From positions 3,999-67,998 of the forward strand of contig JAVHPE010000126.1 of the NCBI GenBank assembly GCA_036170475.1: a DNA stretch of 64,000 bases. The letters run 5' to 3'. This document shows, piece after piece, positions 1 to 64,000 of this stretch. The stretch is from Bacteroidia bacterium. GTDB lineage: Bacteria > Bacteroidota > Bacteroidia > 2-12-FULL-35-15. Both the position numbers and the translations under genes were made by a program. Below the pieces are notes generated by a model that had not been told where the DNA came from, made no database searches, and saw only the letters and a list, made by a program, of their open reading frames with translations. Positions within the stretch are counted from its first letter, which is position 1, and every line of letters begins with the position of its first letter.

Positions 1-226
1 TGAAATATACGGACACACGGATAATGTTGGTAATGATAATTCTAACCTCGCCCTCTCAACCGACAGGGCATTCACTGTTCTCGATTTACTACAAAATAAA
101 GGGATAGACAAGAATCGGTTGATCGCCTTTAAAGGTTTTGGAGCGACGCAACCTATTGCAGATAATAATACTGATGCAGGCAGGGCAAAAAACAGGAGAA
201 CGGAATTTGCAATTGTTGGCAAATAA
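1..226 (+). CDS. OmpA-family peptidoglycan-binding domain protein, C-terminal fragment (5' end outside window)
   Basis: Frame-2 translation reads ...GHTDNVGNDNSNLALSTDRAFTVLDLLQNKGIDKNRLIAFKGFGATQPIADNNTDAGRAKNRRTEFAIVGK*. This matches the OmpA C-terminal domain pattern (TD..G....N..LS..RA..V ... NRR.E). Not in the ORF table because the 5' end is missing. Confidence 0.8.
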   Translation, partial: EIYGHTDNVGNDNSNLALSTDRAFTVLDLLQNKGIDKNRLIAFKGFGATQPIADNNTDAGRAKNRRTEFAIVGK

Positions 227-261
227 AATTACTGATCATTTACGGAAATATTGCAAAAATG

Positions 262-771
262 TTATCTGTTACCAGTTCTTGTTTTATAATACTCCTTATC
301 CGCTATATAGATGGTTTTAATTACTTCGGCATAAATTATTCCATTTTCATCCTGAAAGTTTGTTATCAGATCCAGAGAATATTTTTTGTCGGATTTTACT
401 TTTGTTATAATATCCTCTAAAATCTCATCGGTTATTAAAAATCTTGCAAATACATTTTTTTTAATTGGTTTTAAAAATTTTATGGTAGCCGATTTGTCCC
501 AAACCACATAATTCTTCCCAAGAATGTTAATTAGCTGAACCATAAACATAGGGTCTAATGCGCCATAAATGCTACCTCCGAATACGGAACCCACATAGTT
601 CTTTGTTTTCCATGTAAGTCCGAGAGTGATGTGAATATCCCGCCAATCCTCAGATAAAAAATAAACACGTGCTCCAGTACGCCTATATGCCGGAAAAAAA
701 TTAAATGCTATACGCATTAATTTTGATTTGATATTTTCTTTTTTATCTGTTTTGAAAATTGTTCTTCTCAT
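262..771 (-). CDS. hotdog-fold (DUF4442/YiiD_C-like) putative thioesterase
   Basis: 169-aa ORF, and the length and GGSIYGALDPMFMVQL region are reminiscent of DUF4442-type hotdog proteins. Family assignment is from memory only. Confidence 0.35.
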   Translation of the reverse strand: MRRTIFKTDKKENIKSKLMRIAFNFFPAYRRTGARVYFLSEDWRDIHITLGLTWKTKNYVGSVFGGSIYGALDPMFMVQLINILGKNYVVWDKSATIKFLKPIKKNVFARFLITDEILEDIITKVKSDKKYSLDLITNFQDENGIIYAEVIKTIYIADKEYYKTRTGNR

Positions 772-1160
772 TTTTTTTCGCTTTATTTAATACTAAATTA
801 TTGCCACTCTGCATGATTTATTCATTTAAAATAAAGGATTAGCGAGCCTTAGCACCTGTACAAATTAATTTCAACAAAGATAATTAAAAGAACAAAATCT
901 AAAATCTTCTGCAAATCTAAAGTTTGTAGCCAATTATAATAGGTAGATTACTTGTTTTTATTTATATTTCACAACTGATTTAGAAAAAAACAATAGTCCA
1001 AATTATAGGCAATACTTTTGTTCATAAAAGATGATTAATATATTTTTGTTTTTGCACTATAAAAAATATTTTTGACCTTTACATGCTAAATTTAGCCTAA
1101 AAACTGATAGAAAAAATCTTCGTACAAAAAACTGAATATTATAAAAAAAAAACGACAATA

Positions 1161-3635
1161 ATGTTAAATCAAAATAAACACCAACAGTATTTTTCAACGG
1201 AAAAGGTTACTATCAGTAACAAAAAAAGGCTCAGAAAAAATGCCCTTATTTTATTTATCGCATTTTCATCTTTGACGACTTTCGCGCAAAAAAAAGCGAC
1301 AACTGAATCAGAACCTCAAACAGAGACCGATGTGGATATTACCGCCAAACTGATACTTGATGGAATAAATAAAATACGGACAGAAAATTATACTGATTCG
1401 CTTGAATTTAATGAAATGCTTGCAAAAGCCAGTACCATTCAGTCGGAGAATATGGCGGAAAAAGGAAAGGCTATTTTGGAGAACAGTAAAGGGAAATATA
1501 AAACTACAGCAAAACGTGTGATTGCTATGGGTGGGACTAAAAATGCGGAAGAGTTGGTTTTGTGTTTAGCAACTGTAAAAGATAAGAAACAATTATCGCC
1601 GGAAGAACTTGCTGAAGCGGCGATTTTAAAATGGAAAACGGGAAAAAAGGAGCAAATTATTATTAAAAATGGAAATTATGTGTATGCAAGTCCTACTGTT
1701 AAGCTTGATGAAACAGGTAAAAAAATGTATATCTCAGTAGTTTTTGGAAGTTTCAACACATTCAATCCTGGAGTTAAAAAAAGGAAAGAGTTGAAAGTTC
1801 GGTTCACTAAAAAAAATAAAAAAATAAAAACCTCGGAGGATAAGGAATGTAAAAATTGTGAAAAATTCAAAGATTATGAAGGTTTGATGAATGGATTGTA
1901 TTTAGAAAATGGAAAAATATTTTTTAAATATGATAACCTTAAAGCATTAACACAATTGATTTCAAAATCCGGAGATGGACTAGCTGTCGACATTATACAA
2001 CGTGCACAATATGAAAAACCTGATTATAATATCCTTAACAATAATTTATTGAGCAAAGGGGTGCTGACGAAAACTGTTACCCTGTCAAAAATGTTAAGTA
2101 AAAACCGAATCCAACCAGAAAAAAAAGGCGGAAAAGTTGCTAAGGTAGATGTACAAATAGGCAAACTCCCTAAAGGGCTTTTAACAGATAGTACTTATGA
2201 AATAAATTTACTTGTTGTTCAGAATGGGAAATTATGTAAAACATTGATACGATCCTACATCGAGCAAGGCGACCAAAACTCAACCACTACACTTAAAATG
2301 CTTTTGATGCCCGATAGCGTAGCGTATTTAAAACCCTTATTCTCGCCTAAATCAGATGATGCCTTATTGAATTTTACCCTTCCCTTTGAAAAAAATAAAT
2401 TTGAGTATAAAGAAGCGGATATCTTACCCTTCTTAAATGCCTTACAAGAACCAGACTTTATTATTAGCGGGCTTTATATTACCGCCTATTCATCCATTGA
2501 AGGAGATGCAGAATCGAATATAAAACTTCAAAAAAAACGTTCAGAAAGCATCATTAAAGCGTTGGCAAATCTTCAAAAGGATAGCGTTGTAACCACAATA
2601 AAAACAAACGATTCATGGTCGCTTTTTCAAATGAGTATGGAAGGCGGAAAATATGATACATTGACTAAAATGACTAAGGAACAAGCAATTCATGAAATTA
2701 ATACGAAACCCGGACTGTCCGATTCGCTAGAACCATATTTGGCGAAACAACGTTTTGGTGAAATAATTATGGATGTAACCTATGATATCAGTGGACCCAA
2801 GGAAAAAAAATTTTCAGTTAGTAAATTTAATCAGGCTGCAAAAAAAGGAGATATCAAACTAGCGTATAAAATTCAATACTATATTGGTAAACAAATTCGT
2901 GGAAAAAAATACACTCCTGATGCATTCACTAAAATGGAAATTCCTAATGATGCGAAATATTCAGGAGTACTGAATAATCAAGTGGTATTGCGTTATATGA
3001 ACAATAATTATGCGATTGAAGCTGAAGATAATAAAGAAATGAAAAAACTTTCCGCCCTTGACCCTGCAAACAATTACATAGCTTTTAATTCCATTTTATG
3101 TGCTATAAAGTTAGATTCTGCCATTGGTAATAAAAAAGAAATAGCAGCTATGCAAAATCGAATTGATGCGCTTTACAAAAGTGAATTACAAAAAAAATAT
3201 ATTGATGCATTAAATATAGAATGGCAGTTTAAAATTATTGACGCTATGGATACAGTAGTAGGTGCAGAGCCTATAATCCAAGCCTGCACAGAAAAAGTAA
3301 AATCGTTTTATAATTTGAAAGAAGCAACCTGGCAAAACAACTTAAAACTTTCCTACATATTTGCCCGCTTCAAAGATTATAAATTTGCATCCAACTTATT
3401 AGCCGACTTTATTAAACAGGATAAAACAAATGAACAAGTATTATTTGCATACATCTCCTATTGTGCCCAAATGCCTGAATTAATTAAGTCACGCATATTT
3501 GTAACTGCACTTGAAAAAGCGGAGAAAACTAACCACGAACGCTATTGTAAATTATTTGGAGAACCTTATTTATCTTTCCAGGTTTTTGATAATCCTTTTG
3601 TTAAAGAAGATTATATTAAATTGAAGTGCAACTAA
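1161..3635 (+). CDS. hypothetical Lys-rich secreted protein (824 aa) with an internal OmpA-like segment
   Basis: Long ORF with an N-terminal hydrophobic signal-like segment (ALILFIAFSSLTTFAQKK). An internal stretch, ITAYSSIEGDAESNIKLQKKRSESIIKAL, resembles the OmpA-domain core (GhTD..G....N..LS..RA..V). The C-terminal third is helical and repeat-like. Confidence 0.45.
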   Translation: MLNQNKHQQYFSTEKVTISNKKRLRKNALILFIAFSSLTTFAQKKATTESEPQTETDVDITAKLILDGINKIRTENYTDSLEFNEMLAKASTIQSENMAEKGKAILENSKGKYKTTAKRVIAMGGTKNAEELVLCLATVKDKKQLSPEELAEAAILKWKTGKKEQIIIKNGNYVYASPTVKLDETGKKMYISVVFGSFNTFNPGVKKRKELKVRFTKKNKKIKTSEDKECKNCEKFKDYEGLMNGLYLENGKIFFKYDNLKALTQLISKSGDGLAVDIIQRAQYEKPDYNILNNNLLSKGVLTKTVTLSKMLSKNRIQPEKKGGKVAKVDVQIGKLPKGLLTDSTYEINLLVVQNGKLCKTLIRSYIEQGDQNSTTTLKMLLMPDSVAYLKPLFSPKSDDALLNFTLPFEKNKFEYKEADILPFLNALQEPDFIISGLYITAYSSIEGDAESNIKLQKKRSESIIKALANLQKDSVVTTIKTNDSWSLFQMSMEGGKYDTLTKMTKEQAIHEINTKPGLSDSLEPYLAKQRFGEIIMDVTYDISGPKEKKFSVSKFNQAAKKGDIKLAYKIQYYIGKQIRGKKYTPDAFTKMEIPNDAKYSGVLNNQVVLRYMNNNYAIEAEDNKEMKKLSALDPANNYIAFNSILCAIKLDSAIGNKKEIAAMQNRIDALYKSELQKKYIDALNIEWQFKIIDAMDTVVGAEPIIQACTEKVKSFYNLKEATWQNNLKLSYIFARFKDYKFASNLLADFIKQDKTNEQVLFAYISYCAQMPELIKSRIFVTALEKAEKTNHERYCKLFGEPYLSFQVFDNPFVKEDYIKLKCN

Positions 3636-3637
3636 TA

Positions 3638-4102
3638 TTATTTTCTCTTCATCATCCAAAAAAGTATCAAACCAATAATCAATACGATTGGTAAAAGCAC
3701 AGCCCAGAATGAAAACACTATTACAGGATGATTATAACTGAATTCTTCTGTAAAAATAGTTAAGACATTATCCTCATTAAATTTTTTCTTAAAACTCGCT
3801 TCACCATGAATAAATGTTAGCTGTTTCTCCTCACCGTTGATGATAAAATTTATTTTATTTTTATTAAATAACAGGCGGGTATGCTCAGTATTTTTGAATT
3901 TTACTTTTATTTCAGTCTCTGTGAAGGAAAAAATTAACAAAGGAATAGAAACTTCAATATCATCATTATTGATACGAGCAATAATCAAAGAATTATCGAC
4001 ATTCGTATTATTTTCGCTACCACTATCATCAATTCTGGCGAAGGAACAAAATGATAAAAAACAAAACGTTAAAAATAGTAATGCAAAACGTAAATCTCTC
4101 AT
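3638..4102 (-). CDS. hypothetical membrane-anchored protein (signal peptide plus C-terminal TM helix)
   Basis: 154-aa ORF. N-terminus LRFALLFLTFCFLSFCSFA, C-terminus FSFWAVLLPIVLIIGLILFWMMKRK. Confidence 0.4.
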   Translation of the reverse strand: MRDLRFALLFLTFCFLSFCSFARIDDSGSENNTNVDNSLIIARINNDDIEVSIPLLIFSFTETEIKVKFKNTEHTRLLFNKNKINFIINGEEKQLTFIHGEASFKKKFNEDNVLTIFTEEFSYNHPVIVFSFWAVLLPIVLIIGLILFWMMKRK

Positions 4103-4634
4103 GGTTCAATAAAAATTTGTCGGCAAATATAATTGTTTTTAAAATGCTTCAGCAAATTTTTAATAAATACTAAAAAAGAAACGCAAACAACGGTTCACCC
4201 AATTTAACTAGTCATTCGTACTCGGCAATTAGTCGTTAATTTTTCTTTATTGGTCATCCTTTCTTAATTTATTACTCTCTAAAACAATGAAAAAAGTTCA
4301 GCATAATAATCAATTTAACAATCCTTTCTCTACCAATTTGGCGGTAAAAAATTATTAAAAAATTAAATTGAGTACACATTATGACATTTGTTAATCCATA
4401 ACTTTTGCTTCCGGATAACGCTCCTGCCAAGACTTTACCGCATACATACTACGAACTGTTACTGTAGTTTTGCTGTCTAACCGTATCTTTATTTTAGGAC
4501 GGTTATCTAAAATTATTTTTTTTGTTCTCATGATTTTTGTCTTTTCTATACATAAACACACTATTATAAATTATTATAGAAGGGTTAATTAATTTTTAAA
4601 TAGCCAGTTACGAAGCAGTAGCCAGACGATTAAT

Positions 4635-7268
4635 TTATTTTACTTTTTCCTTTTTAATTTTTTTATCCGATTCAATAGGATTTCGAAAAACAAATTCCTT
4701 GTTAAATAAATCCAAGACAATCTGCGAATTTTTCTGAACCTTGCCTGCTAAAATTTGTTTTGAAAGTTCATTCAATACACGCTTCTGCATAACCCGTTTG
4801 ATAGGTCTTGCGCCAAATTGAGGATCATAACCAAGTTGAGCTAACCAATCAATAGCGTCAGGTGTAGCAGTAATATAAATGTCATTTTCTTCCAGCATTT
4901 TAGCAACTCCATTGAATTGCAGTTCAACAATATGATGCACATCCTTCCTGTTAAGAGGAGTAAACATAATGGTTTCATCAATTCTATTTAAAAATTCAGG
5001 GCGCAAAGTTTTCTTCAATAGTTCGAATACTTCGATTTTTGTCCTGGCCATTATTTCATCTTTATTTTTTTCATTCATCTTTTCAAAATTTTCTTGAATA
5101 AGATGCGATCCCATATTAGATGTCATTATGATGATGGTGTTTTTAAAATTCACGATACGTCCTTTGTTATCGGTTAATCGTCCATCATCCAGCACTTGAA
5201 GCAATATATTAAATACATCAGGATGTGCTTTTTCTATTTCATCAAGCAGAACAACACTGTATGGTTTTCTGCGAACTGCTTCGGTTAACTGCCCGCCTTC
5301 TTCATAACCAACATACCCTGGAGGAGCTCCAACCAAGCGACTCACAGAGTGTCGCTCCTGATATTCACTCATATCAATGCGGGTCATACTATTTTCATTG
5401 TTAAATAAAAATTCAGCTAATGCCTTTGCTAACTCTGTTTTCCCAACACCTGTTGTACCAAGAAAAATGAATGAACCAATAGGTCGTTTTGTATCCTGTA
5501 ACCCGGCGCGACTTCTACGAACCGCATCACTGATAGCTTCTATGGCTTCATTTTGTCCTACCACACGTTTATGTAATTCATCTTCGAGATGCAGTAATTT
5601 TTCACGTTCACTTTGTAACATTCTGGAAACAGGAATACCAGTCCAGCTGGCAATAACACTGGCAATATCTTCACTATCCACTTCCTCCTTTATCATCTGT
5701 GAGCCGCTTTCTTTCATAAGGGCTAATTTATTTTCAAACACTTTCAATTCTTTTTCGGCTTCCTGCATTTTCCCATAACGTATCTCGGCAACTTTACCAT
5801 AATCCCCGCTACGTTCAGCTTGTTCAGCTTCAAATTTTAAATTTTCAATTTTTTCCTTCACTTTTTGAATGCCATCCACCACATCTTTTTCGCCCTGCCA
5901 TTTGGCCCGCAAATCGGTACGTTGATCAGCCAATTCAGCAATTTCTTTATTCAAATCTTCCAATTTTTTCTTATCATTCTCACGTTTTATTGCTTCACGT
6001 TCAATTTCCAGCTGCCGAATTTTACGTTCCAGGACATCCAATTCAATTGGCATAGAGTTGATTTGCATTCGTAATTTTGATGCTGCTTCATCCATTAAAT
6101 CAATGGCTTTATCCGGAAGGAAACGATCATTTATATAACGTTGCGAAAGTTCAACAGCAGAAATAATAGCTTCATCTTTAATACGTACTTTATGATGAGC
6201 TTCATATTTTTCTTTGATACCGCGCAAAATGGAAATAGCATCTTCGGCACTTGGTTCGTCAACCATCACCTTTTGAAAACGTCTTTCAAGTGCTTTATCC
6301 TTTTCAAAATACTTTTGAAACTCACTTAATGTTGTTGCACCAATGGCACGTAATTCGCCACGTGCCAAAGCTGGTTTAAGAATGTTTGCAGCATCCATGG
6401 CACCTTCACCTCCGCCAGCACCAACAAGCGTATGAATTTCATCAATGAATAAAATTATTTCTCCTTCTGCTCCAATTACCTCTTTAACTACTGATTTTAA
6501 ACGCTCTTCAAACTCTCCTTTATATTTTGCACCGGCAATTAATGCGCCCATATCCAATGAAAATATTTGTTTGGATTTTAAATTTTCAGGAACATCACCA
6601 TTAACGATGCGATGCGCCAACCCCTCAGCGATAGCGGTTTTACCAACACCCGGTTCACCAACTAAAATAGGGTTGTTTTTGGTTCTTCGAGATAATATTT
6701 GCAAAACTCTTCTTATCTCTTCATCCCTGCCAATGACAGGATCCAGCTTTCCTTTTTTTGCCTGCTCATTGAGATTAATGGCAAATTTGTTGAGAGAATT
6801 GTATGTATCTTCCGCGGTTTGACTGGTTACCTTAGCTCCTTTTCGGAGTTCAGTAATGGCAGTTTTCAGGTCTTTTTCATTAACACCATTATCTTTAAGC
6901 AATTGTGAGATAGTATCCTTTGTAGAAAGAATAGCAAGCAATAAATGTTCAATAGAAACATATTCATCACCAAATTCTTTCAAATAAGTAGATGCCTTTG
7001 AAATAGCCTGGTTGGCACTGTTAGATAAAAAAGGCTGGCCACCGGAAACTTTCGGATATCCTTCAACAATTTTATCTAAAGCCAAAGAAAACATCTGAGT
7101 GTTTACATTTAGTTTCTTAAGAATAAAGGGGGTTACGTTTTCATCTACCTCCAGAATACCTTTTAAAATATGCCCGTTTTCGATGTATTGTTGCCCGTTA
7201 ACTGTAGCAATCTGCATGGCATGCTGAACAGCTTCCTGCGATTTTATTGTAAAGTTATTTAGATTCAT
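4635..7268 (-). CDS. clpB: ATP-dependent chaperone ClpB
   Basis: MNLNNFTIKSQEAVQHAMQIATVNGQQYIENGHIL is the Clp N-domain. Two AAA+ modules are present (GEPGVGKTAIAEGLA and LGTTGVGKTELAKALA), separated by a long coiled-coil middle domain, with a sensor-2 GARPIKR motif. Start moved to the second in-frame ATG (MNLNN...), which matches ClpB N-termini. Confidence 0.95.
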   Translation of the reverse strand: MNLNNFTIKSQEAVQHAMQIATVNGQQYIENGHILKGILEVDENVTPFILKKLNVNTQMFSLALDKIVEGYPKVSGGQPFLSNSANQAISKASTYLKEFGDEYVSIEHLLLAILSTKDTISQLLKDNGVNEKDLKTAITELRKGAKVTSQTAEDTYNSLNKFAINLNEQAKKGKLDPVIGRDEEIRRVLQILSRRTKNNPILVGEPGVGKTAIAEGLAHRIVNGDVPENLKSKQIFSLDMGALIAGAKYKGEFEERLKSVVKEVIGAEGEIILFIDEIHTLVGAGGGEGAMDAANILKPALARGELRAIGATTLSEFQKYFEKDKALERRFQKVMVDEPSAEDAISILRGIKEKYEAHHKVRIKDEAIISAVELSQRYINDRFLPDKAIDLMDEAASKLRMQINSMPIELDVLERKIRQLEIEREAIKRENDKKKLEDLNKEIAELADQRTDLRAKWQGEKDVVDGIQKVKEKIENLKFEAEQAERSGDYGKVAEIRYGKMQEAEKELKVFENKLALMKESGSQMIKEEVDSEDIASVIASWTGIPVSRMLQSEREKLLHLEDELHKRVVGQNEAIEAISDAVRRSRAGLQDTKRPIGSFIFLGTTGVGKTELAKALAEFLFNNENSMTRIDMSEYQERHSVSRLVGAPPGYVGYEEGGQLTEAVRRKPYSVVLLDEIEKAHPDVFNILLQVLDDGRLTDNKGRIVNFKNTIIIMTSNMGSHLIQENFEKMNEKNKDEIMARTKIEVFELLKKTLRPEFLNRIDETIMFTPLNRKDVHHIVELQFNGVAKMLEENDIYITATPDAIDWLAQLGYDPQFGARPIKRVMQKRVLNELSKQILAGKVQKNSQIVLDLFNKEFVFRNPIESDKKIKKEKVK

Positions 7269-7289
7269 ATTTTTATTTGTTACCTCACC

Positions 7290-7322
7290 CTTAATCCCTC
7301 TCCCAAGCAAGGAGAGGGGCAA
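7290..7322 (-). promoter_or_regulatory. perfect GC-rich stem-loop in the clpB 5' leader, also downstream of the convergently read 142-aa gene
   Basis: CCCTCTCC-caagcaa-GGAGAGGG, an 8-bp perfect stem, lying 22-50 nt upstream of the clpB ATG in otherwise AT-rich DNA. Confidence 0.4.
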
Positions 7323-7358
7323 TTGGTGATATTGTTAAATTGCATATTGTAAAATTGC

Positions 7359-7787
7359 TTAATTGATTATTCCTTTGCTAAATTTTATTTTTTCAATTTT
7401 ATTTTTTCTTTCTAATGAAAATGTTTTTTCAGTTTGATCTATATAATTGAAAATTATTAATACTTTTTGATACAATTTTTTTGCTTTCTCAATTTCCTTT
7501 TTTTGTTCAAACAGTTCTGCTGTGGCATAAATTATATCCCCCACATAACTTAAATGGGCAGAACTTAGTTTTTTTTCCTTTACTAATGTTTCAATAAAAT
7601 TTTCCAACGGAAGAGAAAATATTTTTTCAATATCTAAATCAAATGAATTTTTAAGAGTTTCCTGCAACAATGTAATACCTTCATTTACCATTCCCCTTTC
7701 CTTCAATTTCAGCATATCAGAAATCACTTTACCAATAGTGCGTCCCAATTCTTCCAGTTGGCGTTTTATAAAATCACGTTGTATCAT
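7359..7787 (-). CDS. hypothetical protein
   Basis: 142-aa ORF with a reasonable codon pattern and no family recognised. Confidence 0.4.
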   Translation of the reverse strand: MIQRDFIKRQLEELGRTIGKVISDMLKLKERGMVNEGITLLQETLKNSFDLDIEKIFSLPLENFIETLVKEKKLSSAHLSYVGDIIYATAELFEQKKEIEKAKKLYQKVLIIFNYIDQTEKTFSLERKNKIEKIKFSKGIIN

Positions 7788-8208
7788 TATTTTAATTTTA
7801 CCAATCTGTTGCCTTTAAATAAGAATATTTTTAAAATACATTAACCACGCCCCTACTTTTTATTTTGCTTGAGTTGGTATCACACAATGTCATTCCCACA
7901 ATCAGATTATTAGGTCGGGCTGAATTGTGGATTAAGAAGAAATTAGAATCCAATACCAGACATTATATATTTATGCTCTGTAAGGTACAAATTTATTCCA
8001 AGACAAAAAATGATTTTTAACAGAGAAAAAAATGCTCTTAAGCAGACGAAATGGCGGGAATTCTTTTTAATAAATGACGCTTTGGCTATATCGGGTAATA
8101 GATCAGGAATAAAAAAATGATTGGTGAGCGTTTAACCAACCATGGCCAATATGTCTTCGGTCAGTTGATTTATGAAAACTGTTTTCATTTATTATCCTTC
8201 CTGATTCT

Positions 8209-8538
8209 TTAATTCATTATTAATTTTGGTAGTTCAGTTGAAACGCTATTTTGGAAAGCCAATTCGAAAAACTCAGGTTTCATATAATTTATCAATGGAA
8301 ACGAAGAAATGATCTCTCTGGCTTTTGTTTCTGATTTTGCGGAAACAGTAACCCACAATTTTGAACGATCTATTGCTAAAGCATATTGAAGTATCTTACA
8401 ATCCGCCATCAATTCTTCTATTTTCGCCCGTTGATTGGGAATTAATGAAATAAATCCTTTCGTTAATTCCTTTGGCAATTGAATCATTATCATGTATGTT
8501 TTCATTTTGTAGAAATTTAATTTCATAACTAATGTCAC
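8209..8538 (-). CDS. small protein, possibly muconolactone delta-isomerase-like
   Basis: The pattern ...RAKIEELMADCKILQYALAIDRSKLWVTV...FPLINYMKPEFFEL resembles MLI-family spacing (…LWRI…LPLFPYMDIEV). The true start is probably an internal Met (MKTYMIMIQ...). Confidence 0.3.
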   Translation of the reverse strand: MTLVMKLNFYKMKTYMIMIQLPKELTKGFISLIPNQRAKIEELMADCKILQYALAIDRSKLWVTVSAKSETKAREIISSFPLINYMKPEFFELAFQNSVSTELPKLIMN

Positions 8539-8582
8539 ATAATGCCCGGTGGAGCGTTGTGTAACATCAGTTATAAGGTAAT

Positions 8583-9134
8583 TTATTTGGGTGTAACAAT
8601 CTCAATTTCTGCCTGAAGTTTAACCACTTTTCCAACCATCGCATTACCTGCCTCAAGCAATGTATTCCAGTTTAGACCAAAATCAAACCGGTCAATTGAG
8701 CCTTCAATAGTAAATCCTGCACGAATATTCCCCCATGGATCAATAAGCTGTCCGCCATAATTCACTTTAAATTCAATAGATTTTGTGATTCCTTTAAGTG
8801 TAATATCCCCCTCAAGCTTATAATCTTCATCGTTTATTTTAGTCATTGATTTTGATACAAATTTGATGGTCGAATATTTTTCCACATCAAAAAAATCAGC
8901 ACTACGCAGATGATTATCTCTATCTATAGAGGATGTGTTAATACTTTTCACATCGATTTCGAGTTCAATTTTCGCAGCAGAAAATTCAGATCCATTTGTT
9001 TCAACCTTTACGGTGTAATTTGTAAACGATCCTTTTGCCTGAGAGATTACCATGTGCTTAACTGAAAATTGGATATTTGAGTGTGTTTGGTCCAGTGACC
9101 ATACTTTCACATCATTTTTTGTCATTGTTTCCAT
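8583..9134 (-). CDS. YceI-family polyisoprenoid-binding protein
   Basis: 183 aa. VWSLDQTHSNIQFSVKHMVISQAKGSFTNY...GDITLKGITKSIEF has the typical YceI layout. Confidence 0.7.
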   Translation of the reverse strand: METMTKNDVKVWSLDQTHSNIQFSVKHMVISQAKGSFTNYTVKVETNGSEFSAAKIELEIDVKSINTSSIDRDNHLRSADFFDVEKYSTIKFVSKSMTKINDEDYKLEGDITLKGITKSIEFKVNYGGQLIDPWGNIRAGFTIEGSIDRFDFGLNWNTLLEAGNAMVGKVVKLQAEIEIVTPK

Positions 9135-9213
9135 TTTTTTTATTTTTTTAAGTTTAATTATTATTTATCAGTCTATACAAATAATGTACCAACATACATT
9201 TATTAAAAAATTT

Positions 9214-9663
9214 TTAACTTCTTATTTTATCTAAAAGCAAATTGATTTGTTCCGCTTCTTTTTTTGACACTTTTTTTAGTTCATTAATAAAATTATCCTC
9301 CTGTGTATCTAATTCTGTTAACAAATCCAACCCTTTTTTTGTTATCACAACATTTACTGCCCTTCTATCATCGGAGCTAACTGCACGGTCAACTAACTTT
9401 TTCACTCTTAATTTTTCAACCAAACGTGAAGCATTAGAGTTTTTATCAAGCATACGGTCAATTAATAAATTAACTGTTGCCGGTTTTGGGTGTTGCCCGC
9501 GAAGAATCCTCAAAATATTAAATTGCTGTGTGGATATGCCAAAAGGCTTTAACTTGCCAGCATGTTTTGAACTTAACCAACCACATGTAAATAATATATT
9601 CACGAGCATTTTTTGATGCTCATTTTTAAATTTTGCTTGTTTTATTTCCTGCCCGATTTTCAT
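9214..9663 (-). CDS. MarR-family transcriptional regulator
   Basis: Winged-helix core ISTQQFNILRILRGQHPKPATVNLLIDRMLDKNSNASRLVEKLRVKKLVDRAVSSDDRRAVNVVITKKG. Start set at MKIGQEIK. Confidence 0.8.
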   Translation of the reverse strand: MKIGQEIKQAKFKNEHQKMLVNILFTCGWLSSKHAGKLKPFGISTQQFNILRILRGQHPKPATVNLLIDRMLDKNSNASRLVEKLRVKKLVDRAVSSDDRRAVNVVITKKGLDLLTELDTQEDNFINELKKVSKKEAEQINLLLDKIRS

Positions 9664-9780
9664 TTCATTTATATTAATAGTACAAAGATATAAAATTTTA
9701 AATACAAACACACTATATGTATATACATTTATTTTAATTATTCGGGTAACCCAATTCCATCCTGTATTATTTCACACAAA

Positions 9781-11049
9781 TTAATGATCATTTAATGGCA
9801 AACCTCTTTTCTGGTATTCAATCCAATTAAGATATTCATCCCCTTTCCGGTGTTCCACCATGGTAATACAATCATTTACCGGACAAACGATCTTACATAA
9901 ATTACAACCAACACATTCTTCTTCTTTAATTGTATAGGTGTTGTATGGAATTGCTCTTTCCACGGTAATTGCCTGATGAGATGTGTCTTCGCAGGAAATA
10001 TAACATAATCCGCAATGAATACATTTTTCCTGATCGATATTAGCTTCGATATGAAAATTGATGTCCAGCTCTTCCCATCTGGTAATTTTCGGAACGGATA
10101 AACCTATAAAATCATCGATACTTTTATAACCTCTTTCATCCATCCAGTTACTCATTCCATCACATAAGTCGGTAATAATTTTAAATCCATAAATCATTGC
10201 AGCGGTACAAACCTGCACATTACTTGAACCCAGGAGCATAAACTCTACCGCATCTTTCCAGGTGGTTATGCCACCAATACCGGAAATAGGGATATTCCGT
10301 AATTTAGCTTCCTGAGCAAGTGTTGTTACCATTTTCAAAGCAATTGGTTTTACAGCAGGACCACAATATCCACCAAAAACAGACTGTCCACCTACATTTG
10401 GATTTGGAACAAGTGTACCTAAATCAATTCCGGTAACGGATTGTATTGTATTAATTAGTGAAAGTCCATTTGTGCCACCTTCAAAAGCAGCAATTGCACC
10501 GGGAACGGCAGAATGAACATTGGGGGTAAGTTTTGTAATTACAGGAATTGATGCAACTTCCATTACCCATTCAACAACCATTTTTGCAATTTCAGGATCT
10601 TGTCCAACAGCAGCACCCATCCCTCTTTCAACCATTCCATGCGGACATCCGAAATTTAATTCTAATCCGTGAGCACCGGTATCCTGGGCTTTCTTAACCA
10701 GTTCATGCCAGCTTTTTCTGTCGTTATCAGCCATCAACGAAACAATCATAGCACGGTCTGGAAACAGTTTTATCACTTCTTTAATTTCTTTCAGATTTAT
10801 TGCAAGTGGCCGATCCGAAATAAGTTCTATATTATTAAAACCTACTGCTTTTCTTCCGTTATAGCTAAGTGCAGAATATCTTGATGACACATTTTTAACC
10901 TGGGAGCCAAGTGTTTTCCATACTACTCCGCCCCACCCTGCCTCAAATGCACGTAGAACATTTGTTTTTTTATCAGTTGGAGGAGCTGACGCTAACCAAA
11001 AAGGATTGGGCGATTTTATGCCTAGAAAGTTTGATTGTAAATTTGCCAT
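9781..11049 (-). CDS. preA: NAD-dependent dihydropyrimidine dehydrogenase subunit PreA (DHOD-like TIM barrel plus 2x[4Fe-4S] ferredoxin)
   Basis: FLGIKSPNPFWLASAPPT...GWGGVVWKTLG...NFGCPHGM is the DHPD/DHOD fold. The C-terminus CIHCGLCYISCEDTSHQ...CVGCNLCKIVCP has two 4Fe-4S motifs. Confidence 0.85.
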   Translation of the reverse strand: MANLQSNFLGIKSPNPFWLASAPPTDKKTNVLRAFEAGWGGVVWKTLGSQVKNVSSRYSALSYNGRKAVGFNNIELISDRPLAINLKEIKEVIKLFPDRAMIVSLMADNDRKSWHELVKKAQDTGAHGLELNFGCPHGMVERGMGAAVGQDPEIAKMVVEWVMEVASIPVITKLTPNVHSAVPGAIAAFEGGTNGLSLINTIQSVTGIDLGTLVPNPNVGGQSVFGGYCGPAVKPIALKMVTTLAQEAKLRNIPISGIGGITTWKDAVEFMLLGSSNVQVCTAAMIYGFKIITDLCDGMSNWMDERGYKSIDDFIGLSVPKITRWEELDINFHIEANIDQEKCIHCGLCYISCEDTSHQAITVERAIPYNTYTIKEEECVGCNLCKIVCPVNDCITMVEHRKGDEYLNWIEYQKRGLPLNDH

Positions 11050-11141
11050 GTTTTTATTATTTGAAAATTTGTTAATGTGCTAATTTAAAAATTAATATAA
11101 ATCTGATTAAATTCGTGTCGGAAGACAAGCCGAACAGCAAA

Positions 11142-13688
11142 TTATTTCTTAATAAATTTTCTTGATACTATTCCTTTTGAAGTAGCAATTCTTATCATAT
11201 ATATTCCGGGCTTAATATTTCTGATGTCAATACTATTTTTTGCAATCTGTGAATCCAATATCTTTTCACCCATCACATTAAAAATTTCTATCTTATTTTT
11301 TTCAAAATTTGCAAATTGTAAACCTGAAATGGTTAATTGATCATCTGCAGGATTTGGATAGATAAAAACAGCATTATTTTTGCCTGGTTCATTAATACTG
11401 GTAATTGAACTCAGATCCGATTCCCAGATCCCTCTTCCATAAGTGGCTGCCCTTAATTTACCTGCGGAGTATTGAATTTCCAGTTCATTAATAATTACAT
11501 TTGGCAAACCTGTGTTATAATAGGACCAATCACTCATAGAACTGTTTTTGTAATAAACGCCAAAATCCGTTCCAATGTAGAGTCCATCAATACTTCCGTT
11601 TTGGTAAACAATACAATTTACAGGAATATTTGGAAGCGTACCTGAAACATTTATCCATGTTAATCCACCGTCAATTGAATTATAAACCTTGTCACCGTTT
11701 GAGTATCCGGATAACGTTATCCAAACATTATCAGGGTCTGCAGAATTAATTGCAATGCCAGTAATTGCAGCATTATTAACGGGTAGATTTTGAGTAATCG
11801 TATTCCAACTTGTTCCTCCATTGATAGTTCTGAAAATATTTCCAAAGCTGGCAACGTATATATAATCCGTATTGGAAGGAGCAATGGCAACAGAATTCAA
11901 AGTAGCGCCACCATCAATATTGTTTGAAATTGCATTCCATGAATCTCCACCATCATCAGATTTGTAAACATCCTGGTATCCTGCAAAAAGGATTTGAGGG
12001 TTTGTCGGATGCATTACCATAGGAGTAACCCATGCACCAGTAACTCCTGGAGGAGTAATGTCTAAGGAGAAGGTAGTTCCACCATCTGTGGATTTTATAA
12101 AATCTCCTTCGTAAACAGAGGCATAAACAATATAACTGTCAGTATAATCAATAAAACATTCCATTCCGTCACCTTTAAACACATTATCAGAATAAATTCC
12201 ATAGATACGGTCGGTACCATTATCCTGTGCCCCTCCATAAATAAGATTCGGATCAAGTGCTGAACAACCAATGCGATAATATTGTTTTATATCCAATCCA
12301 TTACTTAAATCATACCAGCTAGTTCCCCCGTCCATAGTTTTAAAAATCCCACCATCATTACATGAAAATATAGTAGAACCATCCCCACCTGGCAAAAAAG
12401 TAATAAAATGGTTATCGGCATGTACATAATCTGTTGCATTCCAAGGATACCATTCTGATGTAGTATTCCAAGTGCTTCCACCATCCGCGCTTTTAGCAAG
12501 AATCACTCCCCCTAAATAAATCACATTTTCATCCAGAGGAGAAACTGCAAACGCCCTACCATAATAATCCAAATCAGTCACTAAAGCACTCGGAGAACTG
12601 CCAATATTCCAGGACGCTCCACAGTCTGTTGATTTGTAAAAATCTCCTCCGGTGCACCATAAATAAATAACATTTGAATTGGCGGGAGTAACTTCAATAG
12701 AAGCTCTTCCACCAGCGCAAAAGGTTGCGGAAAGAAGAAACCATGTGACTCCACCATCATTTGATCGATAAAGTCCTCCGTAACTGGATGCAAAAACAAT
12801 ATTTGGATTTGCTGTATTAAATTCAAGATCGTAAAAATCTCCGACCTGCACATTCGTCAATGTTATGGCTGCGTCACTTGATCTGTAAATACCTGTATTT
12901 GTTGCAACAATTAGTATATTTGGATTTACAGGATTAATAATTACTCTTTGAATCAAGTTACTCTGGGCTTGTGTATAATTTAAAGTGGTAGGACTCCAGG
13001 ATGTTCCCCCATCAATTGACTTCATAAGTCCAGCCCTATAATTACCACCAAAGAAACCCGGTATTCCACCCCAAAAACCATATTTATCTCCAGTAGCAAT
13101 GTACATAATATTAGTATTAAGGGGATTAATTATAATTTCAGAAATACTCAAAGCGGGAAGCAGATCCGTATTGGAAGACCATGTGTTACCACCATCAGTA
13201 GATTTCCAAAGTCCTCCGCATACTGAACCAATAAATAATGTGCTGGAATTATTTGGATCGAAGGCCATACAATTAATTCGTCCGGCACCACCACCTCCAC
13301 CGGGAACAATTTGCGGACCTAAAAATGTCCAGTTTGCAGACCTTTCTCCCAAAGATTTTTCAGTTGAATGTTCCGCTTTATATTTGAAATATTCTTTAAC
13401 AAGAATTTCGGGATCAGAAAAATTTCCTGAAGGATAAACACGTTGTTCTGTAAACCACTCCCAACGCTTAAATTGCTGCCATTCACCATCTTTATCCTTT
13501 CCTTTTTTATCTATTACGTTAGCAGATTTTTTTTTCCAATATTCATTGAATATTTTTTGAATATCATAAAAATTTGGTTTGGTGTTGATAATGGAATCGG
13601 TTCCGGCCTTCTTTAGCCATGATTGTGCATTTATTGAAGAAACTGAAACAATAAATGAAAAAAGGATACAAAATAAAGATTTTTTCAT
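11142..13688 (-). CDS. BNR/Asp-box repeat beta-propeller protein (GH74/sialidase-like) with T9SS C-terminal sorting domain
   Basis: Signal peptide present. At least eight S-x-D-G-G-x-T/S-W repeats (STDGGNTW, SIDGGTSW, SNDGGVTW, STDCGASW, SADGGSTW, TMDGGTSW, STDGGTTF, SDDGGDSW, TINGGTSW, SIDGGLTW). The C-terminus FIYPNPADDQLTI...GIYMIRIATSKGIVSRKFIKK is a Por/T9SS CTD. Confidence 0.75.
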   Translation of the reverse strand: MKKSLFCILFSFIVSVSSINAQSWLKKAGTDSIINTKPNFYDIQKIFNEYWKKKSANVIDKKGKDKDGEWQQFKRWEWFTEQRVYPSGNFSDPEILVKEYFKYKAEHSTEKSLGERSANWTFLGPQIVPGGGGGAGRINCMAFDPNNSSTLFIGSVCGGLWKSTDGGNTWSSNTDLLPALSISEIIINPLNTNIMYIATGDKYGFWGGIPGFFGGNYRAGLMKSIDGGTSWSPTTLNYTQAQSNLIQRVIINPVNPNILIVATNTGIYRSSDAAITLTNVQVGDFYDLEFNTANPNIVFASSYGGLYRSNDGGVTWFLLSATFCAGGRASIEVTPANSNVIYLWCTGGDFYKSTDCGASWNIGSSPSALVTDLDYYGRAFAVSPLDENVIYLGGVILAKSADGGSTWNTTSEWYPWNATDYVHADNHFITFLPGGDGSTIFSCNDGGIFKTMDGGTSWYDLSNGLDIKQYYRIGCSALDPNLIYGGAQDNGTDRIYGIYSDNVFKGDGMECFIDYTDSYIVYASVYEGDFIKSTDGGTTFSLDITPPGVTGAWVTPMVMHPTNPQILFAGYQDVYKSDDGGDSWNAISNNIDGGATLNSVAIAPSNTDYIYVASFGNIFRTINGGTSWNTITQNLPVNNAAITGIAINSADPDNVWITLSGYSNGDKVYNSIDGGLTWINVSGTLPNIPVNCIVYQNGSIDGLYIGTDFGVYYKNSSMSDWSYYNTGLPNVIINELEIQYSAGKLRAATYGRGIWESDLSSITSINEPGKNNAVFIYPNPADDQLTISGLQFANFEKNKIEIFNVMGEKILDSQIAKNSIDIRNIKPGIYMIRIATSKGIVSRKFIKK

Positions 13689-13719
13689 GTTTAAGAATGC
13701 TATACATTACTAAAAAATA

Positions 13720-14209
13720 TTTCCCGCAGATTTCGCAAATTTTCGCAGATTTTTTTCTTGGTTAACCCGTTCTATCTATTTGAGATATTTGTAAATTATT
13801 TACTTTCCTATAAATTGAATTTGAAATATTATCGGTATTGAAATTTACTAGTATTCCTAGCTTTTTACCAGACAATTTCAAGTAAGTTAATACTTGTTTG
13901 TGATGTACATCTGCAATTTGTTCTACAGATTTTATTTCAATAATAACTAAATCATTTACTATAATATCTATTCTAAAACCAATATCTAATTTTTCACTTT
14001 CATAAATTACAGGTAAGGCAACTTGTGATCTGACCTCCAGTCCTTTCTTTTTCAATTCGAACATTAAGACCGCTTCATAAACTGATTCCAACAGGCCTGG
14101 CCCAAGTGAATTGTAAACTTTAAAAATAGCACCTCTTATAATGTAAGAAATTTCATTTTCTATCATTTTCTTAATTTTTTCCGCGTAAATCCGTGAAATC
14201 TGCGGGAAA
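13720..14209. mobile_element. inverted-repeat-bounded GxxExxY gene cassette
   Basis: TTTCCCGCAGATTTC at 13720-13734 and its exact reverse complement at 14195-14209 flank the GxxExxY ORF. Confidence 0.5.
13762..14166 (-). CDS. GxxExxY protein (PD-(D/E)XK nuclease-like)
   Basis: 134 aa. GPGLLESVYEAVLMFELKKKGLEV...IDIIVNDLVIIEIKSVE is the canonical GxxExxY family signature. Confidence 0.85.
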   Translation of the reverse strand: MIENEISYIIRGAIFKVYNSLGPGLLESVYEAVLMFELKKKGLEVRSQVALPVIYESEKLDIGFRIDIIVNDLVIIEIKSVEQIADVHHKQVLTYLKLSGKKLGILVNFNTDNISNSIYRKVNNLQISQIDRTG

Positions 14210-15541
14210 CAAATATTCTAAAATCCCTTTTGCTCCATCTTTTCCAGCCTGAACAGCATCCACAACTTCTTTGCCTCCATTTACGGAATCTCCACCGGCA
14301 AAAACTCCTTTCAAATTGGTTTCAGATTTTTCATTGATAGAAATTTTTCCATTTTTATTTTGTACGGACGATTTATTCAGAAGTTCTTCGAATGGCATCT
14401 GTCCTGCAGCTTTAATCACCATATCTACATCAATAGTAAATGTTTCACCCGTATCAACAGGAGCTCTTCTGCCCGAAGCATCAGGATCACCAAGCTTCAT
14501 TTTGTTGCAAACCAATTTTTTTACGTTGCCATTTTCACCAATAATTTCTTTAGGACTAGCTAACCAAATAAATGAACAACCATCAAGTTTCGCTAAATCA
14601 AGTTCCACATCGGTACATGGTTTTTCATTTTCTGTTCTACGGTAAATCATCGTTACTTCTCTTGATCCAAGGCGTTTTGATTGTGTTGCGGCATCAATGG
14701 CAGTCATTCCCATGCCTATAACAGCCACCTTATCTCCAACGGCTGTTGAAGAATAATCATTCGTACGAAGGTCATAAACAAATGAAATAGCATCTACAAC
14801 ACCTTCTAATTTTTCACCCGGAATATCTAATGAACGTGCAATTCCAACGCCTATTCCTAAAAATACCGCGTCATATTTTTTTTGAAGATCCGCAAGTATA
14901 ATGTCCTTCCCTAACTCTTTATTATATTGAACATTAATGCCTCCAATAGAAAGAATATAATCCACTTCATTTTTACAAAACTCAGGAGTAACCTTGTAAG
15001 CTGCCACTCCATAGGTCATTAAGCCACCGCCCTTTTTTTCTTTTTCAAAAATTGTAACATCCACACCTTGCAGAGAAAGTGCGTGTGCACAAGCTAATCC
15101 GGCAGGACCGGCGCCAACAACCGCTGCTTTTTTTCCATTAGAATGATTACGTTCAAAAAGTTTCCATTTTTCCTGAATCGCTTTTTCAGTAACATATCGT
15201 TGAAGTTTAGAGATGGCTATTGGTTTTTCTTCGAGCAAATTAAATACACAAATTCCTTCACACAACTTTTCTACAGGGCAAACTTTTGAGCATCCTCCAC
15301 CCATAATATTGGAAGTAAAAATGGTTTTTGCTGAACCTTTAATATTCCCGGAAGAAATTTGTTTTATGAATAATGGAACGTCAATACTTGTAGGACATAA
15401 TTTAGTGCATGGTGCATCATAACAATTAATACACCTGTCGGCTTCAATCATAGCACCTTCAGCATGTTCAAAAGGGGGATGAACGTCAGAAAAATTTTCT
15501 ATTAAAACTTCTTTTGATAAACGATTGTTTTTGATTGACAT
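14171..15541 (-). CDS. preT: NAD-dependent dihydropyrimidine dehydrogenase subunit PreT (GltD-like)
   Basis: N-terminal Cys cluster CINCYDAPCTKLCP, then Rossmann motifs AAVVGAGPAGLACA and KVAVIGMGMTAIDAA. This is the glutamate-synthase small-subunit-like fold, with preA nearby. Confidence 0.85.
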   Translation of the reverse strand: MSIKNNRLSKEVLIENFSDVHPPFEHAEGAMIEADRCINCYDAPCTKLCPTSIDVPLFIKQISSGNIKGSAKTIFTSNIMGGGCSKVCPVEKLCEGICVFNLLEEKPIAISKLQRYVTEKAIQEKWKLFERNHSNGKKAAVVGAGPAGLACAHALSLQGVDVTIFEKEKKGGGLMTYGVAAYKVTPEFCKNEVDYILSIGGINVQYNKELGKDIILADLQKKYDAVFLGIGVGIARSLDIPGEKLEGVVDAISFVYDLRTNDYSSTAVGDKVAVIGMGMTAIDAATQSKRLGSREVTMIYRRTENEKPCTDVELDLAKLDGCSFIWLASPKEIIGENGNVKKLVCNKMKLGDPDASGRRAPVDTGETFTIDVDMVIKAAGQMPFEELLNKSSVQNKNGKISINEKSETNLKGVFAGGDSVNGGKEVVDAVQAGKDGAKGILEYLFPADFTDLRGKN

Positions 15542-15617
15542 ATTTGAAATTGTATTATTATGAAATTTTTTAATGAATTAAGACAATGCCGTTAAGTTAT
15601 TGAACAATATTTACCCA

Positions 15618-15692
15618 ACGCACAGTCTTCGACAAGTTCTGACTGATCATTGTGCGATGTCACACTGAGCTTGTCGAAGTGTGCGAAGGCAT
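15618..15692. repeat. REP-like palindromic intergenic repeat, family 1, copy 1
   Basis: CACAGTCTTCGACAAGTTCTGACTGA...TCACACTGAGCTTGTCGAAGTGTGCG, an imperfect palindrome with about 26-nt arms. Related copies at 21166-21242 and 58188-58232. Confidence 0.7.
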
Positions 15693-15735
15693 TATAAAAT
15701 TTGTTATTGATATTTTATAAATCTTTATAAAAAAA

Positions 15736-16188
15736 CTACAGCGTTTCTGAAACGGTAGCATCCTTTTTAACTAAAACAGTTTCTTTTGGAGCAATGACTA
15801 AGGCTGTCCCATCAATAACTACTTTTTGATCTTGATTCTTACAAATTGTGCTCAATAAAACCTGATTTCCCTTAGGAAAATCAACTACTTCAATATACGC
15901 AGTAATAATTTCGCCCATCAATACCGGAGCCAAAAATTTCATATTCTGGTTTAAATAAATTGTGCCATTGCCCGGCAAATTTTTACCTATTGCAGCTGAG
16001 ATAAGACTTCCAACTAAAAATCCATGAACAATTTTTTGTTTAAAAATGCTATTTTTCGCATACTCTTCATTAAGATGAATAGGATTATCATCTCCCGAAA
16101 TTTTAGCGAAAACTATGACTTCTTCTTCTGTAATAGATTTAGTAATTTGGGTTTTATCTCCAATTTTCAAATATTTGGTATTTTCCAT
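15736..16188 (-). CDS. MaoC-family dehydratase (hotdog fold)
   Basis: 150 aa. FAKISGDDNPIHLNEEYAKNSIFKQKIVHGFLVGSLISAAIG is the MaoC signature. Confidence 0.8.
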   Translation of the reverse strand: MENTKYLKIGDKTQITKSITEEEVIVFAKISGDDNPIHLNEEYAKNSIFKQKIVHGFLVGSLISAAIGKNLPGNGTIYLNQNMKFLAPVLMGEIITAYIEVVDFPKGNQVLLSTICKNQDQKVVIDGTALVIAPKETVLVKKDATVSETL

Positions 16189-16346
16189 TGTACGTTATTT
16201 TAATTTTCCATTGCGTATTGTTACTGGATTTGCGTAAATATTGGTCATTCGTTTAATCCCCCTAACCCCTCCTTCGGCAAGCTCAGGACAGGCTTTTTCA
16301 AGGGGGAATTGTTCCGTATCCTTAGGGTAGTAGGATGGACATATTA

Positions 16347-17213
16347 TTACAGTTCCGTTAATCTACCGTAGGTTTCAGGTCTTCTGTCTCTGTAAAATTG
16401 CCAGGTACCTCTCACTTCTTCAATCATATCAAGATCAAAGTCAGCAATTAATAATTCGTCTTTATCTTCTGAGGCACAGGCAAATATTTGTCCGCGTGGA
16501 TCAACAAAATAAGAGCTTCCATAAAACTTACCTAAGTTCCAAGGTTTTTCCATTCCAACTCTGTTAATGCAACCCATAAAATAGCCATTTGCAGCTGCAT
16601 GGGCAGGTTGTTCCAATTTCCATAAATATTGCGATAATCCAGCGACCGTTGCAGACGGATTATAAACTATTTCAGCTCCATTTAATCCAAGGCATCTTGC
16701 ACCATCAGGAAAATGTCTGTCATAACAAATGTACACACCTATTTTCGCATATTTAGTTTGAAATACCGGATAACCAAGGTTTCCAGGCTTAAAGAAAAAC
16801 TTTTCCCAAAAGCCTGATGTTTGAGGAATATGATTTTTCCTGTATTTACCAAGATAGGTGCCATCTGCATCAATCACTGCAGCGGTATTATACAAAACTC
16901 CTTCCTGCTCCTTCTCATAGATCGGAACGATAATTACCATGTTGTATTTTTTCGCATACGTTGCCATCAAATCAGTAGTTGGTCCCGGAACAGCTTCTGC
17001 CGAAGCATACCATTTGTTATCTTGTCCCGGGCAGAAATAAGGAGTATTAAATATTTCCTGCAGACATAATATCTGAACTCCCTTTTTTCCGGCTTCCTCG
17101 ATATACGGAATGTGTTTTTGCACCATTGCATTGCAAATTTCTTTAATTGTTCCTTCTCCTTCAGTCATTGGAAGGCTCATTTGAATAAGTCCTGATTTAA
17201 TAATTCTTGCCAT
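16347..17213 (-). CDS. carbon-nitrogen hydrolase (nitrilase superfamily), beta-ureidopropionase / N-carbamoyl-amino-acid amidohydrolase-like
   Basis: 288 aa. Catalytic-triad context: E in LCLQEIF, K in GKYRKNHIP, C in GVYICYDRHFPD. Lies between preT and dihydropyrimidinase. Confidence 0.7.
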   Translation of the reverse strand: MARIIKSGLIQMSLPMTEGEGTIKEICNAMVQKHIPYIEEAGKKGVQILCLQEIFNTPYFCPGQDNKWYASAEAVPGPTTDLMATYAKKYNMVIIVPIYEKEQEGVLYNTAAVIDADGTYLGKYRKNHIPQTSGFWEKFFFKPGNLGYPVFQTKYAKIGVYICYDRHFPDGARCLGLNGAEIVYNPSATVAGLSQYLWKLEQPAHAAANGYFMGCINRVGMEKPWNLGKFYGSSYFVDPRGQIFACASEDKDELLIADFDLDMIEEVRGTWQFYRDRRPETYGRLTEL

Positions 17214-17361
17214 GTGGTTTAGTTTAGAGTTAAAAGTTTAGAGTTAAGAGTTTTTGTTTTGTGTTAAAAAAGTTTTGAGCTATATAGTTTTGAGTTAAAA
17301 GTGTAAATAGTTTTGAGTTAAAAGTTTAGAGTTATGAGTTTTTGTAGTGTGTTAAAAAAGT
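17214..17361. repeat. tandem duplication (about 45-bp units) at the left end of the four-helix-bundle cassette
   Basis: AGTTTAGAGTTAAGAGTTTTTGTTTTGTGTTAAAAAAGTTTTGAGC, then AGTTTAGAGTTATGAGTTTTTGTAGTGTGTTAAAAAAGTTTAGAGTT, with extra GAGTTAAAAGT units. Confidence 0.6.
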
Positions 17362-17752
17362 TTAGAGTTGTTTTGTTAAATATTTTTCTTTTGTTGTAAG
17401 TATAATACTGCTCAGAATTTTCATAAGTTCATTGCAATTATTTATTAAATTAATGTATTCTTCTTTATCTATGAAACCACTATCCGAAAGTAAATTAAGC
17501 CAATATGCCGTTTCTCTTGCTTCTTTTAATGAGATACTCATTTTGTGAATAAAATCTCTTTTTGATTCCCCTGCTAAAGCTTCGTTAATATTGGCTCCTA
17601 TGGAAGTGCCAGAACGTAAAACTTGTTTTGATAAAATAAATTCTCTCTTTTCAGACGATAAATTTTTGTAAAGTTTAATTATTAATAACGCAAAAGCATA
17701 AGATTTCCTTCCAACAATACTATCATTCTGTTTTAATAAACTCATAACTCTA
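17327..17752. mobile_element. inverted-repeat-bounded four-helix-bundle gene cassette
   Basis: TAGAGTTATGAGTTT at 17327-17341 and its exact reverse complement AAACTCATAACTCTA at 17738-17752. The ORF start codon lies inside the right arm. Confidence 0.5.
17362..17745 (-). CDS. four-helix-bundle protein (TIGR02436 / 23S rRNA intervening-sequence protein family)
   Basis: 127 aa. LSKQVLRSGTSIGANINEALAGESKRDFIHKMSISLKEARETAYWL is the family signature. Confidence 0.8.
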   Translation of the reverse strand: MSLLKQNDSIVGRKSYAFALLIIKLYKNLSSEKREFILSKQVLRSGTSIGANINEALAGESKRDFIHKMSISLKEARETAYWLNLLSDSGFIDKEEYINLINNCNELMKILSSIILTTKEKYLTKQL

Positions 17753-17763
17753 CTCTCTTAATT

Positions 17764-19143
17764 TTAAACTAAAGTAAATTTATTTCTTCTGATAAATTTA
17801 CCATATCCTTTTTCGACAAGTAATTTATTATCATCCACAGCTACATTACCTCTCAGGATTATTGTTTTGCATTTACCTGTTAATTGCCATCCTTCATAAC
17901 CGGAATAATCACAATTCATATGATGAGTTTTTGCAGAAATGGTATGCTTTTCATTCGGATCTAAAATTACTATATCAGCATCAGAACCTACAGCAATAGT
18001 ACCTTTCTGAGGATACATTCCAAATATTTTGGCTGCATTTGTGGAACTTACCTCAACAAATTTGTTCAGACTGATTTTATTTTTAATTACTCCTTCGGAG
18101 AATAATAATTCCATCCTGTTTTCAATTCCCGGAGCCCCATTCGGGATTTTTGTGAAATCGGTTGAACCCGCTTTCTTTTGTTCCCATGTGAATGGGCAAT
18201 GATCTGTCGCAACCACTTGCACAGTTCCCTGATTGATTCCTGCCCATAGACTTGTCTGATCTTTTTTCTCCCGTATCGGTGGACTCATCACCCATTTTGC
18301 AGATTCAAACCCTTTGTCATAAACAGAAGCATCGAGGACCAAATATTGAATACAGGTTTCAACAAAAATTTTCTGATTTCTTTTAGCAGCATCTCGGATG
18401 TGATTAAGCGCATCCTCGCTGGTCAGGTGTACAACATAAGATGGGACTCCTGTATGATACGCCATATCAGAAAAACGGCTTGTGGCTTCGCTTTCAGTAA
18501 TTTCGGGCTGAGATAAATAATGAAACAGAGGAGAAAGTTTCCCTTCCGATTTATGCTTCGCTACTAAGTAATCAATCATATCGCCATTGGTAGCATGAGT
18601 AGTTAATAATCCACCCTGTTTTTTTACTTCATGCATCAAGCCAATCATTTGCTTATCGTCAATCATTAAAGCACCTTTATAAGCCATGAATGTTTTGAAA
18701 GAAGTAATACCCTCTTTTTCAATCATGTCTTTTATTTCAGATCTGATTTCTTCATTAAAATCTGTTACGGACATGTGAAAAGAATAATCTCCAACAGCAT
18801 TTCCATCAGCACGACCCTTCCATTCATTTAATGCTGCGTATAAGGATTTCCCTTGTTTTTGGATCACAAAATCTATTACCATGGTAGTTCCTCCAAAAAG
18901 GGCTGCACGTGTTCCCGTTTCGTAATTATCACTGGAATAAGTCCCCATGAAGGGCATATCCAGATGAACATGAGGATCGATACCACCGGGTATTACCAAT
19001 TTGTTTTTTGCATCTATAACTATGTCCGCATTAACTGAAAGGTTGAGACCGATAAGTTTTACTTTTTCCTTTTCAATATAAATATCTGCAACATAATCAT
19101 CAGCAGCAGTTATAACTCTCCCATTTTTTATTAGAATTGACAT
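17764..19143 (-). CDS. dihydropyrimidinase / D-hydantoinase (cyclic amidohydrolase)
   Basis: ILIKNGRVITA...VIPGGIDPHVHLDMPFMGT...FKTFMAYKGALM, with metal-binding H-x-H, a carbamylated-Lys region and VVATDHCPF. Start set at MSILIKNG. Confidence 0.85.
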   Translation of the reverse strand: MSILIKNGRVITAADDYVADIYIEKEKVKLIGLNLSVNADIVIDAKNKLVIPGGIDPHVHLDMPFMGTYSSDNYETGTRAALFGGTTMVIDFVIQKQGKSLYAALNEWKGRADGNAVGDYSFHMSVTDFNEEIRSEIKDMIEKEGITSFKTFMAYKGALMIDDKQMIGLMHEVKKQGGLLTTHATNGDMIDYLVAKHKSEGKLSPLFHYLSQPEITESEATSRFSDMAYHTGVPSYVVHLTSEDALNHIRDAAKRNQKIFVETCIQYLVLDASVYDKGFESAKWVMSPPIREKKDQTSLWAGINQGTVQVVATDHCPFTWEQKKAGSTDFTKIPNGAPGIENRMELLFSEGVIKNKISLNKFVEVSSTNAAKIFGMYPQKGTIAVGSDADIVILDPNEKHTISAKTHHMNCDYSGYEGWQLTGKCKTIILRGNVAVDDNKLLVEKGYGKFIRRNKFTLV

Positions 19144-19310
19144 GTATGTTTTTTTAATCAAAGAATTTAAAATTCAATAAAAGATACAAAAATCAAATTT
19201 AATGAAATTTTCCAGAGGCTCTATATCTCACTTCCAAAATTTTATATTTTTTTGAATAAATTTTGCTTATATTTAGCTTCCTTAATTTTATAGACTTTAA
19301 AAATACTTTC

Positions 19311-21035
19311 ATGTTTGAAATAGGTACAGGAATAAGCGATATCACTGCTTTTAAGAAAGGCGTTGGAATGATGGGTTATGGGATGTACTTCAACACCGTT
19401 GAAGAAGTTGAGACGCCACTTTCCGCAAGGGCTTTTGTAGTTAAAAATTCGGAAACACAGAAAAAAATAGTATTTGTGAATACTGAACTATGTTTCATTT
19501 CTATTTCGGTCAAATACGGTGTTGTTGAAACACTAAAAGAAAAATACCCTCAATTTGGTTACACATCAGATAATGTGATATTGACAGCACAACACACACA
19601 CAGTGCTCCAGGAGGATTTACGCATTATGCGTTTTATAATTTAACCATTCCGGGATTTGTACCGGAAGTTTATCAAACTATTATCAAGGGTATCGTAGAG
19701 GCTATCGTGCAAGCAGAATCAAGTATTCAGCAGGGGAATATTTATTTGAACACAGGTATTTTTGAATCTCAACATGAAGTTGCATTCAACCGATCGATAA
19801 AGGCTTATAACTGCAATCCTGAGGTTACAAAAATTGATGAAAACAAAACACATCTTGCTGTGGACAGAGAAATGACTTTATTACGGATGGAAGGGTTAAA
19901 TGGAAAAAAAATTGGAATGCTCAATTGGTTCGGAGTACATGCGACAAATATTCCAAGCAACAATCATAAAATCTGTAATGATAACAAGGGTTATGCCTCT
20001 ACTTATTTTGAAGAAGATGTTCGATCCTCCGGAGAGCAAAAAAATTTCTTAGCGATATTTGCGCAAGGTTCCTGCGGTGATGTAAGTCCGAATTTCGTGT
20101 GGGACAAGAGAAAAAAACGCACCCATGGAAAATTTGAAAATGCTTTTGAAAGTGCCAAATACAATGGAAAATTACAATACACCAAGGCAAAGGAAATTTA
20201 TGAAACAGCACTAAACAATCAACCTTTAAAGAGTGAGATTGATTATGCTTTGATGTATGCTGATTTTTCAAACATTAATCCTGACAAAGAATTTACTAAT
20301 GGGCAAGATGTGAAAACAGGGGCAGCTTGTCATGGAGTTGCCTTCTTTGAAGGGACAGCTGAAGGTCCTGGGATGAGTGATGCACTTGGATCAGTTTCAC
20401 GTTTTGTATCTCGTGCGGTTAAAAAATATGAATATACAAAAGCGATTTTTCTATCTGCCGAGGAACGAAAAAAAATTCATGATAAATATAAAATTCAAGG
20501 AAAAAAAGATATCTTTTTTGAAACAGGAGATCGAAAAGTGCTGGGGACATCCGATATAAAAAATATGATAATTCCTTCCTGGATTGATAAAGGGATAAGT
20601 ACTTTCAAAGAACAGCACAGGAACGGCTCCCTCAATAAACCATGGATTCCGGAAATTTTACCTCTGCAAATCATTGTCATTGGAGAATTGGCTATTGCAG
20701 CTTTCCCCGCAGAAATTACTACCGTTGCCGGATGGCGGCTGAGAGACACTATCCTCAATATTTTGAAAAAAAGAGGGATTACAAAAGTTATTGTTTCTCC
20801 TTATGCAAATGCCTACTGTGGTTATGTTACTACCTATGAAGAATACCAATGTCAATGTTATGAAGGCGGTCACACAGTTTTTGGCGAGTGGACATTAGCC
20901 GCATTTCAAACTAAGTATAAACAGTTAGCCTTGCAACTGCTTGAAAAACCCGAGAATCGTACGATAGATAAAAATATTGCACCTATTAAATTTACCAAGG
21001 AAGAGTTAGATAAGAGAAGTTTTTCGGAAGTGTAA
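19311..21035 (+). CDS. neutral/alkaline ceramidase family protein
   Basis: Contains the neutral-ceramidase hexapeptide GDVSPN (IFAQGSCGDVSPNF), together with VILTAQHTHSAPGG and a C-terminal tail domain. Start taken at MFEIGTG. My position count in this block differs by 1 nt from the ORF table, so the start is given to within 1 nt. Confidence 0.75.
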   Translation: MFEIGTGISDITAFKKGVGMMGYGMYFNTVEEVETPLSARAFVVKNSETQKKIVFVNTELCFISISVKYGVVETLKEKYPQFGYTSDNVILTAQHTHSAPGGFTHYAFYNLTIPGFVPEVYQTIIKGIVEAIVQAESSIQQGNIYLNTGIFESQHEVAFNRSIKAYNCNPEVTKIDENKTHLAVDREMTLLRMEGLNGKKIGMLNWFGVHATNIPSNNHKICNDNKGYASTYFEEDVRSSGEQKNFLAIFAQGSCGDVSPNFVWDKRKKRTHGKFENAFESAKYNGKLQYTKAKEIYETALNNQPLKSEIDYALMYADFSNINPDKEFTNGQDVKTGAACHGVAFFEGTAEGPGMSDALGSVSRFVSRAVKKYEYTKAIFLSAEERKKIHDKYKIQGKKDIFFETGDRKVLGTSDIKNMIIPSWIDKGISTFKEQHRNGSLNKPWIPEILPLQIIVIGELAIAAFPAEITTVAGWRLRDTILNILKKRGITKVIVSPYANAYCGYVTTYEEYQCQCYEGGHTVFGEWTLAAFQTKYKQLALQLLEKPENRTIDKNIAPIKFTKEELDKRSFSEV

Positions 21036-21042
21036 GTATCCT

Positions 21043-21130
21043 CTGACAGGGTTTCAAACCCTGTTAGAGGTATTTAACGAGTTACGAAATCCGAACAAAA
21101 CCCCTAACAGGGTTTGGAACCCTGTCAGGG
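21043..21130. repeat. REP-like palindromic repeat, family 2, copy 1
   Basis: CTGACAGGGTTTCAAACCCTGTTAG ... CTAACAGGGTTTGGAACCCTGTCAG: two inverted hairpins (CAGGG-tttcaaa-CCCTG) separated by about 45 nt. Second copy at 56003-56090. Confidence 0.7.
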
Positions 21131-21165
21131 AGCGCACAATGTCGTTTAGTTAAGGAAAAACATCA

Positions 21166-21242
21166 GCCCACAGTCTTCGACAAGCTCTGACTGACCGCGC
21201 GCTGGTCATATTGAGCCTGTCGAAATATGTGCGATAGCATCT
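21166..21242. repeat. REP-like palindromic repeat, family 1, copy 2
   Basis: CACAGTCTTCGACAAGCTCTGACTGA...TGAGCCTGTCGAAATATGTGCGATAGCATC. Confidence 0.7.
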
Positions 21243-21269
21243 TAACTAAACAGCATTGAGGGAGCGCAA

Positions 21270-22502
21270 TTGTTTGGTTTGATAAAAATATTAAGTTTAA
21301 TTCGCATGACAGATTTTTCAAGAAATTACAATTATTACAAAAAAGTTTTTAAAGGCGTTCAAATGCCCTTTGCTTTTGTTGATATGGATATGTTCAATAA
21401 AAACAAGGAAGATATACTAAAAAGAGCTGGCAATAAAAAAATCCGGATTGCTTCAAAATCTATACGTTGCCTGAGTTTGATAAAAAATATTCTCTCCTCA
21501 AATTCTATTTTTCAAGGAGTAATGTGTTATCATCCTTTGGAAGCAGTCTACCTTAGTGAAAATGGGTTAGATGATTTGTTGATTGCTTATCCGATTTTCC
21601 ACGAACAACATATTTCAGCCATTTGTAAAGAGATAAAAAAAAGAAAATCAATAATTGCAATGGTTGATTTGACGGAACATGCGGTACAGCTTAACCATAT
21701 CGCTGAGCAAGAAAATTGCATACTCCCGGTTTGTATGGATATAGATATGTCAAGTGATTTCGGACTTTTACATTTTGGAGTCAGACGCTCAAAAGTAACA
21801 ACAACAGAACAGGCAATGGAATTATTCCATCAAATAAAAAAATTAAAAAACTTACGATTAGAAGGAATAATGGGCTACGAGGCACAAATAGCAGGAGTTG
21901 GTGATTTTACTGATAGTGCCCTTAAAAATAGTATCCTACCTATTTTGAAAAAAAAATCCGTGAAAGAAATTGCAAAACGAAGATCAGAAATTGTTAATAG
22001 AATTCAGTCAGAAGGTCATCAATTAAAATTCGTAAATGGTGGTGGAACAGGAAGTTTAGAGACTACCATAAAAGAATCCTGCATTACGGAAATTACGGTT
22101 GGTTCAGGATTTTATTCGCCTACATTGTTTGATAATTACAAAAATTTCCATCACCTACCTGCTGCAGCATATTCCATTGAAATTACCCGAAATCCAAAAC
22201 CTTCCGTTTTTACTTGTTACGGAGGAGGATATACTGCTTCTGGCTCGATGGAGAAAAATAAGTTACCAAAACCATACCTGCCAACAGGCGCAAAACTAAT
22301 CGAAACAGAAGGTGCAGGCGAAGTTCAAACACCCATTGTATATAATGGGGAAGAAAAGCTGAAATTAGGCGATCCTATTTTTATGCGTCATGCAAAGGCA
22401 GGAGAATTGTGCGAAAGGTTTAATTCATTATTGTTAATTGCTAATGGAAAAATTATTGATGAAGTAAAAACCTATCGTGGTGATGGGAAATGTTTTTTAT
22501 AA
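21270..22502 (+). CDS. PLP-dependent enzyme with alanine-racemase-like N-terminal domain (DSD1 / D-serine dehydratase / D-threonine aldolase-like)
   Basis: 410 aa. KIRIASKSIRC... (candidate PLP lysine), TIM-barrel-like alternation, and a C-terminal beta domain. Family call from memory; the true start is probably an internal Met (MTDFSR or MPFAFV). Confidence 0.45.
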   Translation: MFGLIKILSLIRMTDFSRNYNYYKKVFKGVQMPFAFVDMDMFNKNKEDILKRAGNKKIRIASKSIRCLSLIKNILSSNSIFQGVMCYHPLEAVYLSENGLDDLLIAYPIFHEQHISAICKEIKKRKSIIAMVDLTEHAVQLNHIAEQENCILPVCMDIDMSSDFGLLHFGVRRSKVTTTEQAMELFHQIKKLKNLRLEGIMGYEAQIAGVGDFTDSALKNSILPILKKKSVKEIAKRRSEIVNRIQSEGHQLKFVNGGGTGSLETTIKESCITEITVGSGFYSPTLFDNYKNFHHLPAAAYSIEITRNPKPSVFTCYGGGYTASGSMEKNKLPKPYLPTGAKLIETEGAGEVQTPIVYNGEEKLKLGDPIFMRHAKAGELCERFNSLLLIANGKIIDEVKTYRGDGKCFL

Positions 22503-22517
22503 AAAATCAATTTATTT

Positions 22518-22916
22518 TTGAATCAGAAAATGATGGATAAAGACTTATTACGTCCTTTCGTGGAAGAATGGCTTTCTTCATGGGCAGGAAACCATCCTGA
22601 AACTCTTATAAACTTTTATACACAGGATGCATTTTATCTCGACCCAGCAAATTCAAAGGGTTTAAAAGGGGAAGTACAACTTTTTGCATATTTCAAAAAA
22701 CTTTTACGAAAAAATCCAAATTGGAAATGGACAGCAGAAGAAATTTTCAAAACAGAAAAAGGCTTCACTCTTAAATGGATGGCTGAAATCCCGATTGGAC
22801 AAGAAAATTTAATTATTTATGGTTTAGATATTGTTGAATTGACTGATGATAAAATATCCAGAAATGAAGTTTATTTCGACAGACATGATTGGATAATGAG
22901 GATGACAAATAAATGA
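22518..22916 (+). CDS. SnoaL-like / NTF2-like domain protein
   Basis: 132 aa. Compact alpha+beta cone pattern PFVEEWLSSWAGNHPETLINFYTQDAFYLDP. Confidence 0.55.
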   Translation: MNQKMMDKDLLRPFVEEWLSSWAGNHPETLINFYTQDAFYLDPANSKGLKGEVQLFAYFKKLLRKNPNWKWTAEEIFKTEKGFTLKWMAEIPIGQENLIIYGLDIVELTDDKISRNEVYFDRHDWIMRMTNK

Positions 22917-22927
22917 CAGGCAATCAG

Positions 22928-23632
22928 TTACTTTTTGAAAATTTTATAAATCTGAACAACACTCATCTTATATTTTAATGCTACCTTCTGTATTGAGGTT
23001 CCATTCTCAATATCACGAATTATTTTCTCATTACGTATTTGGCGTATTTTGCTATAAGAAATACCTGCAGCCCCGGTTATTTGATTGATTCTTTTAATGC
23101 CAATTGAGTATTTATCGGAGATTTCGGAAGCTTTTTTTCCATTTTTAATATCAGAAATTATCTCTTTGTTTCTATCAGCGGTTTTTTCTTTGGAGATCCT
23201 ATAATATAATCCCTGTTTATGCAATTTTAGCAAAATAGTCGCACGCCCCTGGTTAAAAACATCGGCTATTTTCCTGGATGAAAAACCATGATGAAATAAG
23301 TCTTTAATCTTTTTATTTATAAGTTTTGTTCTTAATTGAAATTCAGAAGACTGTCCACCGGCTGTGAGAATATTTTGGAGACACGAATCACAAAGCTTAT
23401 ATTTTAAGGATAATTCTTTTACTGTTCTTCCTTTTTTGAAATCTTCAATTACATTTATATTTCGTATTTTCTTTTGAGCACGAAAACTTAATAATCCCCC
23501 TTTCAAACCAATTAACCGGACAGACTCCCTTGTAATTGCAAATTTTTCAGCAACCTCTTTGTTTGTTTTTCCGCTTTTAATAGCAGCAACAATTTTGGCA
23601 TTTCGTTGTATATTTTCTTTTCTGGTCGGCAT
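22928..23632 (-). CDS. protein made of five tandem HTH-like repeats (novel DNA-binding architecture)
   Basis: Five repeats of about 45 aa, each with a [RN]xxI(V/I)xxIxxGx(T/S)xxE(V/I)(A/S)xK(F/Y)xI and a small-basic-hydrophobic second helix: IVAAIKSGKTNKEVAEKFAI, IEDFKKGRTVKELSLKYKL, IKDLFHHGFSSRKIADVFN, IISDIKNGKKASEISDKYSI, IIRDIENGTSIQKVALKYKM. Confidence 0.5.
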   Translation of the reverse strand: MPTRKENIQRNAKIVAAIKSGKTNKEVAEKFAITRESVRLIGLKGGLLSFRAQKKIRNINVIEDFKKGRTVKELSLKYKLCDSCLQNILTAGGQSSEFQLRTKLINKKIKDLFHHGFSSRKIADVFNQGRATILLKLHKQGLYYRISKEKTADRNKEIISDIKNGKKASEISDKYSIGIKRINQITGAAGISYSKIRQIRNEKIIRDIENGTSIQKVALKYKMSVVQIYKIFKK

Positions 23633-23661
23633 ATTAAATTGTGATTTTTTAAAAAAAAATT

Positions 23662-25338
23662 TTAAACTGTTAACTTTTTATATCTTACCCGTTTGGGTTC
23701 TACATTGCCTAAACGTTTTTTCTTATTCTCTTCGTACTCAGAATATCCTCCTTCAAAATAATAAACCTGTGAGTTACCCTCAAATGCAAGTATGTGAGTA
23801 CATACCCTATCCAGAAACCAACGGTCGTGAGAAATAATAACAGCACAACCGGCATAGTTTTCTAATCCTTCTTCCAATGCACGAAGTGTATTTACATCCA
23901 AATCATTGGTGGGCTCATCCAATAATAAAACATTCGCTTCTTTTTTTAACGTTATTGCTAAATGCAAACGATTACGTTCGCCGCCTGAAAGAATTCCGCA
24001 TTTTTTTCCCTGATCGGAGCCGTTGAAATTAAATTTAGACACATAAGCCCTGGAATTCAATGTTTGTCCGCCTATTACAATATTTTCACTGCCACCAGTC
24101 AATACCTCATAAACGGTTTTGTTAGGATCTATTTCAGTATGTGATTGATCGACATAAGCAATTTTAACTGTTGAACCTACTTTAAATTCACCTGTATCAG
24201 AAGTTTCTTCTTTCATGATCATACGAAACAAGGTTGTTTTACCGGCACCATTCGGACCTATTATACCAACAATTCCGGCAGGAGGTAATTTAAAATTTAA
24301 GTGTTCATATAATAATTTATCACCAAATGCTTTTAAAACATCAATGGCTTCTATTACTTCATTTCCAAGTCGGGGACCATTCGGAATAAATAATTCTAAT
24401 TTTTCTTCTGTAGCTTTGGCATCGGCACCAAGCATTTTTTCGTAGTTCTGTAAACGCGCTTTTGATTTAGACTGACGACCTTTTGCTCCTTGTCTTACCC
24501 AATCTAATTCCCGTAATAAAGTTTTTTGTCGTTTGCTTTCTGTTTTTTCTTCCTGTGCCAAACGTTTTTGTTTTTGTTCCAGCCAATCAGAATAATTTCC
24601 TTTCCAGGGAATCCCTTCACCACGGTCTAATTCCAAAATCCAACCAGCCACATTGTCCAGAAAATAACGATCGTGAGTTACCGCGATAACAGTTCCTTTA
24701 TAATTTTTTAAATGTTGTTCCAACCAATCCACGGACTCTGCATCCAAATGGTTGGTAGGTTCATCCAATAATAAAATTTCAGGCTCCTGAATTAACAAAC
24801 GACACAAAGCAACACGTCTGCGTTCACCACCTGATAAATTTACTACCAGTGCATCACTCTCTGGACAACGTAATGCTTCCATAGCTTGTTCCAAACGATT
24901 ATCTAAATTCCATAGATCCAACTGATCAATCTGATCTTGTAATTTTGCCTGACGATTAATGAGTTTGTCCATTTCCTCTGGCGTCATTTCCTCTGCAAAT
25001 TTGTTATTTACCTCCTCATACTCTTTCAAAATATTCGTATGTTCCTGAGCACCTTCACGAACAATTTCAATAACAGTTTTTGTATTATCCAGTTGTGGTT
25101 CCTGCTCCAGCATTCCGATTTTATAGCCGGGAGAAAAATGTATTTTACCCTGGTAATTTTTTTCAACACCTGCAATAATTTTCAGGAGCGTAGATTTACC
25201 AGAACCATTTAAACCTAAAATACCAATTTTAGCCCCATAATAAAATGATAAATAAATATCTTTCAAGATAGTTTTACCTGCGGGTAACGTGCGACTGACG
25301 TTAACCATTGAAAAAATAATTTGTCTGCCTTCTGACAT
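23662..25338 (-). CDS. ettA: ABC-F family energy-dependent translational throttle protein EttA
   Basis: 558 aa. Two ABC cassettes (GLNGSGKST...LSGGERRRVAL...LLLDEPTNHLD and GPNGAGKTT...LSGGERNRLHL...LLLDEPTNDLD) with the EttA-type arm and linker. Confidence 0.9.
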   Translation of the reverse strand: MSEGRQIIFSMVNVSRTLPAGKTILKDIYLSFYYGAKIGILGLNGSGKSTLLKIIAGVEKNYQGKIHFSPGYKIGMLEQEPQLDNTKTVIEIVREGAQEHTNILKEYEEVNNKFAEEMTPEEMDKLINRQAKLQDQIDQLDLWNLDNRLEQAMEALRCPESDALVVNLSGGERRRVALCRLLIQEPEILLLDEPTNHLDAESVDWLEQHLKNYKGTVIAVTHDRYFLDNVAGWILELDRGEGIPWKGNYSDWLEQKQKRLAQEEKTESKRQKTLLRELDWVRQGAKGRQSKSKARLQNYEKMLGADAKATEEKLELFIPNGPRLGNEVIEAIDVLKAFGDKLLYEHLNFKLPPAGIVGIIGPNGAGKTTLFRMIMKEETSDTGEFKVGSTVKIAYVDQSHTEIDPNKTVYEVLTGGSENIVIGGQTLNSRAYVSKFNFNGSDQGKKCGILSGGERNRLHLAITLKKEANVLLLDEPTNDLDVNTLRALEEGLENYAGCAVIISHDRWFLDRVCTHILAFEGNSQVYYFEGGYSEYEENKKKRLGNVEPKRVRYKKLTV

Positions 25339-25508
25339 TTTTATAGTTTTTTATTTATAGAATTATTTATTTGTAGAATTTGCCTAAAAAATTAGGGACT
25401 GTAAATATCGTGAAATTATTGGAAAAAATAAAGCAGAGTTTTGAAGGGTAATGTTTTTCATAGAGCAATACAATTATGTACTTTCGTACTTAGAAAAAAA
25501 TTGAAATA

Positions 25509-26150
25509 ATGGAATTTATAGACGAAAGAATTGAAGCTTATGCATTAGCGCATTCACAGGCTGAGACAGACATTTTAAAAAAACTAAACAGGGAAACATA
25601 CGCTAATGTGCTTATGCCTCGTATGCTTTCAGGACACATGCAAGGCAATTTGTTGAGCATGATGAGTAAAATGATTCAACCCAAACAAATTTTGGAAATT
25701 GGCACTTATACAGGTTATTCAGGTATTTGCCTTGCACAAGGGTTACAGGAAAACGGGAAATTACACACCATCGACATCAATGAAGAATTAGAATTGATGG
25801 TTCGTTCGTTCTTTAACGAAGCAGGATTGAGCAATAAAATCAATTATTATATCGGTAATGCTCTAACTATTATTCCAACGATTAAAGAAACATTCGATTT
25901 GGTTTTTATTGATGCGGACAAAAAAAATTATTCTGCTTACTACGATTTAGTTTTTAATCAGGTACGAAGTGGTGGGTACATTATTGCTGACAATGTGCTT
26001 TGGAGCGGGAAAGTATTAGACGTTCCGGAAAAGATGGATTCGGACACAAAAGCAATTGATGCTTTTAATAAAAAGATTCATAACGATGCCCGTGTGGAAC
26101 ACATGATATTACCTGTAAGGGACGGGTTAATGATAGTTAGAAAAAAATAA
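25509..26150 (+). CDS. class I SAM-dependent O-methyltransferase (caffeoyl-CoA OMT-like, family 3)
   Basis: 213 aa. ILEIGTYTGYSGICLAQGL...LVFIDADKKNYSAYYD. Confidence 0.8.
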   Translation: MEFIDERIEAYALAHSQAETDILKKLNRETYANVLMPRMLSGHMQGNLLSMMSKMIQPKQILEIGTYTGYSGICLAQGLQENGKLHTIDINEELELMVRSFFNEAGLSNKINYYIGNALTIIPTIKETFDLVFIDADKKNYSAYYDLVFNQVRSGGYIIADNVLWSGKVLDVPEKMDSDTKAIDAFNKKIHNDARVEHMILPVRDGLMIVRKK

Positions 26151-26161
26151 TTTAAGAATTT

Positions 26162-27178
26162 ATGACAATAGATTTAAGAAGCGATACCGTTACCAAGCCA
26201 TCGAAAGGCATGTTGGATGCTATGTTCAAAGCAGAAGTAGGCGATGATGTTTTTGGTGAAGAACCAACAGTAAATGCTCTGGAAGAAAAAGCAGCCAAAC
26301 TATTTGGCAAAGAAGCAGCTTTGTTCTGTCCATCTGGAACAATGACAAATCAAATTGCAATTAAAGTACATACACAGCCCGGGGATGAAGTGTTATGTGA
26401 TGTTACTGCACATATTTATAATTATGAAGGAGGTGGAATTTCTTTTAATTCAGGTGCACAGGCAAAATTATTGCAAGGTGAAAGAGGACGAATTTCTGCG
26501 CAACAGGTTATAGAAAATATAAATCAAAATTTTGATTGGTTGACACGAACAAGTCTTGTATGTATTGAGAATACAGCCAACAGAGCAGGCGGAAGTTTTT
26601 ATTCATTACAGCAAATGCGGGAACTTGCCACTGTATGTAAACAAAATAATTTAAAATATCATTTGGATGGAGCACGAATTTTTAATGCTATCATTGAAAA
26701 CAATTATAGTCCAGCTGATTTAGGAAAATTATTTGATTCGATTTCTGTTTGTTTATCGAAAGGTTTAGGAGCACCTGTTGGTTCCCTCCTATTAGGCAAT
26801 AAAGAATTTATATGTAAAGCCCGCAGGATTCGTAAAGTTTTCGGTGGAGGAATGAGACAAGCCGGTTACCTTGCTGCTGCCGGAATTTACGCATTGGATA
26901 ATAATTTTCTTCGTTTAAAAGAAGACCATAAACGGGCAAAACAATTGAGTTCTGTAATTAGCGAATTAAGTTATGTTGATACTCTTTTGCCTGTGGATAC
27001 CAATATCATTATTTTTAATCTCAACGAAAAAATGAAACCGGAAATTTTTGTACAAAAGTTAGCAGCACATAGTATAAAAGCCAATGGATTTGGTAAACAA
27101 GCGATACGTTTTGTAACACATTTGGATTTTACAGATGAGATGCTGGAGAAAGTGGAGAAAGTTTTGAAAAATCTATAA
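26162..27178 (+). CDS. ltaE: low-specificity L-threonine aldolase
   Basis: [67 protein letters not shown] lysine in [11 protein letters not shown]. Confidence 0.85.
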
Positions 27179-27229
27179 TATTCTATTAAAAAATTGTTTT
27201 GGAAAACCATTCATGCATCAAATAAAACG

Positions 27230-27433
27230 ATGGAATTAAAATCAACAATTACCTGTCCAAATTGCGGACATAAAAAAGAAGAAATAATGCCAACTGATTC
27301 TTGTCAATTTTTTTATGAATGCGAAAATTGTAAACAAGTTTTAAGGCCCAGAGAAGGTGATTGTTGCGTATTTTGTAGTTACGGAACCATACCCTGTCCG
27401 CCTATTCAAAACAATCAATCTTGTTGCTCCTGA
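27230..27433 (+). CDS. GDCCVxC-domain small cysteine-rich protein
   Basis: MELKSTITCPNCGHKKEE...CQFFYECENCKQVLRPREGDCCVFCSYGTIPCPP has 12 Cys including the GDCCVFC signature. Confidence 0.7.
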   Translation: MELKSTITCPNCGHKKEEIMPTDSCQFFYECENCKQVLRPREGDCCVFCSYGTIPCPPIQNNQSCCS

Positions 27434-27708
27434 ATATAATTGAAATAAAGTATTGTAATTATTCTGCAAAAAAACCACGGAGACACGGAGAACACAAAGA
27501 AACACGGAGATAATTACCTGTAAATCTAAATTCCCACTATATTAAATTTTTTCGATAAAAATCAACCTATTAATAAACCCAAAATAGTATCTCTGCTCCT
27601 TTTTACAAAAATTAACGTTTGAAAATTTGATTGAAATTGTAAAAATCAATTTTAAACTTTACATTGTCGACTGTTTTTAATTGAAAATACATTTTTTGTT
27701 TTGTTCAA

Positions 27709-30700
27709 ATGAAAAAAATTCAAAATTTACTGATCCTTTCTTTTATTTACATCACTTCTATTTCTTATGCACAACTTGGAAAAGACGGCAATGGAAATAT
27801 TAATACGGCAAACCACATTGTAAATGAATATACTGATTTAACTTCAGATGCTACAATCGGTACTACTTCTATAAGTGTTTCAGCAAGCGGATTAAATGTG
27901 AATAATCGTTTTTCAGCTAACCTGGCTCCGGGCGATTTGATTATGATTATTCAGATGCAAGGCGCTACAATACTCGGACAGGCTGATTCAGCAAACCCTG
28001 TTACCAGCAACCCAAATGATGCTTCTTGGGGAAGTATAACCAATTATGGTAATTGTGGCAATTATGAATTATGCCAGGTAGCAGGCGTTCCTGATGGTTC
28101 TACCATTTCAATTGATTGCGGGTTAATAAACGGTTATACAGCCTCCGGGAAAGTACAAATAGTGCGTGTTCCACGATATAATACTTTAACAATAACATTG
28201 TCGGGTGTTTTAACATGCCAGCCTTGGAACGGAACAACAGGAGGTATTTTAGCTGTTGAAGTTCATGGCAGCACAACAATAAATGCCGGTGGAAAAATAA
28301 GCGCAGTTGGCAAAGGTTTTAGAGGTGCTTCATTATTTACTCCCACCCCTCCCCGCTCCCAAACTCTTTGGTACTCATCTACAAGCCTTGAAGTATCTGC
28401 CAACAAAGGAGAAGGTATTGCCGGATTCGACAATGATTATACAATTTATGGAGGGAAATACTGCAGAGGGGCGGCTGCTAATGCAGGTGGTGCAGGTAAT
28501 GTATGGAACGCAGGAGGTGGGGGGGGCGCTAATGCAGGATCAGTTGCTTCATGGACAGGTCAAGGAAATCCTGACACAAGTATAGCAGGATGGAGCACTG
28601 CTTGGAACCTTGAATCGCCCGGTTTTGCATATACTTCATCATCAGGCGGAGGCAGAGGAGGATATTCGTTTTCAGGTTCCAATCAAAACGCACTTGTTGA
28701 TCCTCCCAGCGATCTTATCTGGGGAGGCTATGCACGTGAAATTAACGGAGGCTTAGGAGGACGACCATTAGATTATTCAACCGGCAAAATTTTTATGGGT
28801 GGTGGTGGTGGCGGTGGTGAACAAGATAATAACCAAGGAGGAGTTGGAGGTGCAGGCGGGGGAATTATTTTCTTTACTTCTTATGGAACCATTACAGGCA
28901 GCGGCAATGACTCCATTATTGCTGACGGCAGCCATGGCGGAGATTCTCATACAACACCTCCTTTATCCAGCTATAGCGGAAAAGATGGATCCGGAGGAGC
29001 AGGAGGTGGAGGAACAATACTACTCAATGAATCTGGCATTAATGGACTTATATTATCTGCTCAGGGGGGCATAGGTGGTAATCAGGTTCTTACAAGAGGT
29101 TCATTGTATTTTGGAGCTATGAATGAAGCTGAAGGACCAGGAGGAGGAGGAGGAGGAGGATATATTGCCCTTTCTTCAGGTTCTGTAACACAAATAACTG
29201 ACGGTGGTTTCAGCGGAATTACTAATTCTGACGCGTTAACCGAATTCCTCCCGAATGGAGCAACCAAAGGTGCCGCAGGAATAATCAATCAAACAATTCC
29301 AAGAATTGATACAATTTCTGCTGCCAGTATGACTATTTGTGCAGGGGATTCTGCTACCCTTACTGCTACAATTGATGGAACAATTCCTGCCACACTTACT
29401 TGGTATAATGCACAAACAGGAGGCTCCATAGTTGGAACAGGTACATTTAATACATCTGCTTTATCAATTACTACTACCTATTATGTCGGGTTATGCCCGG
29501 GAACTTACAGAATTCCTGTAGTTGTAACAGTAGATCCGAGTATTGCATCAGTAAATATTTCACAAAACCCAACCGGTTCCATTTGTCCAGGAACACCCAT
29601 TACATATACTGCCGTCCCAACTACAGGAGGAACCTTACCTGTTTATCAATGGCTTGTAAATGGGTTATCTGTTGGAACTAATGCCGTTTCATTCACCAGT
29701 TCGACATTAATCAACAATGACACAGTAATTTGCATCATGACACCAAATTCCGTTTGTGCTTCAGGCATTCCTGTAGTATCTAATACAATAGTACTATCAG
29801 TAACCCCAAATGTAACGGCATCAGTAAATATTACATCCATACCTTCAGGACCAATATGTGCAGGCACTTCAGTAACTTTTACTGCAACGGCTGTTAATGG
29901 TGGAACAATCCCTGTATTTCAGTGGCAGCGGAATGGAATAAATATCGGAGGTAATTCTAATATTTATAGTAGTTCCTCCTTATCAAATGGTGATGTCGTA
30001 GTTTGTATACTTACTTCAAATGCTGATTGTGTTTTGAATTCCCCTGCAACATCCAATTCAATTACAATGGTAATATACCCTTTACCAATACCAGGCATTA
30101 CCTCAAATACAAACAGTGGATGTTATCCTATGTGTATTCAGTTTAACGAAACCAGCGGAGCTACATATAACTCCGTAATTTATACCTTCGGAGATGGCGA
30201 TTCGTCCACAACAATGGCTCCTCAACATTGTTATACGCAAATTGGAACTTATTCTGTAACCATTACCTGCACTGATGCAAACGGGTGCATAGGTACAACT
30301 CTGAACTCAAATATGATAACGATAGGCTCTAATCCTATCGCAGATTTTTCTTCTTCTCCCACAAATGTTATTACAGCAAACACTATTGTTTCTTTTACAG
30401 ATATATCAACAAATAGCGTTGTATCGATGTGGAATTTTGGGGATCCTGGCTCAGGTATAGATAACAGTTCATATTTATCATCACCTTATCATACTTATTC
30501 ATCCGCCGGAACATATTGCATAGAACTGACTGTACAAAATCAGTTTGGTTGTATGGATTCTACCAATGAATGCCTAACGGTTACTAATGATGCAGCCATA
30601 ACTATTCCTAATGTATTTTCTCCAAATGGCGATGGCATTAACGATAAGTTTTTTATCACGCTTACTGCAATAAAAGAGTTGAGCTGCAGTATTTTTGACA

Positions 30701-30867
30701 GATGGGGTGTAAAGGTTTCGGAATGGAATACCTTAGATGGAGATTGGGATGGCAAGACAGAAAGTGGGAAAATGGCCAACGACGGAGTCTATTTCTTTAT
30801 TATTAAAGCAACTGGATTGAATGAAAAAATAATTAATGAACATGGTTTCCTGACTTTGTCGAAATAG
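27709..30867 (+). CDS. large surface protein: Gly-rich N-terminal region, Ig-like/PKD-like repeats, gliding-motility-type (T9SS type B) C-terminal domain
   Basis: 1052 aa with a signal peptide. Repeats such as SIPSGPICAGTSVTFTATAVNGGTIPVFQWQRNG. The C-terminus IPNVFSPNGDGINDKFFI...DRWGVKVSEWN...NDGVYFFIIKA matches the type B CTD. Confidence 0.8.
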   Translation: MKKIQNLLILSFIYITSISYAQLGKDGNGNINTANHIVNEYTDLTSDATIGTTSISVSASGLNVNNRFSANLAPGDLIMIIQMQGATILGQADSANPVTSNPNDASWGSITNYGNCGNYELCQVAGVPDGSTISIDCGLINGYTASGKVQIVRVPRYNTLTITLSGVLTCQPWNGTTGGILAVEVHGSTTINAGGKISAVGKGFRGASLFTPTPPRSQTLWYSSTSLEVSANKGEGIAGFDNDYTIYGGKYCRGAAANAGGAGNVWNAGGGGGANAGSVASWTGQGNPDTSIAGWSTAWNLESPGFAYTSSSGGGRGGYSFSGSNQNALVDPPSDLIWGGYAREINGGLGGRPLDYSTGKIFMGGGGGGGEQDNNQGGVGGAGGGIIFFTSYGTITGSGNDSIIADGSHGGDSHTTPPLSSYSGKDGSGGAGGGGTILLNESGINGLILSAQGGIGGNQVLTRGSLYFGAMNEAEGPGGGGGGGYIALSSGSVTQITDGGFSGITNSDALTEFLPNGATKGAAGIINQTIPRIDTISAASMTICAGDSATLTATIDGTIPATLTWYNAQTGGSIVGTGTFNTSALSITTTYYVGLCPGTYRIPVVVTVDPSIASVNISQNPTGSICPGTPITYTAVPTTGGTLPVYQWLVNGLSVGTNAVSFTSSTLINNDTVICIMTPNSVCASGIPVVSNTIVLSVTPNVTASVNITSIPSGPICAGTSVTFTATAVNGGTIPVFQWQRNGINIGGNSNIYSSSSLSNGDVVVCILTSNADCVLNSPATSNSITMVIYPLPIPGITSNTNSGCYPMCIQFNETSGATYNSVIYTFGDGDSSTTMAPQHCYTQIGTYSVTITCTDANGCIGTTLNSNMITIGSNPIADFSSSPTNVITANTIVSFTDISTNSVVSMWNFGDPGSGIDNSSYLSSPYHTYSSAGTYCIELTVQNQFGCMDSTNECLTVTNDAAITIPNVFSPNGDGINDKFFITLTAIKELSCSIFDRWGVKVSEWNTLDGDWDGKTESGKMANDGVYFFIIKATGLNEKIINEHGFLTLSK

Positions 30868-30903
30868 TAACTGAAAGTTTGTTAGTGATAAATATACCAT
30901 CAA

Positions 30904-31371
30904 TTGTCTAAGATCTACCACTTACAATATTTGAAGAAAAACAAGCTTCTGACTTTCCTTTCAGTTGCTGATCGAATTCTTCCAGCCGAAGAAAATTCCC
31001 CTGGTGGCGGGAGTATGGAAACTGCAGCAGTAGTTGATTGGTATATGAATAAAGTCCCTGCAGACATCCGAAAAAAAATATTACTTTTTATTGACGTTAT
31101 TCAATTCACAGGGGTTTTCTTTGGAGGAAAAAAATTCTCGGATAACAGTATTCAAGCGCAGGAAAGGCAATTAAAATGGATGGAGAATAATAAAGTCAGA
31201 CTTTTTCGGATGGGATTTTTTGGAATAAAAACCTTTGTTGAGATGGGGTATTATACAAGGGAGGATATATGGACAACCATAAGTTATGATGGACCTATTT
31301 TACCTGACAGGGCATATTCAGATATAACAATTCGTGAATTATGTCAAAATAAACTTGAGATTTCAGAATAA
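30904..31371 (+). CDS. gluconate 2-dehydrogenase subunit 3-like protein (small partner of GMC oxidoreductase)
   Basis: 155 aa. ADRILPAEENSPGGGSMETAAVVDWYMNKVPADIRKK, and sits immediately upstream of a GMC oxidoreductase. Confidence 0.7.
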   Translation: MSKIYHLQYLKKNKLLTFLSVADRILPAEENSPGGGSMETAAVVDWYMNKVPADIRKKILLFIDVIQFTGVFFGGKKFSDNSIQAQERQLKWMENNKVRLFRMGFFGIKTFVEMGYYTREDIWTTISYDGPILPDRAYSDITIRELCQNKLEISE

Positions 31372-31390
31372 ATTTTTGCCTTAAATATTT

Positions 31391-32893
31391 ATGACACATC
31401 TAATTTACGATGTAATAATAATAGGTTCAGGTGCCGGTGGCGGTACTGTTGCCAGCCGGCTTTCTGCATTAGCGGCTGAAGGTTTGAAAATAGCTGTATT
31501 GGAATCAGGTCCGCATTTTCCAAAAGAATATTTTACCCAGCGTGAAATAGAGATGTTTGATTTGTTTGAAAGTGGAGGAGCATTTCCAAGTGCCGACGGA
31601 ACTATCACTGCAAGTTTTGGCAAAGCGATGGGTGGCAGTACTTTGATGTATACAGGTGTAACATTCAGATTACCAGATTCTGTAGTGGAAGATTGGGCAA
31701 TAGATGGTCTTTCCAGTTCCGATCTTAAAACCCGTTTTGAAAAATTAGAAAAAGAATTACATGTAATTGAACCTTGCCAGGAAATGGAAAACGATAATAA
31801 TCGTTTATTCAAAAAGGGTTGCGAAGAAATTGGAATATCGGTAAAAAAAATTTCCCTGAATTTAAAAAATTGCGAACAGATGGGGTTTTGCAACCTGGGA
31901 TGTGCCAATGGAAATAAACAGGGAACGTTGTCCGTTCAATTACCTGCAGCTTCTAAGGCAGGTATTGAATTGATACCCAACTGCAAGGTAACAAACATTT
32001 CTGAAAAAAAAGTTCGTGCAACCATAAAAAAAGCTCCTGCCGGTTCTTTGCAAGGAACATTAAATGAAGGAATATATGAATTTCAGGCTAAAATAATTGT
32101 CCTTGCCGGAGGTACAATAGGGTCTTCCGCTTTGCTATTAAAATCGGGTTTTAAAAAAGAATTTCCGGCACTTGGCGCTTATATTACACTTCATCCGGCG
32201 ATGACTGTTTATGGCATTCATCCAAAAAAAATAAAAAGCTATAAAGGATTTCCTAAAATATATTATTCACCTGATTACAGCGACAGTCCGGGGTATTATC
32301 TTGAAACCGCTTTTTATTATCCTTTCATCACTTCAAAAAATCTTTCTTTATGGGGAAAGGATTTGAAACATGCGATGAATAATTATAATAACCTGATGGC
32401 AATTATTATTCTTGTACACGACGAGGCTATAGCTGACAATAAGATAAAATTAAACTGGAAAAAGGAACCAGTGCTGGATTATAAGCTTTCTGACAATTCA
32501 ATAAAAGCATTCTGTGATGCACAGGCAAAAGCCTCCAGAATATTTTTTGCCGCAGGTTGTAATGAAGCAGTGATGCCCGCTGCAGAGAAGCCATTATTTT
32601 CAAAAGAGGATTTGAAGGGAAGAGAACCTGAATTATTTATTACTCCAAAAACATTTATTCCCAATAAGGTGCCTGTGGCTACAGCTCATTTGCAGGGAGG
32701 CTGCAGAATGGGCAAAGACAAGAATGATTCTGTTACAGACAGTTGGGGTAAAGTGCATGGAAAAGAATGGCTGTACATTGCAGATGGTAGTCTTTTCCCA
32801 AAAAGCTCACATGTAAATCCGTATCTTACTATTATGGCTTTGGCGGATAGGGTAAGTGAACGGATAATAGCAACTAAAGACCAATGGTTATAA
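31391..32893 (+). CDS. GMC-family FAD-dependent oxidoreductase
   Basis: YDVIIIGSGAGGGTVASRLS (FAD Rossmann) and a C-terminal GGCRMG...ADGSLFP motif. Confidence 0.85.
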   Translation: MTHLIYDVIIIGSGAGGGTVASRLSALAAEGLKIAVLESGPHFPKEYFTQREIEMFDLFESGGAFPSADGTITASFGKAMGGSTLMYTGVTFRLPDSVVEDWAIDGLSSSDLKTRFEKLEKELHVIEPCQEMENDNNRLFKKGCEEIGISVKKISLNLKNCEQMGFCNLGCANGNKQGTLSVQLPAASKAGIELIPNCKVTNISEKKVRATIKKAPAGSLQGTLNEGIYEFQAKIIVLAGGTIGSSALLLKSGFKKEFPALGAYITLHPAMTVYGIHPKKIKSYKGFPKIYYSPDYSDSPGYYLETAFYYPFITSKNLSLWGKDLKHAMNNYNNLMAIIILVHDEAIADNKIKLNWKKEPVLDYKLSDNSIKAFCDAQAKASRIFFAAGCNEAVMPAAEKPLFSKEDLKGREPELFITPKTFIPNKVPVATAHLQGGCRMGKDKNDSVTDSWGKVHGKEWLYIADGSLFPKSSHVNPYLTIMALADRVSERIIATKDQWL

Positions 32894-32924
32894 TGATCAT
32901 TGATTTCATTTCATAATTTTTTAA

Positions 32925-33887
32925 TTATTTCCACCGTTTTATTCTCCAGGCTTTTTGTTGCTCCTCATTTAAAAAAGTCCATGCAACAATACGACTTACC
33001 TTTTGCCCTTGAGCCATATCAATGGTTTTTATATCTATGGCATTTACCTTTTTGAGTGCTTTGTAAACACCGGCAAGGTTTTCTCTCTTGGAGATGAGTG
33101 TAGAGTACCAAAAACACTTTGTTGGCAGCTGAGCACTCTGTTCAATCATTTTTTTTACAAATCCGGACTCACCTCCTGTACACCACAGTTCAGTATTTTG
33201 CCCGCCAAAATTTAAAGCAGCCTTTTTATTCTTGATGCCTAAATTCCTCCACTTTCGTTCAGTACCTTCATTGGCTTCTGCTAAGGATGAATGGAAAGGA
33301 GGATTACAAATTGTAATGTCAAAAACTTCACCCGGCTTCATAATGTTCCTGAATATAGCGGATGAGGATGTTTGTAACCGGCACTCAATAGCAGATTTTA
33401 AATGATCATTTGAAACTATAATTGTATTTGCCGATTTAATCGCAAAAGGATCAATATCTGTTCCAACAAAGCGCCAGCCATATTCACTATTTCCTATAAT
33501 TGGATAAACACAATTGGCACCAACACCGATATCCAGAACCGAAATAGAATTGCCTTTTGGAAGAACATTATTGTTACTGCTCTTCAACAGATCGGCAATA
33601 TAATGGATATAATCAGCCCTTCCGGGAATTGGAGGGCAAAGGTAATTCACCGGTATGTCCCAATTTGAAATACCATAGAACTGCTTTAACAATGCCTTGT
33701 TCAAGGTTTTCACAGCCTCAGGATTACTGAAATCGATGGATTCATTATTATATTTATTGATTGATACAAATGCGGCAAGTTTAGGACAGACAAGGATAAG
33801 CTGTTCAAAATCATAACGAAGCCGATGCTTATTCCGGGGATGCAAGCCGCTCTTCTCTAATGGAAATATTTTTGAATTTTCTGACAA
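32925..33887 (-). CDS. rlmF: 23S rRNA (adenine1618-N6)-methyltransferase RlmF
   Basis: [17 protein letters not shown]...[14 protein letters not shown]...ICNPPFHSS, with the NPPF catalytic motif. Confidence 0.85.
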
Positions 33888-34021
33888 TTCAGACAGCGTA
33901 TAATTGTTTTAGTATTTCCCTTTATGCAACTAAAGTATTCATTAATTCGTCGCAAAATTATTGCTATCTGCCGCAAAAATTATTTTTCTGTCCAACAGCG
34001 ATATCTTTAGGTTTTTGGGGA

Positions 34022-35851
34022 TTAAACAACCGGGATAAATTTCAATTTCGTTTTAAGTTCTATAATCTCCAACTTAATTTTTTCTACTTTATCCTGATAG
34101 TCAGCGATAAGAGGATTTGTACTTTTTGCTTTCCCAAAAAAACTCAGATTATTTTCCAATTGATCCACCTCCGTCTGTTGCTTTTTTATTTTATCCTGCA
34201 ATAGCAAACGTTCTTTTTTTATTTGCTCCTTTCCTTGTGGAGATTTTAGCATTTGTTCGTATTTAAGGCGATAGAAAACTTTATCATCCACCTTCGAATT
34301 AATTTTAATTCGTTCGAGCAACTTTTCCATAGCTCTGCCGAAAGCATTGTTAAGCCGATCATTTTCTTTCAACGGAGGCTCTCCGGAAAGAGCCCATTCC
34401 TCTTGCATTTTTTTTAATTCTTCCAGGCATTGAGCAATATCATCCGAAGGTTGAAATAAATCTATTTTTGCTATGAGTGCCTCTTTAACTTCAAGGATTG
34501 CTTTGAGGGCATTTTCTTTTACAAGTACCTGATTATTTTTGCATTCAAAAAAATGATCACAAGCCTTTCGAAAACGCATCCAAACAACATCTGAATCTTT
34601 TGTCGCCACCTGTCCGATAGTTTTCCATTCCACTTGCAATTTTTTTAAAGCTTCCGCTGTAGTCTGCCATTCTGAGCTTTCCTGAAGCGTTTCGGCTTTT
34701 ACACAGAGTGCCGTTTTCTTTTCTAAATTGCTGGCGAACTCTCCCCTTTGTTTAGCGTAGTATAAATCCAGCAGTTGATGAAAATGCAAACGGGCTTTCT
34801 TAAATCGTTTCCAACAATTTCCATTATCACTTTTGGGCACAAAACTTATTTTCTGCCAGGCATCCCATATCGCACTTTCTTTTTCTGCCACTTCCCGACA
34901 GGCTTTATGAGAAACTAACTCGGTTTGGCAAAGTTGTTCTATTTGTTCACATAAAACAATTTTGGCTGCCAGGTTGTTTTGCTGCTGTTGTTTTACCTGA
35001 AGATCGTGTTCTTTTTTTCGTTCGATAATTTTATCTCCTACAGCATTGAAACGTAGCCATAAATTATCTTTCAATTCCCTGCTGGTATTTCTGATTTCAC
35101 TCCACTCTTCCTGTAAATGATGCAACCCCTCTAACGCTTTTTTCAAGGAAGGCTCTTCATTCAGTAGCTCTGCCTTTTCGCAGAGTTGAACTTTATGTTC
35201 ATTGTTTTTTTTCTTGTCAAGGATATTCAGTTCATTATTGATCTTTACCATATCATAGAACTTGCCTGTCAGGAAAAAATAATTTTCCCTAAGGGTATGA
35301 TTATCCGCGATGGGAACATTTCCAGTTGTACGCCATTTGGTCTGAAGCGCCTGAAACTTATTATAGGAGGACGAAAAATTATCATTGCCTTTTAACAATT
35401 CTTTTAATTCATCAATGATCATCTTTTTTGTAGAAAGATTTTCCATTGCCGATTTCTCCTTCTGCTTACGCTCTGAAACTTTTTTTGCATTTAAACTTTT
35501 CCAGATTTGGGCAATTTTTTCATCCAAAGGATCCGCTTTAGGTTCAAAATCTTCCGCAGGACTACCATCCTCGGTAAACACAGCCAGTTTGTGCTCAAAA
35601 TCTTCCTTTACCAGTTCATCTAATTTATTTTTGATGAGTTGGGCAGCAGGTAAAATAGAATGAATTTCCTCCTGTGCAAGAAATTCCGCAAGTTTATCTA
35701 CTAACTGGATTTTATTTAACCCATCTATTTCATCTTCAGAAATTATAGCTTCAGGATTTTCTGTTTCTAATTCATCAGTAAGATCAACCGATATAGCCTC
35801 CTGTGAAAGGTTTTTGTTTTGTATCGGTTCGGGATTTTCATTATTTTGCAT
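34022..35851 (-). CDS. DUF349 domain-containing protein
   Basis: 609 aa with repeated about 75-aa helical units, each containing L(Q/K)xEWxxIG...W.RF..AC.HFF. Confidence 0.7.
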   Translation of the reverse strand: MQNNENPEPIQNKNLSQEAISVDLTDELETENPEAIISEDEIDGLNKIQLVDKLAEFLAQEEIHSILPAAQLIKNKLDELVKEDFEHKLAVFTEDGSPAEDFEPKADPLDEKIAQIWKSLNAKKVSERKQKEKSAMENLSTKKMIIDELKELLKGNDNFSSSYNKFQALQTKWRTTGNVPIADNHTLRENYFFLTGKFYDMVKINNELNILDKKKNNEHKVQLCEKAELLNEEPSLKKALEGLHHLQEEWSEIRNTSRELKDNLWLRFNAVGDKIIERKKEHDLQVKQQQQNNLAAKIVLCEQIEQLCQTELVSHKACREVAEKESAIWDAWQKISFVPKSDNGNCWKRFKKARLHFHQLLDLYYAKQRGEFASNLEKKTALCVKAETLQESSEWQTTAEALKKLQVEWKTIGQVATKDSDVVWMRFRKACDHFFECKNNQVLVKENALKAILEVKEALIAKIDLFQPSDDIAQCLEELKKMQEEWALSGEPPLKENDRLNNAFGRAMEKLLERIKINSKVDDKVFYRLKYEQMLKSPQGKEQIKKERLLLQDKIKKQQTEVDQLENNLSFFGKAKSTNPLIADYQDKVEKIKLEIIELKTKLKFIPVV

Positions 35852-36143
35852 AGTGCGAATTTTACTAAAAATTATATATTACTCCTTCTTAACAAGATCA
35901 ATGGAATATTATCAAATAAAATTGTAATCAAAATTAATTTCTTAAACATCTAATTTACAATAAATTTTAAAAGCAACATTTAAAATAAAAAAATAATTGT
36001 CGTGAATCAATTTCGATTTTTTTATTATTCGCTTCAACTTACACAAAATTAATTTATGAATACATTCGTACATTTAGCTTAAAAGAACGGGAGAGAGAAC
36101 TATTTTGAAGGATTGGGATAAAAAATAAATGTAGCCGGTTTGA

Positions 36144-36932
36144 TTATAAACCTTCTATTCTGCCACCATCCACCGGGATATTAATACCACAGATATAAGC
36201 GGCAGCAGGGGAAGCCAAAAAAGCGATAGCATTAGCAATTTCATTTGGCTCAGCAAAGCGATTCGCAGGTATTTCAAGCAACATCTCTTGTTTTATTTTA
36301 TCAATTGATTTTCCTGTTTTTACAGCTTTATTTTCCATTAATGATTGCAAACGAAATGTATTGGTAGCGCCCGGCAATACATTATTTACAGTTATTCCAA
36401 AGGATGCGACTTCATTAGCCAGTGTTTTCGACCAACTTGCAACAGCGCCCCGAATGGTATTGGAAATGCCTAATCCGGGTATTGGTTGCTTTACAGATGT
36501 AGAAATAACATTAATGATTCTCCCATATTTTTCTGTTTTCATTCCGGGGATAACAGCTTGCGCTAAAATATGGTTACAGATAATATGGTTGGAAAATGCT
36601 GTTAAAAAATCCGCCGGTTTCGCTAAAGTAACCGTTCCTGCGGGTGGTCCACCGGTATTATTAACTAAAATATGTATGAATGGGTTGCTTTTTAAATAAT
36701 ATTCAATTTTTGATTTTAAATCTTCCGGATCAGAAAAATCAGCGCAGATCAATGTATGGTGTTGTTTTGAGTTAGTCGCTAACTCAAGTAATGTTTCTTT
36801 TAATTTAACCTCATTTCGGGCAAGTAAAATAACATTAGCACCCAACATAGCCAGTTCTATTGCAGCCGCTTTTCCAATGCCTTGGGTACTTCCGCAGACC
36901 AGAGCATTTTTCCCTTCTAAACTTAAATTCAT
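36144..36932 (-). CDS. SDR-family oxidoreductase
   Basis: NALVCGSTQGIGKAAAIELAMLGANVILLAR (TGxxxGxG-type motif) and NVLPGATNT. Confidence 0.8.
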   Translation of the reverse strand: MNLSLEGKNALVCGSTQGIGKAAAIELAMLGANVILLARNEVKLKETLLELATNSKQHHTLICADFSDPEDLKSKIEYYLKSNPFIHILVNNTGGPPAGTVTLAKPADFLTAFSNHIICNHILAQAVIPGMKTEKYGRIINVISTSVKQPIPGLGISNTIRGAVASWSKTLANEVASFGITVNNVLPGATNTFRLQSLMENKAVKTGKSIDKIKQEMLLEIPANRFAEPNEIANAIAFLASPAAAYICGINIPVDGGRIEGL

Positions 36933-37418
36933 GTGATTTAGAATAATTTATTTACAAATGAACGAAAAAAAATGTGAAATGAAATATAAACTTGGAATTT
37001 GCCAGATTTCAAAACATTGCCCTTTCTTCTTTTACTTTAGCGAATTATACAAACCTGATTGTTTGTTGAAAAGATAGTCGGGCAAATAACCAGAGCGATA
37101 TAAGCTGAAACAGCAAACACACCAACATAATCCAAACTCATACATTTACCAATCAGAATGGTATCAGAATGTTTTAAACTTATGGAGGAAAAACTTGACA
37201 GAGTAAAAACAAACCAAATTTTATAATTTTAGCCTCTCCTATTATTTTAAATAACCTACATCCATTTTCAAGGAAGAAAGTAGAAACAAATAGTTTTAAA
37301 ACATTTAATTAACTTTGTCCCGAAACGTTTCCTTATGCTGGAAAATTGTGTAAATCGTAAATTTATACGGTTTCCATTTTTATCAATATTCTTATAGCGA
37401 TATAGTATTATCTGTTTT

Positions 37419-38564
37419 ATGCAAACAAAAAGAATAACCATTGTAAACAGGCATTATCCTCCTAATATTAATATTACCGGAGAAAATGCCTGGGATTTAG
37501 CAAATTATTTAATTGAAAAACATAAAATTGAAGTCTCCATTGTACACATCGATCGTAAATATGAAGGAGGTGGAAATAAAAGAGAATCTGTCGGAATTAT
37601 TTACCCTCTGAAAACAATTTATGAAGGCAAAAATAAATTTTTGCGATACATAAGTGGAATGATGGATGGTTACAACTTGATAAAAAAAGCGGCAAAGTTG
37701 AATAATGGCCCCATCATTGTAATGACAAGCCCGCCGCTTCTTCCAATGTGGGCTTCAAAAATTCTGGGTAAAAGAAAAAAAGAATGGATCTTATGGAGCA
37801 TGGATTTATTCCCCGAAGGTTTTGCCGCATCCAACGAAATAAGCCCGACAAATTTTCTTTACAAATATGCTCTGAGGCAAACCTATAAATATGCTCCCGA
37901 AAAAATCATTGCACTTGGACCTCAACAGAAGAAGGTATTAGAACAGAAATATAAAAAGGAAATTGAGAATGTGATTCTGCCTTGTGGTGTTTTTTTAGAT
38001 CAAAATAAAATTGAAAACACTCCCTCCTGGAAAATTCATACTAATAAGATTTACCTTGGGTACTGTGGCAATTGCGGCATTCCACACTCCGTAGATTTTA
38101 TTAAAGAAGTTATTGACGCAATTAACCCTGATACACAACAGTTGGTTTTAGCTGTTTATGGTACTAAAGCGGAACAAGTGATTACTTATGCGAAAGGTAA
38201 ACCTGGAATTACCATACTTACAAACGTTCCAAGAAATGAATTGCATCATATTGATGTTCATTTGGTAACATTGGTAAACTCCTGGACACATGTGGCGGTA
38301 CCATCAAAGGCGGTAAGTAGTGTCTGTTCAGGTGCTACTATCTTATTCTGTGGCAATAAAGAGAGTGATAATTGGTGTTTACTTAAGGATGCCGGTTGGC
38401 TGGTGGAAGATGATTTGAATTTAAAACAAAATGTCCAAAAAGCCCTTGCTTCATTAAATTGGGTGGAAATCAAAATAAAAAAAAATAATGCATCCCGAAT
38501 ATCCGCCGAACTCAATAGCCTGATACTTCAAAGCTATGCCACAATTGCCACCTGGGCTAACTGA
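37419..38564 (+). CDS. glycosyltransferase (GT-B, group 1/GT4-like, WcaI-type)
   Basis: 381 aa. N-terminal [26 protein letters not shown], typical of GT4 N-domains. Followed by an epimerase and a second glycosyltransferase. Confidence 0.6.
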
Positions 38565-38634
38565 ATTAACTGAATTAACCGATTTTATTAATTTTAATAA
38601 TTATATTTGCATTTTAAAATCTATTCAAATTCAA

Positions 38635-39702
38635 ATGAAAATAGCCATCATAACAGGTTCAGGAGGACTCATCGGGAGTGAATCAGTATCGTTTTTCTCA
38701 AAACATTTTGATAAAATAATCGGCATTGACAATGATATGCGGAGCTATTTTTTTGGTAAAGAAGCTTCTACCAGTTGGAATGTGAACAGGATCAAAGAAA
38801 ACGTTCCAAACTATGAACATCATGCTATTGATATTCGTGATTTAGCGAGCCTTGAAAAATTATTTAACCAGTATAACAACGATATTAAATTAATAGTTCA
38901 TACTGCCGCGCAACCCAGTCATGATTGGGCTGCAAAAGAACCGATTACTGATTTCGGAGTAAATGCAACAGGTACGCTTCACATGCTTGAACTAACACGT
39001 AAATACTGTAGTAAAGCTGTTTTTCTATTTACTTCTACCAACAAAGTATATGGCGACAATCCAAATTATTTGCCTTTGGTTGAAAAAGAAACACGCTGGG
39101 AAATTGCGGAAAACCACGCTTATTTTAAAAATGGTATTGATGAACAAATGAGTATTGACCATACAAAACACTCTGTGTTTGGTGTATCAAAACTAGCTGC
39201 GGATGTGATGGCTCAGGAATACGGAAAATATTTTGATATGAGTGTCGGCATTTTTCGCGGTGGTTGTCTTACAGGGCCTAATCACAGTGGAGCCCAGCTT
39301 CATGGTTTTTTATCCTACCTGATGAAATGCACACTAACCGGAAACCATTACACCATCTTTGGTTATAAAGGAAAGCAGGTTCGTGATAATATTCATAGTT
39401 CTGATTTGGTGAATATGTTCTGGCATTTTTATCAACAGCCAAAAATGGGGGAGGCTTACAATGCCGGTGGCGGACGGTTTGCAAACTGTTCCATGATTGA
39501 AGCGATTAAAATGTGTGAAATTATCAGCGGTAAAAAATTAAACCATACCTATAGTGAACAGGCACGTAGTGGCGACCATATCTGGTATATCAGCGATGTA
39601 TCTAAATTCAAAAAAGATTATCCGGGTTGGGAATACAAATGGAATTTGCAGGATACCCTTATTGATATTTATAATACGATGAGTAAAAAAATTAGTTGGT
39701 AA
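38635..39702 (+). CDS. NAD-dependent epimerase/dehydratase (CDP-paratose 2-epimerase-like)
   Basis: [16 protein letters not shown] (Rossmann) and [16 protein letters not shown] (YxxxK). Start set at the internal ATG. Confidence 0.75.
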
Positions 39703-40915
39703 CAGAATTTTTATTTAACTGATCACTATACAAGTTGATTACTTGCTTTAAAAATTTTTCTTCTGAAAATTTCTCTTCAATGATAGCTCTGCCATATTCT
39801 GAAAAAGAGGTATAATCATCCATATCAATAAAGGTCTCAATATTTTGAATAAATTCTTTTTCATTATTCAGGTCCGCTAACAGTCCTGATTTATTATTTA
39901 TTACCATATCCGGTATTCCTCCGATATTAAAACCAAGAACCGGAGTTCCGCAAGCGAGGGATTCTACAATAGTATTCGGTAAATTATCTTCAATGGAAGG
40001 GATCACAAAAAAATCAGCCGCATTATAACAATTTACAATATCAATATCCTTATTTATAAAACCCAACTGAATTACTTGGAAATCAAAATCAATATGTTCT
40101 ACCTTCTTGCCTATCATTAAAACACAGATTTTTGATTTGTTTTTAATCTGATTCAAAGCAGAAAAAAGCAGATGCATCCCTTTCCTTTTATCATTCGGAT
40201 TTTCTGCGACAAACAAAATAAATTTTTTATCTATATGGTCAAGACTAAGTTTAATACGCGCTTCGGCTTTATTTACTGGCTTAAATAGTGTTGTGTTAAT
40301 ACAGTTAGGAATTACCTTCACTTCGAAATCTTTAAATACTTCACTTTCCTTTGCCAGCTTCCCAAGCCATACGGAAGGTGTAATAACAATCAAATTAACA
40401 TCTCTTAAATACTTTTTTTTAATGTCTATATTTCGCTGAAGCAAATTTTTATAGGGCTGGTAATCTAAATCTGCAGTGTAATGGTTTCCTCCGGTAAATG
40501 GATTCATGTCATGTAGTGTCCAAAAAAAAATTTTCTGCTTGTCAGTAAAAATGTGTTTATATGAAATAATTTTGGGTACCCAATGAAAATGGATAATATC
40601 AGCCTCTTTGTAGATGTTAAGTTTATCAATACGAAAAAGAGAAAAAGGACCATTTATGTAGGCTTTTTTATTAAATAAAGTGGGCAGTTTATTTAACAAT
40701 TGATTGATGAATTTTAATGAAAGGTAATAAAAAAAACCATACTTTTTTGAAAGCAATTCCTGAATAGAATAAACATTTTTCTCAACAGGACAATTTATTT
40801 TATTCAACACCAATAAACTGGAATCGTATCCATTAGCCAATAATGCCTGATGCTGCCTTCTACAAGCTATAGCCGCACCTCCTCCATAATTAGTAGTAAT
40901 CAATAAAATTTTCAT
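39692..40915 (-). CDS. glycosyltransferase family 4
   Basis: [25 protein letters not shown], and a C-terminal E-x7-E region ([32 protein letters not shown]). Confidence 0.8.
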
Positions 40916-41094
40916 CCAGGTAAACCTAAAAAACTTTGCATTATAACGGTAAAATTAAGAGAAAAACGATTGAACAGCGGAAAATTATCTTTCTAATTAA
41001 AATAGTGGTAATGACATAAAAAACCCAAACTCCTGATTTTCTAATTTTTATATTACTTTTAACATCTGTATAAGTTAAATTTAAAAATTCGTCT

Positions 41095-41493
41095 ATGAAA
41101 AAAATAATATCAATCTTATTACTTGCGATAGCCGTAACAAGTACCTCATGTAAAAAACCTGCCGGTGAAGGTGGTAATTCTTCTATTAAAGGAAATATAT
41201 GGGCACAAAAATGGAACAGTACATTTACAACGTTAACAAGTGAAGGTGCCGGAGAGAATATTGATGTTTTTATAATTTATGGATCCGAAACCAGTTATGG
41301 ACATAAAATTTCTACCAGTCCGGATGGGACATTTGAGTTTAATTATCTCCGTCCCGGTTCATATAAAGTATATGTATATTCAAAAACAACAACTACCGCT
41401 AATGCAAACGGTAAAGTTGCTGTTTCTGTTGATGTAGAAATTACTAAGAAAAAACAAGCCGTTGATGCCGGGAAAATTACGGTTAATATTTAA
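41095..41493 (+). CDS. lipoprotein with carboxypeptidase-regulatory-like beta-sandwich
   Basis: Lipobox VTSTSC, and PDGTFEFNYLRPGSYKVYVY. Confidence 0.45.
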   Translation: MKKIISILLLAIAVTSTSCKKPAGEGGNSSIKGNIWAQKWNSTFTTLTSEGAGENIDVFIIYGSETSYGHKISTSPDGTFEFNYLRPGSYKVYVYSKTTTTANANGKVAVSVDVEITKKKQAVDAGKITVNI

Positions 41494-41618
41494 AATTCAT
41501 ACAAATCAAGAATGATTACTAATTTACTAAACTGTATATATAAAGTAGCAATTTCTGTTTCGTAGATTCGTTTTTTATTTGTTATTCGTAACCCCCATCA
41601 CTATCCAAAGAATATACT

Positions 41619-42188
41619 ATGAAAACAAAAGCAGTTGTATTTATTATTGTGATGATTAGTTTTAGTTTAGCTATTCATTCCCAAGGCAAAAAAACAGTTA
41701 AAAAATTTAAAATTAAATCAACCAGTGTTTCGATTATGGAAATGGTTGATGGTAAAAGCAAAACACGTACAGACTCTTACCAAAAATACGATAATTCAGC
41801 TCATGTGATTGAAGATGTTGAATATAATAAAGACGGGACTTTCAAGAAAAAAGAAACAAAAAAATTCAACAAAAATGAAGATCCTATTGAGGAAGTTATA
41901 TATGATGAAAAAGGAAATTTTAAAAAGAAAACTACTACTGAATACAATACTAACAAGGATAAAACATCGGAAAATGTTTTTGACAGTAATGACAAATTAA
42001 TAGAAAAAACAGTTTTTGGTTATAACACAAAGGGAGAAAAAACCTTTGAGCTGACTACTGATGATAAAGGAAAAGTAATAAAAAATTCAATTTATTCGTA
42101 TGATAAAAATGGTCTTAAAATTGAGAAAAAAACAACGGATGCAAATGGTAATTTTCTTTCAACAAAAAAATATACTTACGAATATTAA
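41619..42188 (+). CDS. secreted Lys/Thr-rich repeat protein
   Basis: Signal peptide present. About five repeats of Yxx(D/N)xxGxxxxKxTxxYNxxxDKTxE... Confidence 0.45.
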   Translation: MKTKAVVFIIVMISFSLAIHSQGKKTVKKFKIKSTSVSIMEMVDGKSKTRTDSYQKYDNSAHVIEDVEYNKDGTFKKKETKKFNKNEDPIEEVIYDEKGNFKKKTTTEYNTNKDKTSENVFDSNDKLIEKTVFGYNTKGEKTFELTTDDKGKVIKNSIYSYDKNGLKIEKKTTDANGNFLSTKKYTYEY

Positions 42189-42244
42189 AATTGGAATATC
42201 TTAAAAATAGTTTGGGCAGCTTTACCCCCATTTCATTAGAAAAA

Positions 42245-42946
42245 ATGGACAAAGTAAAACTGATGGACAGAACAGATACAAAGTATGTTTTTACATTAGC
42301 TCAACTACCAATTCTTCTTGCTGAACTTAAACTGGATTACCATATTGTTGATATAAACGGCAACAGAATCAGCAGGTACGAATCGCTTTATTTTGATACA
42401 AAAAAGTTTGATTTATATCATTGCCATCATAGAGGTAAGCCAAACCGTTTTAAGATACGTTTTAGAAAATATGTTGAGTCTGAAATCTGTTTTTTCGAAG
42501 TAAAATTTAAAAACAATAAAGGAAGAACCATCAAAGATCGTGTAAAACAAAAACAAATTAATAACACAATAAATGGTAAAGCGGAAATTTTATTGAAAGA
42601 AAAAACACCTTTGCTTCCAATTCATTTAGAACCAAAGTTGTGGGTAAATTATTCACGAATTACATTAGTAAATAAAAATTCTCCCGAACGTGTTACTATT
42701 GATATCGACTTAAATTTTAAAAATAATGAGCAGACTATATCTATTAAAAATCTGGTAATTGCTGAAGTAAAACAAAATAAAGCGTTTAGTTCGGCATTTA
42801 CCAAACTAATGAAAAAATACCATATAAGGGAAGGTTCTATCAGTAAATATTGTTTTGGAGTAATAAGTCTGTTTAAAAAAATAAAACATAATAATTTTAA
42901 GCCCGATTTAAATTTACTAAAGAAAATACTTTATACTAAAATCTAA
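42245..42946 (+). CDS. VTC-domain (polyphosphate polymerase domain) protein
   Basis: KVKLMDRTDTKYVF...YESLYFDT...FKIRFRKY is the VTC/CYTH-like signature. The listed ORF begins at a TTG, so the start was moved to the first ATG (MDKVKL). Confidence 0.75.
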   Translation: MDKVKLMDRTDTKYVFTLAQLPILLAELKLDYHIVDINGNRISRYESLYFDTKKFDLYHCHHRGKPNRFKIRFRKYVESEICFFEVKFKNNKGRTIKDRVKQKQINNTINGKAEILLKEKTPLLPIHLEPKLWVNYSRITLVNKNSPERVTIDIDLNFKNNEQTISIKNLVIAEVKQNKAFSSAFTKLMKKYHIREGSISKYCFGVISLFKKIKHNNFKPDLNLLKKILYTKI

Positions 42947-42951
42947 TCATT

Positions 42952-43578
42952 ATGATTCTACTACAGGAAATTAGCGAAGAAGCCGTTAAATCGGGATTTG
43001 AGTTGTTTGACAAGTTAGGACCTAAATTTTTCATCCGCATAGGAATAAATTTTGCCTCTGTATTTATCCTTATCCGGTTTATATATTTTCGAAGATATAA
43101 AAGCAGTGAAAACTTTTTTACATTTTTTATTTTTAACCTCATTATTTTTCTGATTACGTTTATTCTAAATAAATCAGATATGAGTATGGGTGCCGCATTT
43201 GGGTTGTTCGCTGTTTTTTCTATGTTACGATACCGAACAGAAGGAATTAGCACAAAAGATATGACCTACCTGTTTTTGGTTATTGCAATGGGATTAATTA
43301 CAGCCTTAAGCAAAGGCACTTGGTTTGAATTAATATTTCTTAATATTCTTATTATTCTATCCACGTATTTGCTTGAAAGCAGCATGCTGATGAAAAAAGA
43401 AGAAACCAAAATAATACAATATGAAAATATTGAAATGATTCAACCCGAATTTCATACTGAACTAATTGCAGATTTAGAAAAACGAATGGGAATTAAAATC
43501 AATCGCATCTCTATTGGTAAAGTTGATTTTTTAAAAGACACCGCTTTAATAAAAATTTATTATTATGAGTCGAAATAA
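42952..43578 (+). CDS. DUF4956 domain-containing membrane protein (usual VTC partner)
   Basis: GAAFGLFAVFSMLRYRTEGISTKDMTYLFLVIAMGLITAL, immediately downstream of the VTC gene. Confidence 0.75.
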   Translation: MILLQEISEEAVKSGFELFDKLGPKFFIRIGINFASVFILIRFIYFRRYKSSENFFTFFIFNLIIFLITFILNKSDMSMGAAFGLFAVFSMLRYRTEGISTKDMTYLFLVIAMGLITALSKGTWFELIFLNILIILSTYLLESSMLMKKEETKIIQYENIEMIQPEFHTELIADLEKRMGIKINRISIGKVDFLKDTALIKIYYYESK

Positions 43579-43588
43579 GCAAAAGTGC

Positions 43589-44287
43589 ATGTCTTCATTG
43601 AAGGGAAAAGGTATATTGTCGCTGTTTTTCATCACTTTTAGCGTTAGTATAAATAGTTTTTCACAGCCAGTAAATGATGCTGGTATGTGGACAACATTTA
43701 ATGTGGATAAAAAAATTAAAAATGATGTTTCCATCTTCTTAACCGAAGAATACCGGTTGAAAGAGAATTTCACACAAACTAATTTGTTTTATTCTGAATT
43801 AGGACTTGAGATTCGTCCATTGAATTTTCTGAAAGTATCCTTGGCATACCGGATGATTGAAAAAAATTTAATTGATAACACCTTTAGCTTTCGCCACCGC
43901 ATGATGCTAAATATCACATTTAAAAAAAAATTGAAAAAAATTTCCTTGTCTTATCGTCAACGAATTCAAGCCGAAGAAAGAAATATATATTCCAGTGCGA
44001 ACGGAAGGATGCCCGAATGGTATTCAAGAAATAAATTTGAACTGAAATATGATTTAAATAAACCTGTTACACCCTATATCGCGGCTGAATTTCGCTATCA
44101 GATTAACGATCCAAGGAATACTGAATCCAACGGATTATGGCATCGTAGCCGTTATATTATTGGCATAGATTATAAAAGAAACGATAAAAATACATTTGGC
44201 TTGTATTACTTAATTCAAAATGAATACAATGTTTCTTCCCCTGAAAATTTATACATTGTCGGTTTGGAATATTCGTTGTCTTTATAA
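43589..44287 (+). CDS. putative outer-membrane beta-barrel protein (DUF2490-like)
   Basis: Signal peptide ILSLFFITFSVSINSFSQP, alternating amphipathic beta-strand pattern, C-terminal aromatic (LEYSLSL). Family call tentative. Confidence 0.4.
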   Translation: MSSLKGKGILSLFFITFSVSINSFSQPVNDAGMWTTFNVDKKIKNDVSIFLTEEYRLKENFTQTNLFYSELGLEIRPLNFLKVSLAYRMIEKNLIDNTFSFRHRMMLNITFKKKLKKISLSYRQRIQAEERNIYSSANGRMPEWYSRNKFELKYDLNKPVTPYIAAEFRYQINDPRNTESNGLWHRSRYIIGIDYKRNDKNTFGLYYLIQNEYNVSSPENLYIVGLEYSLSL

Positions 44288-44290
44288 AAA

Positions 44291-45487
44291 TTACCTCCTT
44301 TTTCCACCACCACTTCCCCTATTACCAGATTTTGACCCCGAGCTGGGAGTAGAATGTGAAGCAGGACTTGCATGATGCTCTGAACGATTTTGTTTAACTG
44401 ACGGCGACGACTTTTTATTTTCCTTCATTCTGTTACCTTTATTGTTGCTATTATTGTTACTCTTATTATCATTCCCAACTGAAACATTCTTTTCATTTCT
44501 TGTATCCTTATGAAACCCATCTTTAGTAGACTTGTTGTTGTCAACAGATGAATTTGTTCCTTTATCTTTACCTGACGAACGTCCTTCTTTAATTTGATCT
44601 GAACTCGCCCTGTCATACGTATTTTTATATTCTCCCTTTTCTCTTCTTTGATTTACAGTTGCTGACGTTGTTCTTCTCTGCCCGTAGTAATCATGAGCAT
44701 TCGAATTACGATAATGATCTGATCGGTGGTAATAACCATAATAATCATTATAATGATGGTAATGGTAGCCATAATAATAGGAATGCCAGTACAACGGTGC
44801 CCAAGGATTCCAATATCCGGGGTAATAACCCCAACTCCATGGAGAAACATATACTACATACGATGGGAAAAACAGGTAATGAATAATGCTCCAGCTTCCT
44901 ACCGGGTGCCAATAATCATTTATAGTGTTTGTAGAATTGTAATAATTATTAGTTATAGTAGTCGTTTTTTTATCGCCGGATCCTGAGTTAGCAGAGTTGG
45001 CAGATTTAGCACCCGTATATCCCGGATTCGGTGTTCCTCCTGTTGTGGTTTTTTCCACTTCATCTTTTGGTTCAATTATATAATTTTTCCCGTATAGCTG
45101 CTCATCGCCTATAATCTGAATCTGAACTTTTTCATTCTTATCTTTTTCAACTTCAATTACGGCAACATCCTGAGTTTCTTTTTCATTTACCGCTACCTGA
45201 AGAACAATAGCATGTGCAGTTCCTTTCACATTATCTTTTACACTAATATAGTCAATCTTACCATTGCCATTCAAATCAAGATTATTGACTTTAGAATCTT
45301 CAGCATTTAGTTTTTTCTCAAATTCTTCTAATGTTTCAGATTTTTGAAAAAGATCCAGAACACCGTAAAGATTTAGGTTATCTCCCGGCAAACCCAATGA
45401 GTCAGGGGTTATTTTTTCCTGAGAGAAAACAGGAGAGCATAAAAGACTACCTCCTATTATTGTTGCGAAAAACAGCGCTTTTTTCAT
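44291..45487 (-). CDS. secreted protein with Ca-binding-like N-domain and extreme Tyr/His/Trp-rich, then Ser/Asn/Lys-rich, low-complexity tail
   Basis: Signal peptide present. DLNGNGKIDYISV loop. WHPVGSWSIIHYLFFPSYVVYVSPWSWGYYPGYWNPWAPLYWHSYYYGYHYHHYNDYYGYYHRSDHY, followed by a basic polar tail. Confidence 0.5.
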   Translation of the reverse strand: MKKALFFATIIGGSLLCSPVFSQEKITPDSLGLPGDNLNLYGVLDLFQKSETLEEFEKKLNAEDSKVNNLDLNGNGKIDYISVKDNVKGTAHAIVLQVAVNEKETQDVAVIEVEKDKNEKVQIQIIGDEQLYGKNYIIEPKDEVEKTTTGGTPNPGYTGAKSANSANSGSGDKKTTTITNNYYNSTNTINDYWHPVGSWSIIHYLFFPSYVVYVSPWSWGYYPGYWNPWAPLYWHSYYYGYHYHHYNDYYGYYHRSDHYRNSNAHDYYGQRRTTSATVNQRREKGEYKNTYDRASSDQIKEGRSSGKDKGTNSSVDNNKSTKDGFHKDTRNEKNVSVGNDNKSNNNSNNKGNRMKENKKSSPSVKQNRSEHHASPASHSTPSSGSKSGNRGSGGGKRR

Positions 45488-45639
45488 TTTGATAAGTTTT
45501 TATATTAAAGATAAAACAAATACACATTACATTTACGCATAATCATAAACCATTCCAATTTTTATTTATAAATTTACGAGCACCCAAAAATACAAAATAC
45601 CAGCCAATATGATATACTAAAAAATATCGTAGCACTTAA

Positions 45640-46119
45640 GTCCCCCTTGTGAGTTGGACTGTGGGATTGCGAAGGGGGCAGGGGGATGAAAATCTGTTAT
45701 TCATGAACAACCATTACAATAAAAAGTTAAAATCCTTCGCTCAAAGCAATAGAAATTTTTCAACTAAAGCGGAAATAAGAATTTGGTGTGAATTATTGAG
45801 AAATAAAAAAATGTTAGGGTTCCCGTTTTTACGTCAACGACCAATTGAGAATTATATAGCTGATTTTATGTGTAAAGAACTAAATTTGATAATTGAAATT
45901 GATGGCTATTCTCATCAATTCAAATATGAGGAAGATATTGAAAGAGATGACAGACTAAAACAATTGGGATTTCATGTTCTGCGTTTTACAGATGACGAAA
46001 TAACAAAACATATTACAAATGTTGAACGTGCTATTATTCAATGGATAGATAATAAAGAAAAACAATTTCATCCCCCTGCCCCCTTCACTGACGCACATTC
46101 AATCACACAAGGGGGACAA
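45640..46119. mobile_element. DUF559 endonuclease gene bounded by about 49-bp imperfect terminal inverted repeats
   Basis: Left GTCCCCCTTGTGAG-n17-GAAGGGGGCAGGGGGATG at 45640-45688. Right (reverse complement) GTCCCCCTTGTGTG-n17-GAAGGGGGCAGGGGGATG at 46069-46119. Confidence 0.55.
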
Positions 46120-46131
46120 AAAAACAGATAA
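45703..46131 (+). CDS. DUF559 (Vsr-like) endonuclease domain protein
   Basis: NRNFSTKAEIRIWCELLRNKKMLGFPFLRQRPIENYIADFMCKELNLIIEIDGYSH...RDDRLKQLGFHVLRF is the DUF559 signature. Start set at MNNHY. Confidence 0.8.
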   Translation: MNNHYNKKLKSFAQSNRNFSTKAEIRIWCELLRNKKMLGFPFLRQRPIENYIADFMCKELNLIIEIDGYSHQFKYEEDIERDDRLKQLGFHVLRFTDDEITKHITNVERAIIQWIDNKEKQFHPPAPFTDAHSITQGGQKNR

Positions 46132-46377
46132 ATGCTAACCAATAACGATATACTAAAAAAAATACGTGTAGCTCTTGAGCTCAAAGATGAAGATGTGGTA
46201 AAAATCCTTAAGCTGGCTGACTTTGAAATTTCAAAAAGTGAATTAAATGCCCTCTACCGCAAGCCCGATCATGCCAACTATAAAGAGTGTGGAGATCAGT
46301 TATTACGTAATTTCCTGAATGGATTAATTATTTTTAAACGAGGTCCAATGCCGCCAAAAAAGCAAGAAGCAATTTGA
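46132..46377 (+). CDS. DUF1456 (YehS-like) domain protein, single-repeat form
   Basis: MLTNNDILKKIRVALELKDEDVVKILKLADFEISKSELNALYRK. Confidence 0.6.
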   Translation: MLTNNDILKKIRVALELKDEDVVKILKLADFEISKSELNALYRKPDHANYKECGDQLLRNFLNGLIIFKRGPMPPKKQEAI

Positions 46378-46407
46378 CAATTCGGCAGTAGGAAATTATT
46401 AAGCAAT

Positions 46408-48765
46408 ATGGAGGAATTTATACCAACAACAACTGATCAGGCTTTAGTTGCTTCCCGATTTATTAATTCTACTAATAAAAATGTATTCCTTACGGGTAAA
46501 GCGGGAACAGGTAAAACCACGTTCCTGCGGCAAATTGTAATTCACACCTACAAAAAATGTTTAATTGTTGCTCCCACCGGAATTGCGGCTATTAATGCGG
46601 GAGGCGTTACAATTCACTCTTTGTTTCAATTACCCTTTGGATCGTTCGTCCCTGTTAACCAATCCCCGCACAATTTTCAGGTAAATGTAAAAATAAATGA
46701 TCCACTTTCTGTTATCAAAAACCTTCAGATGTATGACTCTAAACGTAAACTTTTACGTGAATTAGAGTTATTAATTATCGATGAAGTAAGTATGCTGCGT
46801 GCCGATTTACTCGATGCCATTGATCTAGTTCTACGCCATGTAAGAAGAAGAAATAATCAGCCTTTTGGCGGAGTTCAGGTATTATTTATCGGCGACTTAT
46901 TGCAGCTTCCGCCCGTTGTAAAAAACGAAGAATGGGAACAGTTAAAACCTTTTTACAATAGCATTTATTTTTTTGACGCACAGGTATTAAAAAACAATAC
47001 ACCGGCATATATTGAATTAGACAAAATATACCGGCAGACAGATCAACGCTTTGTTGACTTATTAAATCATCTTAGAAATAACGAGATATCAGCCGAAGAT
47101 ACTACCTTATTAAACACCTATTATAAACCAAATTTTAAAGCAAGTCCATCGGATAAATACATTACTCTCACTACTCACAATTATAAAGCAAACGAATTAA
47201 ATAAAAATTTACTGAGCAGATTGCACGGTAAATCATTTTTCTTTGAAGCCAAAATAGAAGATGATTTCAACGAACATGCCTACCCTATTGAAAAAACGCT
47301 AGAATTAAAAATAGGTGCACAAATTATGTTTATAAAAAATGACCCTACCGGTGCTCAACGTTTTTTTAATGGTAAAATCGGTCTTGTTTCCGCTATCAAT
47401 AATGCTATTATTGAAATAAAGTTTGATGACACTTCAGATCCAATTAAGGTGGAACATTATATATGGCAAAATTTAAAATATAAATTGAATGAAACAAACA
47501 ACGAAATTGAAGAAGTGATAACAGGTACTTTTACACAGTACCCAATTAAATTAGCCTGGGCGATAACTGTTCATAAAAGTCAGGGACTTACCTTCGATAA
47601 AGCTATAATTGACGCTAGTGACGCCTTTGCTCCCGGACAAGTATATGTCGCTTTATCGCGTTTGAGATCATTGGATGGCTTGGTGCTGACTTCAGCAATA
47701 AATTTTAATTCAATTAATCAGGATAGTAAAATTAACGCCTATTCTAAAACGCAAATAGAACAACAAAATCTGAATGAGCTTTTAACAAGTGAAACCTACC
47801 AATTTTTAAAGGAGTATGTATTAAAAAGTTTTGACTTTAATTCCCTTACCAAACAGTGCGAGGAGCATACCGATAGTTATGTAAAAGATGAAAAAAAATC
47901 TACAAAACAAAGGCATCACAAATGGGCGCGGGAATTGGAAAAAGAAGTAAAAGAAATCAAGCCTCATGCTGATAATTTCAGACATCAAATACTTTCAATC
48001 ATTGATAAAAAAGAAACAGGACACCTTGATTTTCTTCATAAAAGAGTGCTTGCGGCTTCCGCTTATTTTTCTCCGATTTTTAAAAACCTGACCAACAAAA
48101 TATTCCGACACATATTAATTCTGAAATCAGAAAAAAAAATAAAAACCTACCTGAATGAGTTATTATCACTGGAACTTATTGTTAATGAACAATACAAACT
48201 CATAAATAAAGCCGCACTTTTAATACAAGCAAGCATTACCAACAAGGAGATTACTAAAGCGGAGGTTGCAAAACTAAGTCTGGATTCACATCGGCTGGAG
48301 CAACTGAATATGATCTTCAATGCTGCGGTAAAAAGTAAAGCTACTAAAGAAAAAAAGAAAAAAATTACTGCCCTTAATCCCATATCTTCAGCCACTGCCG
48401 GAACAAATACCGATGAAGGGCTGAAATACGAAGCAAAAAAAGATACGAAAGCGGAAACATTTAAACTTTACAAACAGGGTAATACCATTGAATCTATCGC
48501 TAAATTACGGTCTATGGCAACAGCCACAATAGAAGGTCATTTAGCTTATTTTATTACCAAAGGAGAGCTGAATGCCTGTGATTTTTTATCCGCTGAAAAA
48601 ATAAAAAATGTGATAAGCGTTTCAAAAAAATTAGATACATTTCAATTCGGTTCGATAAAACAAGCATTAGGAGATGAATATAGCTATGGAGATATTAAAA
48701 TAGCCATCGCTTCTTATCTTTCAATTTCCCAGAAAAAAAAAGAAAGAACTTCAGAAAAGGAATAA
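46408..48765 (+). CDS. PIF1/RecD-like SF1 DNA helicase with long C-terminal helical/HTH extension
   Basis: Walker A FLTGKAGTGKTT, LLIIDEVSML, FIGDLLQLPPV, and C-terminal VHKSQGLTFD...VALSRLRS motifs. Confidence 0.8.
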   Translation: MEEFIPTTTDQALVASRFINSTNKNVFLTGKAGTGKTTFLRQIVIHTYKKCLIVAPTGIAAINAGGVTIHSLFQLPFGSFVPVNQSPHNFQVNVKINDPLSVIKNLQMYDSKRKLLRELELLIIDEVSMLRADLLDAIDLVLRHVRRRNNQPFGGVQVLFIGDLLQLPPVVKNEEWEQLKPFYNSIYFFDAQVLKNNTPAYIELDKIYRQTDQRFVDLLNHLRNNEISAEDTTLLNTYYKPNFKASPSDKYITLTTHNYKANELNKNLLSRLHGKSFFFEAKIEDDFNEHAYPIEKTLELKIGAQIMFIKNDPTGAQRFFNGKIGLVSAINNAIIEIKFDDTSDPIKVEHYIWQNLKYKLNETNNEIEEVITGTFTQYPIKLAWAITVHKSQGLTFDKAIIDASDAFAPGQVYVALSRLRSLDGLVLTSAINFNSINQDSKINAYSKTQIEQQNLNELLTSETYQFLKEYVLKSFDFNSLTKQCEEHTDSYVKDEKKSTKQRHHKWARELEKEVKEIKPHADNFRHQILSIIDKKETGHLDFLHKRVLAASAYFSPIFKNLTNKIFRHILILKSEKKIKTYLNELLSLELIVNEQYKLINKAALLIQASITNKEITKAEVAKLSLDSHRLEQLNMIFNAAVKSKATKEKKKKITALNPISSATAGTNTDEGLKYEAKKDTKAETFKLYKQGNTIESIAKLRSMATATIEGHLAYFITKGELNACDFLSAEKIKNVISVSKKLDTFQFGSIKQALGDEYSYGDIKIAIASYLSISQKKKERTSEKE

Positions 48766-49052
48766 TACCAATACTTATCATAAAAACATCCAATGTTTAA
48801 CAACATAGAAACATAGGATTTAAGATTTGATAGAAAAATATTTTTTTCACATAGTCTATGTTTAAAGTTCAGCCTATGTTTTGTACTCCGAAATATTTTT
48901 TTCTATCAATCTATGTAGTTAATTTTTACCACACCTTCGGGTGGTTACCCGCAGGGTGACAATTAAATTATTGGACTATATGTTAAAGAGTAATGGTATA
49001 AAAGGAAGAATAGCAGGATTGAACAGCAGCAAAAAACAGAAGAAAAATTGGG

Positions 49053-49088
49053 CAAAAAAAAAGGAGTACCGCATTGGTGCTCCTTTTT
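49053..49088. terminator. bidirectional rho-independent terminator
   Basis: A-run, GGAGTACC-gcat-TGGTGCTCC, T-run. Lies just 3' of the minus-strand Ala-rich lipoprotein gene. Confidence 0.6.
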
Positions 49089-49105
49089 AAGTTTGCAAAA
49101 AGAAA

Positions 49106-49381
49106 TTATTTTTTCTTTTTACCACCTTTTTTTGCGGCAGCTTCAGCTTCAGCAGCTTTTGCAGCTTCTTCAGCAGCGGTAGCATCAGCAGCAGCTTTAG
49201 CAGCAGCTTCAGCAGCGGCAGCCTCTTCAGCAGCTTTAGCGGCGGCAGCAGCAGCGGCTTCTACTTGTGCTATTGAATCTTTTGTAGCTTTTTCTTTAGC
49301 AGCTTTTTCTTCAGCGCTTGGTCCACAAGCAGCGAATGTAAACACACCTGCTAGGGCAACTAATGTAAATACTTTTTTCAT
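49106..49381 (-). CDS. Ala/Lys/Glu-rich small lipoprotein (paralog 1)
   Basis: MKKVFTLVALAGVFTFAACG lipobox, then an AEEKAAKEKA...AAAKAAEEAAAAEAAAKAA helical low-complexity stretch and a KKGGKKKK tail. Confidence 0.65.
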   Translation of the reverse strand: MKKVFTLVALAGVFTFAACGPSAEEKAAKEKATKDSIAQVEAAAAAAAKAAEEAAAAEAAAKAAADATAAEEAAKAAEAEAAAKKGGKKKK

Positions 49382-49473
49382 TTTGTTTTGTTTGTGATTT
49401 TAATTAAAATTTGCACAAAGCTACATTTATTTTTTTATTTCAAACAACTATTTTAAAAAAAATTCTTCAAGAC

Positions 49474-49511
49474 ATAAAAAAAAGTCCCGCAAAATTGCAG
49501 GACTTTTTTTA
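49474..49511. terminator. bidirectional rho-independent terminator
   Basis: A8-AGTCCCGC-aaaatt-GCAGGACT-T7. Lies 3' of the minus-strand Ala-rich lipoprotein paralog 2. Confidence 0.65.
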
Positions 49512-49526
49512 ACTCAGAATAAGGTA

Positions 49527-49847
49527 TTAACCTCTTCCTTGACCAGGTTTAACCGGTGCTGGCTCAGCCTTTTTAACGGGCTTAGCTTTTCCACCTTTTT
49601 TTGCAGCTTTTGCAGCTTCTTCAGCAGCAGCAGCATCAGCAGCAGCTTTAGCAGCAGCTTCAGCAGCAGCAACTTCGGCAGCTTTTGCAGCTTCAGCAGC
49701 AGCAGCAGCTTGAGCAGCAGCAGCTTCTACAACAGCAATTGAATCTTGTTTTGCTTTTTCTTTAGCGGCTATTTCTTCAGCGCTTGGTCCGCATGCATAG
49801 AATGAAAACATTCCTGCTACGGCAACTAATGTAAGTACTTTTTTCAT
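49527..49847 (-). CDS. Ala/Lys/Glu-rich small lipoprotein (paralog 2)
   Basis: MKKVLTLVAVAGMFSFYACGPSAEEIAAKEKAKQDSIAVVEAAAAQAAAAAEAAKAAE... About 70% identical to paralog 1 over the N-terminal 40 aa. Confidence 0.65.
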   Translation of the reverse strand: MKKVLTLVAVAGMFSFYACGPSAEEIAAKEKAKQDSIAVVEAAAAQAAAAAEAAKAAEVAAAEAAAKAAADAAAAEEAAKAAKKGGKAKPVKKAEPAPVKPGQGRG

Positions 49848-49991
49848 ATTGTTTTAATTGTTTATTTGGTTAACCGGAGACAAAAGTAATATTTTTATTT
49901 AACAAAAAACAAATTTATTTTGATAAAAAAAAACAGTACATTTGTATCCGAAAAAATTAATCATTCCAACTAACAAATAAAAATTAAACAA

Positions 49992-50630
49992 ATGAAAAAA
50001 AACATTTTAAATTTATCCGCAATTGCAATGATTGCATTAGCATCAGTATTTACAGGATGTAAAAAAGATGATATTACTCCCCCTGTTGTTACATTAACCG
50101 GTGATGCAAGTATTACTATTCCACTTAAAGGAGCTTATACTGAATTTGGTGCTACTGCAACTGATGATAAAGATGGTACTATCACTCCTGTCGTTTCTGG
50201 AGATGTGAATACAAACCTTACTGGTACATATACTAAAACTTATACAGCAACTGATGCTGCAGGCAACGTTGGTACAGCTACAAGAACTATTATCGTAATT
50301 TATGATTTAGCTGCAATGCCAGGTACTTATACATGTACAATTTCAGGCACTCCGGATTATGTTTATACACAAACAATAACTGCTGGAACAAATAATAGAA
50401 TTATTTTTGGTAAATTTGGTGATTATGCAGGGAATACAAGTATCTACGCTGATCGCGTAGGTGAAACTATTACATTGCCTAGTCAAACAGCTGTTCAAGT
50501 TGGAACGAATCCTGCCGATAGAACTTTTTCCGGTACAGGGTCAACAACTCAAACAGGTTTTACCTTAACATATACAGAAACTACAAACGGAAATACCATA
50601 AATACTAGTGAAACCTTTGTAAAACAATAA
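49992..50630 (+). CDS. DUF5011 (Ig-like) domain lipoprotein, paralog A
   Basis: Lipobox FTGC. PVVTLTGDASITIPLKGAYTEFGATATDDKDGTITPVVSGDVNTNLTGTYTKTYTATDAAGNVGTATRTIIV is the DUF5011 signature. Confidence 0.75.
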   Translation: MKKNILNLSAIAMIALASVFTGCKKDDITPPVVTLTGDASITIPLKGAYTEFGATATDDKDGTITPVVSGDVNTNLTGTYTKTYTATDAAGNVGTATRTIIVIYDLAAMPGTYTCTISGTPDYVYTQTITAGTNNRIIFGKFGDYAGNTSIYADRVGETITLPSQTAVQVGTNPADRTFSGTGSTTQTGFTLTYTETTNGNTINTSETFVKQ

Positions 50631-50653
50631 TATTATTTTAATTTTCTAAAAAA

Positions 50654-50683
50654 GAGTCCCGAAAATTTCGGGACTCTTTTTTT
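50654..50683 (+). terminator. rho-independent terminator
   Basis: GAGTCCCG-aaaattt-CGGGACTC followed by T7. Confidence 0.75.
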
Positions 50684-50712
50684 GCACTTCAAATTCCTTC
50701 AAGCAATTTTAT

Positions 50713-50720
50713 TACCTTTG
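50713..50720 (+). promoter_or_regulatory. Bacteroidota sigma-A -7 box TAnnTTTG within a conserved motif GCAATTTTATTACCTTTGTAT
   Basis: TACCTTTG. The same extended motif recurs at 51662-51669 and 52837-52844, upstream of two other envelope genes. Confidence 0.4.
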
Positions 50721-50821
50721 TATTTGTTAAAACACATTGATTTTTCTTATTATCAATTTTTAAAAATTGATATCCCTTTTCCGGTTATTAAGAATCATTC
50801 TGACCTATTAAAATACAAAAA

Positions 50822-50995
50822 ATGAAAAAGAACATCTTTAATTTTATTGTAATAGCCTTAATTTCAACCTCAATAGTGCTTACCGGGTGTAAAAAGCCTG
50901 ATAAAACAGCACCTGTTATAACCTTAAATGGTGATGCCAGCCTAACAATCTCTTTACAAGGCACTTATACAGGTTTTAAAACCTTGAAAGTATAA
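50822..50995 (+). pseudogene. truncated DUF5011 lipoprotein paralog (58 codons), interrupted at the toxin-antitoxin insertion
   Basis: MKKNIFNFIVIALISTSIVLTGCKKPDKTAPVITLNGDASLTISLQGTYTGF then KTLKV*. The N-terminus is collinear with paralogs A and C and stops within 5 nt of the RelE/ParE gene end. Confidence 0.6.
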
Positions 50996-50999
50996 ATAG

Positions 51000-51323
51000 T
51001 TAACGCTTATTTCTTTTAATAATTTCCATAGGGTATTGTTTGGTGTGGAATACGTCTGTTATAATTACTTGATTGTTCCTGTGTTGATAAATGATCTTAT
51101 AATTGCCTTCTACTATATATCTGCTGTTTTGTTTTAAGTGTTTAAGCAGTTGTTCTTCCGATCCGGAGTCAGGAAAGTTTTGTAATTGCTCCGCCCGAGC
51201 GATTAATTTGTTAATGTATTTAATAGCGATCGTTTCCGATCGCGTTTCATGTTCAATGTAATCTTTGATCTCATCTAAACTTTTTAAAGCAAAGGGTGTC
51301 CAAGCTAGTTTTACGTTATTCAT
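51000..51323 (-). CDS. type II toxin-antitoxin toxin, RelE/ParE family
   Basis: 107 aa. WTPFALKSLDEIKDYI...RYIVEGNYKIIYQHRNNQVIITDVFHTKQ. Confidence 0.75.
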   Translation of the reverse strand: MNNVKLAWTPFALKSLDEIKDYIEHETRSETIAIKYINKLIARAEQLQNFPDSGSEEQLLKHLKQNSRYIVEGNYKIIYQHRNNQVIITDVFHTKQYPMEIIKRNKR

Positions 51324-51559
51324 TATTTGCTACCGTATTTTATTTTTACGCTTTTATGCGGTATGAGTTTTCCTTGTTTGATTTCTTTTTGCGATTGATC
51401 ATTACGGTCATAAAACTCCTCCAGTGTAAAGGGCTTTATCACTTCCTTTTTGTTTTTTATCTCTTCGTTTAAAAGCATATAAATAGCTTTTAATAGTTGA
51501 TCGCTGTCAACTATATCAACGGCTTTGTGTATTTGTTTTTTTATGGCAGTCTTTGTCAT
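51323..51559 (-). CDS. putative antitoxin / addiction-module component
   Basis: 78-aa ORF whose stop overlaps the toxin start (shared ATGA-type junction). Small helical protein. Confidence 0.5.
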   Translation of the reverse strand: MTKTAIKKQIHKAVDIVDSDQLLKAIYMLLNEEIKNKKEVIKPFTLEEFYDRNDQSQKEIKQGKLIPHKSVKIKYGSK

Positions 51560-51661
51560 TTGTCTAATATTTTAAAACAAATTTACTAATTAATCGGACA
51601 TGTGTATTCCCCGGTGGCAAAGATGTCTTGCACTCTTTTTTTTTCTCTCCTGCAATTTCAT

Positions 51662-51669
51662 TACTTTTG
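51662..51669 (+). promoter_or_regulatory. -7 box TACTTTTG in conserved motif GCAATTTCATTACTTTTGTAT, 29 nt upstream of the DUF5011 paralog C start
   Basis: Matches the TAnnTTTG Bacteroidota consensus. Confidence 0.5.
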
Positions 51670-51697
51670 TATCTTTAGCAAGTCAAAATAAATCTAC

Positions 51698-52333
51698 ATG
51701 AAAAAAAACATTTCAAATTTAATTGCTATTGCCTTTATTTTAGGCTCATTAGTCTTTGCCGGTTGTAAAAAGCCTGATAAAACAGGTCCTGTTATTACCT
51801 TAAATGGTGCAGCCAGTCAAACAATTTCTTTACAAGACACCTATACTGAATTGAATGCCACAGCAACTGACGATAAAGATGGTTCTATTACCCCAACATT
51901 TTCCGGGACTGTAAATGTAAATCATACAGGTGCTTATATTATTACATACAGAGCCACGGATGCAGCCGGCAATATTAGTACTGCAATAAGAACTATTACT
52001 GTTGTGAATGATGTTGCGGCTATGACAGGATACTATATTTGTTCAGGTTCGACTAATTATAATGACACAATAACATTTTCTCCAATAAAGAACAATAGAA
52101 TTCATTTCGGTAAATTCGGGAATTACCAGGGAAATACAAATATCTATGTAGATATTACAGGTACGGATGTTATTCTGGATAGCGTATTTGCTGTCCAGGT
52201 TGGGAGCCCTGCTCTTGACAGATCCTTTAAAGGAACCGGTGTAATAACCTCTCCAACTGTTTTTAATCTGGATTATACCGAAACTATTAATGGAGTAGCT
52301 ACAAATAAAAGTGAACTTTTTACAAAACAATAA
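51698..52333 (+). CDS. DUF5011 (Ig-like) domain lipoprotein, paralog C
   Basis: Lipobox FAGC. PVITLNGAASQTISLQDTYTELNATATDDKDGSITPTFSGTVNVNHTGAYIITYRATDAAGN. Confidence 0.75.
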   Translation: MKKNISNLIAIAFILGSLVFAGCKKPDKTGPVITLNGAASQTISLQDTYTELNATATDDKDGSITPTFSGTVNVNHTGAYIITYRATDAAGNISTAIRTITVVNDVAAMTGYYICSGSTNYNDTITFSPIKNNRIHFGKFGNYQGNTNIYVDITGTDVILDSVFAVQVGSPALDRSFKGTGVITSPTVFNLDYTETINGVATNKSELFTKQ

Positions 52334-52375
52334 TAACCTGCGTTCGATTAATAAATTCACAAAAACTGTGTGTTT

Positions 52376-52808
52376 TTCTTTTTTCTTGAAAAAAAAGAAA
52401 CAGGGCAAATGTGTAGTACACATTTGAGCCAGCATGTGTATGGCTTTCAAGAACAAACGATTCCTCCCCACAAGCAACACAACATCGCGTTTGTTCAGTC
52501 CTCACGCGCATTTCCATAAATTTATTTTTGCACAAAATGAAATTATTAACGGTGCGGCTGATGTCCACGAAAAGTGCGAACCGCAAGTTTCGTGGCGATG
52601 TTGCGTAAGGCATTTGCGGGTAAAACGAAGGCTTGTGGTTGGTTTTCGTGGTCTCCTTTTCTTTGTTTCTTTCTTTTGGAGAAACAAAAGAAAGAAAAAT
52701 CCTTTCACGAAGCTGCATTGCAAGTCAATTGGCGATATTTCTATAATCGAACTCAGGTTAAGGGTAGTGAATTTATAAAAGCCCTTCATTAATGGAAGGG
52801 CTTTTTTG
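52376..52808 (+). ncRNA. candidate structured non-coding element A (paralog of 57886-58110): sRNA or MITE-like unit
   Basis: GC-rich island with conserved blocks GGTGCGGCTGATGTC (52551), GGTTGGTTTTCGTGGTCTC (52640) and the hairpin CTTTCTTTTG-gagaaa-CAAAAGAAAG (52669-52694). A similar hairpin TTCTTTTTTC-ttg-AAAAAAAAGAA lies at 52376-52402. Mutually exclusive pairings are possible: CCACGAAAAG with CAAGTTTCGTGG or with GGTTTTCGTGG. A rho-independent terminator follows at 52779-52808. Overlapping ORFs on both strands are non-protein-like. Confidence 0.3.
52779..52808 (+). terminator. rho-independent terminator
   Basis: GCCCTTC-attaatg-GAAGGGC followed by T6. Confidence 0.65.
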
Positions 52809-52836
52809 TGTTATCTAATCCATTAAGCAATTTTAT

Positions 52837-52844
52837 TACTTTTG
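52837..52844 (+). promoter_or_regulatory. -7 box TACTTTTG in conserved motif AAGCAATTTTATTACTTTTGTGT, 34 nt upstream of the LTA-synthase-family gene
   Basis: TAnnTTTG consensus, in a motif shared with 50701-50725 and 51650-51672. Confidence 0.5.
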
Positions 52845-52877
52845 TGTGGTTGACTACAATTTTATAATTTAATCTGC

Positions 52878-54779
52878 ATGCAAAAAAACTTCGGCAACCT
52901 TTTTGGATTATTAAAACATCTTTTTCCCTTACTCATTATTTATGCCGCTTACAGACTACTTTTCTACTTTTTTTACTATTCATATTTTTCAGATTTAAGT
53001 CTCTGGAAACTTTCATCGATACTATTTTTTGGTCTTCGGTTCGATTTATCGGTTATCATACTATCTAATTTTCTTTTTGTTTTATTATACCTTTTGCCTT
53101 TTGCATTCAGGGAGAAAAATTGGTATCGAATATTGCTAAAATGGCTATTTTGGAGCGTTAATAGCTTAGCTATGTTAGCTAATTGTGTTGATTTAGTCTA
53201 TTTCCAATTTACATTAAAGCGTACGAATGCTACTGTGTTTCATTTTTTCGGAGGGAAAATCGGTAATGATTTAGGACATTTGCTTCCCTTGTTTTTAAAA
53301 GAGTATTGGTATATTTTAGCTATCTGGATGGTTTTATCATACTTTATCTATTATCTGTATAAAAAAACCGAAAAAATTTTTCCACAACAATGGACAACAA
53401 AGCAATATAGCCTGCAAACAGCTATTCTAATAGGATTCAGTCCGCTTTGTATTATTACCTATCGCGGGGGATTCCAATTAAAACCAATTAGTATTGTAAG
53501 TGCCGGAGAATATGCTCCCGCAAAATATGTTCCTTTAGTAGTGAACACACCTTTTGCTATTCTGAAAACATTGGATGTGCCGGCAATTGAACCCTCTGTT
53601 TACTGGCCGCATGAAAATGAAATAACGATTAAAGAATTATTCAATCCTAACCATAAAGCTAAAAATGGAACTTTTAAAAAATTAAATGTATTTGTAATTA
53701 CGCTAGAAAGTTTTTCAAAAGAATACATTGGCGCACTCAATGGTAAATCTAACGGCTACACCCCTTTTTTAGATTCGCTTATTTCTGAAAGTCTGATTTT
53801 TACCAATGCATTTTCAAATGGAAAGACTTCCATTGAAGGCATTCCTGCTATCGTTTCAAGCATCCCAACATGGATGAATGAACCTTTCATTACGTCACCT
53901 TATGGAAGTAATCAAATGAACAGCTTAGCTAATTTACTAAAAAAGCAAGGTTATTATTCCGCATTTTTTCATGGTGGGACCAATGGAACTATGGGTTTTG
54001 ATGCATTTGCCAATCTTGCCGGGTATGATGATTATTTCGGACGCACTGAATATAACAACGAAAAAGATTATGATGGAAACTGGGGAATCTGGGATGAAGA
54101 ATTTTTGCAATATACCGCCAATACTATTAATAAAAAGCAACAACCCTTCTTTGCAACTGTATTTACTTTAACATCACACCACCCTTTTCCTATACCTGCT
54201 AAATACAAAAATCAATTTAAAGAAGGTGCTCTTCCTATCGAAAAAAGTATTGCTTACACCGATTACGCATTAAAAATTTTTTTTGAATCCGCTAAAAAAA
54301 TGCCCTGGTTCAATAATACACTTTTTGTATTATCTGCTGATCATACAGGTATTTCAACTGATCCTTACTATACAAATAATATAGGCAACTATTCGATACC
54401 CATTATATTCTATATGCCAAACAGTAAATTGAAAGGATGTGATTCTACGATCACTCAGCAAATAGATATTATGCCTTCGGTACTTGATTTCTTAAATTAC
54501 CCATTACCTTATTTTGCTTTTGGAACAAGTGTTTTCGATACTGCCCAACAACACTTTGCATTTGTTTTCAGGTATGATTTATTTCAATTGATTGAAAATA
54601 ATTATTTACTTCAATTTAATGGTGATAAAGCAACCGATTTATTTCATTTTACTACTGATAGTTTGCTTAAAGATAATTTGATTCTGAAAGATTCAGTTCT
54701 TGCAAAAAAAATGGAAAACCATACTAAAGCTATTATTCAAACGTATCAGCAAAGTTTGATAAATAATAAAATGCACTAA
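52878..54779 (+). CDS. LTA-synthase-family protein (polytopic N-terminus plus sulfatase/alkaline-phosphatase-superfamily domain; phosphoglycerol/phosphoethanolamine transferase-like)
   Basis: Five predicted TM helices, then VFVITLESFSKEYIGALNG...TPFLDSLISESLIFTNAFSNGKTSIEGIP... and SADHTG. Confidence 0.7.
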   Translation: MQKNFGNLFGLLKHLFPLLIIYAAYRLLFYFFYYSYFSDLSLWKLSSILFFGLRFDLSVIILSNFLFVLLYLLPFAFREKNWYRILLKWLFWSVNSLAMLANCVDLVYFQFTLKRTNATVFHFFGGKIGNDLGHLLPLFLKEYWYILAIWMVLSYFIYYLYKKTEKIFPQQWTTKQYSLQTAILIGFSPLCIITYRGGFQLKPISIVSAGEYAPAKYVPLVVNTPFAILKTLDVPAIEPSVYWPHENEITIKELFNPNHKAKNGTFKKLNVFVITLESFSKEYIGALNGKSNGYTPFLDSLISESLIFTNAFSNGKTSIEGIPAIVSSIPTWMNEPFITSPYGSNQMNSLANLLKKQGYYSAFFHGGTNGTMGFDAFANLAGYDDYFGRTEYNNEKDYDGNWGIWDEEFLQYTANTINKKQQPFFATVFTLTSHHPFPIPAKYKNQFKEGALPIEKSIAYTDYALKIFFESAKKMPWFNNTLFVLSADHTGISTDPYYTNNIGNYSIPIIFYMPNSKLKGCDSTITQQIDIMPSVLDFLNYPLPYFAFGTSVFDTAQQHFAFVFRYDLFQLIENNYLLQFNGDKATDLFHFTTDSLLKDNLILKDSVLAKKMENHTKAIIQTYQQSLINNKMH

Positions 54780-54854
54780 AACAATTTTGCTATTGAGCAA
54801 TTGGCAATTGGCAATTATGCAATTTTAATTGAGCAATTGGCAATTTAGAACATA

Positions 54855-54900
54855 GTCCCCCTTGTGAGAAAGCAAGTGTGGAGGAGAAGGGGGGTGCGAA
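54855..54900. repeat. solo copy of the DUF559-cassette terminal repeat
   Basis: GTCCCCCTTGTGAG-n18-GAAGGGGGGTGCGAAG has the same architecture as the 45640-45688 repeat, with no endonuclease ORF nearby. Confidence 0.5.
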
Positions 54901-54972
54901 GATTTTGTGTGTTGTTGGGGGATGTTTTTTTTGATTCGTAAATTCGTTATAATACCATTTATTAATATATAT

Positions 54973-55066
54973 TAGTCCAATCTAAAAAAACAACCCGCTT
55001 TCTCGACTTCGCTCGAAATGGCCCGTGCGAAGTCGAGAAAGCGGGTGGCATAACTGAATTGGACTA
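54973..55066. repeat. large nested palindrome
   Basis: Outer arms TAGTCCAAT / ATTGGACTA. Inner perfect 19-bp arms CCCGCTTTCTCGACTTCGC / GCGAAGTCGAGAAAGCGGG around a 14-nt loop. Confidence 0.7.
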
Positions 55067-55114
55067 TTTTATAAGTATAATTGGTATAATTCATTATCCA
55101 AAACCAAAAATATT

Positions 55115-55987
55115 TTGAAAAAAAAAATTTGTTTTATCGTTAATCCTATTTCAGGTATTGGCAGACAAAAGGTCATTGAAAAACTGATTGACCAGCATCT
55201 TAACCGCTCACTTTTTGATTATGAAATAGCCTATACCAAAGCGGCTAAACATGCTACAGAACTTGCAAAAAAAGCTGTCGCGGATAATTTCAATATTGTG
55301 GTTGCTGTGGGAGGAGATGGATCTATTAATGAAATAGGAAAAGGACTGATTGGTTCTACTGCCGCATTGGCAATTATTCCGGCCGGTTCCGGCAATGGCT
55401 TGGCAAGACATTTGAAAATTCCATTAGATTCAAAAAAAGCGATGGACATAATTAACAATGCCAAAGAAATGATGATTGATACAATGCAATTCAATAATGA
55501 GACCTTTATTAATATAGCCGGACTTGGCTTTGATGCTCATATCGGTTGGGAGTTTGCTAAGTTCGGTAAACGCGGACTTTCCTCGTACCTCAAACTAATA
55601 GCTCGTGAATATCCAAAATACAAAGCTGCCGATTATGAATTGATTATTAATGGAAAATCTTTTCATAAAAAAGCATTTGTAATAAGTTTCGCGAACGGTG
55701 CGCAATGGGGAAATGACGCACACATAGCGCCTCTTGCAGATATTGCCGATGGCTTTATTGATATCGCTATTTTAAAAGATTTTTCATTTTTAAATGCAAT
55801 TTCGATAGGGTATCGATTATTCAGTAAAACACTACACAAATCGCCCTATTTGGAAATAATAAAAACTAAAGAAGTAATTGTAAAACATGCTAATACCATT
55901 GCACATATTGATGGCGAGCCTATTGAAATTGGCGATACCATTTCGATAAAAGTGAATCCATTATCTTTAAAAATAATAGTTCCTTAA
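55115..55987 (+). CDS. diacylglycerol/lipid kinase catalytic-domain protein (YegS/BmrU family)
   Basis: ICFIVNPISGIGRQ...VVAVGGDGSINEIG...IPAGSGNGLARHL. The ORF as listed starts at TTG, so start-codon identity is uncertain. Confidence 0.75.
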   Translation: MKKKICFIVNPISGIGRQKVIEKLIDQHLNRSLFDYEIAYTKAAKHATELAKKAVADNFNIVVAVGGDGSINEIGKGLIGSTAALAIIPAGSGNGLARHLKIPLDSKKAMDIINNAKEMMIDTMQFNNETFINIAGLGFDAHIGWEFAKFGKRGLSSYLKLIAREYPKYKAADYELIINGKSFHKKAFVISFANGAQWGNDAHIAPLADIADGFIDIAILKDFSFLNAISIGYRLFSKTLHKSPYLEIIKTKEVIVKHANTIAHIDGEPIEIGDTISIKVNPLSLKIIVP

Positions 55988-56002
55988 AAATTATTGACTT
56001 AC

Positions 56003-56090
56003 CCTGCCAGGGTTTCAAACCCTGTTAGGGTTAGAGTTAGGGTTAGGGTTTAAAAGTTCTGTTTCAATCTGACAGGGTGTTTGAAAGTTT
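56003..56090. repeat. REP-like palindromic repeat, family 2, copy 2, with embedded TTAGGG-like triplet
   Basis: CCAGGGTTTCAAACCCTGTTAGGGTTAGAGTTAGGGTTAGGGTTT...CTGACAGGGTGTTTGAAAG. The second hairpin is degenerate. Confidence 0.65.
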
Positions 56091-56130
56091 GAAAGCGAGT
56101 ATCGTAAAAAATATCAATGGGATGTTGTAT

Positions 56131-56706
56131 TTATTTGAATTTGCGCTTTAAAAATTTAGAAACAATTTTTTCGGCTTCCGCAAAAGCATTTTCTAATTTA
56201 TCATTCAATATTATTTTATCAAATAAATTCGCTGTTTTTAATTCGTTTTCAGCTTTCTCAATTCTATGGGCAAGACTTTCTGCCGTTTCTGAATCTCTTG
56301 ATTTTAATCGAGTTTCGAGGTGCTGAATGGAGGGAGGCATTACAAAAACAGCCAATGCCCTATCTCCAAACTGATTTTTTAAATGCAAGCCTCCTACCAC
56401 ATCTACATCAAAAATTACATGCTTTCCTTTTTTCCAGATTCGTTCTATTTCAACTTTTAAGGTTCCATAAAAATGATCTTTATAAACCTCTTCCCATTCT
56501 ACAAATTCATTGTCTTCTATTTTTTCTTTGAACTCCTTTATTGACAAAAAATAATAATCCACTCCATGTGTTTCGCCGTTACGCATTTGACGGCTACAAG
56601 CTGAAACTGAAAACTCTACCTGTGGAAGCACTTTCAATAAATGCTGCACAATAGTAGTTTTACCTGCTCCTGATGGCGCTGAAAATATGATAAGTTTACC
56701 CTGCAC
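56131..56706 (-). CDS. gmk: guanylate kinase
   Basis: LIIFSAPSGAGKTTIV (P-loop) and the typical Gmk length and layout. Confidence 0.9.
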   Translation of the reverse strand: MQGKLIIFSAPSGAGKTTIVQHLLKVLPQVEFSVSACSRQMRNGETHGVDYYFLSIKEFKEKIEDNEFVEWEEVYKDHFYGTLKVEIERIWKKGKHVIFDVDVVGGLHLKNQFGDRALAVFVMPPSIQHLETRLKSRDSETAESLAHRIEKAENELKTANLFDKIILNDKLENAFAEAEKIVSKFLKRKFK

Positions 56707-56734
56707 TTATAAATGAATTATGAATTTTAATATC

Positions 56735-57610
56735 CTACAAAACATTCAATAACTGTTCTTTAATTTTTTCCAATTCATCTTTCATTTGTACCACTAATTT
56801 TTGAATTCCCGCATCATTCGCTTTTGAACCAATTGTATTTATTTCGCGACCAATCTCCTGAGAAATAAAACCAAGTTTACGACCGCTGGCAGGCTCTTGT
56901 AAAGTATTCATAAAATAATCGAGATGGGTTTTTAATCGTAATTTTTCTTCCGTAATATCGAGCTTTTCAATATAATAAATCAATTCTTGCTCAAAACGGT
57001 TTTCATCTATTTTTTCTTTTTCAACGAGTTCGGCAATATTGTTTTTTATACGGGCTCTCACACTTTCAACTCTTGCGCTATCCATCCTTAAAACGTCAGC
57101 TAATAATCCGTAAATTATCCCAATGCGGGTTTGAAATTCCTTATCAAGTATTTTACCTTCATCTGAACGGAACTTTTGAAATGCATCTATTGCCTTATCA
57201 ATCGCTATTTTTACTTGCTCCCATTCTGCTTCATCTAATTCCACCACTTCTCTTTCGGCTTTCATTACATCCGGCATCTTTAACGCTAATGCCAATAAAT
57301 TTGAATTGCTCTCATTCATTTCATCAGCTAAAGCTTTCAACTCCTTATAATATGTTTTTATCAATGTTTTATTAATGGCAATCGGCAATGTTTCCTGAGT
57401 TGATTCGGTGTAAACCGATAAATCTATTTTACCACGTTCTATTTGTTTGGAAATATCGCTACGAAGTCCAAGTTCCTTTTCCTTGTATAAATAGGGTAAT
57501 CGCAAATTCAAATCCAAAGCCTTGCTGTTAAGTGAACGCACTTCAACTGTCACTTTTTTCCCTGGAATTTCAGTTACGGATTTTCCAAAACCGGTCATTG
57601 ATTTTATCAT
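56735..57610 (-). CDS. yicC: YicC/YloC-family stress-induced protein
   Basis: MIKSMTGFGKSVTEIPGKKVTVEVRSLNSKALDLNLRLP is the YicC N-domain, and the DUF1732 C-terminus ...FISQEIGREINTIGSKAND is present. Confidence 0.8.
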   Translation of the reverse strand: MIKSMTGFGKSVTEIPGKKVTVEVRSLNSKALDLNLRLPYLYKEKELGLRSDISKQIERGKIDLSVYTESTQETLPIAINKTLIKTYYKELKALADEMNESNSNLLALALKMPDVMKAEREVVELDEAEWEQVKIAIDKAIDAFQKFRSDEGKILDKEFQTRIGIIYGLLADVLRMDSARVESVRARIKNNIAELVEKEKIDENRFEQELIYYIEKLDITEEKLRLKTHLDYFMNTLQEPASGRKLGFISQEIGREINTIGSKANDAGIQKLVVQMKDELEKIKEQLLNVL

Positions 57611-57885
57611 ATATTTCTTTATTTGAAACAAATGTATGATTTTTTTATTTTACCATGCAGGTAACAAGCCTTGGGTGTACGACAAATATCCCTAACTATT
57701 TTTATTCCAAACCATACGGCAATGTCATTGAGTTATGGAACTTTCAAACATAAATGTCTCCCCAAGGTCTTCTACAGGCTTTGACTGAGTGCGCTAGGTC
57801 AGTCTGATTAAACAATTAAAAAAATTTAAAGCTCTTTGAAAATGACACAAAAAATTTTAAAATTACAGCAAACAAAAAGCATTTT

Positions 57886-58110
57886 TTCTTTTTGCTTGAT
57901 CAAAAAGAAACAAAAATTCAGTGGGGTGCGGCTGATGTCTCCCGCATAATGCGGGACGAACTGCAATTTTTTCAAGCCAAGTTTTGGCTGGTTTTGTGTG
58001 AAAGAAAAAATTGGTTTGGTTTTCGTGGTCTCTTTTTATTGCTGGCACACAATCTCGCTCATCCCGCCACAGGCGGGCTGCCGCTTTCTTTTGGAGAAGC
58101 AAAAGAAAGT
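57886..58110 (+). ncRNA. candidate structured non-coding element B (paralog of element A)
   Basis: 5' hairpin TTCTTTTTG-cttgat-CAAAAAGAA (57886-57910). Conserved blocks GGTGCGGCTGATGTC (57925), GGTTTGGTTTTCGTGGTCTC (58013), and 3' hairpin CTTTCTTTTG-gagaag-CAAAAGAAAG (58084-58109). Internal hairpins TCCCGCATAATGCGGGA and CCCGCCACAGGCGGG. Confidence 0.3.
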
Positions 58111-58187
58111 AAAATGTCCAATGAGTAAAAAAGTTATGTTTCATAAAAAAGTAATATTGTAAGTAATTGAAAAAAAATTAGCTACAT

Positions 58188-58232
58188 AGTGTGTCATTGG
58201 AAGCCTGTCGAAATATGTGCGATGGCTTCTTA
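58188..58232. repeat. REP-like repeat, family 1, half copy
   Basis: TCATTGGAAGCCTGTCGAAATATGTGCGATGGCTTCTTAA versus 21209-21247 TCATATTGAGCCTGTCGAAATATGTGCGATAGCATCTTAA. Confidence 0.6.
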
Positions 58233-58677
58233 AATTATGAGATTAGGGAAATTTGTCGTACACCCCAAGCCTTTGAACAGAAAATCTTAACGATAAGCCG
58301 GCATTTTAAAATAAAATTCATCTCAAATTTAATGAAACATTAAAACTTATTTTTCGTAGAATGTGTTCTAAAAAATTAACATCATTTAACAAAAAATGAT
58401 TGTATATGTTAAAATAAATGGTATATTGCGTAACGGTATTACATATTATCTTAAACAATCCCACAATAGTGGAGGATCAACTATAATATCCCATCAAAAT
58501 AAAAAAGTTTTTGCGAATTTTTTACTGATTAACAACAATAAGTGAGACAAAGAGATTGGAAATAATCTTTGATGATTGTCTATTATTCTTCTTTTTTAAT
58601 TTATTATTTTTTTACTAATCTGAATATAAACTGTGGGCTCATCTATAAAGCATACCGACTCTTAACTCAACCATATT

Positions 58678-61600
58678 ATGAAAAAAAAACTACCTTCACT
58701 TTTCGCAAAGAAACTGCTTTTTCTGGGTTTTTTATGTGTTGTTTCATTTAGTTCATTTTCCCAAAGTGGTAGTGTAATTATTTCACAAACTGTCCCACCT
58801 TCAGTTAATGTTTGTGATAGCGCACAGTTTATTATTAAAATTCAAAACATTACCGGCAACCCGCTTAATGGAATATTATTAAACGTGTCTATGCCCGGAG
58901 GCGTAAATTATAAAGGCTCCTTAAGTAGTTTACCTGTTGGCGTTGCGGTATCAGATATTTCCAACCTGCAAAATCCTGTTTTTGCAATACCTACAATTCC
59001 AGCGTTTAACTCTATTTTCGTACTCTTTTATGCCAATGTTGATTGTAGCATCATTGCATACCAGCAGCAGGGTAACCCTATATTAAATACCGCTACTGTT
59101 ACCTATACAAATTCAACCACCGATCAAAATATTTCAACCACTTACAATGTAAATGCGCCTACTTTAGTAATCACTACTTTTACTAATCAGTCCTATACTG
59201 GTGCTGTTGGAACATCCTTTACCAGATGCATAACTGTCAAAAATAGTGGAATCGGCTCCTTAACTTCTTTTACATTTACAGATGCGCATGGTCCTGAGAT
59301 TAGTATTTTAAGTGTGACTAATGGCATTCTTAGCGGAAACACAACCAACGATACTGTTTCTGTTTCAGGAACAGATTTTACCACTATTGGAGACGGGGAT
59401 AATTTATTTGAAAGTGGAGAATCCATTATCATTTGCGAGACTGTTAAAATAGTTGCTTGCATCCAACCGGGTGTTGCATCAAGTATAAAGGCATATTGGG
59501 GTTGTGATAATCAAACGGCTTGCCAGACTGCATCTACCACAGCTAATGTGACGGAAGTCCCTGTAGGAACCCCTGATTTAGTGATTACTCCAACTGAATC
59601 ATTTGAAACTTGTCTGGATCCCTTAATTGCCCGTAAACAGTTTTTACAAATTGTAAATATTGGTGCCGGTTCTGCCAATAATATTGCGATGGATATCTAC
59701 CAAGGTTCTTTTACAGTTCCCAACAGCAATTACCAAAATAGAATTGATGAAACCAGTTTTACTGTTCAAACAGGTATAAATGGAAGTCCTATTGTAGTTG
59801 TAGTTGACAGTGCATTAAATAATGCTACCTATTCTTGTCTTGGACCAAATCCCAAATACCGTGTTTTTCTGAGAATTCCTCTTGTTATTAATCCTATAAC
59901 TGATACTGTATATCTGAAATGGGATTCGTATGCCTGTTGCCAGATAAACAGTTGTGACAGCTCTTACCTCACTGCGGTTGCTCCCTGGGAATTTAAAGGA
60001 AAATACACCGATGCCTGCGACAGTACTGTGACGTATGACATATTCCCTACAAGCGGTGGTTCAATATATGGCAGGTATCTTAATACTTCTATGACACCGG
60101 AAGATATGCCAACTGACATAATAGGAGCAACAACTACTACCTTTGAACATTCTGCAACTAATTGGCAAAATGAACTTGATTCCGCCCCTGGAGCCTATTA
60201 CCAGGTGGAGATTACAGTTCCTCCCTGTTTTGTGCTTGCATCTAATTCTAACCCGGTAAGATTCATCTATAATCCGAATGGTACTTTCTGGTATCCCAAT
60301 TCCCCACCAACAATTTCAGGGAATGTAGTAACAGCTATTTTTACAACACCCGATCCTTTTGGGGTAAACGGACTTAGCTCATCTTCCCTTCTTTTCGATT
60401 TAACCTCTGATTGTACCAGTTGCCCGGATTCATTAAAGTGGGGGCAGAACATTTCTGTAGATATTAAATATAATGCCGATCCAAGTTGTGTAAAACCATG
60501 CCTTTTAAAGGTATACTGCAATACAAGTGCGGTAAATCTTCACTGTGGAAGTTGTGGTCCGGGATGGGGAGGAATGCAGTTTTTAAGCTATAAAATGGAA
60601 CGTACCAGTTACGGAAAACCGGATAATAACAATGATGGATTGCCTGAAGGAGGAAGCGTGAATCTGAGTGTTATTAAAAACCGAAGAGCCATGTTTGGCG
60701 ATACACTTACGGGATATTTTAAAGGAGTTATTGATACATCTCTGGCTAATCTTTCATTTCCTTATGCGTATGCCACTGCTTCAATAAATAATCTGGGTAA
60801 CTATCTTTCATTTATTGATGCCAGTGTTACTATCTTTGATAAAAGTACAGCAACAACATATACCTGCAATAATGTGCCGCCATTATCTGCTGCACCAAGC
60901 GGAAGCAACTTTAATTCAGATTTTGATATCAGCCCTTTGTATTTGAATACCAATGGCTGTACCATACCCGGAGGCTTTGTTTTTGAAGATGGTGATTCGG
61001 TATCATTGAATCACAGGTACAAAGTAATTGCAAATACCGGGGGTCCTGTTATCTCCAGCAACACTACCACTGATTTTTACGCGAGTAATATTCCTAATCC
61101 TCCACCTACTCCTAATCCGGCAAATAAATTTTCATGCGATAACTATTCCGGGAACTATGTTTCGCTTTATGGATATTATTTTAAAAGTGATACTACAGAA
61201 ACGTATGTAACTAAATCCTGTAATGCACCTATAATAAGAAACTCCAACTATATGAGCATAGGACCATGTTGCCAAAATTATGGCAGCAATAAATTCCCTT
61301 TTGAATATCGCCCTTGGGCAAATATTGATACAATTAAGGTGACAATACCTTTTGGATATGATTACGTTTCAGCCACAGTAGATGGTATCGGGCAGGTTTC
61401 TACTCCTATCAGCCCTATTAATCCATTATCTGACACATTGTTGTTTGATATGGGAGCTTTATACAGCAGCGGAACATGGTCCGATTATAGTTTTGACGGA
61501 TATGAAAATGCCATCCATGTTACAATAATACCCACCTGCAATGTAGCTAATAGCGCATTAAACCAAATTTTATATGAAGATACTCATAAAAAAGTGCCCT

Positions 61601-64000
61601 TTATCGGCGGCGGAAATTCTACTGTTAACTTTACTGATTTTATAGCTTATACATCTCCACAAATTACGTTGGCATCAACATTGCAAACGGTAAATGGTAT
61701 TAACAACATTGAATCCTGGGAAATAACACTCTGCAACACATCAAATAATTCAACTGCCAATAATTCATGGGTAAGTTTCGTATCTCCTAATGGAGATATC
61801 ACTCCATTGGATGTAATAAATGTTGCCACTTTAGATACAATAACTCCGCTTGGGGGCATTTATCCGCTGGGTACACGAACATTCAATACTTGCGAAACAT
61901 ACCGTATTATGTTTACTTATACAGCATGCTCTTTGGATAGTTTAATTGTAAATGCAGGTTTTAATTGTGCCGGTTACCCCGATTCGCTTTCAAAATATAC
62001 TTGTACACCTATAACACTTCCACTATATGTTGATCCAAAGCCTGCCGCTCTTCAAATGCAGATATCTGGTCCAATAAGAGATACAGTAGCTTTGTGTGAT
62101 ACTACAGGTTATGAAGTGGTATTAAATAGCGTACTGTTATCCTCAGTATATAACATGGTACTCACGGCAACGCTTCCTGCAGGAATGTCGGTAGCACCGG
62201 GGACATCAGAAATTTTATATCCGGAAACGCCGGTAGTCTGGTCACCAATTTCCGATCCTGTTGCTAATCAATGGTATTTATCTGATTCAATTTTGCAGTT
62301 GTCCAGTGGCCTACTCGGAGTGAATTCACCTAATGACGATCAGATACGGATACGATTCAAAATTCGTCCCGATTGTAATTTCACATCAGGAAGTACAGTT
62401 CCTTTTTCTACCACCTCTACAAATATTTGTGGGCAGAGCCTTCCAACACAAAATGCTACTTCAGGTCCGCTTTACATTCAGGGGATTGAGCAGTTAAATG
62501 TAACTTCGATGGCTGTGACTATTGATACAATACGTCCTTGTGGTATTCCTTCGTTAGTAACTGTTAAAGTATTGAATGTTGGACCTAATGCCACTACCGG
62601 AAATGAACATTTTGATTTTCCAAGCTCAAATGGAAGTACTTATGTATCCGGATCTTTCATAGGAATTTTAAACGCTCCTAACATTGGAACCCCTTCTACC
62701 ATTACGTTAAACGGAGACAGCTATATGGACTGGCAATTTCCGGTGGGTGTACTCCCAATGGACACTGTTATCTTTACCTTCTTAATAAATTTCAACCCTG
62801 ATTCAATTGATTGTTCAAATATTGTTTTCCCGGTAAAAACAACAGGATCTTTCAGTGCGGTATGTATTGCTGATAACAGTGTTTGTATTATGACTGCCAT
62901 AACAAGCGCAGCTGATATCAGTGTTCCTGTAAGTAAGCCATGTTTATCAGTAACTACTTTAGTTGCCAGTTCAACACCTGCCAGTAATGGAGAAAATATT
63001 TCAGTAGATTATACTATTTTTAATTCCTGCGCTGATAAAGCTACCGGTCTGCCAGTTGTTGTTTATTTTTATTTTGATAATGACAATAATGGTGTGCATT
63101 CCATCGGTGATACACTAATCGGAAGTAATACCACAACCGATTCAATACTCTCAAATACAGGAAATACCTATAACAATATCAGCTTTTTTTCAACATCAGC
63201 TCAGGCATGTTCAATTCTGGCAGTACTTGATACTTCTGCCAATGCTTGTACCTGTTCTAATAGTTTAATCACTTCAACACTTCCACTTTTAAATGCTGGA
63301 GTTGATACAGCTTTCTGTTCAGGGGATAGCTTAGTTATAGGGTTGATAAGCACTACAGGATACACCTATTTGTGGGCACCGGTTACAGGATTGAGTAATT
63401 CTACCGCTTCATCAACTACTATTACACTTACAAATAATACCCTGGCTCCGATAACACAGGCATATACTCTCACAACCAACAGGATAGGATGTACAAGTAC
63501 GGATACAGTTCAGATCACTGTTAATCCGATACCGACTGTAACAGCAACACCTGTAGCACAAACGTTTTGTTCCGGAGATAGTACATTAATAGCTTTATCA
63601 AGTACTGTGGCGGGAACTACTTTTTCATGGACAATCAACCAATCGGGTGTTACAGGAGCAACAGCAGATACAGGAGCTACAATTATACAAACATTAACAA
63701 CGCTGGGATCTATTGCAGGTACTGTAGTTTATACGATTACTCCATCTTCAAACGGATGTCCGGGAAATGCAGTTACTGTTACAATTACCGTAAATCCAGT
63801 GGATAACAGTGCGGCTTTTAACTATACATCAGGCACCTATTGCCAGTCAGGACCTAATCAAACTCCTACAATCACTGGGTTACCGGGAGGTGTTTTTTCA
63901 TTCACTCCTGCCGGCTTATCAATTAATCCATCCACAGGGACAATTGATTTATCTGCGAGTGCTTTGGGTATTTATGTTGTTACGTATACAACTTCGGGTA
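58678..64000 (+). CDS. giant repeat-rich surface protein / adhesin, N-terminal part (over 1774 codons, 3' end outside window)
   Basis: Uninterrupted frame-1 ORF from ATG at 58678 to the window end. Signal peptide MKKKLPSLFAKKLLFLGFLCVVSFSSFSQSG. The distal part carries about 90-aa Ig/PKD-like repeats (TVNPIPTVTATPVAQTFCSGDSTLIALSSTVAGTTFSWTI...). Not in the ORF table because no stop falls within the window. Confidence 0.75.
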   Translation, partial: MKKKLPSLFAKKLLFLGFLCVVSFSSFSQSGSVIISQTVPPSVNVCDSAQFIIKIQNITGNPLNGILLNVSMPGGVNYKGSLSSLPVGVAVSDISNLQNPVFAIPTIPAFNSIFVLFYANVDCSIIAYQQQGNPILNTATVTYTNSTTDQNISTTYNVNAPTLVITTFTNQSYTGAVGTSFTRCITVKNSGIGSLTSFTFTDAHGPEISILSVTNGILSGNTTNDTVSVSGTDFTTIGDGDNLFESGESIIICETVKIVACIQPGVASSIKAYWGCDNQTACQTASTTANVTEVPVGTPDLVITPTESFETCLDPLIARKQFLQIVNIGAGSANNIAMDIYQGSFTVPNSNYQNRIDETSFTVQTGINGSPIVVVVDSALNNATYSCLGPNPKYRVFLRIPLVINPITDTVYLKWDSYACCQINSCDSSYLTAVAPWEFKGKYTDACDSTVTYDIFPTSGGSIYGRYLNTSMTPEDMPTDIIGATTTTFEHSATNWQNELDSAPGAYYQVEITVPPCFVLASNSNPVRFIYNPNGTFWYPNSPPTISGNVVTAIFTTPDPFGVNGLSSSSLLFDLTSDCTSCPDSLKWGQNISVDIKYNADPSCVKPCLLKVYCNTSAVNLHCGSCGPGWGGMQFLSYKMERTSYGKPDNNNDGLPEGGSVNLSVIKNRRAMFGDTLTGYFKGVIDTSLANLSFPYAYATASINNLGNYLSFIDASVTIFDKSTATTYTCNNVPPLSAAPSGSNFNSDFDISPLYLNTNGCTIPGGFVFEDGDSVSLNHRYKVIANTGGPVISSNTTTDFYASNIPNPPPTPNPANKFSCDNYSGNYVSLYGYYFKSDTTETYVTKSCNAPIIRNSNYMSIGPCCQNYGSNKFPFEYRPWANIDTIKVTIPFGYDYVSATVDGIGQVSTPISPINPLSDTLLFDMGALYSSGTWSDYSFDGYENAIHVTIIPTCNVANSALNQILYEDTHKKVPFIGGGNSTVNFTDFIAYTSPQITLASTLQTVNGINNIESWEITLCNTSNNSTANNSWVSFVSPNGDITPLDVINVATLDTITPLGGIYPLGTRTFNTCETYRIMFTYTACSLDSLIVNAGFNCAGYPDSLSKYTCTPITLPLYVDPKPAALQMQISGPIRDTVALCDTTGYEVVLNSVLLSSVYNMVLTATLPAGMSVAPGTSEILYPETPVVWSPISDPVANQWYLSDSILQLSSGLLGVNSPNDDQIRIRFKIRPDCNFTSGSTVPFSTTSTNICGQSLPTQNATSGPLYIQGIEQLNVTSMAVTIDTIRPCGIPSLVTVKVLNVGPNATTGNEHFDFPSSNGSTYVSGSFIGILNAPNIGTPSTITLNGDSYMDWQFPVGVLPMDTVIFTFLINFNPDSIDCSNIVFPVKTTGSFSAVCIADNSVCIMTAITSAADISVPVSKPCLSVTTLVASSTPASNGENISVDYTIFNSCADKATGLPVVVYFYFDNDNNGVHSIGDTLIGSNTTTDSILSNTGNTYNNISFFSTSAQACSILAVLDTSANACTCSNSLITSTLPLLNAGVDTAFCSGDSLVIGLISTTGYTYLWAPVTGLSNSTASSTTITLTNNTLAPITQAYTLTTNRIGCTSTDTVQITVNPIPTVTATPVAQTFCSGDSTLIALSSTVAGTTFSWTINQSGVTGATADTGATIIQTLTTLGSIAGTVVYTITPSSNGCPGNAVTVTITVNPVDNSAAFNYTSGTYCQSGPNQTPTITGLPGGVFSFTPAGLSINPSTGTIDLSASALGIYVVTYTTSG

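Follow-up and report, generated by a model that had tools for sequence, protein, structure and literature searches.

The IVS in helix 45 of the Coxiella 23S rRNA is a 428-nt element that carries an S23p open reading frame (ORF) and is excised by RNase III (Warrier et al. 2016, PMC4990558). Directly before the ATG of this ORF lie two or three tandem heptamers (GACAGAT), the number of which depends on the strain; the 5′ RNase III cut falls at the first heptamer, and the origin and mobility of the IVS were left unresolved (PMC4990558). The protein family concerned, PF05635, was described as "functionally uncharacterized" in 2024, and occurs in both 16S and 23S rRNA insertions of CPR bacteria (PMC11270868).

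Here we describe a member of this family that lies in the spacer of a protein-coding operon, within a 64,000-nt stretch of DNA from a Bacteroidia bacterium (referred to below as the window). We assign a probability of about 0.65 to the reading that the interval 17218–17773 is an IVS-type cassette, that is, a functional PF05635 gene between inverted heptamer arrays, which together fill the operon spacer. Like the 23S rRNA IVSs of Coxiella burnetii (helix 45) and Leptospira, the locus combines a PF05635/S23p ORF with complementary ends that form a stem (predicted, in the window); like the Coxiella type, it has a variable number of tandem heptamers just ahead of or around the ATG; and like rRNA IVSs in general, it is sporadic among relatives and falls in a size range of ~0.4–0.56 kb. 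RNase III excision has been demonstrated for the Coxiella IVS (PMC4990558), whereas for the window cassette it is proposed by analogy. The rRNA IVSs sit in an rRNA helix, whereas the window cassette sits between protein-coding genes (with no Rfam rRNA in the window); the Coxiella ORF is decaying, whereas the window ORF is under purifying selection; and the heptamer is GAGTTWW rather than GACAGAT.

Two further classes of element invite comparison. Homing endonuclease genes and MITE/REP elements are, like the window cassette, small selfish units between genes that show presence/absence among close relatives and exist in long forms with an ORF and short forms without. The window cassette differs in lacking a target-site duplication and a transposase, in encoding a four-helix-bundle protein without a nuclease motif, and in having variable-length tandem arrays as arms in place of fixed terminal repeats. 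Long simple sequence repeats were reportedly treated by Mrazek and colleagues in 2007. Intergenic arrays of the heptamer TAACTGA, just upstream of start codons, are present in Beggiatoaceae, Cyanobacteria and some Bacteroidetes, and were left unexplained (MacGregor 2015, PMC4679880). These arrays resemble those of the window in their period of 7, intergenic position, variable copy number and occurrence in Bacteroidetes, and also in that 'forward' arrays stop a few nucleotides short of a start codon, and a stop codon precedes 'reverse' arrays. The 3′ units of the window are TAACTCA/TAACTCT (also AAACTCA) rather than TAACTGA, with TAACTCA/TAACTCT being one base off at the same position, and the window arrays form an inverted pair that brackets a specific gene family, a link absent from that paper (PMC4679880). 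In the literature outside subscription journals, searches on TIGR02436, GxxExxY, DUF559 with inverted repeat, and IVS protein returned no description of such cassettes outside rRNA, nor any work linking intergenic heptamer arrays with IVS-protein genes.

A four-helix-bundle gene between inverted heptamer arrays

The gene at the center of the cassette is a 127-aa ORF (17362–17745, minus strand) of the PF05635/TIGR02436 family, named '23S rRNA IVS protein' or S23p. It matches the TIGR02436 family HMM with E 3.7e-33 (114 bits, cutoff 24) and PF05635 23S_rRNA_IVP with E 4.5e-30 (104.4 bits, cutoff 33.8). PDB entry 2RLD, a pentameric four-helix-bundle structure, matches the ORF with E 1.3e-32, and the family profile also finds 2GSC (2e-15); both entries contain 5 chains. 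The window protein is thus homologous to pentameric four-helix bundles, its own oligomeric state being known by homology alone. Among orthologs, the gene shows dN/dS of 0.05–0.13, which indicates that the protein is under purifying selection and functional. It has no match in PADLOC or PHROGs, leaving a reading as a defense system without support.

The ORF lies in a string of pyrimidine-catabolism genes on the minus strand (13.7–19.2 kb), where the neighbors are a ceramidase gene, the dihydropyrimidinase gene, the amidase gene, a MaoC-like gene, a preT-like gene, a GxxExxY gene and a gene for a secreted protein. Its upstream host gene encodes dihydropyrimidinase (17764–19161, minus strand; TIGR02033, E 7e-176) and its downstream host gene a beta-ureidopropionase-like amidase of the CN_hydrolase/nitrilase superfamily (16347–17213, minus strand); beyond the latter are the MaoC-like gene, also on the minus strand, and the preT-like oxidoreductase gene (14171–15541, minus strand). 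A scan for sigma-70 promoters and intrinsic terminators gave no excess, the promoters of Bacteroidota lying outside the model of that scan, and Rfam gave no match at E ≤ 1 for 13–20 kb nor at gathering scores for the whole window.

Two candidate identities were rejected on gene context. Avd, the accessory protein of diversity-generating retroelements (DGRs), forms pentamers of a small four-helix bundle and is usually placed with this superfamily. An Avd_like domain is mentioned in PMC8934634. Near the window gene there is no reverse transcriptase and no template/variable repeat pair, the neighbors within ~4 kb being other genes, and the four-helix-bundle family profile finds no Avd chain in PDB at E ≤ 1. 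In an integron, the ORF of each cassette lacks a promoter and is followed at its 3′ end by one attC hairpin, and the cassettes form an array beside an intI integrase gene. At the present locus, repeats bracket the ORF on both sides, and the genes flanking the slot are conserved, syntenic catabolic genes in 80 species.

The arms are best understood in the orientation of the gene. The 5′ arm (17738–17773, minus strand) consists of heptamers (..AAGAGAG TAGAGTT ATGAGTT T; ..TTTAGTTTAAAATTAAGAGAGTAGAGTTATGAGTTT); it starts within the last dihydropyrimidinase codons, spans the stop codon (17766–17764) and holds the ATG of the four-helix-bundle gene, and the last dihydropyrimidinase residues and stop codon are encoded by the cassette arm. 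Two alternative partners for it lie on the other side of the ORF. The proximal 3′ arm (17308–17341, minus strand; 34 nt, 82% complementary) reads AAACTCATAACTCTAAACTTTTAACTCAAAACTA on the coding strand, and the distal copy (17218–17253, minus strand; 36 nt, 83% complementary) ends 4 nt before the amidase ATG (17213). The overall design is (GAGTTWW)n including the ATG on the 5′ side and (WWAACTC)n on the 3′ side, where a G-free array of AACTCWW-type heptamers starts in the last codons of the ORF; arms and gene together take up all of the spacer between the dihydropyrimidinase stop and the amidase ATG but for the last 4 nt. The whole 148-nt downstream spacer is made of a 7/14-nt unit, AGTTTAGAGTTAAA. 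Within the 64-kb window, the repeat unit is confined to this locus.

Much of this geometry had been anticipated by the preliminary description of the window. The 127-aa TIGR02436 gene that it placed between the beta-ureidopropionase-like amidase and dihydropyrimidinase is confirmed by the HMM matches; the 15-mer TAGAGTTATGAGTTT at 17327–17341 (plus strand) does recur as a perfect reverse complement at 17738–17752; the ATG (17745–17743) does lie inside the right arm; and 18 nt (17746–17763) do separate the ORF from the dihydropyrimidinase stop. The perfect 15-mer turns out to be the core of a longer inverted repeat, with arms of 34–36 nt and 82–83% complementarity. At ≤2 mismatches, it has 5 matches in the window against 0.25 expected, a count reached by 0 of 100 shuffles. 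A second copy of the left end, likewise claimed, is real, but in place of the proposed tandem repeat of ~45 bp we find two 70-nt copies (17220–17289 and 17308–17377; 87% identical) whose starts are 88 nt apart, across 17220–17377, with 23-nt sub-repeats (17281–17303 and 17304–17326) between them. The proximal copy extends into the last codons of the ORF, such that the terminal QL and stop are read from a AACTCTAAAC unit.

Comparison with orthologs explains this second copy. Homologs at 87%, 81% and 68% identity occupy the identical slot in other metagenomes (loci are given by L-numbers where they have to be told apart), and their downstream spacers vary widely: 45 nt in L014, 54 nt in L016, a single flank of 61–65 nt in L020, L021 and L023, and 375 nt in L011, where ~26 tandem copies of the 14-nt unit AACTCATAACTCT[AT] are present. 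Orthologs at 62–71% identity share this slot. The window flank equals an L021-type flank plus one 88-nt duplication, and in L020 it is the 5′ array that has expanded. Three contigs encoding an identical protein differ by exactly one CTCATAA unit (5 versus 6), and short-read contigs of the window's own strain often end inside this spacer. Because ortholog spacers vary and near-identical strains differ by one heptamer, the apparent duplication reflects repeat-number instability: the second left-end copy is an 88-nt duplication, specific to this lineage, in a heptamer array that is itself unstable. The earlier view of it as a target duplication, or as a footprint of insertion or excision, does not survive the 45–375-nt range of spacers, the one-heptamer strain differences and the lack of a flanking direct duplication. 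A target-site duplication of the kind expected for a TIR transposon or MITE was also sought outside the arms, where ..AAATTTAC lies on one side and CCACATGG.. on the other, and no direct repeat was found; nor does the gene annotation of the window contain a transposase or recombinase in or beside the cassette.

Gain, loss and replacement of the cassette among relatives

To sample occupancy of the slot, dihydropyrimidinase was scanned for with one genome per species, giving 80 Bacteroidota loci on which the operon genes were mapped. The slot between the dihydropyrimidinase and amidase genes is empty (20–140 nt) in most of the 80 species, including the closest (L019). It contains a window-type gene in L020, L021 (frameshifted), L023, L063, L066, L076 and L059, a distant four-helix-bundle gene in L024 and L030, and a GxxExxY gene in L022. 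The ORF of L059 is reversed in orientation between arms of unchanged polarity; this inversion is a DNA-level event, and counts against an RNA-only view. L066, from the cultured Ferruginibacter sp. SUN106, has a second cassette downstream of its preT-like gene. The slot after the preT-like gene is filled in a similarly mixed fashion, with a GxxExxY gene in ~12 species and a four-helix-bundle gene in ~7. On a tree of the host genes the filled slots are scattered, and sister species differ: L063/L060, L014/L026, and L021/L022, the last with a four-helix-bundle gene in one and a GxxExxY gene in the other. In pairwise alignments, the exchanged stretch begins in the final ~6 codons of the upstream gene and stops ~10–20 nt short of the next ATG, and thus comprises the gene and both arms. 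Among close relatives, gene and arms come, go or are exchanged together.

The discrete cassette postulated in the preliminary description accordingly stands, given a slot that is mostly empty, patchily filled and different between sister species. That description had set its proposal against an arrangement both syntenic and invariant in distant relatives; of these two properties, synteny is present in relatives at only 62–68% identity and invariance is absent. The comparison with other copies of four-helix-bundle genes, which it had suggested, reveals the same kind of arms elsewhere (see below).

Three observations bear on the history of the cassette in this slot. All of the window-type relatives that were looked up (62–100% identity) sit between the dihydropyrimidinase and amidase genes, from which we take the window-type subfamily to be slot-specific. 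In four species pairs, pS of the four-helix-bundle gene is 0.40–0.47 compared with 0.54–0.73 for both flanking genes; these values hint that the cassette may be younger than its surroundings, although the gene is short (~80 synonymous sites) and constraint could also explain them. Finally, a 3′ unit, AACTCTAAACTAA, is retained upstream of the amidase ATG in the empty sites of L019 and L026, and since it persists there, some of the 3′ array may belong to a leader of the host.

The same design in other gene families and phages

We quantified the arms by an inverted-repeat score, a Smith-Waterman comparison of the start-codon region with the region after the stop codon. Four-helix-bundle genes (n = 16) have a median score of 35.5 and GxxExxY genes (n = 17) one of 35, compared with 17 for control genes (n = 475); by Mann-Whitney test, the enrichment has p = 2e-9 and p = 5e-7, respectively. 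In every case the arms consist of short units repeated in tandem. The period of the flanking arrays is 7 in 26 of 32 four-helix-bundle flanks, whereas GxxExxY flanks show a period of 8 in 16 of 34, of 9–10 in several and of 7 in only 4; the unit length tracks the gene family even within one genome. Unit sequences differ by lineage (GAGTTAT, GAATTAT, GAATGAT, AATGTTG, GGTTATT). Pairing of each arm with its own partner scores 39.7, versus 27.9 with the partner from an ortholog (permutation p = 0.0024), and hence both arms of an element change together between lineages.

The design extends to phages. A scan of viral contigs with the family alignment yielded five loci, all of which have inverted heptamer arrays around the ORF, and two of these (L221 and L222) show a one-unit difference. 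Period-7 inverted arrays, with the ATG in the 5′ array, surround independent family members in other operon slots and on phage contigs. An exception to the inverted rule is provided by L141, a metagenome contig of 50% GC with two genes, one of which has (AACTCAA/AATTCAA)n arrays, while the second is flanked by direct (AAACGAA)n arrays.

GxxExxY genes show the same design with units of 8–10 nt, and one such cassette (GxxExxY/PDDEXK_3; 13720–14209, minus strand) lies in the same gene string as the four-helix-bundle cassette. It comprises a 134-aa ORF (13762–14166) between 30-nt arms (13720–13749 and 14180–14209; 83%) made of ~9-nt units (CGCAGATTT), and its 5′ arm encodes the non-conserved C-terminal tail of the preT-like protein, FPADFTDLRGKN, together with the stop codon. 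A third small gene bounded by inverted repeats, a DUF559 ORF (about 45703–46131), is found at 45640–46117 on the plus strand, with 59-nt arms of 80% complementarity.

Arrays also occur in the absence of the gene. The high-scoring members of the control set proved to be ordinary operon genes situated between ORF-less hairpins of the same units (for example, TTTAAATGTTGAATTTTAAATGTTGAATG-loop-CATTTAAAATTCAACATT), and such hairpins are present in L055, L063 and L097; these hairpins are short forms of the same element type. A metagenome-wide search for the 15-mer returned at least 120 loci. The matches listed are mostly single chance matches, and no four-helix-bundle ORF lies beside the 15-mer in any of them; among these listed matches are ~8 loci, on unrelated contigs of up to 62% GC, that have the same heptamer arrays and lack a four-helix-bundle ORF.

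Competing accounts and what the cassette implies

Under the IVS-type reading, the arms would act in RNA. They are predicted to form an imperfect stem of ~35 bp on the polycistronic transcript, which would close off the cistron and hide its ATG, and RNase III would be likely to cut this stem, as it does the Coxiella 23S rRNA IVS. A cassette of this kind could be tolerable inside a transcription unit or an rRNA because its stem would be an RNase III site. The 5′ arm takes in the final part of the upstream ORF, and the 3′ arm reaches almost to the next ATG; ribosomes finishing dihydropyrimidinase could therefore melt the stem, and the downstream gene could stay translationally coupled.

Minimum free energy and centroid folds both pair the 5′ arm with the distal 3′ arm, enclosing the cistron. 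The fold of the whole cassette is no more stable than shuffles (z = −0.46), a result both expected and uninformative for a stem that encloses an ORF. The best duplex lies well below the shuffle mean in most orthologs, with the window, L011, L023 and L066 failing to beat shuffles, and in 7 of 9 orthologs the ATG falls within its 5′ arm; likewise in 7 of 9, no more than ~4 nt separate the end of its 3′ arm from the next ATG. Arm mismatches are mostly transversions, and show no excess of sense-strand G·U over antisense-compatible A·C (28 versus 36, p = 0.38), and thus give no sign that selection acts on the coding-strand RNA in particular.

That missing strand-specific G·U signature is also what would be expected if the cassette were instead a homing- or MITE-like element acting at the DNA level, its inverted arrays being where recombination or cruciform formation takes place, with the RNA stem incidental and spread occurring by site-specific homing or by homologous recombination through the flanking genes. 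Presence/absence and replacement between sister species would follow from such an element, the inversion in L059 is what recombination between inverted repeats would give, and the low pS of the four-helix-bundle gene relative to both flanking genes in four species pairs points the same way, although constraint on so short a gene (~80 synonymous sites) could produce it. The GxxExxY and DUF559 cassettes, moreover, encode nuclease folds, as do free-standing homing endonuclease genes. We nevertheless regard a DNA-level element as unlikely: no transposase or recombinase lies in or beside the cassette and no target-site duplication surrounds it, the four-helix-bundle protein is without known catalytic activity (PMC11270868), arm length and sequence vary between orthologs, and the unit occurs only at this locus in the 64-kb window.

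Less probable still is a resident gene, old and vertically inherited with its operon, accompanied by host leader or translation-control heptamers that have grown by replication slippage, their inverted arrangement serving only local regulation. The purifying selection on the protein and the slot specificity of the subfamily over a wide divergence speak for it, as do the properties of the 3′ array, which is G-free, stops 0–4 nt short of the next ATG and is still present in empty sites; the same arrays are found without a four-helix-bundle ORF, even in contigs of 62% GC, and heptamer arrays ending 1 nt before start codons have been described (MacGregor 2015, PMC4679880). What a resident gene leaves unexplained is that unit length tracks the gene family within one genome (7 versus 8–10 nt), that different families occupy one slot in sister species, and that the same design recurs in phage-borne homologs and in the form of rRNA IVSs. 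Several observations do weigh against our preferred reading as an IVS-type cassette, namely the restriction of the window-type subfamily to one slot (as would also be seen if a long-resident gene had been lost repeatedly), the 3′ unit found in empty sites, the direct arrays of L141, and the arrays without a four-helix-bundle ORF. Chance low-complexity sequence beside an ordinary small gene, for which one could cite the 35% GC of the genome and the simple-sequence character of this AT-rich spacer, is refuted by the 15-mer count (5 versus 0.25 expected), the family-wide inverted-repeat enrichment (p = 2e-9), the co-variation of the arms and the recurrence of the design at independent loci.

We class the locus as most likely an IVS-type cassette whose host site is of a new kind, in a way that generalizes beyond the window: related bacteria and phages share its design, and the cassette probably comes and goes as a unit. 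A bolder extension, which we put forward only tentatively and think more likely to fail than to hold, is that PF05635 genes with heptamer arrays (alongside GxxExxY and DUF559 genes with arms of their own) constitute a widespread, undescribed class of selfish 'IVS-like' cassettes that inhabit operon spacers, phages and rRNA helices by virtue of stem cutting at the RNA level, with the pentamer recognizing its own arrays. Binding of the putative pentamer to its own heptamer arrays is an attractive idea, and may occur.

The origin and mobility of rRNA IVSs, and the role of their conserved ORF, have been open questions since about 1990. This locus and its relatives present the S23p ORF family with its heptamer-armed design outside rRNA, under purifying selection, turning over between sister species and carried by phages, and they supply natural variants for comparison (filled, empty, swapped and inverted slots, and arrays of differing length), and may help to explain intergenic heptamer repeats. 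In practice, short-read assemblies break at these arrays, and neighboring gene calls can acquire spurious tails from them. If the proposed class of selfish IVS-like cassettes is real, it would explain the origin of bacterial rRNA IVSs, the intergenic heptamers of Bacteroidetes, Cyanobacteria and Beggiatoaceae, and the existence of large paralogous families of these small genes.

Orientation of four-helix-bundle genes relative to their arms

The cassettes considered here generally have inverted tandem arrays as arms on either side of the gene. At a locus from another genome, L059 (positions 2600-3200), an intact four-helix-bundle ORF lies in the orientation opposite to that of the operon, and the arms, which are complementary at 50 of 54 positions, keep their polarity despite the reversed ORF. 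This combination is what one would expect from recombination between inverted arrays. Locus L141 carries two four-helix-bundle genes, both on the minus strand (9909-10302 and 6358-6796), one of which has direct (AAACGAA)n arrays on both sides and is thus an exception to the inverted arrangement.

Arms, possible arm remnants, and arrays that lack an ORF

A further small gene within the window, encoding a DUF559 (PF04480) protein, sits inside inverted arms at 45640-46117; these arms are 59 nt long, G-rich, and 80% complementary. In another spacer, 9 kb from this cassette and downstream of a 633-aa ORF, a heptamer array of ATTGGCA / GCAATTG (about 7 copies; 54792-54845) starts 13 nt past the stop codon and is followed by the solo start of a DUF559-type arm (GTCCCCCTTGTGAG; 54855-54868). 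It looks as if leftovers of several arms have accumulated in this spacer.

Arrays lacking an ORF are also apparent at other loci. Hairpins of AATGTTG/AATTTTA heptamers occupy several successive spacers of the pyrimidine-catabolism operon at L055, L063 (for example, near positions 1000, 2400, and 3930), and L097, each stopping about 10 nt short of the next ATG, and the same units make up arms of four-helix-bundle cassettes located after the preT-like gene. On a contig of 62% GC (L176:1697-5059), AT-rich GAGTTWW / WWAACTC arrays are present in the spacers separating a sensor kinase gene, an aminotransferase gene, and prfB, including one inverted pair separated by about 240 nt in which no ORF can be recognised; the unit type of the window's main four-helix-bundle cassette is therefore present in a distant, GC-rich organism.

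The window holds two other repeats. Inverted repeats of 28 nt (57668-58270; 89% complementary) enclose 547 nt that neither match Rfam nor contain a convincing ORF. A short tandem array at 38558-38579 (TAACTGAAT x2.4) includes TAACTGA, the heptamer reported by MacGregor 2015 (PMC4679880). Separately, a figure legend lists '23S rRNA IVP' among CRISPR-array-associated proteins (PMC10910872); we speculate that short tandem arrays around 23S rRNA IVP genes might register as repeat arrays.

Occupied and empty spacers of the pyrimidine-catabolism operon

The operon string that holds the main cassette also contains a GxxExxY (PF13366) gene with inverted arms (window 13720-14209), each of 30 nt and built from a unit of ~9 nt (CGCAGATTT x3); in the 5' arm lie the codons for the last 12, non-conserved residues of the preT-like gene, together with its stop codon. 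Empty dihydropyrimidinase–amidase slots (L019:5378-5484 and L026:5378-5403) retain AACTCTAAACTAA just ahead of the amidase ATG, and the former additionally retains GGAACGC...CAGCGTTC, similar to the arms of the L022 GxxExxY cassette; these sequences either were left behind when cassettes were lost or are leader elements of the host.

Three cassettes are present in one operon at L224-L226: dihydropyrimidinase is preceded by a GxxExxY gene and followed by a four-helix-bundle gene, and another four-helix-bundle gene follows the preT-like gene. Different spacers of the operon also contain inserted genes at L084:3048-4911 and L091:4220-5088, either a pair comprising a DNA methyltransferase and a restriction-like gene or an unknown gene of 274 aa. 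The spacers of the pyrimidine-catabolism operon are general insertion hot spots.

Follow-up and report, generated by a model that had tools for sequence, protein, structure and literature searches.

The locus described here raises the question of what a protein made up only of tandem helix-turn-helix (HTH) units does in a freshwater, uncultured member of the Bacteroidota, where its gene immediately follows the housekeeping gene ettA. We refer to the whole 64,000-nt stretch of DNA that was analyzed as the window, and positions are given in its numbering unless another contig is named. A preliminary description of this DNA had placed an open reading frame for a 234-aa protein with five tandem HTH-like repeats at 22928–23632. 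The ORF list and a shuffle test (below) confirm the frame and its repeats, and the coordinates are exact; the strand, which had been omitted, is minus. The features of the locus are as follows, with helices numbered by residue in the AF2 model.

22518..22916, plus strand: SnoaL_2-like gene, convergent, which bounds the locus; its stop is 11 nt from the array stop
22928..23632, minus strand: HTH-array gene, 234 aa, five HTH units, from the ORF list and translation and from four five-unit orthologs; stop codon at 22928–22930
22931..23044, minus strand: unit 5, aa 197–234; AF2 helices 193–209, 214–220 and 225–233
23045..23185, minus strand: unit 4, aa 150–196; AF2 helices 148–163, 168–175 and 179–188; recognition helix IKRINQITGA
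23186..23332, minus strand: unit 3, aa 101–149; AF2 helices 97–114, 119–125 and 130–139
23333..23476, minus strand: unit 2, aa 53–100; AF2 helices 50–66, 71–78 and 82–91; recognition helix DSCLQNILTA
23477..23632, minus strand: unit 1, aa 1–52; AF2 helices 4–19, 24–31 and 35–44; recognition helix RESVRLIGLK
23633..23661, minus strand: 29-nt spacer, mostly A and T, from the ettA stop to the array start, read from the sequence
23662..25338, minus strand: ettA (ABC-F translational throttle, 558 aa), the upstream gene; NCBIfam EttA equivalog, 909 bits against a cutoff of 599

Five HTH modules on one chain

Aligned against each other, the five units give a summed pairwise local-alignment score of 455, compared with 210 ± 12.6 for 500 shuffles (z = 19), and unit 3 lies furthest from the other units within the protein. 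The unit anchors fall at G21, G68, G116, G165 and G211, a spacing of 46–49 aa, and the units span the entire chain, with no additional domain present. When the 20 units from four orthologs are combined, they yield the register xxxxRNxKIIxDFKxGxxxxEIxxKYxLxxxxIxxIxxxxG, in which R, N, I and G are conserved in at least 90%, and this consensus matches the register that had been read from the repeats beforehand. The frame starts at an ATG, which is supported by an N-terminus, MPT[RK]KE, that is conserved in all orthologs, and the four conserved full-length orthologs exclude a chance ORF.

The AF2 model contains 15 helices, or five sets of three (mean pLDDT 80.6, pTM 0.36), and so the structure prediction also returns five three-helix HTH units. 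A pTM of 0.36 is as expected for modules on a flexible chain, here with linkers of 4–8 residues, although the five units may also pack in another way. The protein has a pI of 10.3, with 53 K+R against 20 D+E, and a net charge of +4 to +9 in each of the five units. From its fold and charge, the protein is predicted to bind DNA. The recognition helix of unit 2 has zero basic residues, so this unit may not contact DNA.

The units had been likened to the HTH of resolvases and of sigma region 4, and the profile searches agree: Pfam Mor, HTH_28, HTH_7 and HTH_23 all match above their gathering scores, in partial matches that cover the HTH part alone. Mor (PF08765) reaches 36.4 bits against a cutoff of 24.9 from three partial matches, the best stretch covering profile positions 58–94 of 107; the protein has the signature of the Mor C-terminal HTH, RN..I...G....A.KY..S...I, together with its fold, and lacks a full-length match that would include the N-terminal dimerisation part. 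HTH_7 (PF02796) reaches 32.6 bits over three stretches, and these are the only resolvase matches, as the resolvase catalytic domain is absent from the protein and its neighbors. The best matches to Mor, to HTH_7 and to phrog_836 (late transcriptional activator) come from unit 5. The CD3324 model (NCBIfam NF040785, 82 positions) scores 73.2 bits against a cutoff of 65, summed over four stretches in the C-terminal half of the model (43–82 of 82). In the Cbp1 model (NCBIfam NF040595), residues 105–226 align to positions 4–125 of 135 with three units in register, and the architecture of tandem HTH units only, at a period of ~45 aa, is shared, at a score of 32.4 bits (E 7.4e-8) that falls below the equivalog cutoff of 140 bits. 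Judged by its sequence, the protein is a reiterated Mor/resolvase-type HTH, and it appears to stand outside every curated family because the matches above cutoff are partial or summed and the Cbp1 match is below cutoff. The protein has no recombinase, transposase or sensor domain, as the preliminary description had it, and the adjoining ORFs likewise encode none.

A Foldseek search of the whole AF2 model against the PDB gave no match at E ≤ 1e-3, a result to be expected of a flexible chain. Fold matches include the Bin3/Sin resolvase, phage Mu C (9l0x), Mor (1rr7), Tc3, sigma region 4 and Cbp2, and further ones are DeoR and GcrA (0.9 Å over 41 residues), MarA (82 residues), YesN and Reb1. In BFVD there are 11 long viral multi-HTH matches at E ≤ 1e-3, with phage endonucleases and a Mor activator among them. 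A full-length sequence search against the PDB returned nothing but noise, with hits to designed beta-trefoils, and the unit-profile match to 8VD6 ("CAP repeat") was dismissed because that protein was designed de novo; its period is 33 residues.

Setting and occurrence of the array gene

The ettA gene is the upstream neighbor of the array gene also in L007 and L089. The spacer between them is 20–29 nt in the window, L007 and L089, and similar in L008 as seen from a partial flank. No minus-strand terminator was found in 22400–25700, no TAnnTTTG motif lies within 300 nt upstream of the array gene, and no Bacteroidota-type or sigma-70-type promoter stands out in the 29-nt spacer. In L011, L014 and L019, which lack the array, a hairpin (AATGAGGAATTC...CTCATTTTT) comes directly after ettA, and in L089 the array gene lies between the ettA stop and the same hairpin. 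Because this terminator is 3′ of the array in L089 and directly 3′ of ettA where the array is missing, we conclude that the array gene is inside the ettA transcription unit, and, as far as the sequence can tell, it is probably co-transcribed with ettA. Further downstream, the window has SnoaL-like and Ala_racemase_N genes, and L089 has PhoD-like, 268-aa and S46 peptidase genes, as do genomes without the array gene.

The preliminary description had suggested that the array could wrap extended DNA repeats. No direct DNA repeats were found near the gene as a wrapping target, which leaves that suggestion without a substrate nearby, and neither repeat arrays nor long palindromes near the gene offered a convincing candidate target. 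The 64-kb window contains no CRISPR-like array and has no Rfam match over its whole length, there is no clear case of a target-site duplication or of terminal repeats at the array locus, and no nuclease gene or remnant is present in the window or in L089. We also considered a decayed IS or transposase fragment and rejected it, as there is no DDE or other transposase domain, remnant or terminal inverted repeat in the ORF or its flanks.

Repeats of other kinds were seen elsewhere. The gap between the Ala_racemase_N gene and a gene for 590 aa that ends at 21035 is occupied by two inverted copies of a ~28–32-nt palindromic element (CTGACAGGGTTTCAAACCCTGTTAG; 21040–21128), a pair that may act as a terminator in both directions or represent a small repeated element. 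Two intergenic tandem arrays of the heptad AGTT[TA]AG, with a period of 7/14, lie at 17221–17253 and 17304–17341, upstream of the gene at 16347..17213, and an ATTGGCA tandem array of about 7 copies (54792–54846) comes directly after the gene at 52878..54779. Long imperfect CAG/GCA-rich repeats with periods of 3, 9, 12, 15, 18 and 39 cover 49144–49782, where one strand probably codes for an Ala-rich segment of low complexity. In the array-less L012 (about 2250–2330) and L039 (about 5680–5720), short tandem repeats with the core CAGCACATC are found right after the ettA stop, as GTACATCG/GCACATCG about 9 times in L012 and as the reverse complement GATGTGCTGAT in L039; the octamer core is not enriched in the window.

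A word-indexed search of 5.8 billion proteins returned only the identical protein and three relatives, to which the exhaustive search contributed a further ortholog, P0005. The window, L007, L008 and L089 encode full-length five-unit orthologs that are 50–62% identical, with dS of 0.6–1.65 (values near saturation) and dN/dS of 0.24–0.42, whereas the adjacent ettA of the same lineages is about 95% identical, with dN/dS of 0.02–0.05. Adjacent genes of one transcription unit thus show a sharp contrast in rate. From the intact orthologs and the dN/dS values of the two genes, we conclude that the array is a real gene that evolves fast under purifying selection. Unit 1 is the best conserved, with a mean pairwise identity among orthologs of 0.66 (0.62 in H3). 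H3 identity among the four orthologs is 0.58 in unit 4, an intermediate 0.43 in unit 3 and 0.28–0.30 in units 2 and 5, unit 2 being at 0.28.

The array gene occurs in four lineages only. No array gene was detected by tblastn and the unit HMM within 4 kb of ettA in 80 species-representative genomes whose ettA is 71–96% identical, N-terminal peptide patterns run against 185,579 species genomes gave no relative, and 50,697 phage records were likewise without a tblastn hit. Close relatives with the same flanks lack the gene, and where it is present it begins 20–29 nt after ettA. In ettA nucleotide trees, which are near saturation, the carriers form a monophyletic group in 0 of 200 bootstraps; L009 and L010 are the partners of the window and L013–L015 those of L089, and all of these partners lack the array gene. 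Such patchiness would follow either from several losses or from repeated arrival at the same site. The patchy distribution shows that hosts can do without the gene, and the case for an important role in the host is weaker for it. Between the window and L007, the array has diverged less at synonymous sites (dS 0.72) than its neighbor ettA (dS 1.58), and as a hint of lateral transfer this difference is unreliable because of saturation and A+T bias.

Relatives and possible roles

An exhaustive HMMER search identified 1,139 related clusters (50% identity) at E ≤ 1e-3, 128 of them at E ≤ 1e-10. With the iterated unit model, the best 152 of the 1,139 clusters have 2–23 units per protein (median 6), and 119 of these 152 are pure arrays, meaning that no unit-free stretch reaches 100 aa; fractions among the best 152 are biased because ranking by whole-protein score favors proteins with many units. 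The stand-alone architecture had at first been called unusual, a view that does not survive this search, since such proteins are common in metagenomes. Nuclease fusions above Pfam cutoffs are found in 8 of the 152 best relatives (LAGLIDADG_3 in 3, GIY-YIG in 2, HNH in 2 and Endonuclease VII in 1), one further relative has a sub-threshold Vsr/DUF559-like region, and PHROG homing-endonuclease families match relatives of the array protein. No transposase domain was found in the fused relatives that were scanned. The idea that homologs might be N-terminal fragments of transposases is therefore not borne out, as they are mostly pure arrays and the fused ones carry nuclease domains of homing endonucleases.

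The neighborhoods of homologs, which the preliminary description had marked for inspection, are for the most part phage-like or mobile and include an HNH gene, a DDE transposase, a Gabija-like pair and phage-like contigs. These contigs exceed 100 kb; other relatives lie amid unannotated small genes. One distant array relative is located 134 nt downstream of a DDE transposase gene, as a separate gene. On the high-G+C contig L091 (1594–3734), an HNH endonuclease gene with two N-terminal RN..IV..I..G units is followed, with an overlap of 4 nt, by a seven-unit array, P0016, and the two together may be a split homing endonuclease. P0016 aligns in register with the whole window protein at E 1e-18. 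An Ala_racemase_N gene is found near both the array gene of the window and that of L091; we take this to be a coincidence, as the two proteins are 21% identical. P0150, a distant five-unit array of 249 aa from Bacteroidetes bacterium GWA2_32_17 (L097 / L098, 1–5750), lies in a defense island just after OLD-family ATPase/TOPRIM and UvrD helicase genes (the Gabija-like pair) and a gene for a type I restriction-modification S subunit.

In the relatives, 982 units show conservation at the scaffold positions I, G, I, A, V and L (2.3–3.6 bits), and the most variable positions are four in the region of the recognition helix, at 0.3–0.8 bits. Database names of family members are generic or absent, and literature searches that covered CD3324, tandem or multi-HTH proteins and NUMOD1 gave no study of this array family and no paper on the CD3324 family either.

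With a probability of roughly 55%, we read the window protein as a stand-alone, probably monomeric DNA binder whose five Mor/resolvase-type HTH modules form an ordered site reader, drawn from a mobile-element pool and placed behind ettA. In this model, the third helix of every unit would enter one major groove, and the chain would read one long or reiterated site of roughly 40–55 bp in N-to-C order. Units 1 and 4, with their conserved recognition helices, would be the specific anchors, and the fast-evolving units 2, 3 and 5 would make adaptable or less specific contacts. The gene would have come from a mobile-element pool of HTH-array DNA-targeting modules, settled between the stop codon and the terminator of ettA, and be expressed by read-through from ettA, as the sequence suggests. 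Some lineages would have retained it as a nuclease-free DNA binder, either a regulator or a local chromatin-like protein. Ordered reading by tandem units is proposed from the precedent of Cbp1, in which three HTH domains are aligned 5′ to 3′ on the CRISPR repeat and deletions allow the end domains to be mapped (PMC10883916). A functional link, instead of hitch-hiking, could also lie behind the co-transcription with a translation factor.

The array could instead be the remnant or trans-acting half of a homing element that inserts just past the ettA 3′ end, with its nuclease lost or encoded elsewhere, and would then be selfish and have no host function. That relatives have nuclease domains from several superfamilies of homing endonucleases in the same chain or next to it argues for this, as does a weak PADLOC "HEase" match, but the window and L089 have neither a nuclease gene nor its remnant. 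The site is always 20–29 nt after the stop of the highly conserved ettA, whatever is downstream, which would fit targeted insertion, yet it shows no clear target-site duplication or terminal repeats. That the carriers are not monophyletic on ettA (0 of 200 bootstraps) is accounted for equally well by recurrent loss of a dispensable gene, and the lower window–L007 dS of the array (0.72, against 1.58 for ettA) is unreliable at such saturation and A+T bias. The five-unit frame, moreover, is intact in all four lineages, where dS reaches 1.65 and dN/dS is below 0.45. At the 35% G+C of the genome, a frame of 705 nt would not remain open in the absence of selection. On balance, we consider the homing element doubtful.

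Two further accounts would take the protein away from DNA. As helical repeats, the units could pack into an elongated or solenoid structure that serves as a protein-protein scaffold, much as the three-helix repeats of RecX bind RecA, and the unit 2 recognition helix without basic residues would suit such a role, as would 8VD6, the PDB entry that the unit profile matches best in sequence, a de novo designed helical protein of five repeats. All units are strongly basic, however, no inter-unit packing is confident (pTM 0.36), and the role of the array where the family occurs with nuclease domains is DNA targeting; 8VD6 is artificial, has a period of 33 residues and is uninformative on biology. 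We thus regard a scaffold as very unlikely. The least probable of the readings considered here is an RNA- or ribosome-associated partner of EttA, whose basic modules (pI 10.3) would bind rRNA or mRNA in a translation role. Tandem winged-helix domains of SelB bind SECIS RNA, and there are weak structural matches to the SelB C-terminal domain with RNA and to mitoribosomal helical proteins. The array is also immediately downstream of ettA in the three lineages with a visible upstream gene, and the short L008 flank is consistent with this; but the 80 related genomes have ettA without the array gene, distant relatives are not linked to ABC-F genes, and every significant sequence or fold match is a DNA-binding HTH domain.

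In a more far-reaching reading, HTH arrays, with 2–23 units in the best 152 relatives, might give phages and mobile elements a natural, modular means of reading DNA that follows the logic of TALE and zinc-finger arrays, and the window gene would be a minimal self-targeting hitch-hiker at the ettA 3′ end. This reading is improbable as it stands. In such a system, a conserved scaffold would bear hypervariable recognition-helix positions, and nuclease domains from unrelated superfamilies would have been plugged onto it; nuclease-free arrays would be programmable site readers, and the window gene would recognize the conserved ettA 3′ end and live inside the ettA transcription unit. Long-site readers built from chained simple modules are useful tools and can explain target choice by mobile elements. 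The family comprises more than 1,000 clusters with no member studied, and the array locus is a compact, well-bounded example: a protein of five units and nothing else, whose gene has a defined insertion point in a housekeeping transcription unit. If the units bind DNA in order as Cbp1 does, then the target sites of the nuclease-fused relatives, a rule that links recognition-helix residues to bases and the function of many nuclease-free phage arrays would all become testable. If the protein is an ordinary dispensable DNA-binding protein, the result is a modest one, namely one more uncharacterized accessory gene.

Likeness to characterized systems

The CRISPR DNA repeat-binding proteins Cbp1 and Cbp2 of Sulfolobales and Desulfurococcales (NF040595; PDB 2lvs; PMC10883916, PMC3597662) resemble the array protein as stand-alone chains that consist of nothing but three-helix HTH units in tandem. 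The units, products of duplication, number three in Cbp1 and two in Cbp2; they have short linkers and a similar period of ~45 aa. The Cbp1 model aligns to array units 3–5, and the fold matches Cbp2. Unlike these proteins, the array protein is bacterial, has five units, scores 32 bits against the cutoff of 140 and is encoded in the ettA transcription unit with no CRISPR array within the window, and its unit signature, RN..I...I..G....E.A.KY, is of the Mor type.

Mor and C, late or middle transcription activators of phage Mu, form dimers; they have one HTH together with an N-terminal region for dimerisation. Each array unit matches their C-terminal HTH (profile positions ~57–98) in sequence and in fold (PF08765; 1rr7, 9l0x), whereas the array protein has no match to the N-terminal part of Mor and reiterates the HTH five times per chain. 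Free-standing homing endonucleases with DNA-binding regions of the NUMOD type are similar in that relatives of the array join the same type of unit to LAGLIDADG, GIY-YIG, HNH or Endo VII domains and in that the viral structural neighbors of the array protein include endonucleases. The array protein differs in having neither a nuclease domain nor an adjacent nuclease gene, its neighbors being ettA and the SnoaL-like gene, and Pfam NUMOD1 is not among its matches.

Several three-helix HTH units per chain that occupy successive major grooves are also found in MarA/AraC-family proteins, the bipartite domains of Tc3 and paired proteins, the C-terminal HTH region of TnsD, Myb and Pipsqueak. At the level of sequence the array protein belongs to none of these families; the two units of MarA are rigidly coupled, and Myb and Psq are eukaryotic. 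TnsD directs insertion just beyond the end of a conserved gene, a position that resembles the place of the array gene after ettA. It has a TniQ core, however, and works with a transposase, neither of which is present at the array locus. Multiple HTH domains are likewise a property of TnsD-like target selectors (PMC10293859).

From these comparisons, we conclude that Cbp1/Cbp2 and the modular HTH regions of homing endonucleases are closest to the array protein in working principle and that Mor/C is closest at the level of the single unit. The array protein is distinct from all of them as a nuclease-free protein of five units that is encoded on a bacterial chromosome, inside the ettA transcription unit, with no visible link to CRISPR.

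Follow-up and report, generated by a model that had tools for sequence, protein, structure and literature searches.

The 64,000-nucleotide window analysed here, from a member of the Bacteroidia, carries a gene for a VTC (polyphosphate polymerase) domain next to a DUF4956 gene, and it raises the question of what such a pair does in the company of genes for exported proteins. All six open reading frames of the original prediction are present at their coordinates (Table 1). Five of them are co-directional and form a module spanning 41095-44287 (+), and the lipoprotein, the secreted lysine-rich repeat protein (here called Krep) and the outer-membrane barrel candidate do share one operon with VTC and DUF4956, as had been proposed. 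There are 2 nt between the Krep and VTC genes and 5 nt between the VTC and DUF4956 genes, and the DUF4956 and DUF2490 genes overlap by 14 nt; the sole larger gap in the module is the 125 nt separating the lipoprotein gene from Krep.

Table 1. Genes of the module and its convergent neighbour (positions within the window).
Gene	Length (aa)	Coordinates	Strand	Basis and remarks
Small lipoprotein	132	41095-41493	+	ORF; first gene of operon
Krep, Lys-rich secreted repeat protein	189	41619-42188	+	ORF; signal peptide
VTC domain	251	42191-42946	+	Pfam PF09359, E=1.2e-31
DUF4956	208	42952-43578	+	Pfam PF16316, E=1.1e-53
DUF2490	240	43565-44287	+	Pfam PF10677, E=2.1e-22; last gene of operon
Convergent gene	398	44291-45487	-	Secreted, Tyr/His/Trp-rich; no Pfam family

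Comparison of gene order in 74 Bacteroidota loci (with denominators that vary from 63 to 76 according to the item counted) shows that the neighbourhood is kept among relatives and that VTC and DUF4956 are a conserved two-gene pair, as originally predicted. The VTC gene lies immediately 5′ of DUF4956 in 68 of 71 loci, and DUF2490 immediately 3′ of it in 64 of 73; Krep is two genes ahead of DUF4956 in 45 of 63, and the lipoprotein gene is no more than five genes upstream of it in 36 of 63. The convergent gene had been counted as a part of the system, a membership that the comparison does not bear out, as it adjoins the module only in this organism and none of the 80 related loci has it. Periplasmic binding proteins, ABC transporters and phosphatases are not among the module partners in the compared loci. 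We also note that a secreted CotH kinase, missed previously, is the customary additional partner, with its gene just upstream in 38 of 76 loci; none was found in this 64-kb window, and its co-occurrence with Krep across loci is not strict.

The VTC domain assignment is upheld by a Pfam profile search (score 110 bits, cutoff 23), and the protein is a stand-alone triphosphate tunnel domain with neither a signal peptide nor a transmembrane helix. A profile of 44 relatives finds only Vtc3, Vtc2 and Vtc4 among its meaningful PDB matches. Residues K31, R90, R92, K105, Y154 and R156 align to Vtc4 K200, R264, R266, K281, Y359 and R361 and are invariant in the 44 sequences; the Vtc4 residues are triphosphate ligands needed for polyphosphate synthesis (bioRxiv 10.1101/2023.01.27.525886). 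Also invariant are E192 and S218-K219, within AEVK and SISKYC motifs that fit Vtc4 E426 (the Mn-binding glutamate) and S457-K458 by motif and spacing only; K458 is the one residue that is missing from the inactive Vtc2/3 and present in active Vtc4 (bioRxiv 10.1101/2023.01.27.525886). The residue at -2 from the beta1 lysine is an aspartate in about 90% of sequences (R-x-D-x-K) but a threonine in Vtc4, and in this respect the protein is closer to hydrolytic CYTH enzymes, with their ExExK motif, than to Vtc4. From these sequence features we regard it as a putative cytoplasmic polyphosphate polymerase; no biochemical characterisation (enzyme or polyphosphate assay) of any bacterial member was found in the literature searched, in agreement with the earlier description of the system as uncharacterised.

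The confident AlphaFold2 model of the DUF4956 protein (pLDDT 90.3, pTM 0.78; 125-sequence alignment) has an N-terminal helix and five transmembrane helices, with an ACT-like domain of beta-alpha-beta-beta form on the cytoplasmic side. Of loops 1 to 4, only 1 and 3 are basic, and the N-terminal tail carries acidic charge, a positive-inside pattern; in natural fusions, moreover, a signal peptide (of DUF2490) or a lipobox (of CotH) follows the DUF4956 C-terminus, and the C-terminus and the conserved loop 3 are thus cytoplasmic (N-out, C-in). Judged from sequence, loop 3 would lie where the signal-less VTC protein is expected. Among 125 diverse DUF4956 members there is hardly any variation in the pattern R93-Y94-R95-T96...K/R102-E/D103-x-T105-Y106, whose Arg-Tyr-Arg-Thr part lies in a cytoplasmic loop. 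The model has no informative structural match in the PDB and its monomer no obvious pore, and because DUF4956 resembles neither the Vtc1/DUF202 channel nor any solved transporter in sequence or structure, a channel role is an analogy; we consider it a putative membrane partner or conduit for the VTC enzyme.

VTC and DUF4956 are also paired in Gram-positive Pel loci such as S. intermedius SIR_1594-1592 and C. perfringens NELoc-2, in most cases alongside a secreted CotH, and we take SIR_1592, which adjoins the gene with the polyphosphate polymerase domain, to be the DUF4956-type partner. Published work describes the mechanism of this triad as unknown. In S. intermedius, deletion of the membrane protein SIR_1592 or of the CotH homologue alters Pel level and aggregation, with Pel raised in the DUF4956-type mutant and lowered in the CotH mutant; the authors of that study also state that they did not find the triad other than in Pel loci (PMC12345266). 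Contrary to that last observation, the triad is widespread outside Pel loci in the loci collected here, and the operon of this window lies outside any Pel locus, without an adjacent CotH and with three diderm-specific genes (lipoprotein, Krep and DUF2490), unlike the Gram-positive arrangement.

The association with Pel loci is consistent with a scheme in which the tunnel enzyme and CotH (poly)phosphorylate an envelope polymer or protein, either an exopolysaccharide or Krep, with DUF4956 as a scaffold; the neighbourhood would be real, and the product would not be free polyphosphate. Glycosyltransferase and epimerase genes lie directly 5′ of the module in this window, and in Bacillus CotH is known to act on CotB and CotG, repeat proteins rich in Lys and Ser that recall Krep. 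However, the glycosyltransferase genes ahead of the module do not accompany it elsewhere and are seen only in contigs of the same organism, Krep and CotH do not strictly co-occur, and CotH is absent from this window; we think it improbable that envelope modification accounts for the system.

The opposite effects of the S. intermedius mutations on Pel look regulatory, and DUF4956 could act in the manner of MgtC, modulating another membrane machine or phosphate/ATP homeostasis, with VTC making or destroying a tri- or polyphosphate signal sensed by the ACT-like domain and the barrel and secreted proteins as co-regulated outputs. ACT domains usually bind small ligands. Five transmembrane helices followed by a cytoplasmic ACT-like domain are also the architecture of Salmonella MgtC and E. 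coli YhiD, the S. intermedius authors describe their homologue in these terms, and the literature ties both MgtC and the DUF4956-type homologue to phosphate/ATP physiology. There is no sequence relation, however, as Pfam finds DUF4956 only and hhalign against YhiD gives a probability of 0.16%, and MgtC has no VTC-domain enzyme as its partner. Regulation also leaves unexplained why an outer-membrane barrel or phosphate porin is the near-constant next gene in diderms, as well as the predicted DUF4956-DUF2490 fusions (P0129, P0201 and P0223), and we consider this explanation quite unlikely.

The exported partners are all net basic, which we count towards a role in handling polyphosphate. Krep, which belongs to no Pfam family, has 35 lysines in 168 mature residues in this window (median 28 per 168 among 55 distinct sequences), a net charge that is positive throughout these 55 (+1 to +17, median +5), and hairpin motifs of a YD-repeat-like kind (YSYDKNG and FGYNTKG, for example); it is probably periplasmic or surface-located. 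The lipoprotein retains an 'SCkK..GeGG' lipobox and a 'dG.fEF.YLr.G.Yk.YvYS' core in 40 distinct sequences, and its matches to fn3_3 (3e-5) and CarboxypepD_reg (2e-4), both below family cutoffs, hint weakly at a beta-sandwich domain of that type. The DUF2490 protein has a signal peptide and is an outer-membrane beta-barrel candidate of about 210 mature residues, with conserved arginine positions and a median net charge of +9. DUF2490 has been catalogued among putative porins as TC 1.B.81 (PMC4827864), and a preprint reports a buried Arg/Glu/Tyr network within many DUF2490 barrels, which fits a plugged small barrel or an anchor better than an open pore.

The pair extends well beyond Bacteroidota, with members in Deinococcota, Pseudomonadota and Actinomycetota, and published work places it in streptococci, clostridia and bifidobacteria. 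VTC and DUF4956 are adjacent in Deinococcus and, in reversed order, in Shinella; Aminobacter matches span both, and adjacency in Streptomyces rests on ORF labels made in this analysis only. A second clade consists of marine and sediment metagenome contigs, with Pseudoalteromonas as the sole named member. Here VTC is directly upstream of DUF4956 in 63 of 67 loci, and a gene for an OprO/OprP-family porin (Porin_O_P) comes right after DUF4956 in 64 of 68; Krep is absent from these proteobacterial-type loci. Pfam upholds all 37 of the 37 operon-linked porin assignments, and the proteins match OprO/OprP at E~1e-54 (4rjw, 2o4v). Wild-type OprO (4rjw) and an engineered variant of it (4rjx) differ at two positions, F62 and D114 in OprO; the operon-linked porins have Arg/Lys at the first (31/37) and Lys at the second (36/37). 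Since DUF2490 and Porin_O_P have no detectable homology (hhalign probability 1.7%), the operon slot is kept while the family that fills it changes.

Because relatives hold a phosphate-specific porin at the place of the barrel, transport of a phosphate polymer through the cell envelope is the probable function of the operon. OprO and OprP are classically uptake channels, and the porin argument thus leaves the direction of transport unfixed. The system could be one of import, in which pyrophosphate, polyphosphate or phosphate from outside enters through the barrel and is taken across the inner membrane by DUF4956, and the tunnel enzyme shortens or uses the chain as a tri/polyphosphatase or reverse polymerase. 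OprO and OprP, of which the operon-linked porins are clear homologues, are known from phosphate and pyrophosphate uptake in phosphate starvation, the Shinella pair is followed by a gene for a phytase-like esterase, a phosphate-scavenging type of enzyme, and the acidic beta1 residue is one kept by hydrolytic CYTH enzymes. On the other hand, the lysine equivalent to K458, which marks active Vtc4, appears conserved; the pair is accompanied by a secreted CotH kinase and by basic proteins that are exported, rather than by a periplasmic binding protein, ABC transporter or phosphatase; the Gram-positive triad sits in exopolysaccharide loci and affects aggregation; and porins are passive, favouring neither direction. 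We regard import as unlikely.

The best reading in our view, to which we give about an even chance, is that a bacterial VTC-type enzyme makes polyphosphate and that this synthesis is coupled to translocation through the envelope; the literature searched describes no such route in bacteria. The conserved catalytic residues, the constant pairing with DUF4956, the cytoplasmic DUF4956 C-terminus, the replacement of DUF2490 by an OprO/OprP-type porin and the effects of the S. intermedius SIR_1592 and CotH deletions all point to it; the absence of a reported aggregation phenotype upon deletion of the S. intermedius VTC homologue SIR_1593 (PMC12345266) counts against it, as do the CYTH-like aspartate near the beta1 lysine, the lack of an obvious pore in the DUF4956 monomer and the buried network of DUF2490 barrels. 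Of the envelope polyphosphate or metal handling suggested originally, polyphosphate is thus the better-supported half, and nothing was found for metals. The soluble VTC protein would extend a chain from ATP in its basic triphosphate tunnel while docked, as pairing and topology suggest, with DUF4956 at the inner membrane, and DUF4956, by analogy with the Vtc1/3/4 channel, would pass the chain across or into that membrane. In the periplasm, net-positive Krep and the lipoprotein may handle or anchor the polyanion, and the DUF2490 barrel, given its fixed position and its OprO/OprP-type replacement, may serve as outer-membrane passage or anchor; a secreted CotH kinase would complete the system in about half of related loci. 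The product would be periplasmic, surface or extracellular polyphosphate and not cytoplasmic granules of the PPK type.

Several known systems invite comparison. The porins of the second clade are homologues of the phosphate/pyrophosphate-selective P. aeruginosa OprO/OprP and fill the operon position of DUF2490, whereas the barrel of this window is smaller and of a separate family. PPK1 and PPK2 would likewise build polyphosphate from a nucleoside triphosphate, but their folds are unrelated to VTC, their product forms granules in the cytoplasm, and no membrane or outer-membrane proteins are dedicated to them. In recent reviews PPK is the prokaryotic and VTC the eukaryotic type of polyphosphate polymerase. 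The eukaryotic VTC complex (Vtc4/Vtc3 or Vtc2/Vtc1), a vacuolar polymerase-translocase, has a catalytic domain of the same Pfam family, sharing the triphosphate-binding residues by alignment and E426/S457/K458 by motif only. In both systems a soluble tunnel domain always has a polytopic membrane partner, and the destination of the product is presumably a compartment other than the cytoplasm. The bacterial system differs in having no SPX domain and in a catalytic domain that is a separate 251-aa protein rather than a fusion to the membrane domain; DUF4956, with five transmembrane helices and an ACT-like domain, has no detectable relation to the three-helix DUF202 of Vtc1/3/4, and further components on the bacterial side are an outer-membrane barrel, basic proteins that are exported and, in many loci, a secreted CotH kinase.

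The six open reading frames of the original prediction were confirmed at the coordinates listed in the table below. Five of them are co-directional on the forward strand with operon-like spacing, including gaps of 2 nt and 5 nt and an overlap of 14 nt; the single larger gap, of 125 nt, follows the lipoprotein gene. An identical VTC (polyphosphate polymerase domain) protein in the same gene order is present in contigs from three sequencing runs, and the closest named genomes are uncultured Bacteroidota or Bacteroidia MAGs. An NCBIfam search provided names for none of the operon proteins. The whole window contains no Rfam family, tRNA gene or rRNA, and its sigma-70-type promoter matches (30, versus 24.9 +/- 5.2 expected) are not above chance with a consensus that is ill-suited to Bacteroidota. 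G+C content reaches a local peak of 0.435 at 28001-30000 against a background of about 0.34.

Open reading frames of the operon and of the gene convergent with it (window coordinates)
Feature	Coordinates	Strand	Basis
Lipoprotein, 132 aa	41095-41493	+	ORF call; Pfam beta-sandwich matches only below threshold
Krep, secreted Lys-rich repeat protein, 189 aa	41619-42188	+	ORF call; Pfam: no family
VTC-domain protein, 251 aa	42191-42946	+	Pfam VTC E=1.2e-31
DUF4956 protein, 208 aa	42952-43578	+	Pfam DUF4956 E=1.1e-53
DUF2490 protein, 240 aa	43565-44287	+	Pfam DUF2490 E=2.1e-22
Convergent secreted protein, 398 aa	44291-45487	-	ORF call; no Pfam domain

The convergent gene had been proposed as a further component of the system, and 3 nt separate its stop codon from that of the last operon gene. 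In its product an EF-hand-like loop reads DLNGNGKIDY, and WSWGYYPGYWNPWAPLYWHSYYYGYHYHHY is an extreme aromatic/His stretch; the protein belongs to a large family with at least 4186 matches, those found being only from Bacteroidota. Because it is absent from every one of the related loci, we regard it as a chance neighbour and reject it as part of the system. Beyond it, the forward strand at 45649-48765 carries two short ORFs (160 and 81 aa) and the gene of a 785-aa protein, whose Walker A motif is GKAGTGKTT and which by eye has the look of a PIF1/RecD-type helicase. Two small paralogous lipoprotein-like ORFs of 91 and 106 aa (49106-49381 and 49527-49847, both on the reverse strand) each have a signal sequence whose last residue is Cys, and next to it a low-complexity helix rich in Ala, Glu and Lys (AAKAAEEAAA...).

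Eighty loci, all from Bacteroidota, were fetched with an alignment of DUF4956 homologues from one-genome-per-species contigs, and their ORFs were called and clustered. The largest clusters correspond to the window's own genes: VTC (79), DUF4956 (77), DUF2490 (72), Krep (58) and the lipoprotein (42). When genes are labelled by HMM and the three contigs of the source organism itself are omitted, VTC lies immediately 5' of DUF4956 in 68 of 71 loci, so that the VTC/DUF4956 pair is conserved as originally proposed; DUF2490 lies immediately 3' of DUF4956 in 64/73, Krep two genes 5' of it in 45/63, and the lipoprotein no more than five genes 5' in 36/63. The most frequent orders are Lipo-Krep-VTC-DUF4956-DUF2490 and the same order with CotH in front. 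This additional gene 5' of the module encodes a CotH kinase, in which Pfam often also finds a lamin-tail domain and a C-terminal sorting domain for type-IX secretion, and is no more than four genes away in 38 of 76 Bacteroidota loci; a tblastn search of the full 64 kb with five CotH proteins found none (best E=0.38). The window is a typical Bacteroidota member of the module, without CotH. A LytS-type histidine kinase and a LytTR response regulator adjoin the CotH/VTC module in 10-11 loci (for example L009, 819-2512, and L050, 2511-4595); this pair, which is absent from the window, is a candidate operon regulator in several Cytophagales loci. Glycosyltransferase and epimerase genes upstream were rejected as module parts because they recur only in the source organism's own contigs.

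The VTC assignment held in a profile search: the Pfam match (PF09359) scores 110.5 bits against a cutoff of 23, with residues 27-228 spanning positions 2-235 of the 235-position profile. A PDB search with the single sequence gave no match and a profile was required; with one built from 44 Bacteroidota VTC proteins, the only meaningful matches are to Vtc3, Vtc2 and Vtc4 (E about 2e-3 to 8e-3). HMM alignment to full-length Vtc4 (structure chain 8i6v_E) pairs K31 with K200, R90 with R264, R92 with R266, K105 with K281, Y154 with Y359, R156 with R361 and R167 with R373; apart from Y154, conserved at 90% or more, none of these residues varies among the 44 sequences. A cryo-EM study of the VTC complex identified K200, R264, R266, K281, Y359 and R361 as triphosphate ligands whose mutation lowers polyphosphate, and E426 as a Mn2+ binder; K458 is the sole residue among these that is changed (to Ile/Leu) in the inactive Vtc2 and Vtc3 (bioRxiv 10.1101/2023.01.27.525886). 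The C-terminal half is harder to align, as a half-length profile misaligned with Vtc4 over a eukaryotic insertion and a 49-column C-terminal profile matched nothing. The motifs AEVK (E192) and SISKYC (S218-K219) are nonetheless invariant in the 44 bacterial proteins, spaced by 27 residues versus 32 in Vtc4, and at the level of motifs E192 probably corresponds to E426 and S218-K219 to S457-K458. The beta1 motif differs from that of Vtc4: it reads R-x-D-x-K, and its Asp, conserved at about 90%, takes a position occupied by Thr in Vtc4 and by Glu in hydrolytic CYTH enzymes. The VTC protein lacks both a signal peptide and a transmembrane (TM) helix; its net charge has a median of +14.

The DUF4956 protein matches its family over the whole profile (PF16316; residues 33-204 spanning positions 1-169 of 169), and this family comprises 1523 clusters at 50% identity (E<=1e-3). 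An initial AlphaFold2 run with 24 close homologues (pLDDT 63) was set aside for one with 125 diverse sequences (pLDDT 90.3, pTM 0.78), which predicts five TM helices after an N-terminal helix, and then a beta-alpha-beta-beta domain (residues 150-205); the model's helices are at 23-49, 55-74, 79-96, 101-119 and 124-142. Loops 1 and 3 are rich in Lys and Arg (means of 2.7 and 3.0, compared with 0.7 and 0.5 for loops 2 and 4) and the N-terminal tail is acidic, from which we predict an N-out, C-in orientation. Four long DUF4956 representatives are predicted fusions, three with DUF2490 (P0129, P0201, P0223) and one with CotH (P0156), and in all four the partner's signal peptide or lipobox is kept right after the DUF4956 C-terminal domain, which is hard to explain unless the domain faces the cytoplasm and the partner is exported. 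As they may be genuine, with internal cleavage, or artefacts of read-through or assembly, we give the fusions supportive weight only. Family-wide, the most conserved element is R93-Y94-R95-T96 ... K/R102-E/D103-x-T105-Y106, in the predicted cytoplasmic loop 3. Neither sequence nor fold similarity to the membrane domain of Vtc1/3/4 (DUF202) was found.

The DUF4956 model bears on a regulatory reading of the operon, in which this protein would act in the manner of MgtC. Like MgtC, DUF4956 combines five TM helices with an ACT-like domain at the cytoplasmic C-terminus, and a Foldseek search with the model gives weak matches of about 60 residues to the ACT domains of TyrA, the AHAS small subunit and aspartate kinase. 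However, there is no Pfam MgtC (PF02308) match, and hhalign of the 125-sequence alignment with E. coli YhiD, which itself matches MgtC at 5e-39, gives a probability of 0.16%, a weak test since the template is a single sequence. We therefore reject homology to MgtC on sequence, and consider an MgtC-like regulatory role quite unlikely.

The last operon gene encodes a protein with a hydrophobic N-terminal signal sequence ending in ...SFSQ and a Pfam DUF2490 (PF10677) match over residues 40-224. DUF2490 is classified as a putative outer-membrane porin family, TC 1.B.81 (PMC4827864), and a preprint describes barrel models of 238 members with a buried charge network; because this network is reported for many of the barrels, an open pore should not be assumed. 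A different barrel occupies the same slot in a second clade, composed of Pseudoalteromonas and metagenome loci, many of them marine and sediment. A metagenome scan with the Pseudoalteromonas-like DUF4956 subgroup gave 80 loci, with a callable DUF4956 in 73, and here VTC is directly 5' of DUF4956 in 63/67, while the next gene 3' on the same strand is a Porin_O_P gene in 64/68 and DUF2490 in 1/68; CotH is no more than three genes away in 36 of 50 second-clade loci. Three DUF4956 representatives near the Pseudoalteromonas protein have the orders VTC-DUF4956-Porin_O_P-CotH, CotH-VTC-DUF4956-Porin_O_P, and a partial upstream ORF followed by DUF4956-Porin_O_P.

Porin_O_P is a barrel family specialised for phosphate anions. 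Pfam confirms it in all 37 of 37 diverse operon-linked porins (best E=2.8e-70), and their profile matches Pseudomonas aeruginosa OprO and OprP at E~1e-54. Two residues, F62 and D114, distinguish wild-type OprO (4rjw) from an engineered variant (4rjx). Of the operon-linked porins, 31/37 carry Arg/Lys in the column of the first and 36/37 carry Lys in that of the second (alignment A6 of loci L093-L172; residues 67 and 114 of the first sequence), which suggests a constriction more basic than that of either characterised porin. Porin_O_P is found in the slot after DUF4956 in 0/73 Bacteroidota loci, the window's DUF2490 protein has no Porin_O_P Pfam match, and hhalign against the operon-linked porins gives a probability of 1.7%, so homology between the two was rejected; the tie of the window's barrel to phosphate porins is positional only. 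From these distributions and the lack of homology it appears that in diderms the slot is reserved for an outer-membrane barrel whose family varies by clade. No barrel is listed in the published Gram-positive clusters, and the Deinococcus locus has no barrel gene.

Cultured carriers include Emticicia, Runella, Flectobacillus, Dyadobacter, Pseudoalteromonas and Deinococcus, and plasmid records were used to find the pair outside Bacteroidota. The order on a Deinococcus plasmid is CotH-VTC-DUF4956, and on a Shinella plasmid (L086, 6962-9288) it is reversed, with DUF4956 followed by VTC and then a phytase-like esterase gene; an Aminobacter match overlaps both the DUF4956 and the polymerase-domain gene. 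Preceding the Shinella pair divergently is a gene with a lysyl-phosphatidylglycerol synthase domain; still further upstream, the other strand carries a phospholipase D-like gene. The Pseudoalteromonas sp. CuT4-3 plasmid (L084, 6297-6993) carries a degenerate locus, identical in metagenome locus L097, in which an ORF of 164 aa with a lamin-tail domain overlaps with a remnant of 104 aa that retains only the last 45 VTC positions, and DUF4956 and Porin_O_P are intact and 1 nt apart; it looks as though a deletion removed CotH and most of VTC.

VTC-DUF4956 adjacency is near-obligate across phyla, and the exported partners are net-basic. We propose, with about even confidence, that the operon encodes a bacterial VTC-type polyphosphate polymerase-translocase at the envelope. 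With ATP as substrate, the VTC protein would build the phosphate chain on the inner side of the membrane. DUF4956 would receive this chain through the Arg-rich loop that it exposes to the cytoplasm and pass it outward; Krep and the lipoprotein may then handle it, either in the periplasm or at the outer membrane, where DUF2490 would let it through or anchor it. The main rival has the same hardware working inward, in the uptake of condensed phosphates, and we think this unlikely. The interpretation in the original prediction is partly supported: its polyphosphate and envelope elements hold up, the convergent gene does not, and metal handling has been dropped because neither the operon nor its conserved neighbours include a metal-binding or transport family.

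The VTC/DUF4956(/CotH) cluster has been noticed previously, in NELoc-2 of Clostridium perfringens and in Gram-positive Pel loci. In Streptococcus intermedius, deletion of the membrane protein or of CotH altered the Pel level and aggregation; the authors did not find the triad outside Pel loci and left the mechanism open (PMC12345266). Two further readings of the operon were considered. One has it phosphorylating an envelope polymer or protein, which we judge very unlikely. The other is that the operon, with CotH where present, performs ATP-independent extracellular phosphorylation, in which polyphosphate delivered through DUF4956 and the outer-membrane barrel would serve as a surface coat or as a high-energy phosphoryl donor used by secreted CotH on substrates such as Krep or exopolysaccharide; this is a speculative suggestion to which we assign a low probability, and if true it would be a way of secreting an inorganic polymer that has not been described in bacteria before. 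Bacteroides thetaiotaomicron BT3498-99 encodes an adjacent DUF4956/DUF2490 pair, with the gene upstream expected to be VTC; for BT3497-99 the literature yielded one transcriptome table only, the single published mention of this adjacency that we found, and the entry there was not significant. Our literature search, which covered few subscription-journal papers, so that prior work may exist, found no biochemical study or polyphosphate-synthesis assay of a bacterial VTC-domain protein, and no description of the five-gene Bacteroidota operon or its Porin_O_P variant.

Links have been drawn between polyphosphate outside the cytoplasm (periplasmic, surface and extracellular) and biofilm, aggregation, host-cell manipulation and marine phosphorus cycling. 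A polymerase-translocase of the kind we favour would provide a genetic handle on this pool, place non-sporulation CotH kinases in a context open to testing, and assign roles to three domain families of unknown function. Reviews describe PPK as the prokaryotic and VTC as the eukaryotic type of polyphosphate polymerase, a picture that would be altered by a widespread bacterial VTC-type enzyme with an inner-membrane partner and a dedicated outer-membrane barrel. On this reading, the module would apply the polymerase-translocase principle of VTC in bacteria, using other membrane components: whereas Vtc4 combines an SPX domain, the tunnel and a C-terminal three-helix membrane domain in one chain, the 251-aa protein consists of the VTC domain only, and the module's membrane protein is encoded by a separate gene and belongs to a family different from that of the Vtc4 membrane domain.

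Follow-up and report, generated by a model that had tools for sequence, protein, structure and literature searches.

The gene at positions 44291..45487 on the minus strand of the 64 kb window, the whole stretch of DNA analysed here, encodes a 398-residue protein of a Bacteroidota family which we read, with a probability of roughly 0.4, as a Sec-exported, stand-alone, three-block protein that is periplasmic and envelope-associated and acts as a peripheral tether or spacer. Its acidic head would reside in the periplasm, most likely anchored by a conserved aromatic motif and a cationic tail. The compartment, the cation binding, the anchoring target and the physiological role are what we infer from the features described below, all of which lie on the minus strand.

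The ORF list and the translation identify a complete gene of 398 codons followed by a stop codon, while the plus-strand frame over 44291-45487 is riddled with stop codons. The coordinates in the initial annotation hold, as do the strings it quoted from the protein, namely DLNGNGKIDY (residues 71-80), WHPVGSWS...HRSDHY (residues 193-259) and GSGGGKRR at the C-terminus, but the strand had been left unstated. The window contains no second copy of the gene. A homology search recovered 4,186 homologues at E≤1e-3. Clustered at 50% identity, they form 1,486 groups; they represent 584 or more GTDB species, and the 80 best loci listed are all from Bacteroidota. Because these 4,186 homologues exist, the ORF is a real gene and a misassembly of the frame is ruled out. 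The absence of the aromatic tract from orthologues, raised in the initial annotation as the sign of an artefact, is not what was found: the orthologues retain the tract, and the gene has merely three internal repeats, all short and weak, which rules out a local repeat expansion.

The extreme aromatic composition that drew attention to the protein is fully borne out. Y makes up 26% of residues 195-270, H 11%, and W and P 8% each, and the peak Y+W+H fraction per 76-residue stretch is 0.47, compared with 0.20 in the next-richest of the 50 ORFs of the window and with a mean of 0.068 (sd 0.042) over all 76-residue stretches of the window ORFs. The Y/W/H composition of the protein is far beyond chance for the host genome.

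Residues 1-22 (45422..45487) form a Sec signal peptide, with a KK n-region followed by the highest Kyte-Doolittle stretch of the whole protein, and the predicted signal peptidase I cut between VFS and Q would leave Gln23 as the new N-terminus. Gln23 is nearly invariant, being conserved in at least 90% of the aligned homologues, and an AxA-Q-type cleavage site is present in 317 of 348 members. The small residues at -3 and -1 together with the Gln at +1 agree with the Q-rule of the Bacteroidetes signal peptidase I (PMC5837995; also PMC10653852), and the classical signal peptide supports the earlier description of the protein as secreted, in the sense of predicted export. A lipoprotein is rejected because Cys17 of the signal peptide is unconserved, with many members having no signal-peptide Cys at all and thus no conserved lipobox Cys. 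Cargo of the type IX secretion system (T9SS) is likewise rejected, as the window protein has no Pfam match to a T9SS C-terminal domain (CTD) such as Por_Secre_tail and residues 298-398 are predicted with pLDDT below 50. With neither a T9SS CTD nor a lipobox, the protein shows no sign of any route that Bacteroidota are known to use for crossing the outer membrane.

The mature protein begins with an acidic α/β head, residues 23-140 (45068..45421), modelled as three short helices followed by an approximately five-stranded β-sheet. Its pLDDT of 85-96 in two AlphaFold (AF2) runs, one with the full-length and the other with a trimmed protein, supports the folded N-terminal domain that had been proposed from the sequence. 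Within the head, residues 71-82 (45242..45277) constitute a Ca-type loop, DLNGNGKIDYIS, whose DxNxDxxxD pattern is conserved among 370 members: position 1 is D in 100%, position 3 N or D in 99.7%, position 5 D or N in 100% and position 9 D in 100%, and position 8 is occupied by I, V or T. The Ca-binding-like loop of the initial annotation therefore stands as a conserved sequence pattern. Like an EF-hand, it spans 12 residues with near-invariant positions 1, 3, 5, 8 and 9 and is preceded by a helix in the model; unlike an EF-hand, it is single rather than paired and exits into a β-strand instead of a helix, with a glycine at position 6 in just 41% of the members and an acidic residue (E) at position 12 in just 18%. 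Given these departures and a Pfam EF-hand_5 match of 10.7 bits that falls below the 25.9-bit cut-off, a canonical EF-hand is rejected, and what the family conserves is the D-x-[DN]-x-[DN]-[G]-x-x-D sequence pattern of the DxDxDG-type, non-EF-hand kind. Judging from this pattern, Ca2+ or some other divalent cation is the probable ligand of the loop, a reading weakened by the fact that most members lack the canonical Gly6 and the acidic position 12.

The head is followed by a variable, T/N/G-rich linker, residues 141-194 (44906..45067), with semi-conserved TPNPGY and NNYY motifs; neither AF2 run gives it a pLDDT of 50 or more, and, among 90 homologues, it has a length of 40-69 residues and low column occupancy. 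It leads into the conserved W/P/Y core, residues 195-253 (44729..44905), which is distinguished by its invariant positions and constrained length. The core motif reads W-x-I-x-x-Y-x-F-x-P-x-Y-V-V-Y-V-S-P-W-x-W-G-Y-Y-P-x-Y-W-x-P-W-x-P-x-Y-W and continues into a Y/H-rich stretch; W199, P208, Y210, S215, P216, P223 and W229 are invariant, and the motif is retained by members at just 36-48% identity. Across the 90 homologues, the length of the aromatic tract is fixed at 71-78 residues (sd 1.9) and the middle block is 37-57% aromatic, whereas the extreme Tyr/His content is confined to the subfamily of the window protein. The designation of the region as a low-complexity core is thus at most partly right: the tract has a fixed length and invariant W, P, Y and S positions, and AF2 confidently folds its distal part, residues 254-291, into a strand with helices.

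The confidence of the AF2 prediction for the W/P core varies with the construct: it reaches about 90 for the full-length protein but falls below 50 for the trimmed one, so that order in the core and its freedom to insert into a membrane are each no more than possibilities. Its predicted interfacial energy of -11.3 kcal/mol per 19 residues on the Wimley-White (1996) scale, which expresses propensity alone, is like that of true transmembrane (TM) helices in the window. A type I inner-membrane topology, in which a TM helix at residues 196-216 would put the head on the periplasmic side and leave the aromatic region and tail on the cytoplasmic side, would suit the positive-inside rule, and 196-216 is the sole moderately hydrophobic stretch besides the signal peptide. 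Its Kyte-Doolittle hydropathy of merely 1.2 is, however, under typical TM values, the invariant Pro208 and Pro216 lie in or beside the segment, and distant homologues carry R or K in its middle, as in VNVWGWPCVRFVYRPAYVAYVSPWRW. Furthermore, AF2 gives a helix of just six residues in this segment, and residues 254-291 appear to be part of the same fold as the periplasmic head. A single-pass helix at 196-216 is rejected on these grounds, and we regard the topology that depends on it as highly improbable.

The abundance of histidine and tyrosine also raises the possibility of a periplasmic protein that binds or buffers metals, with the His/Tyr-rich tract chelating transition metals, as had been suggested from the composition. 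The window protein indeed has 8 His and 20 Tyr within residues 195-270, and the head contributes the conserved acidic loop and the invariant His92. Nevertheless, the His positions of the tract are unconserved, and because distant members have R, K or V there instead, chelation is unlikely as a family-wide function; moreover, recurrent metal-related neighbours and matches to metal-binding families are both missing. We therefore consider the metal-binding role doubtful.

The core shares some features with the short Trp/Pro/Arg-rich interfacial peptides indolicidin and tritrpticin, which act as free host-defence peptides. Its pattern PW-x-W-x-x-YP-x-WW-x-PW-x-P resembles ILPWKWPWWPWRR, and a strongly favourable predicted interfacial partitioning energy is a further likeness; unlike those peptides, however, the core is embedded in a 400-residue bacterial protein, conserved by position and perhaps partly folded. 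Many of the x positions in the core pattern are R in distant members. Periplasmic proteins with YXWGXW repeats form a Pfam family of their own. A relation to them is rejected, as the aromatic segment alone, compared with Pfam at E≤10, does not match such a model and gave a single chance match (Gemini_AL2, E=0.73).

After the core comes an ordered element, residues 254-295 (44603..44728), comprising a strand and two helices and delimited by pLDDT and conservation. Residues 254-291 are predicted to be ordered in both AF2 runs, the pLDDT being 76-92 when the whole protein is modelled and 82-91 for the trimmed construct, and Y268, R272, S275, V278, T290 and Y291 are conserved. The AF2 pTM amounts to 0.61-0.63 even though about 40% of the residues are disordered, which suggests that residues 254-295 may dock on the head domain. 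As this element is conserved and predicted to be ordered, the basic tail proper starts near residue 296; the initial annotation had counted about 130 polar basic residues, and while 139 residues do follow residue 259, not all of them belong to the tail.

The tail, residues 296-398 (44294..44602), is predicted to be disordered (pLDDT below 50) and is polycationic and S/N/K/G/R-rich; residues 301-398 contain 20% S, 16% N, 14% K and 12% G and have a net charge of +12. Its sequence is poorly conserved among the homologues, with a majority fraction of 0.13-0.36, a length of 15-281 residues and a widely differing composition. The net charge of the tail is nevertheless positive in all 335 of 335 members, averaging +16.7, and that of the head is negative in each of the same 335. 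The majority fraction climbs to 0.57 at the C-terminal tip, GSGGGKRR in the window protein (44294..44317), as is also seen from the end-residue statistics: 259 of the 335 members end in R or K, and 252 have a G among their last six residues.

This strict charge-block pattern could also be read as that of a self-assembling or phase-separating scaffold or adhesive, a refinement of what the initial annotation had suggested, in which molecules pair through the acidic head of the one and the cationic tail of the next, with cation-π contacts contributed by Y/W/R "stickers", giving rise to a periplasmic gel or coacervate tunable by Ca2+ or salt, or to an extracellular glue if released. Besides the charge polarity, the 37-57% aromatic middle block and the disordered tails of widely varying sequence and length would fit such a model, and the Y/G/H/K-rich composition is like that of the mussel-foot adhesive proteins. 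The latter are degenerate, repetitive and DOPA-dependent. The window protein resembles them in its Y/G/H-rich residues 220-260 and the basic residues after these, but the family tract differs in being fixed in length and conserved by position. The aromatic block is accordingly a motif rather than a degenerate sticker-spacer array, part of it is predicted to be folded, and release as a glue would meet with the lack of an evident outer-membrane route. We consider the scaffold model unlikely.

For the favoured tether or spacer, the blocks might act together as follows. The cut by signal peptidase I would expose Gln23, after which the acidic α/β head would fold, with its invariant DxNxDxxxD loop probably binding Ca2+ or another divalent cation and residues 254-295 probably being drawn into the same fold. 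The fixed-length W/P/Y motif, rather than forming a TM helix, would probably anchor the protein at the interface of a membrane leaflet or else offer its aromatic residues as a platform to a glycan, of which peptidoglycan is an example. The disordered tail with its Gly-rich, R/K-ended tip would probably bind an anionic surface, for which the phosphates of phospholipids, the phosphates of LPS and the carboxylates of peptidoglycan are candidate targets. Together, the blocks would make up a peripheral envelope tether or spacer that displays the acidic head in the periplasm. Sequence alone does not separate the candidate partners, which comprise the membrane, peptidoglycan and the protein itself.

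The family genes stand alone, without an operon partner: across 87 loci, no neighbour gene is common to more than 13. The window contains convergent VTC/DUF4956/DUF2490 genes and one Flavobacterium homologue has a Porin_O_P neighbour, which together prompted the idea of a phosphate or polyphosphate link; as neither context recurs across the family loci, the link is rejected as a coincidence. Upstream of the gene, an alignment of loci whose proteins share 52-69% identity reveals a conserved block, GTAAATTTATAAATAAAAATTGGAATGGTTTATGATTATG, at 45538..45577, approximately 50-90 nt before the start codon, which is a probable clade-specific promoter or operator. Of the 13 closest loci, 11 have the core TTGGAACGGTTTATG between -27 and -72, mostly between -54 and -72. 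Across the family, however, its presence in 17 of 83 loci compares with a background of 0.16, which does not support a family-wide ECF-type GGAAC promoter.

Scans of the whole protein and of its separate segments against Pfam, NCBIfam and PHROGs gave nothing above threshold, a profile search with the family against PDB sequences gave no matches at E≤1, and no relative of the protein was found in the PDB by fold. Literature searches covering the family, DUF3300 and yacH turned up no study that characterises a function, and a search for experimental or omics information on family members found none; homologues sought in named model organisms such as F. johnsoniae appear solely as "hypothetical protein" entries. 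UniRef calls some family members "EF-hand domain-containing protein", and members also carry the stray label "YML083C". The family is thus among the larger Bacteroidota-specific exported families without a Pfam or NCBIfam model, a structural relative or a published function. It merits a model of its own, as well as correction of the labels "DUF3300", "EF-hand" and "YML083C" that have strayed onto some members. What sets it apart is the strict charge polarity, the fixed-length Trp/Pro/Tyr motif and an architecture that parallels the orphan DUF3300/YacH proteins without detectable homology. Where the protein resides and what its motif and tail bind could reveal a new kind of envelope-organising protein in Bacteroidota, which are not known to have Braun's lipoprotein.

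The closest analogue of the family is DUF3300 (PF11737; E. coli YacH), in architecture only. DUF3300 is of unknown function (PMC4653623), and yacH is merely listed as CpxR-regulated (PMC9600279). That the family might consist of divergent DUF3300 members is suggested by UniRef, which names two Flavobacterium members (P0332 and P0333) "DUF3300 domain-containing protein", and by a common block order that includes the ...IEP end of the head, a V-[IV]-Y-V-P/S ... Y-P-x-Y motif and a GGGRR-tipped basic tail. However, hmmscan finds no PF11737 match in the window protein, its aromatic segment, P0332 or P0333 even at E≤10, whereas true DUF3300 proteins score 308-315 bits against a gathering score of 25 bits; likewise, hhalign of the two family profiles gives a probability of 10% over 12 columns and below 5% in every sub-domain comparison. 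The head domains are wholly different, being built of helical PIALYPD repeats in DUF3300 and of an α/β fold with the Ca-type loop in the family; the (A)PIALYPD motif is present in 8 of 8 DUF3300 sequences and absent from three alignments of the family. In addition, DUF3300 has a G/A-rich hydrophobic segment after the aromatic motif that the family lacks, and it pairs with a downstream DUF2950 gene, as seen beside the Paraburkholderia gene (PMC4653623), a partner that is missing from the family loci. Membership is thus largely refuted and homology rejected, leaving shared descent with DUF3300 improbable.

The resemblance in design is nonetheless extensive. The DUF3300 proteins, among them E. 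coli YacH, the Paraburkholderia protein WP_015004196.1 and an ORF of the C. metallidurans CH34 megaplasmid, have in common with the family a signal peptide, a folded N-terminal domain ending in ...I-E-P, a Y/P/W-rich motif and a basic tail. The motif reads VIYVPxYxPxVVY..YPxYPPYYWPP in DUF3300 and YVVYVSPWxWGYYPxYWxPW in the family, and both tails are long, disordered, strongly basic and G/R/N/S-rich with a GGGRR-type tip (...GGGGRR in DUF3300). The notion that such a composition is unusual for a bacterial periplasmic protein is weakened accordingly, as the design is common across Bacteroidota and has an architectural analogue in Proteobacteria. As a long shot, the Bacteroidota proteins might be periplasmic block-polyampholytes, in which an aromatic clasp links the acidic head with its Ca-type loop to the polycationic tail. 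They would associate with one another, head to tail, in a gel or condensate that cations can tune and that structures the periplasm or bridges the membrane to the wall, with the same solution having arisen independently in Proteobacteria as DUF3300/YacH; if so, this would be the first function for both orphan families, the one proteobacterial and the other of Bacteroidota.

The region 44291-45487 of the window is one 398-residue ORF on the minus strand, the plus-strand frame being crowded with stop codons, and its translation contains all strings quoted in the initial annotation, namely DLNGNGKIDY at residues 71-80, WHPVGSWS...YYHRSDHY at 193-259 and the C-terminal GSGGGKRR. The aromatic composition noticed there is real and extreme, since the Y+W+H maximum per 76-residue stretch is 0.47, compared with 0.20 in the second-ranked of 50 window ORFs that are 100 aa or longer and do not overlap, and a mean of 0.068 (sd 0.042) over all such stretches. 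Residues 195-270 consist of 26% Tyr, 11% His, 8% Trp and 8% Pro, and residues 301-398, rich in Ser, Asn, Lys and Gly, have a net charge of +12.

The gene, present in one copy within the window, is real and widespread and not an artefact. Homologues at E≤1e-3 number 4,186 in a large protein collection and are named 'hypothetical' except for a few automatic labels; when 1.84 billion cluster representatives were searched exhaustively with a profile, 1,486 clusters at 50% identity were recovered, including 666 at E≤1e-30. At least 584 encoding loci were confirmed when one genome per GTDB species was scanned, and the best 80 of these are all from Bacteroidota (80/80), among them Flavobacterium, Chitinophagaceae, Cytophagales and environmental Bacteroidales such as Prolixibacteraceae, Lentimicrobiaceae and Rikenellaceae. 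Extreme as its composition is, the protein is thus not the rarity first supposed, as its family is very common in Bacteroidota yet uncharacterised. The automatic names are at odds with each other ('DUF3300 domain-containing', 'YML083C domain-containing' and 'EF-hand domain-containing' for homologues P0332, P0333, P0272 and P0113), none of these labels is recovered with current Pfam models, and no dedicated family model exists for these proteins. Some genomes carry paralogue pairs, such as L009 and L010 in the Bacteroidia MAG JAURXZ01, which share 67% and 60% identity with the window protein; of the two, P0016 (503 aa) has a much longer tail built of repeats. A full-architecture homologue is also found in a 735-kb 'uncultured phage' record (LR756501.1, 657903-658640; locus L088, 3998-4981, plus strand), with a signal peptide, head, W/P/Y motif and N/Q/P/R-rich basic tail ending in GGGMR, 43.5% identity to the window protein across residues 1-299, no PHROG match and a 278-aa signal-peptide ORF immediately downstream. 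Either a huge phage of Bacteroidota carries an envelope gene of host origin here, or the assembly includes host DNA.

Conservation along the protein was judged from alignments of 20, 90 and 16 (distant) members and from statistics over 335-370 members. First, the claim of secretion is borne out by a signal peptide ending in small-x-small followed by Gln in 317/348 members, with Q23 conserved in at least 90%, which agrees with the 'Q-rule' for Bacteroidetes signal peptidase I substrates, where Gln follows the cleavage site (PMC5837995, PMC10653852). A lipoprotein is ruled out, since Cys17 is not conserved. Just past the predicted cleavage site, the D-S-L at residues 29-31 (45395-45403, minus strand) matches D-(S/T)-(A/I/L/V/M/T), the motif for general O-glycosylation in Bacteroidetes; DSL or DST occupies this position in 149/348 members, so the putative motif is subfamily-specific. 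Next, the head (residues 23-140) contains 30 invariant positions and is negatively charged in every member (mean -13). The calcium-type loop proposed earlier, D71-L-N-G-N-G-K-I-D79-Y-I-S, is upheld as a prediction by its ligand positions, with D at position 1 (100%), N/D at 3 (99.7%), D/N at 5 (100%) and D at 9 (100%) among 370 members. Position 6 is Gly in only 41% of members, position 12 is acidic in only 18%, and Pfam EF-hand_5 scores only 10.7 bits, which makes this a DxDxDG-like loop and not a canonical EF-hand. A T/N/G-rich linker of variable length (residues 141-194; 40-69 aa in 90 homologues) follows.

The aromatic block has a near-constant length of 71-78 aa (sd 1.9, 90 homologues), with W199, P208, Y210, S215, P216, P223 and W229 invariant and Y213, W217, W219, Y222, W226 and P231 nearly so. 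The 'low-complexity core' of the initial annotation is therefore only partly right, given the fixed length and position-specific W/P/Y/S. That orthologues might lack the tract is clearly contradicted by its conservation across the alignments, the motif W-x-W-P-x-V-x-Y-x-Y-x-P-x-Y-V-x-W-x-S-P-W-x-W-x-x-Y-P-x-W-W-x-P-W-x-P being kept at 36-48% identity. The Tyr/His surplus at residues 235-260 is a subfamily trait, distant members having R, K, H or V there, and within segment 254-295 the conserved residues are Y268, R272, S275, V278, T290 and Y291.

AlphaFold2 was run on the full-length protein with a 90-sequence alignment and on residues 24-300. The pLDDT of the head was 90-96 and 82-95 in the two runs, in line with the folded N-domain first proposed; the full-length model gave 88-93 for residues 201-230, 76-92 for 251-290 and below 50 for the linker and tail (pTM 0.61), whereas in the shorter construct residues 208-250 fell below 50 and residues 254-291, a strand and two helices, reached 82-91. 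The head and residues 254-291 are treated as robustly ordered in the models, because both runs agree there, and as judged from the pTM alone, above 0.6 despite about 40% disorder, they probably belong together as a single unit. A type I membrane topology with a transmembrane helix at residues 196-216 was rejected, given a Kyte-Doolittle value of only 1.2, two invariant prolines inside or beside the segment, and Arg or Lys mid-segment in distant members. The W/P/R pattern of the core is one we take to resemble indolicidin-type peptides. Its Wimley-White interfacial energy, with scale values reportedly those of the 1996 paper, is -11.3 kcal/mol per 19 residues, second among the window ORFs and on par with genuine membrane helices, and this favourable energy suggests that the core associates with a membrane interface without crossing the membrane.

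Finally, the tail is poorly conserved in sequence (majority fraction 0.13-0.36), and its length (15 to 281 aa), sequence and composition differ widely between homologues. It is nevertheless net positive in 335/335 members (mean +16.7), and its end is usually Gly-rich and capped by R/K, the final residue being R or K in 259/335. Our inference is a tri-block protein that is exported by Sec and resides in the envelope. Its acidic head would be displayed in the periplasm, where binding of a divalent cation by the DxNxDxxxD loop probably stabilises or switches it, the W/P/Y motif may lie at a membrane interface or stack on glycan, and the polycationic tail would bind an anionic surface. A periplasmic location is favoured because neither a T9SS CTD nor lipoprotein export, the known routes past the Bacteroidota outer membrane, is evident from the Pfam scan, signal-peptide alignment or full-length AlphaFold2 model. 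Given the aromatic stickers and the charge blocks that the family conserves, head-to-tail self-assembly, condensate formation or adhesion is a less likely alternative. The lack of conservation at the His positions argues against transition-metal binding.

The gene stands alone. A tightly packed VTC-domain/DUF4956/DUF2490 trio (42191-44287, plus strand), polyphosphate-related going by the Pfam names, converges on it 3 bp from its stop codon, an adjacency not conserved in other genomes, and among 87 loci compared no neighbour family is common to more than 13. A phosphate link was dropped because a phosphate-porin neighbour, seen in one Flavobacterium, does not recur. On the other side the gene is divergent from DUF559, DUF1456 and a PIF1-like helicase, of which the latter two are retained in close relatives; the endonuclease-like DUF559 ORF (45649-46131, plus strand) between them and the gene looks like a local insertion, since DUF1456 is the immediate divergent neighbour in the close relatives L002 and L004. 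A conserved block of about 40 nt (45538-45577, minus strand), GTAAATTTATAAAT..TTGGAA[C/T]GGTTTATG with the core TTGGAA[C/T]GGTTTATG, lies 50-90 nt upstream; ATTTATAAAT, a palindrome of 10 bp, and a GGAAC-like element fall within it. It is confined to the closest clade, at -27 to -72 nt and mostly -54 to -72, being also present at L002, L004, L008, L009 and L011-L014, whose proteins are just 52-69% identical, and may serve either this gene or the divergent DUF1456.

Two Flavobacterium members are named 'DUF3300' by UniRef, and the block order of signal peptide, folded domain ending in ...IEP, aromatic/Pro motif and basic tail is indeed shared with true DUF3300 proteins, here E. coli YacH, Paraburkholderia WP_015004196.1, a C. 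metallidurans CH34 ORF and representatives from Sinorhizobium, Rhizobium, Ralstonia and Burkholderia. Their motif reads V-I-Y-V-P-x-Y-x-P-x-V-V-Y...Y-P-x-Y-P-P-Y-Y-W-P-P, and the long basic G/R/N tail ends in GGGGRR. Across alpha-, beta- and gamma-proteobacterial DUF3300 loci (L089-L096), a G/A-rich hydrophobic segment lies behind the motif and a 100-250-aa basic disordered tail nearly always ends in (G)nRR, E. coli YacH being an exception with Q/R/E-rich repeats. DUF3300 has no known function; its published description goes no further than a secreted, nodule-induced protein with DUF2950 as its partner (PMC4653623), and yacH is listed among genes that depend on CpxR and Rob (PMC9600279, PMC7537768). 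The locus L089 has DUF3300 at 3690-4619, and DUF2950 directly follows DUF3300 in Paraburkholderia. Membership was rejected: the family proteins tested have no PF11737 match even at E≤10, whereas true members score above 300 bits; hhalign of the two profiles gave 10% probability over 12 columns and below 5% for every sub-domain pair; the heads are unrelated, and the DUF2950 partner is absent. With homology thus undetectable, the likeness is one of design, and the shared architecture is apparently convergent. It is a clean and testable architecture without structural precedent, and the family is best described as a variant of the DUF3300-like design of a folded head, an aromatic/Pro motif and a basic GGRR tail.
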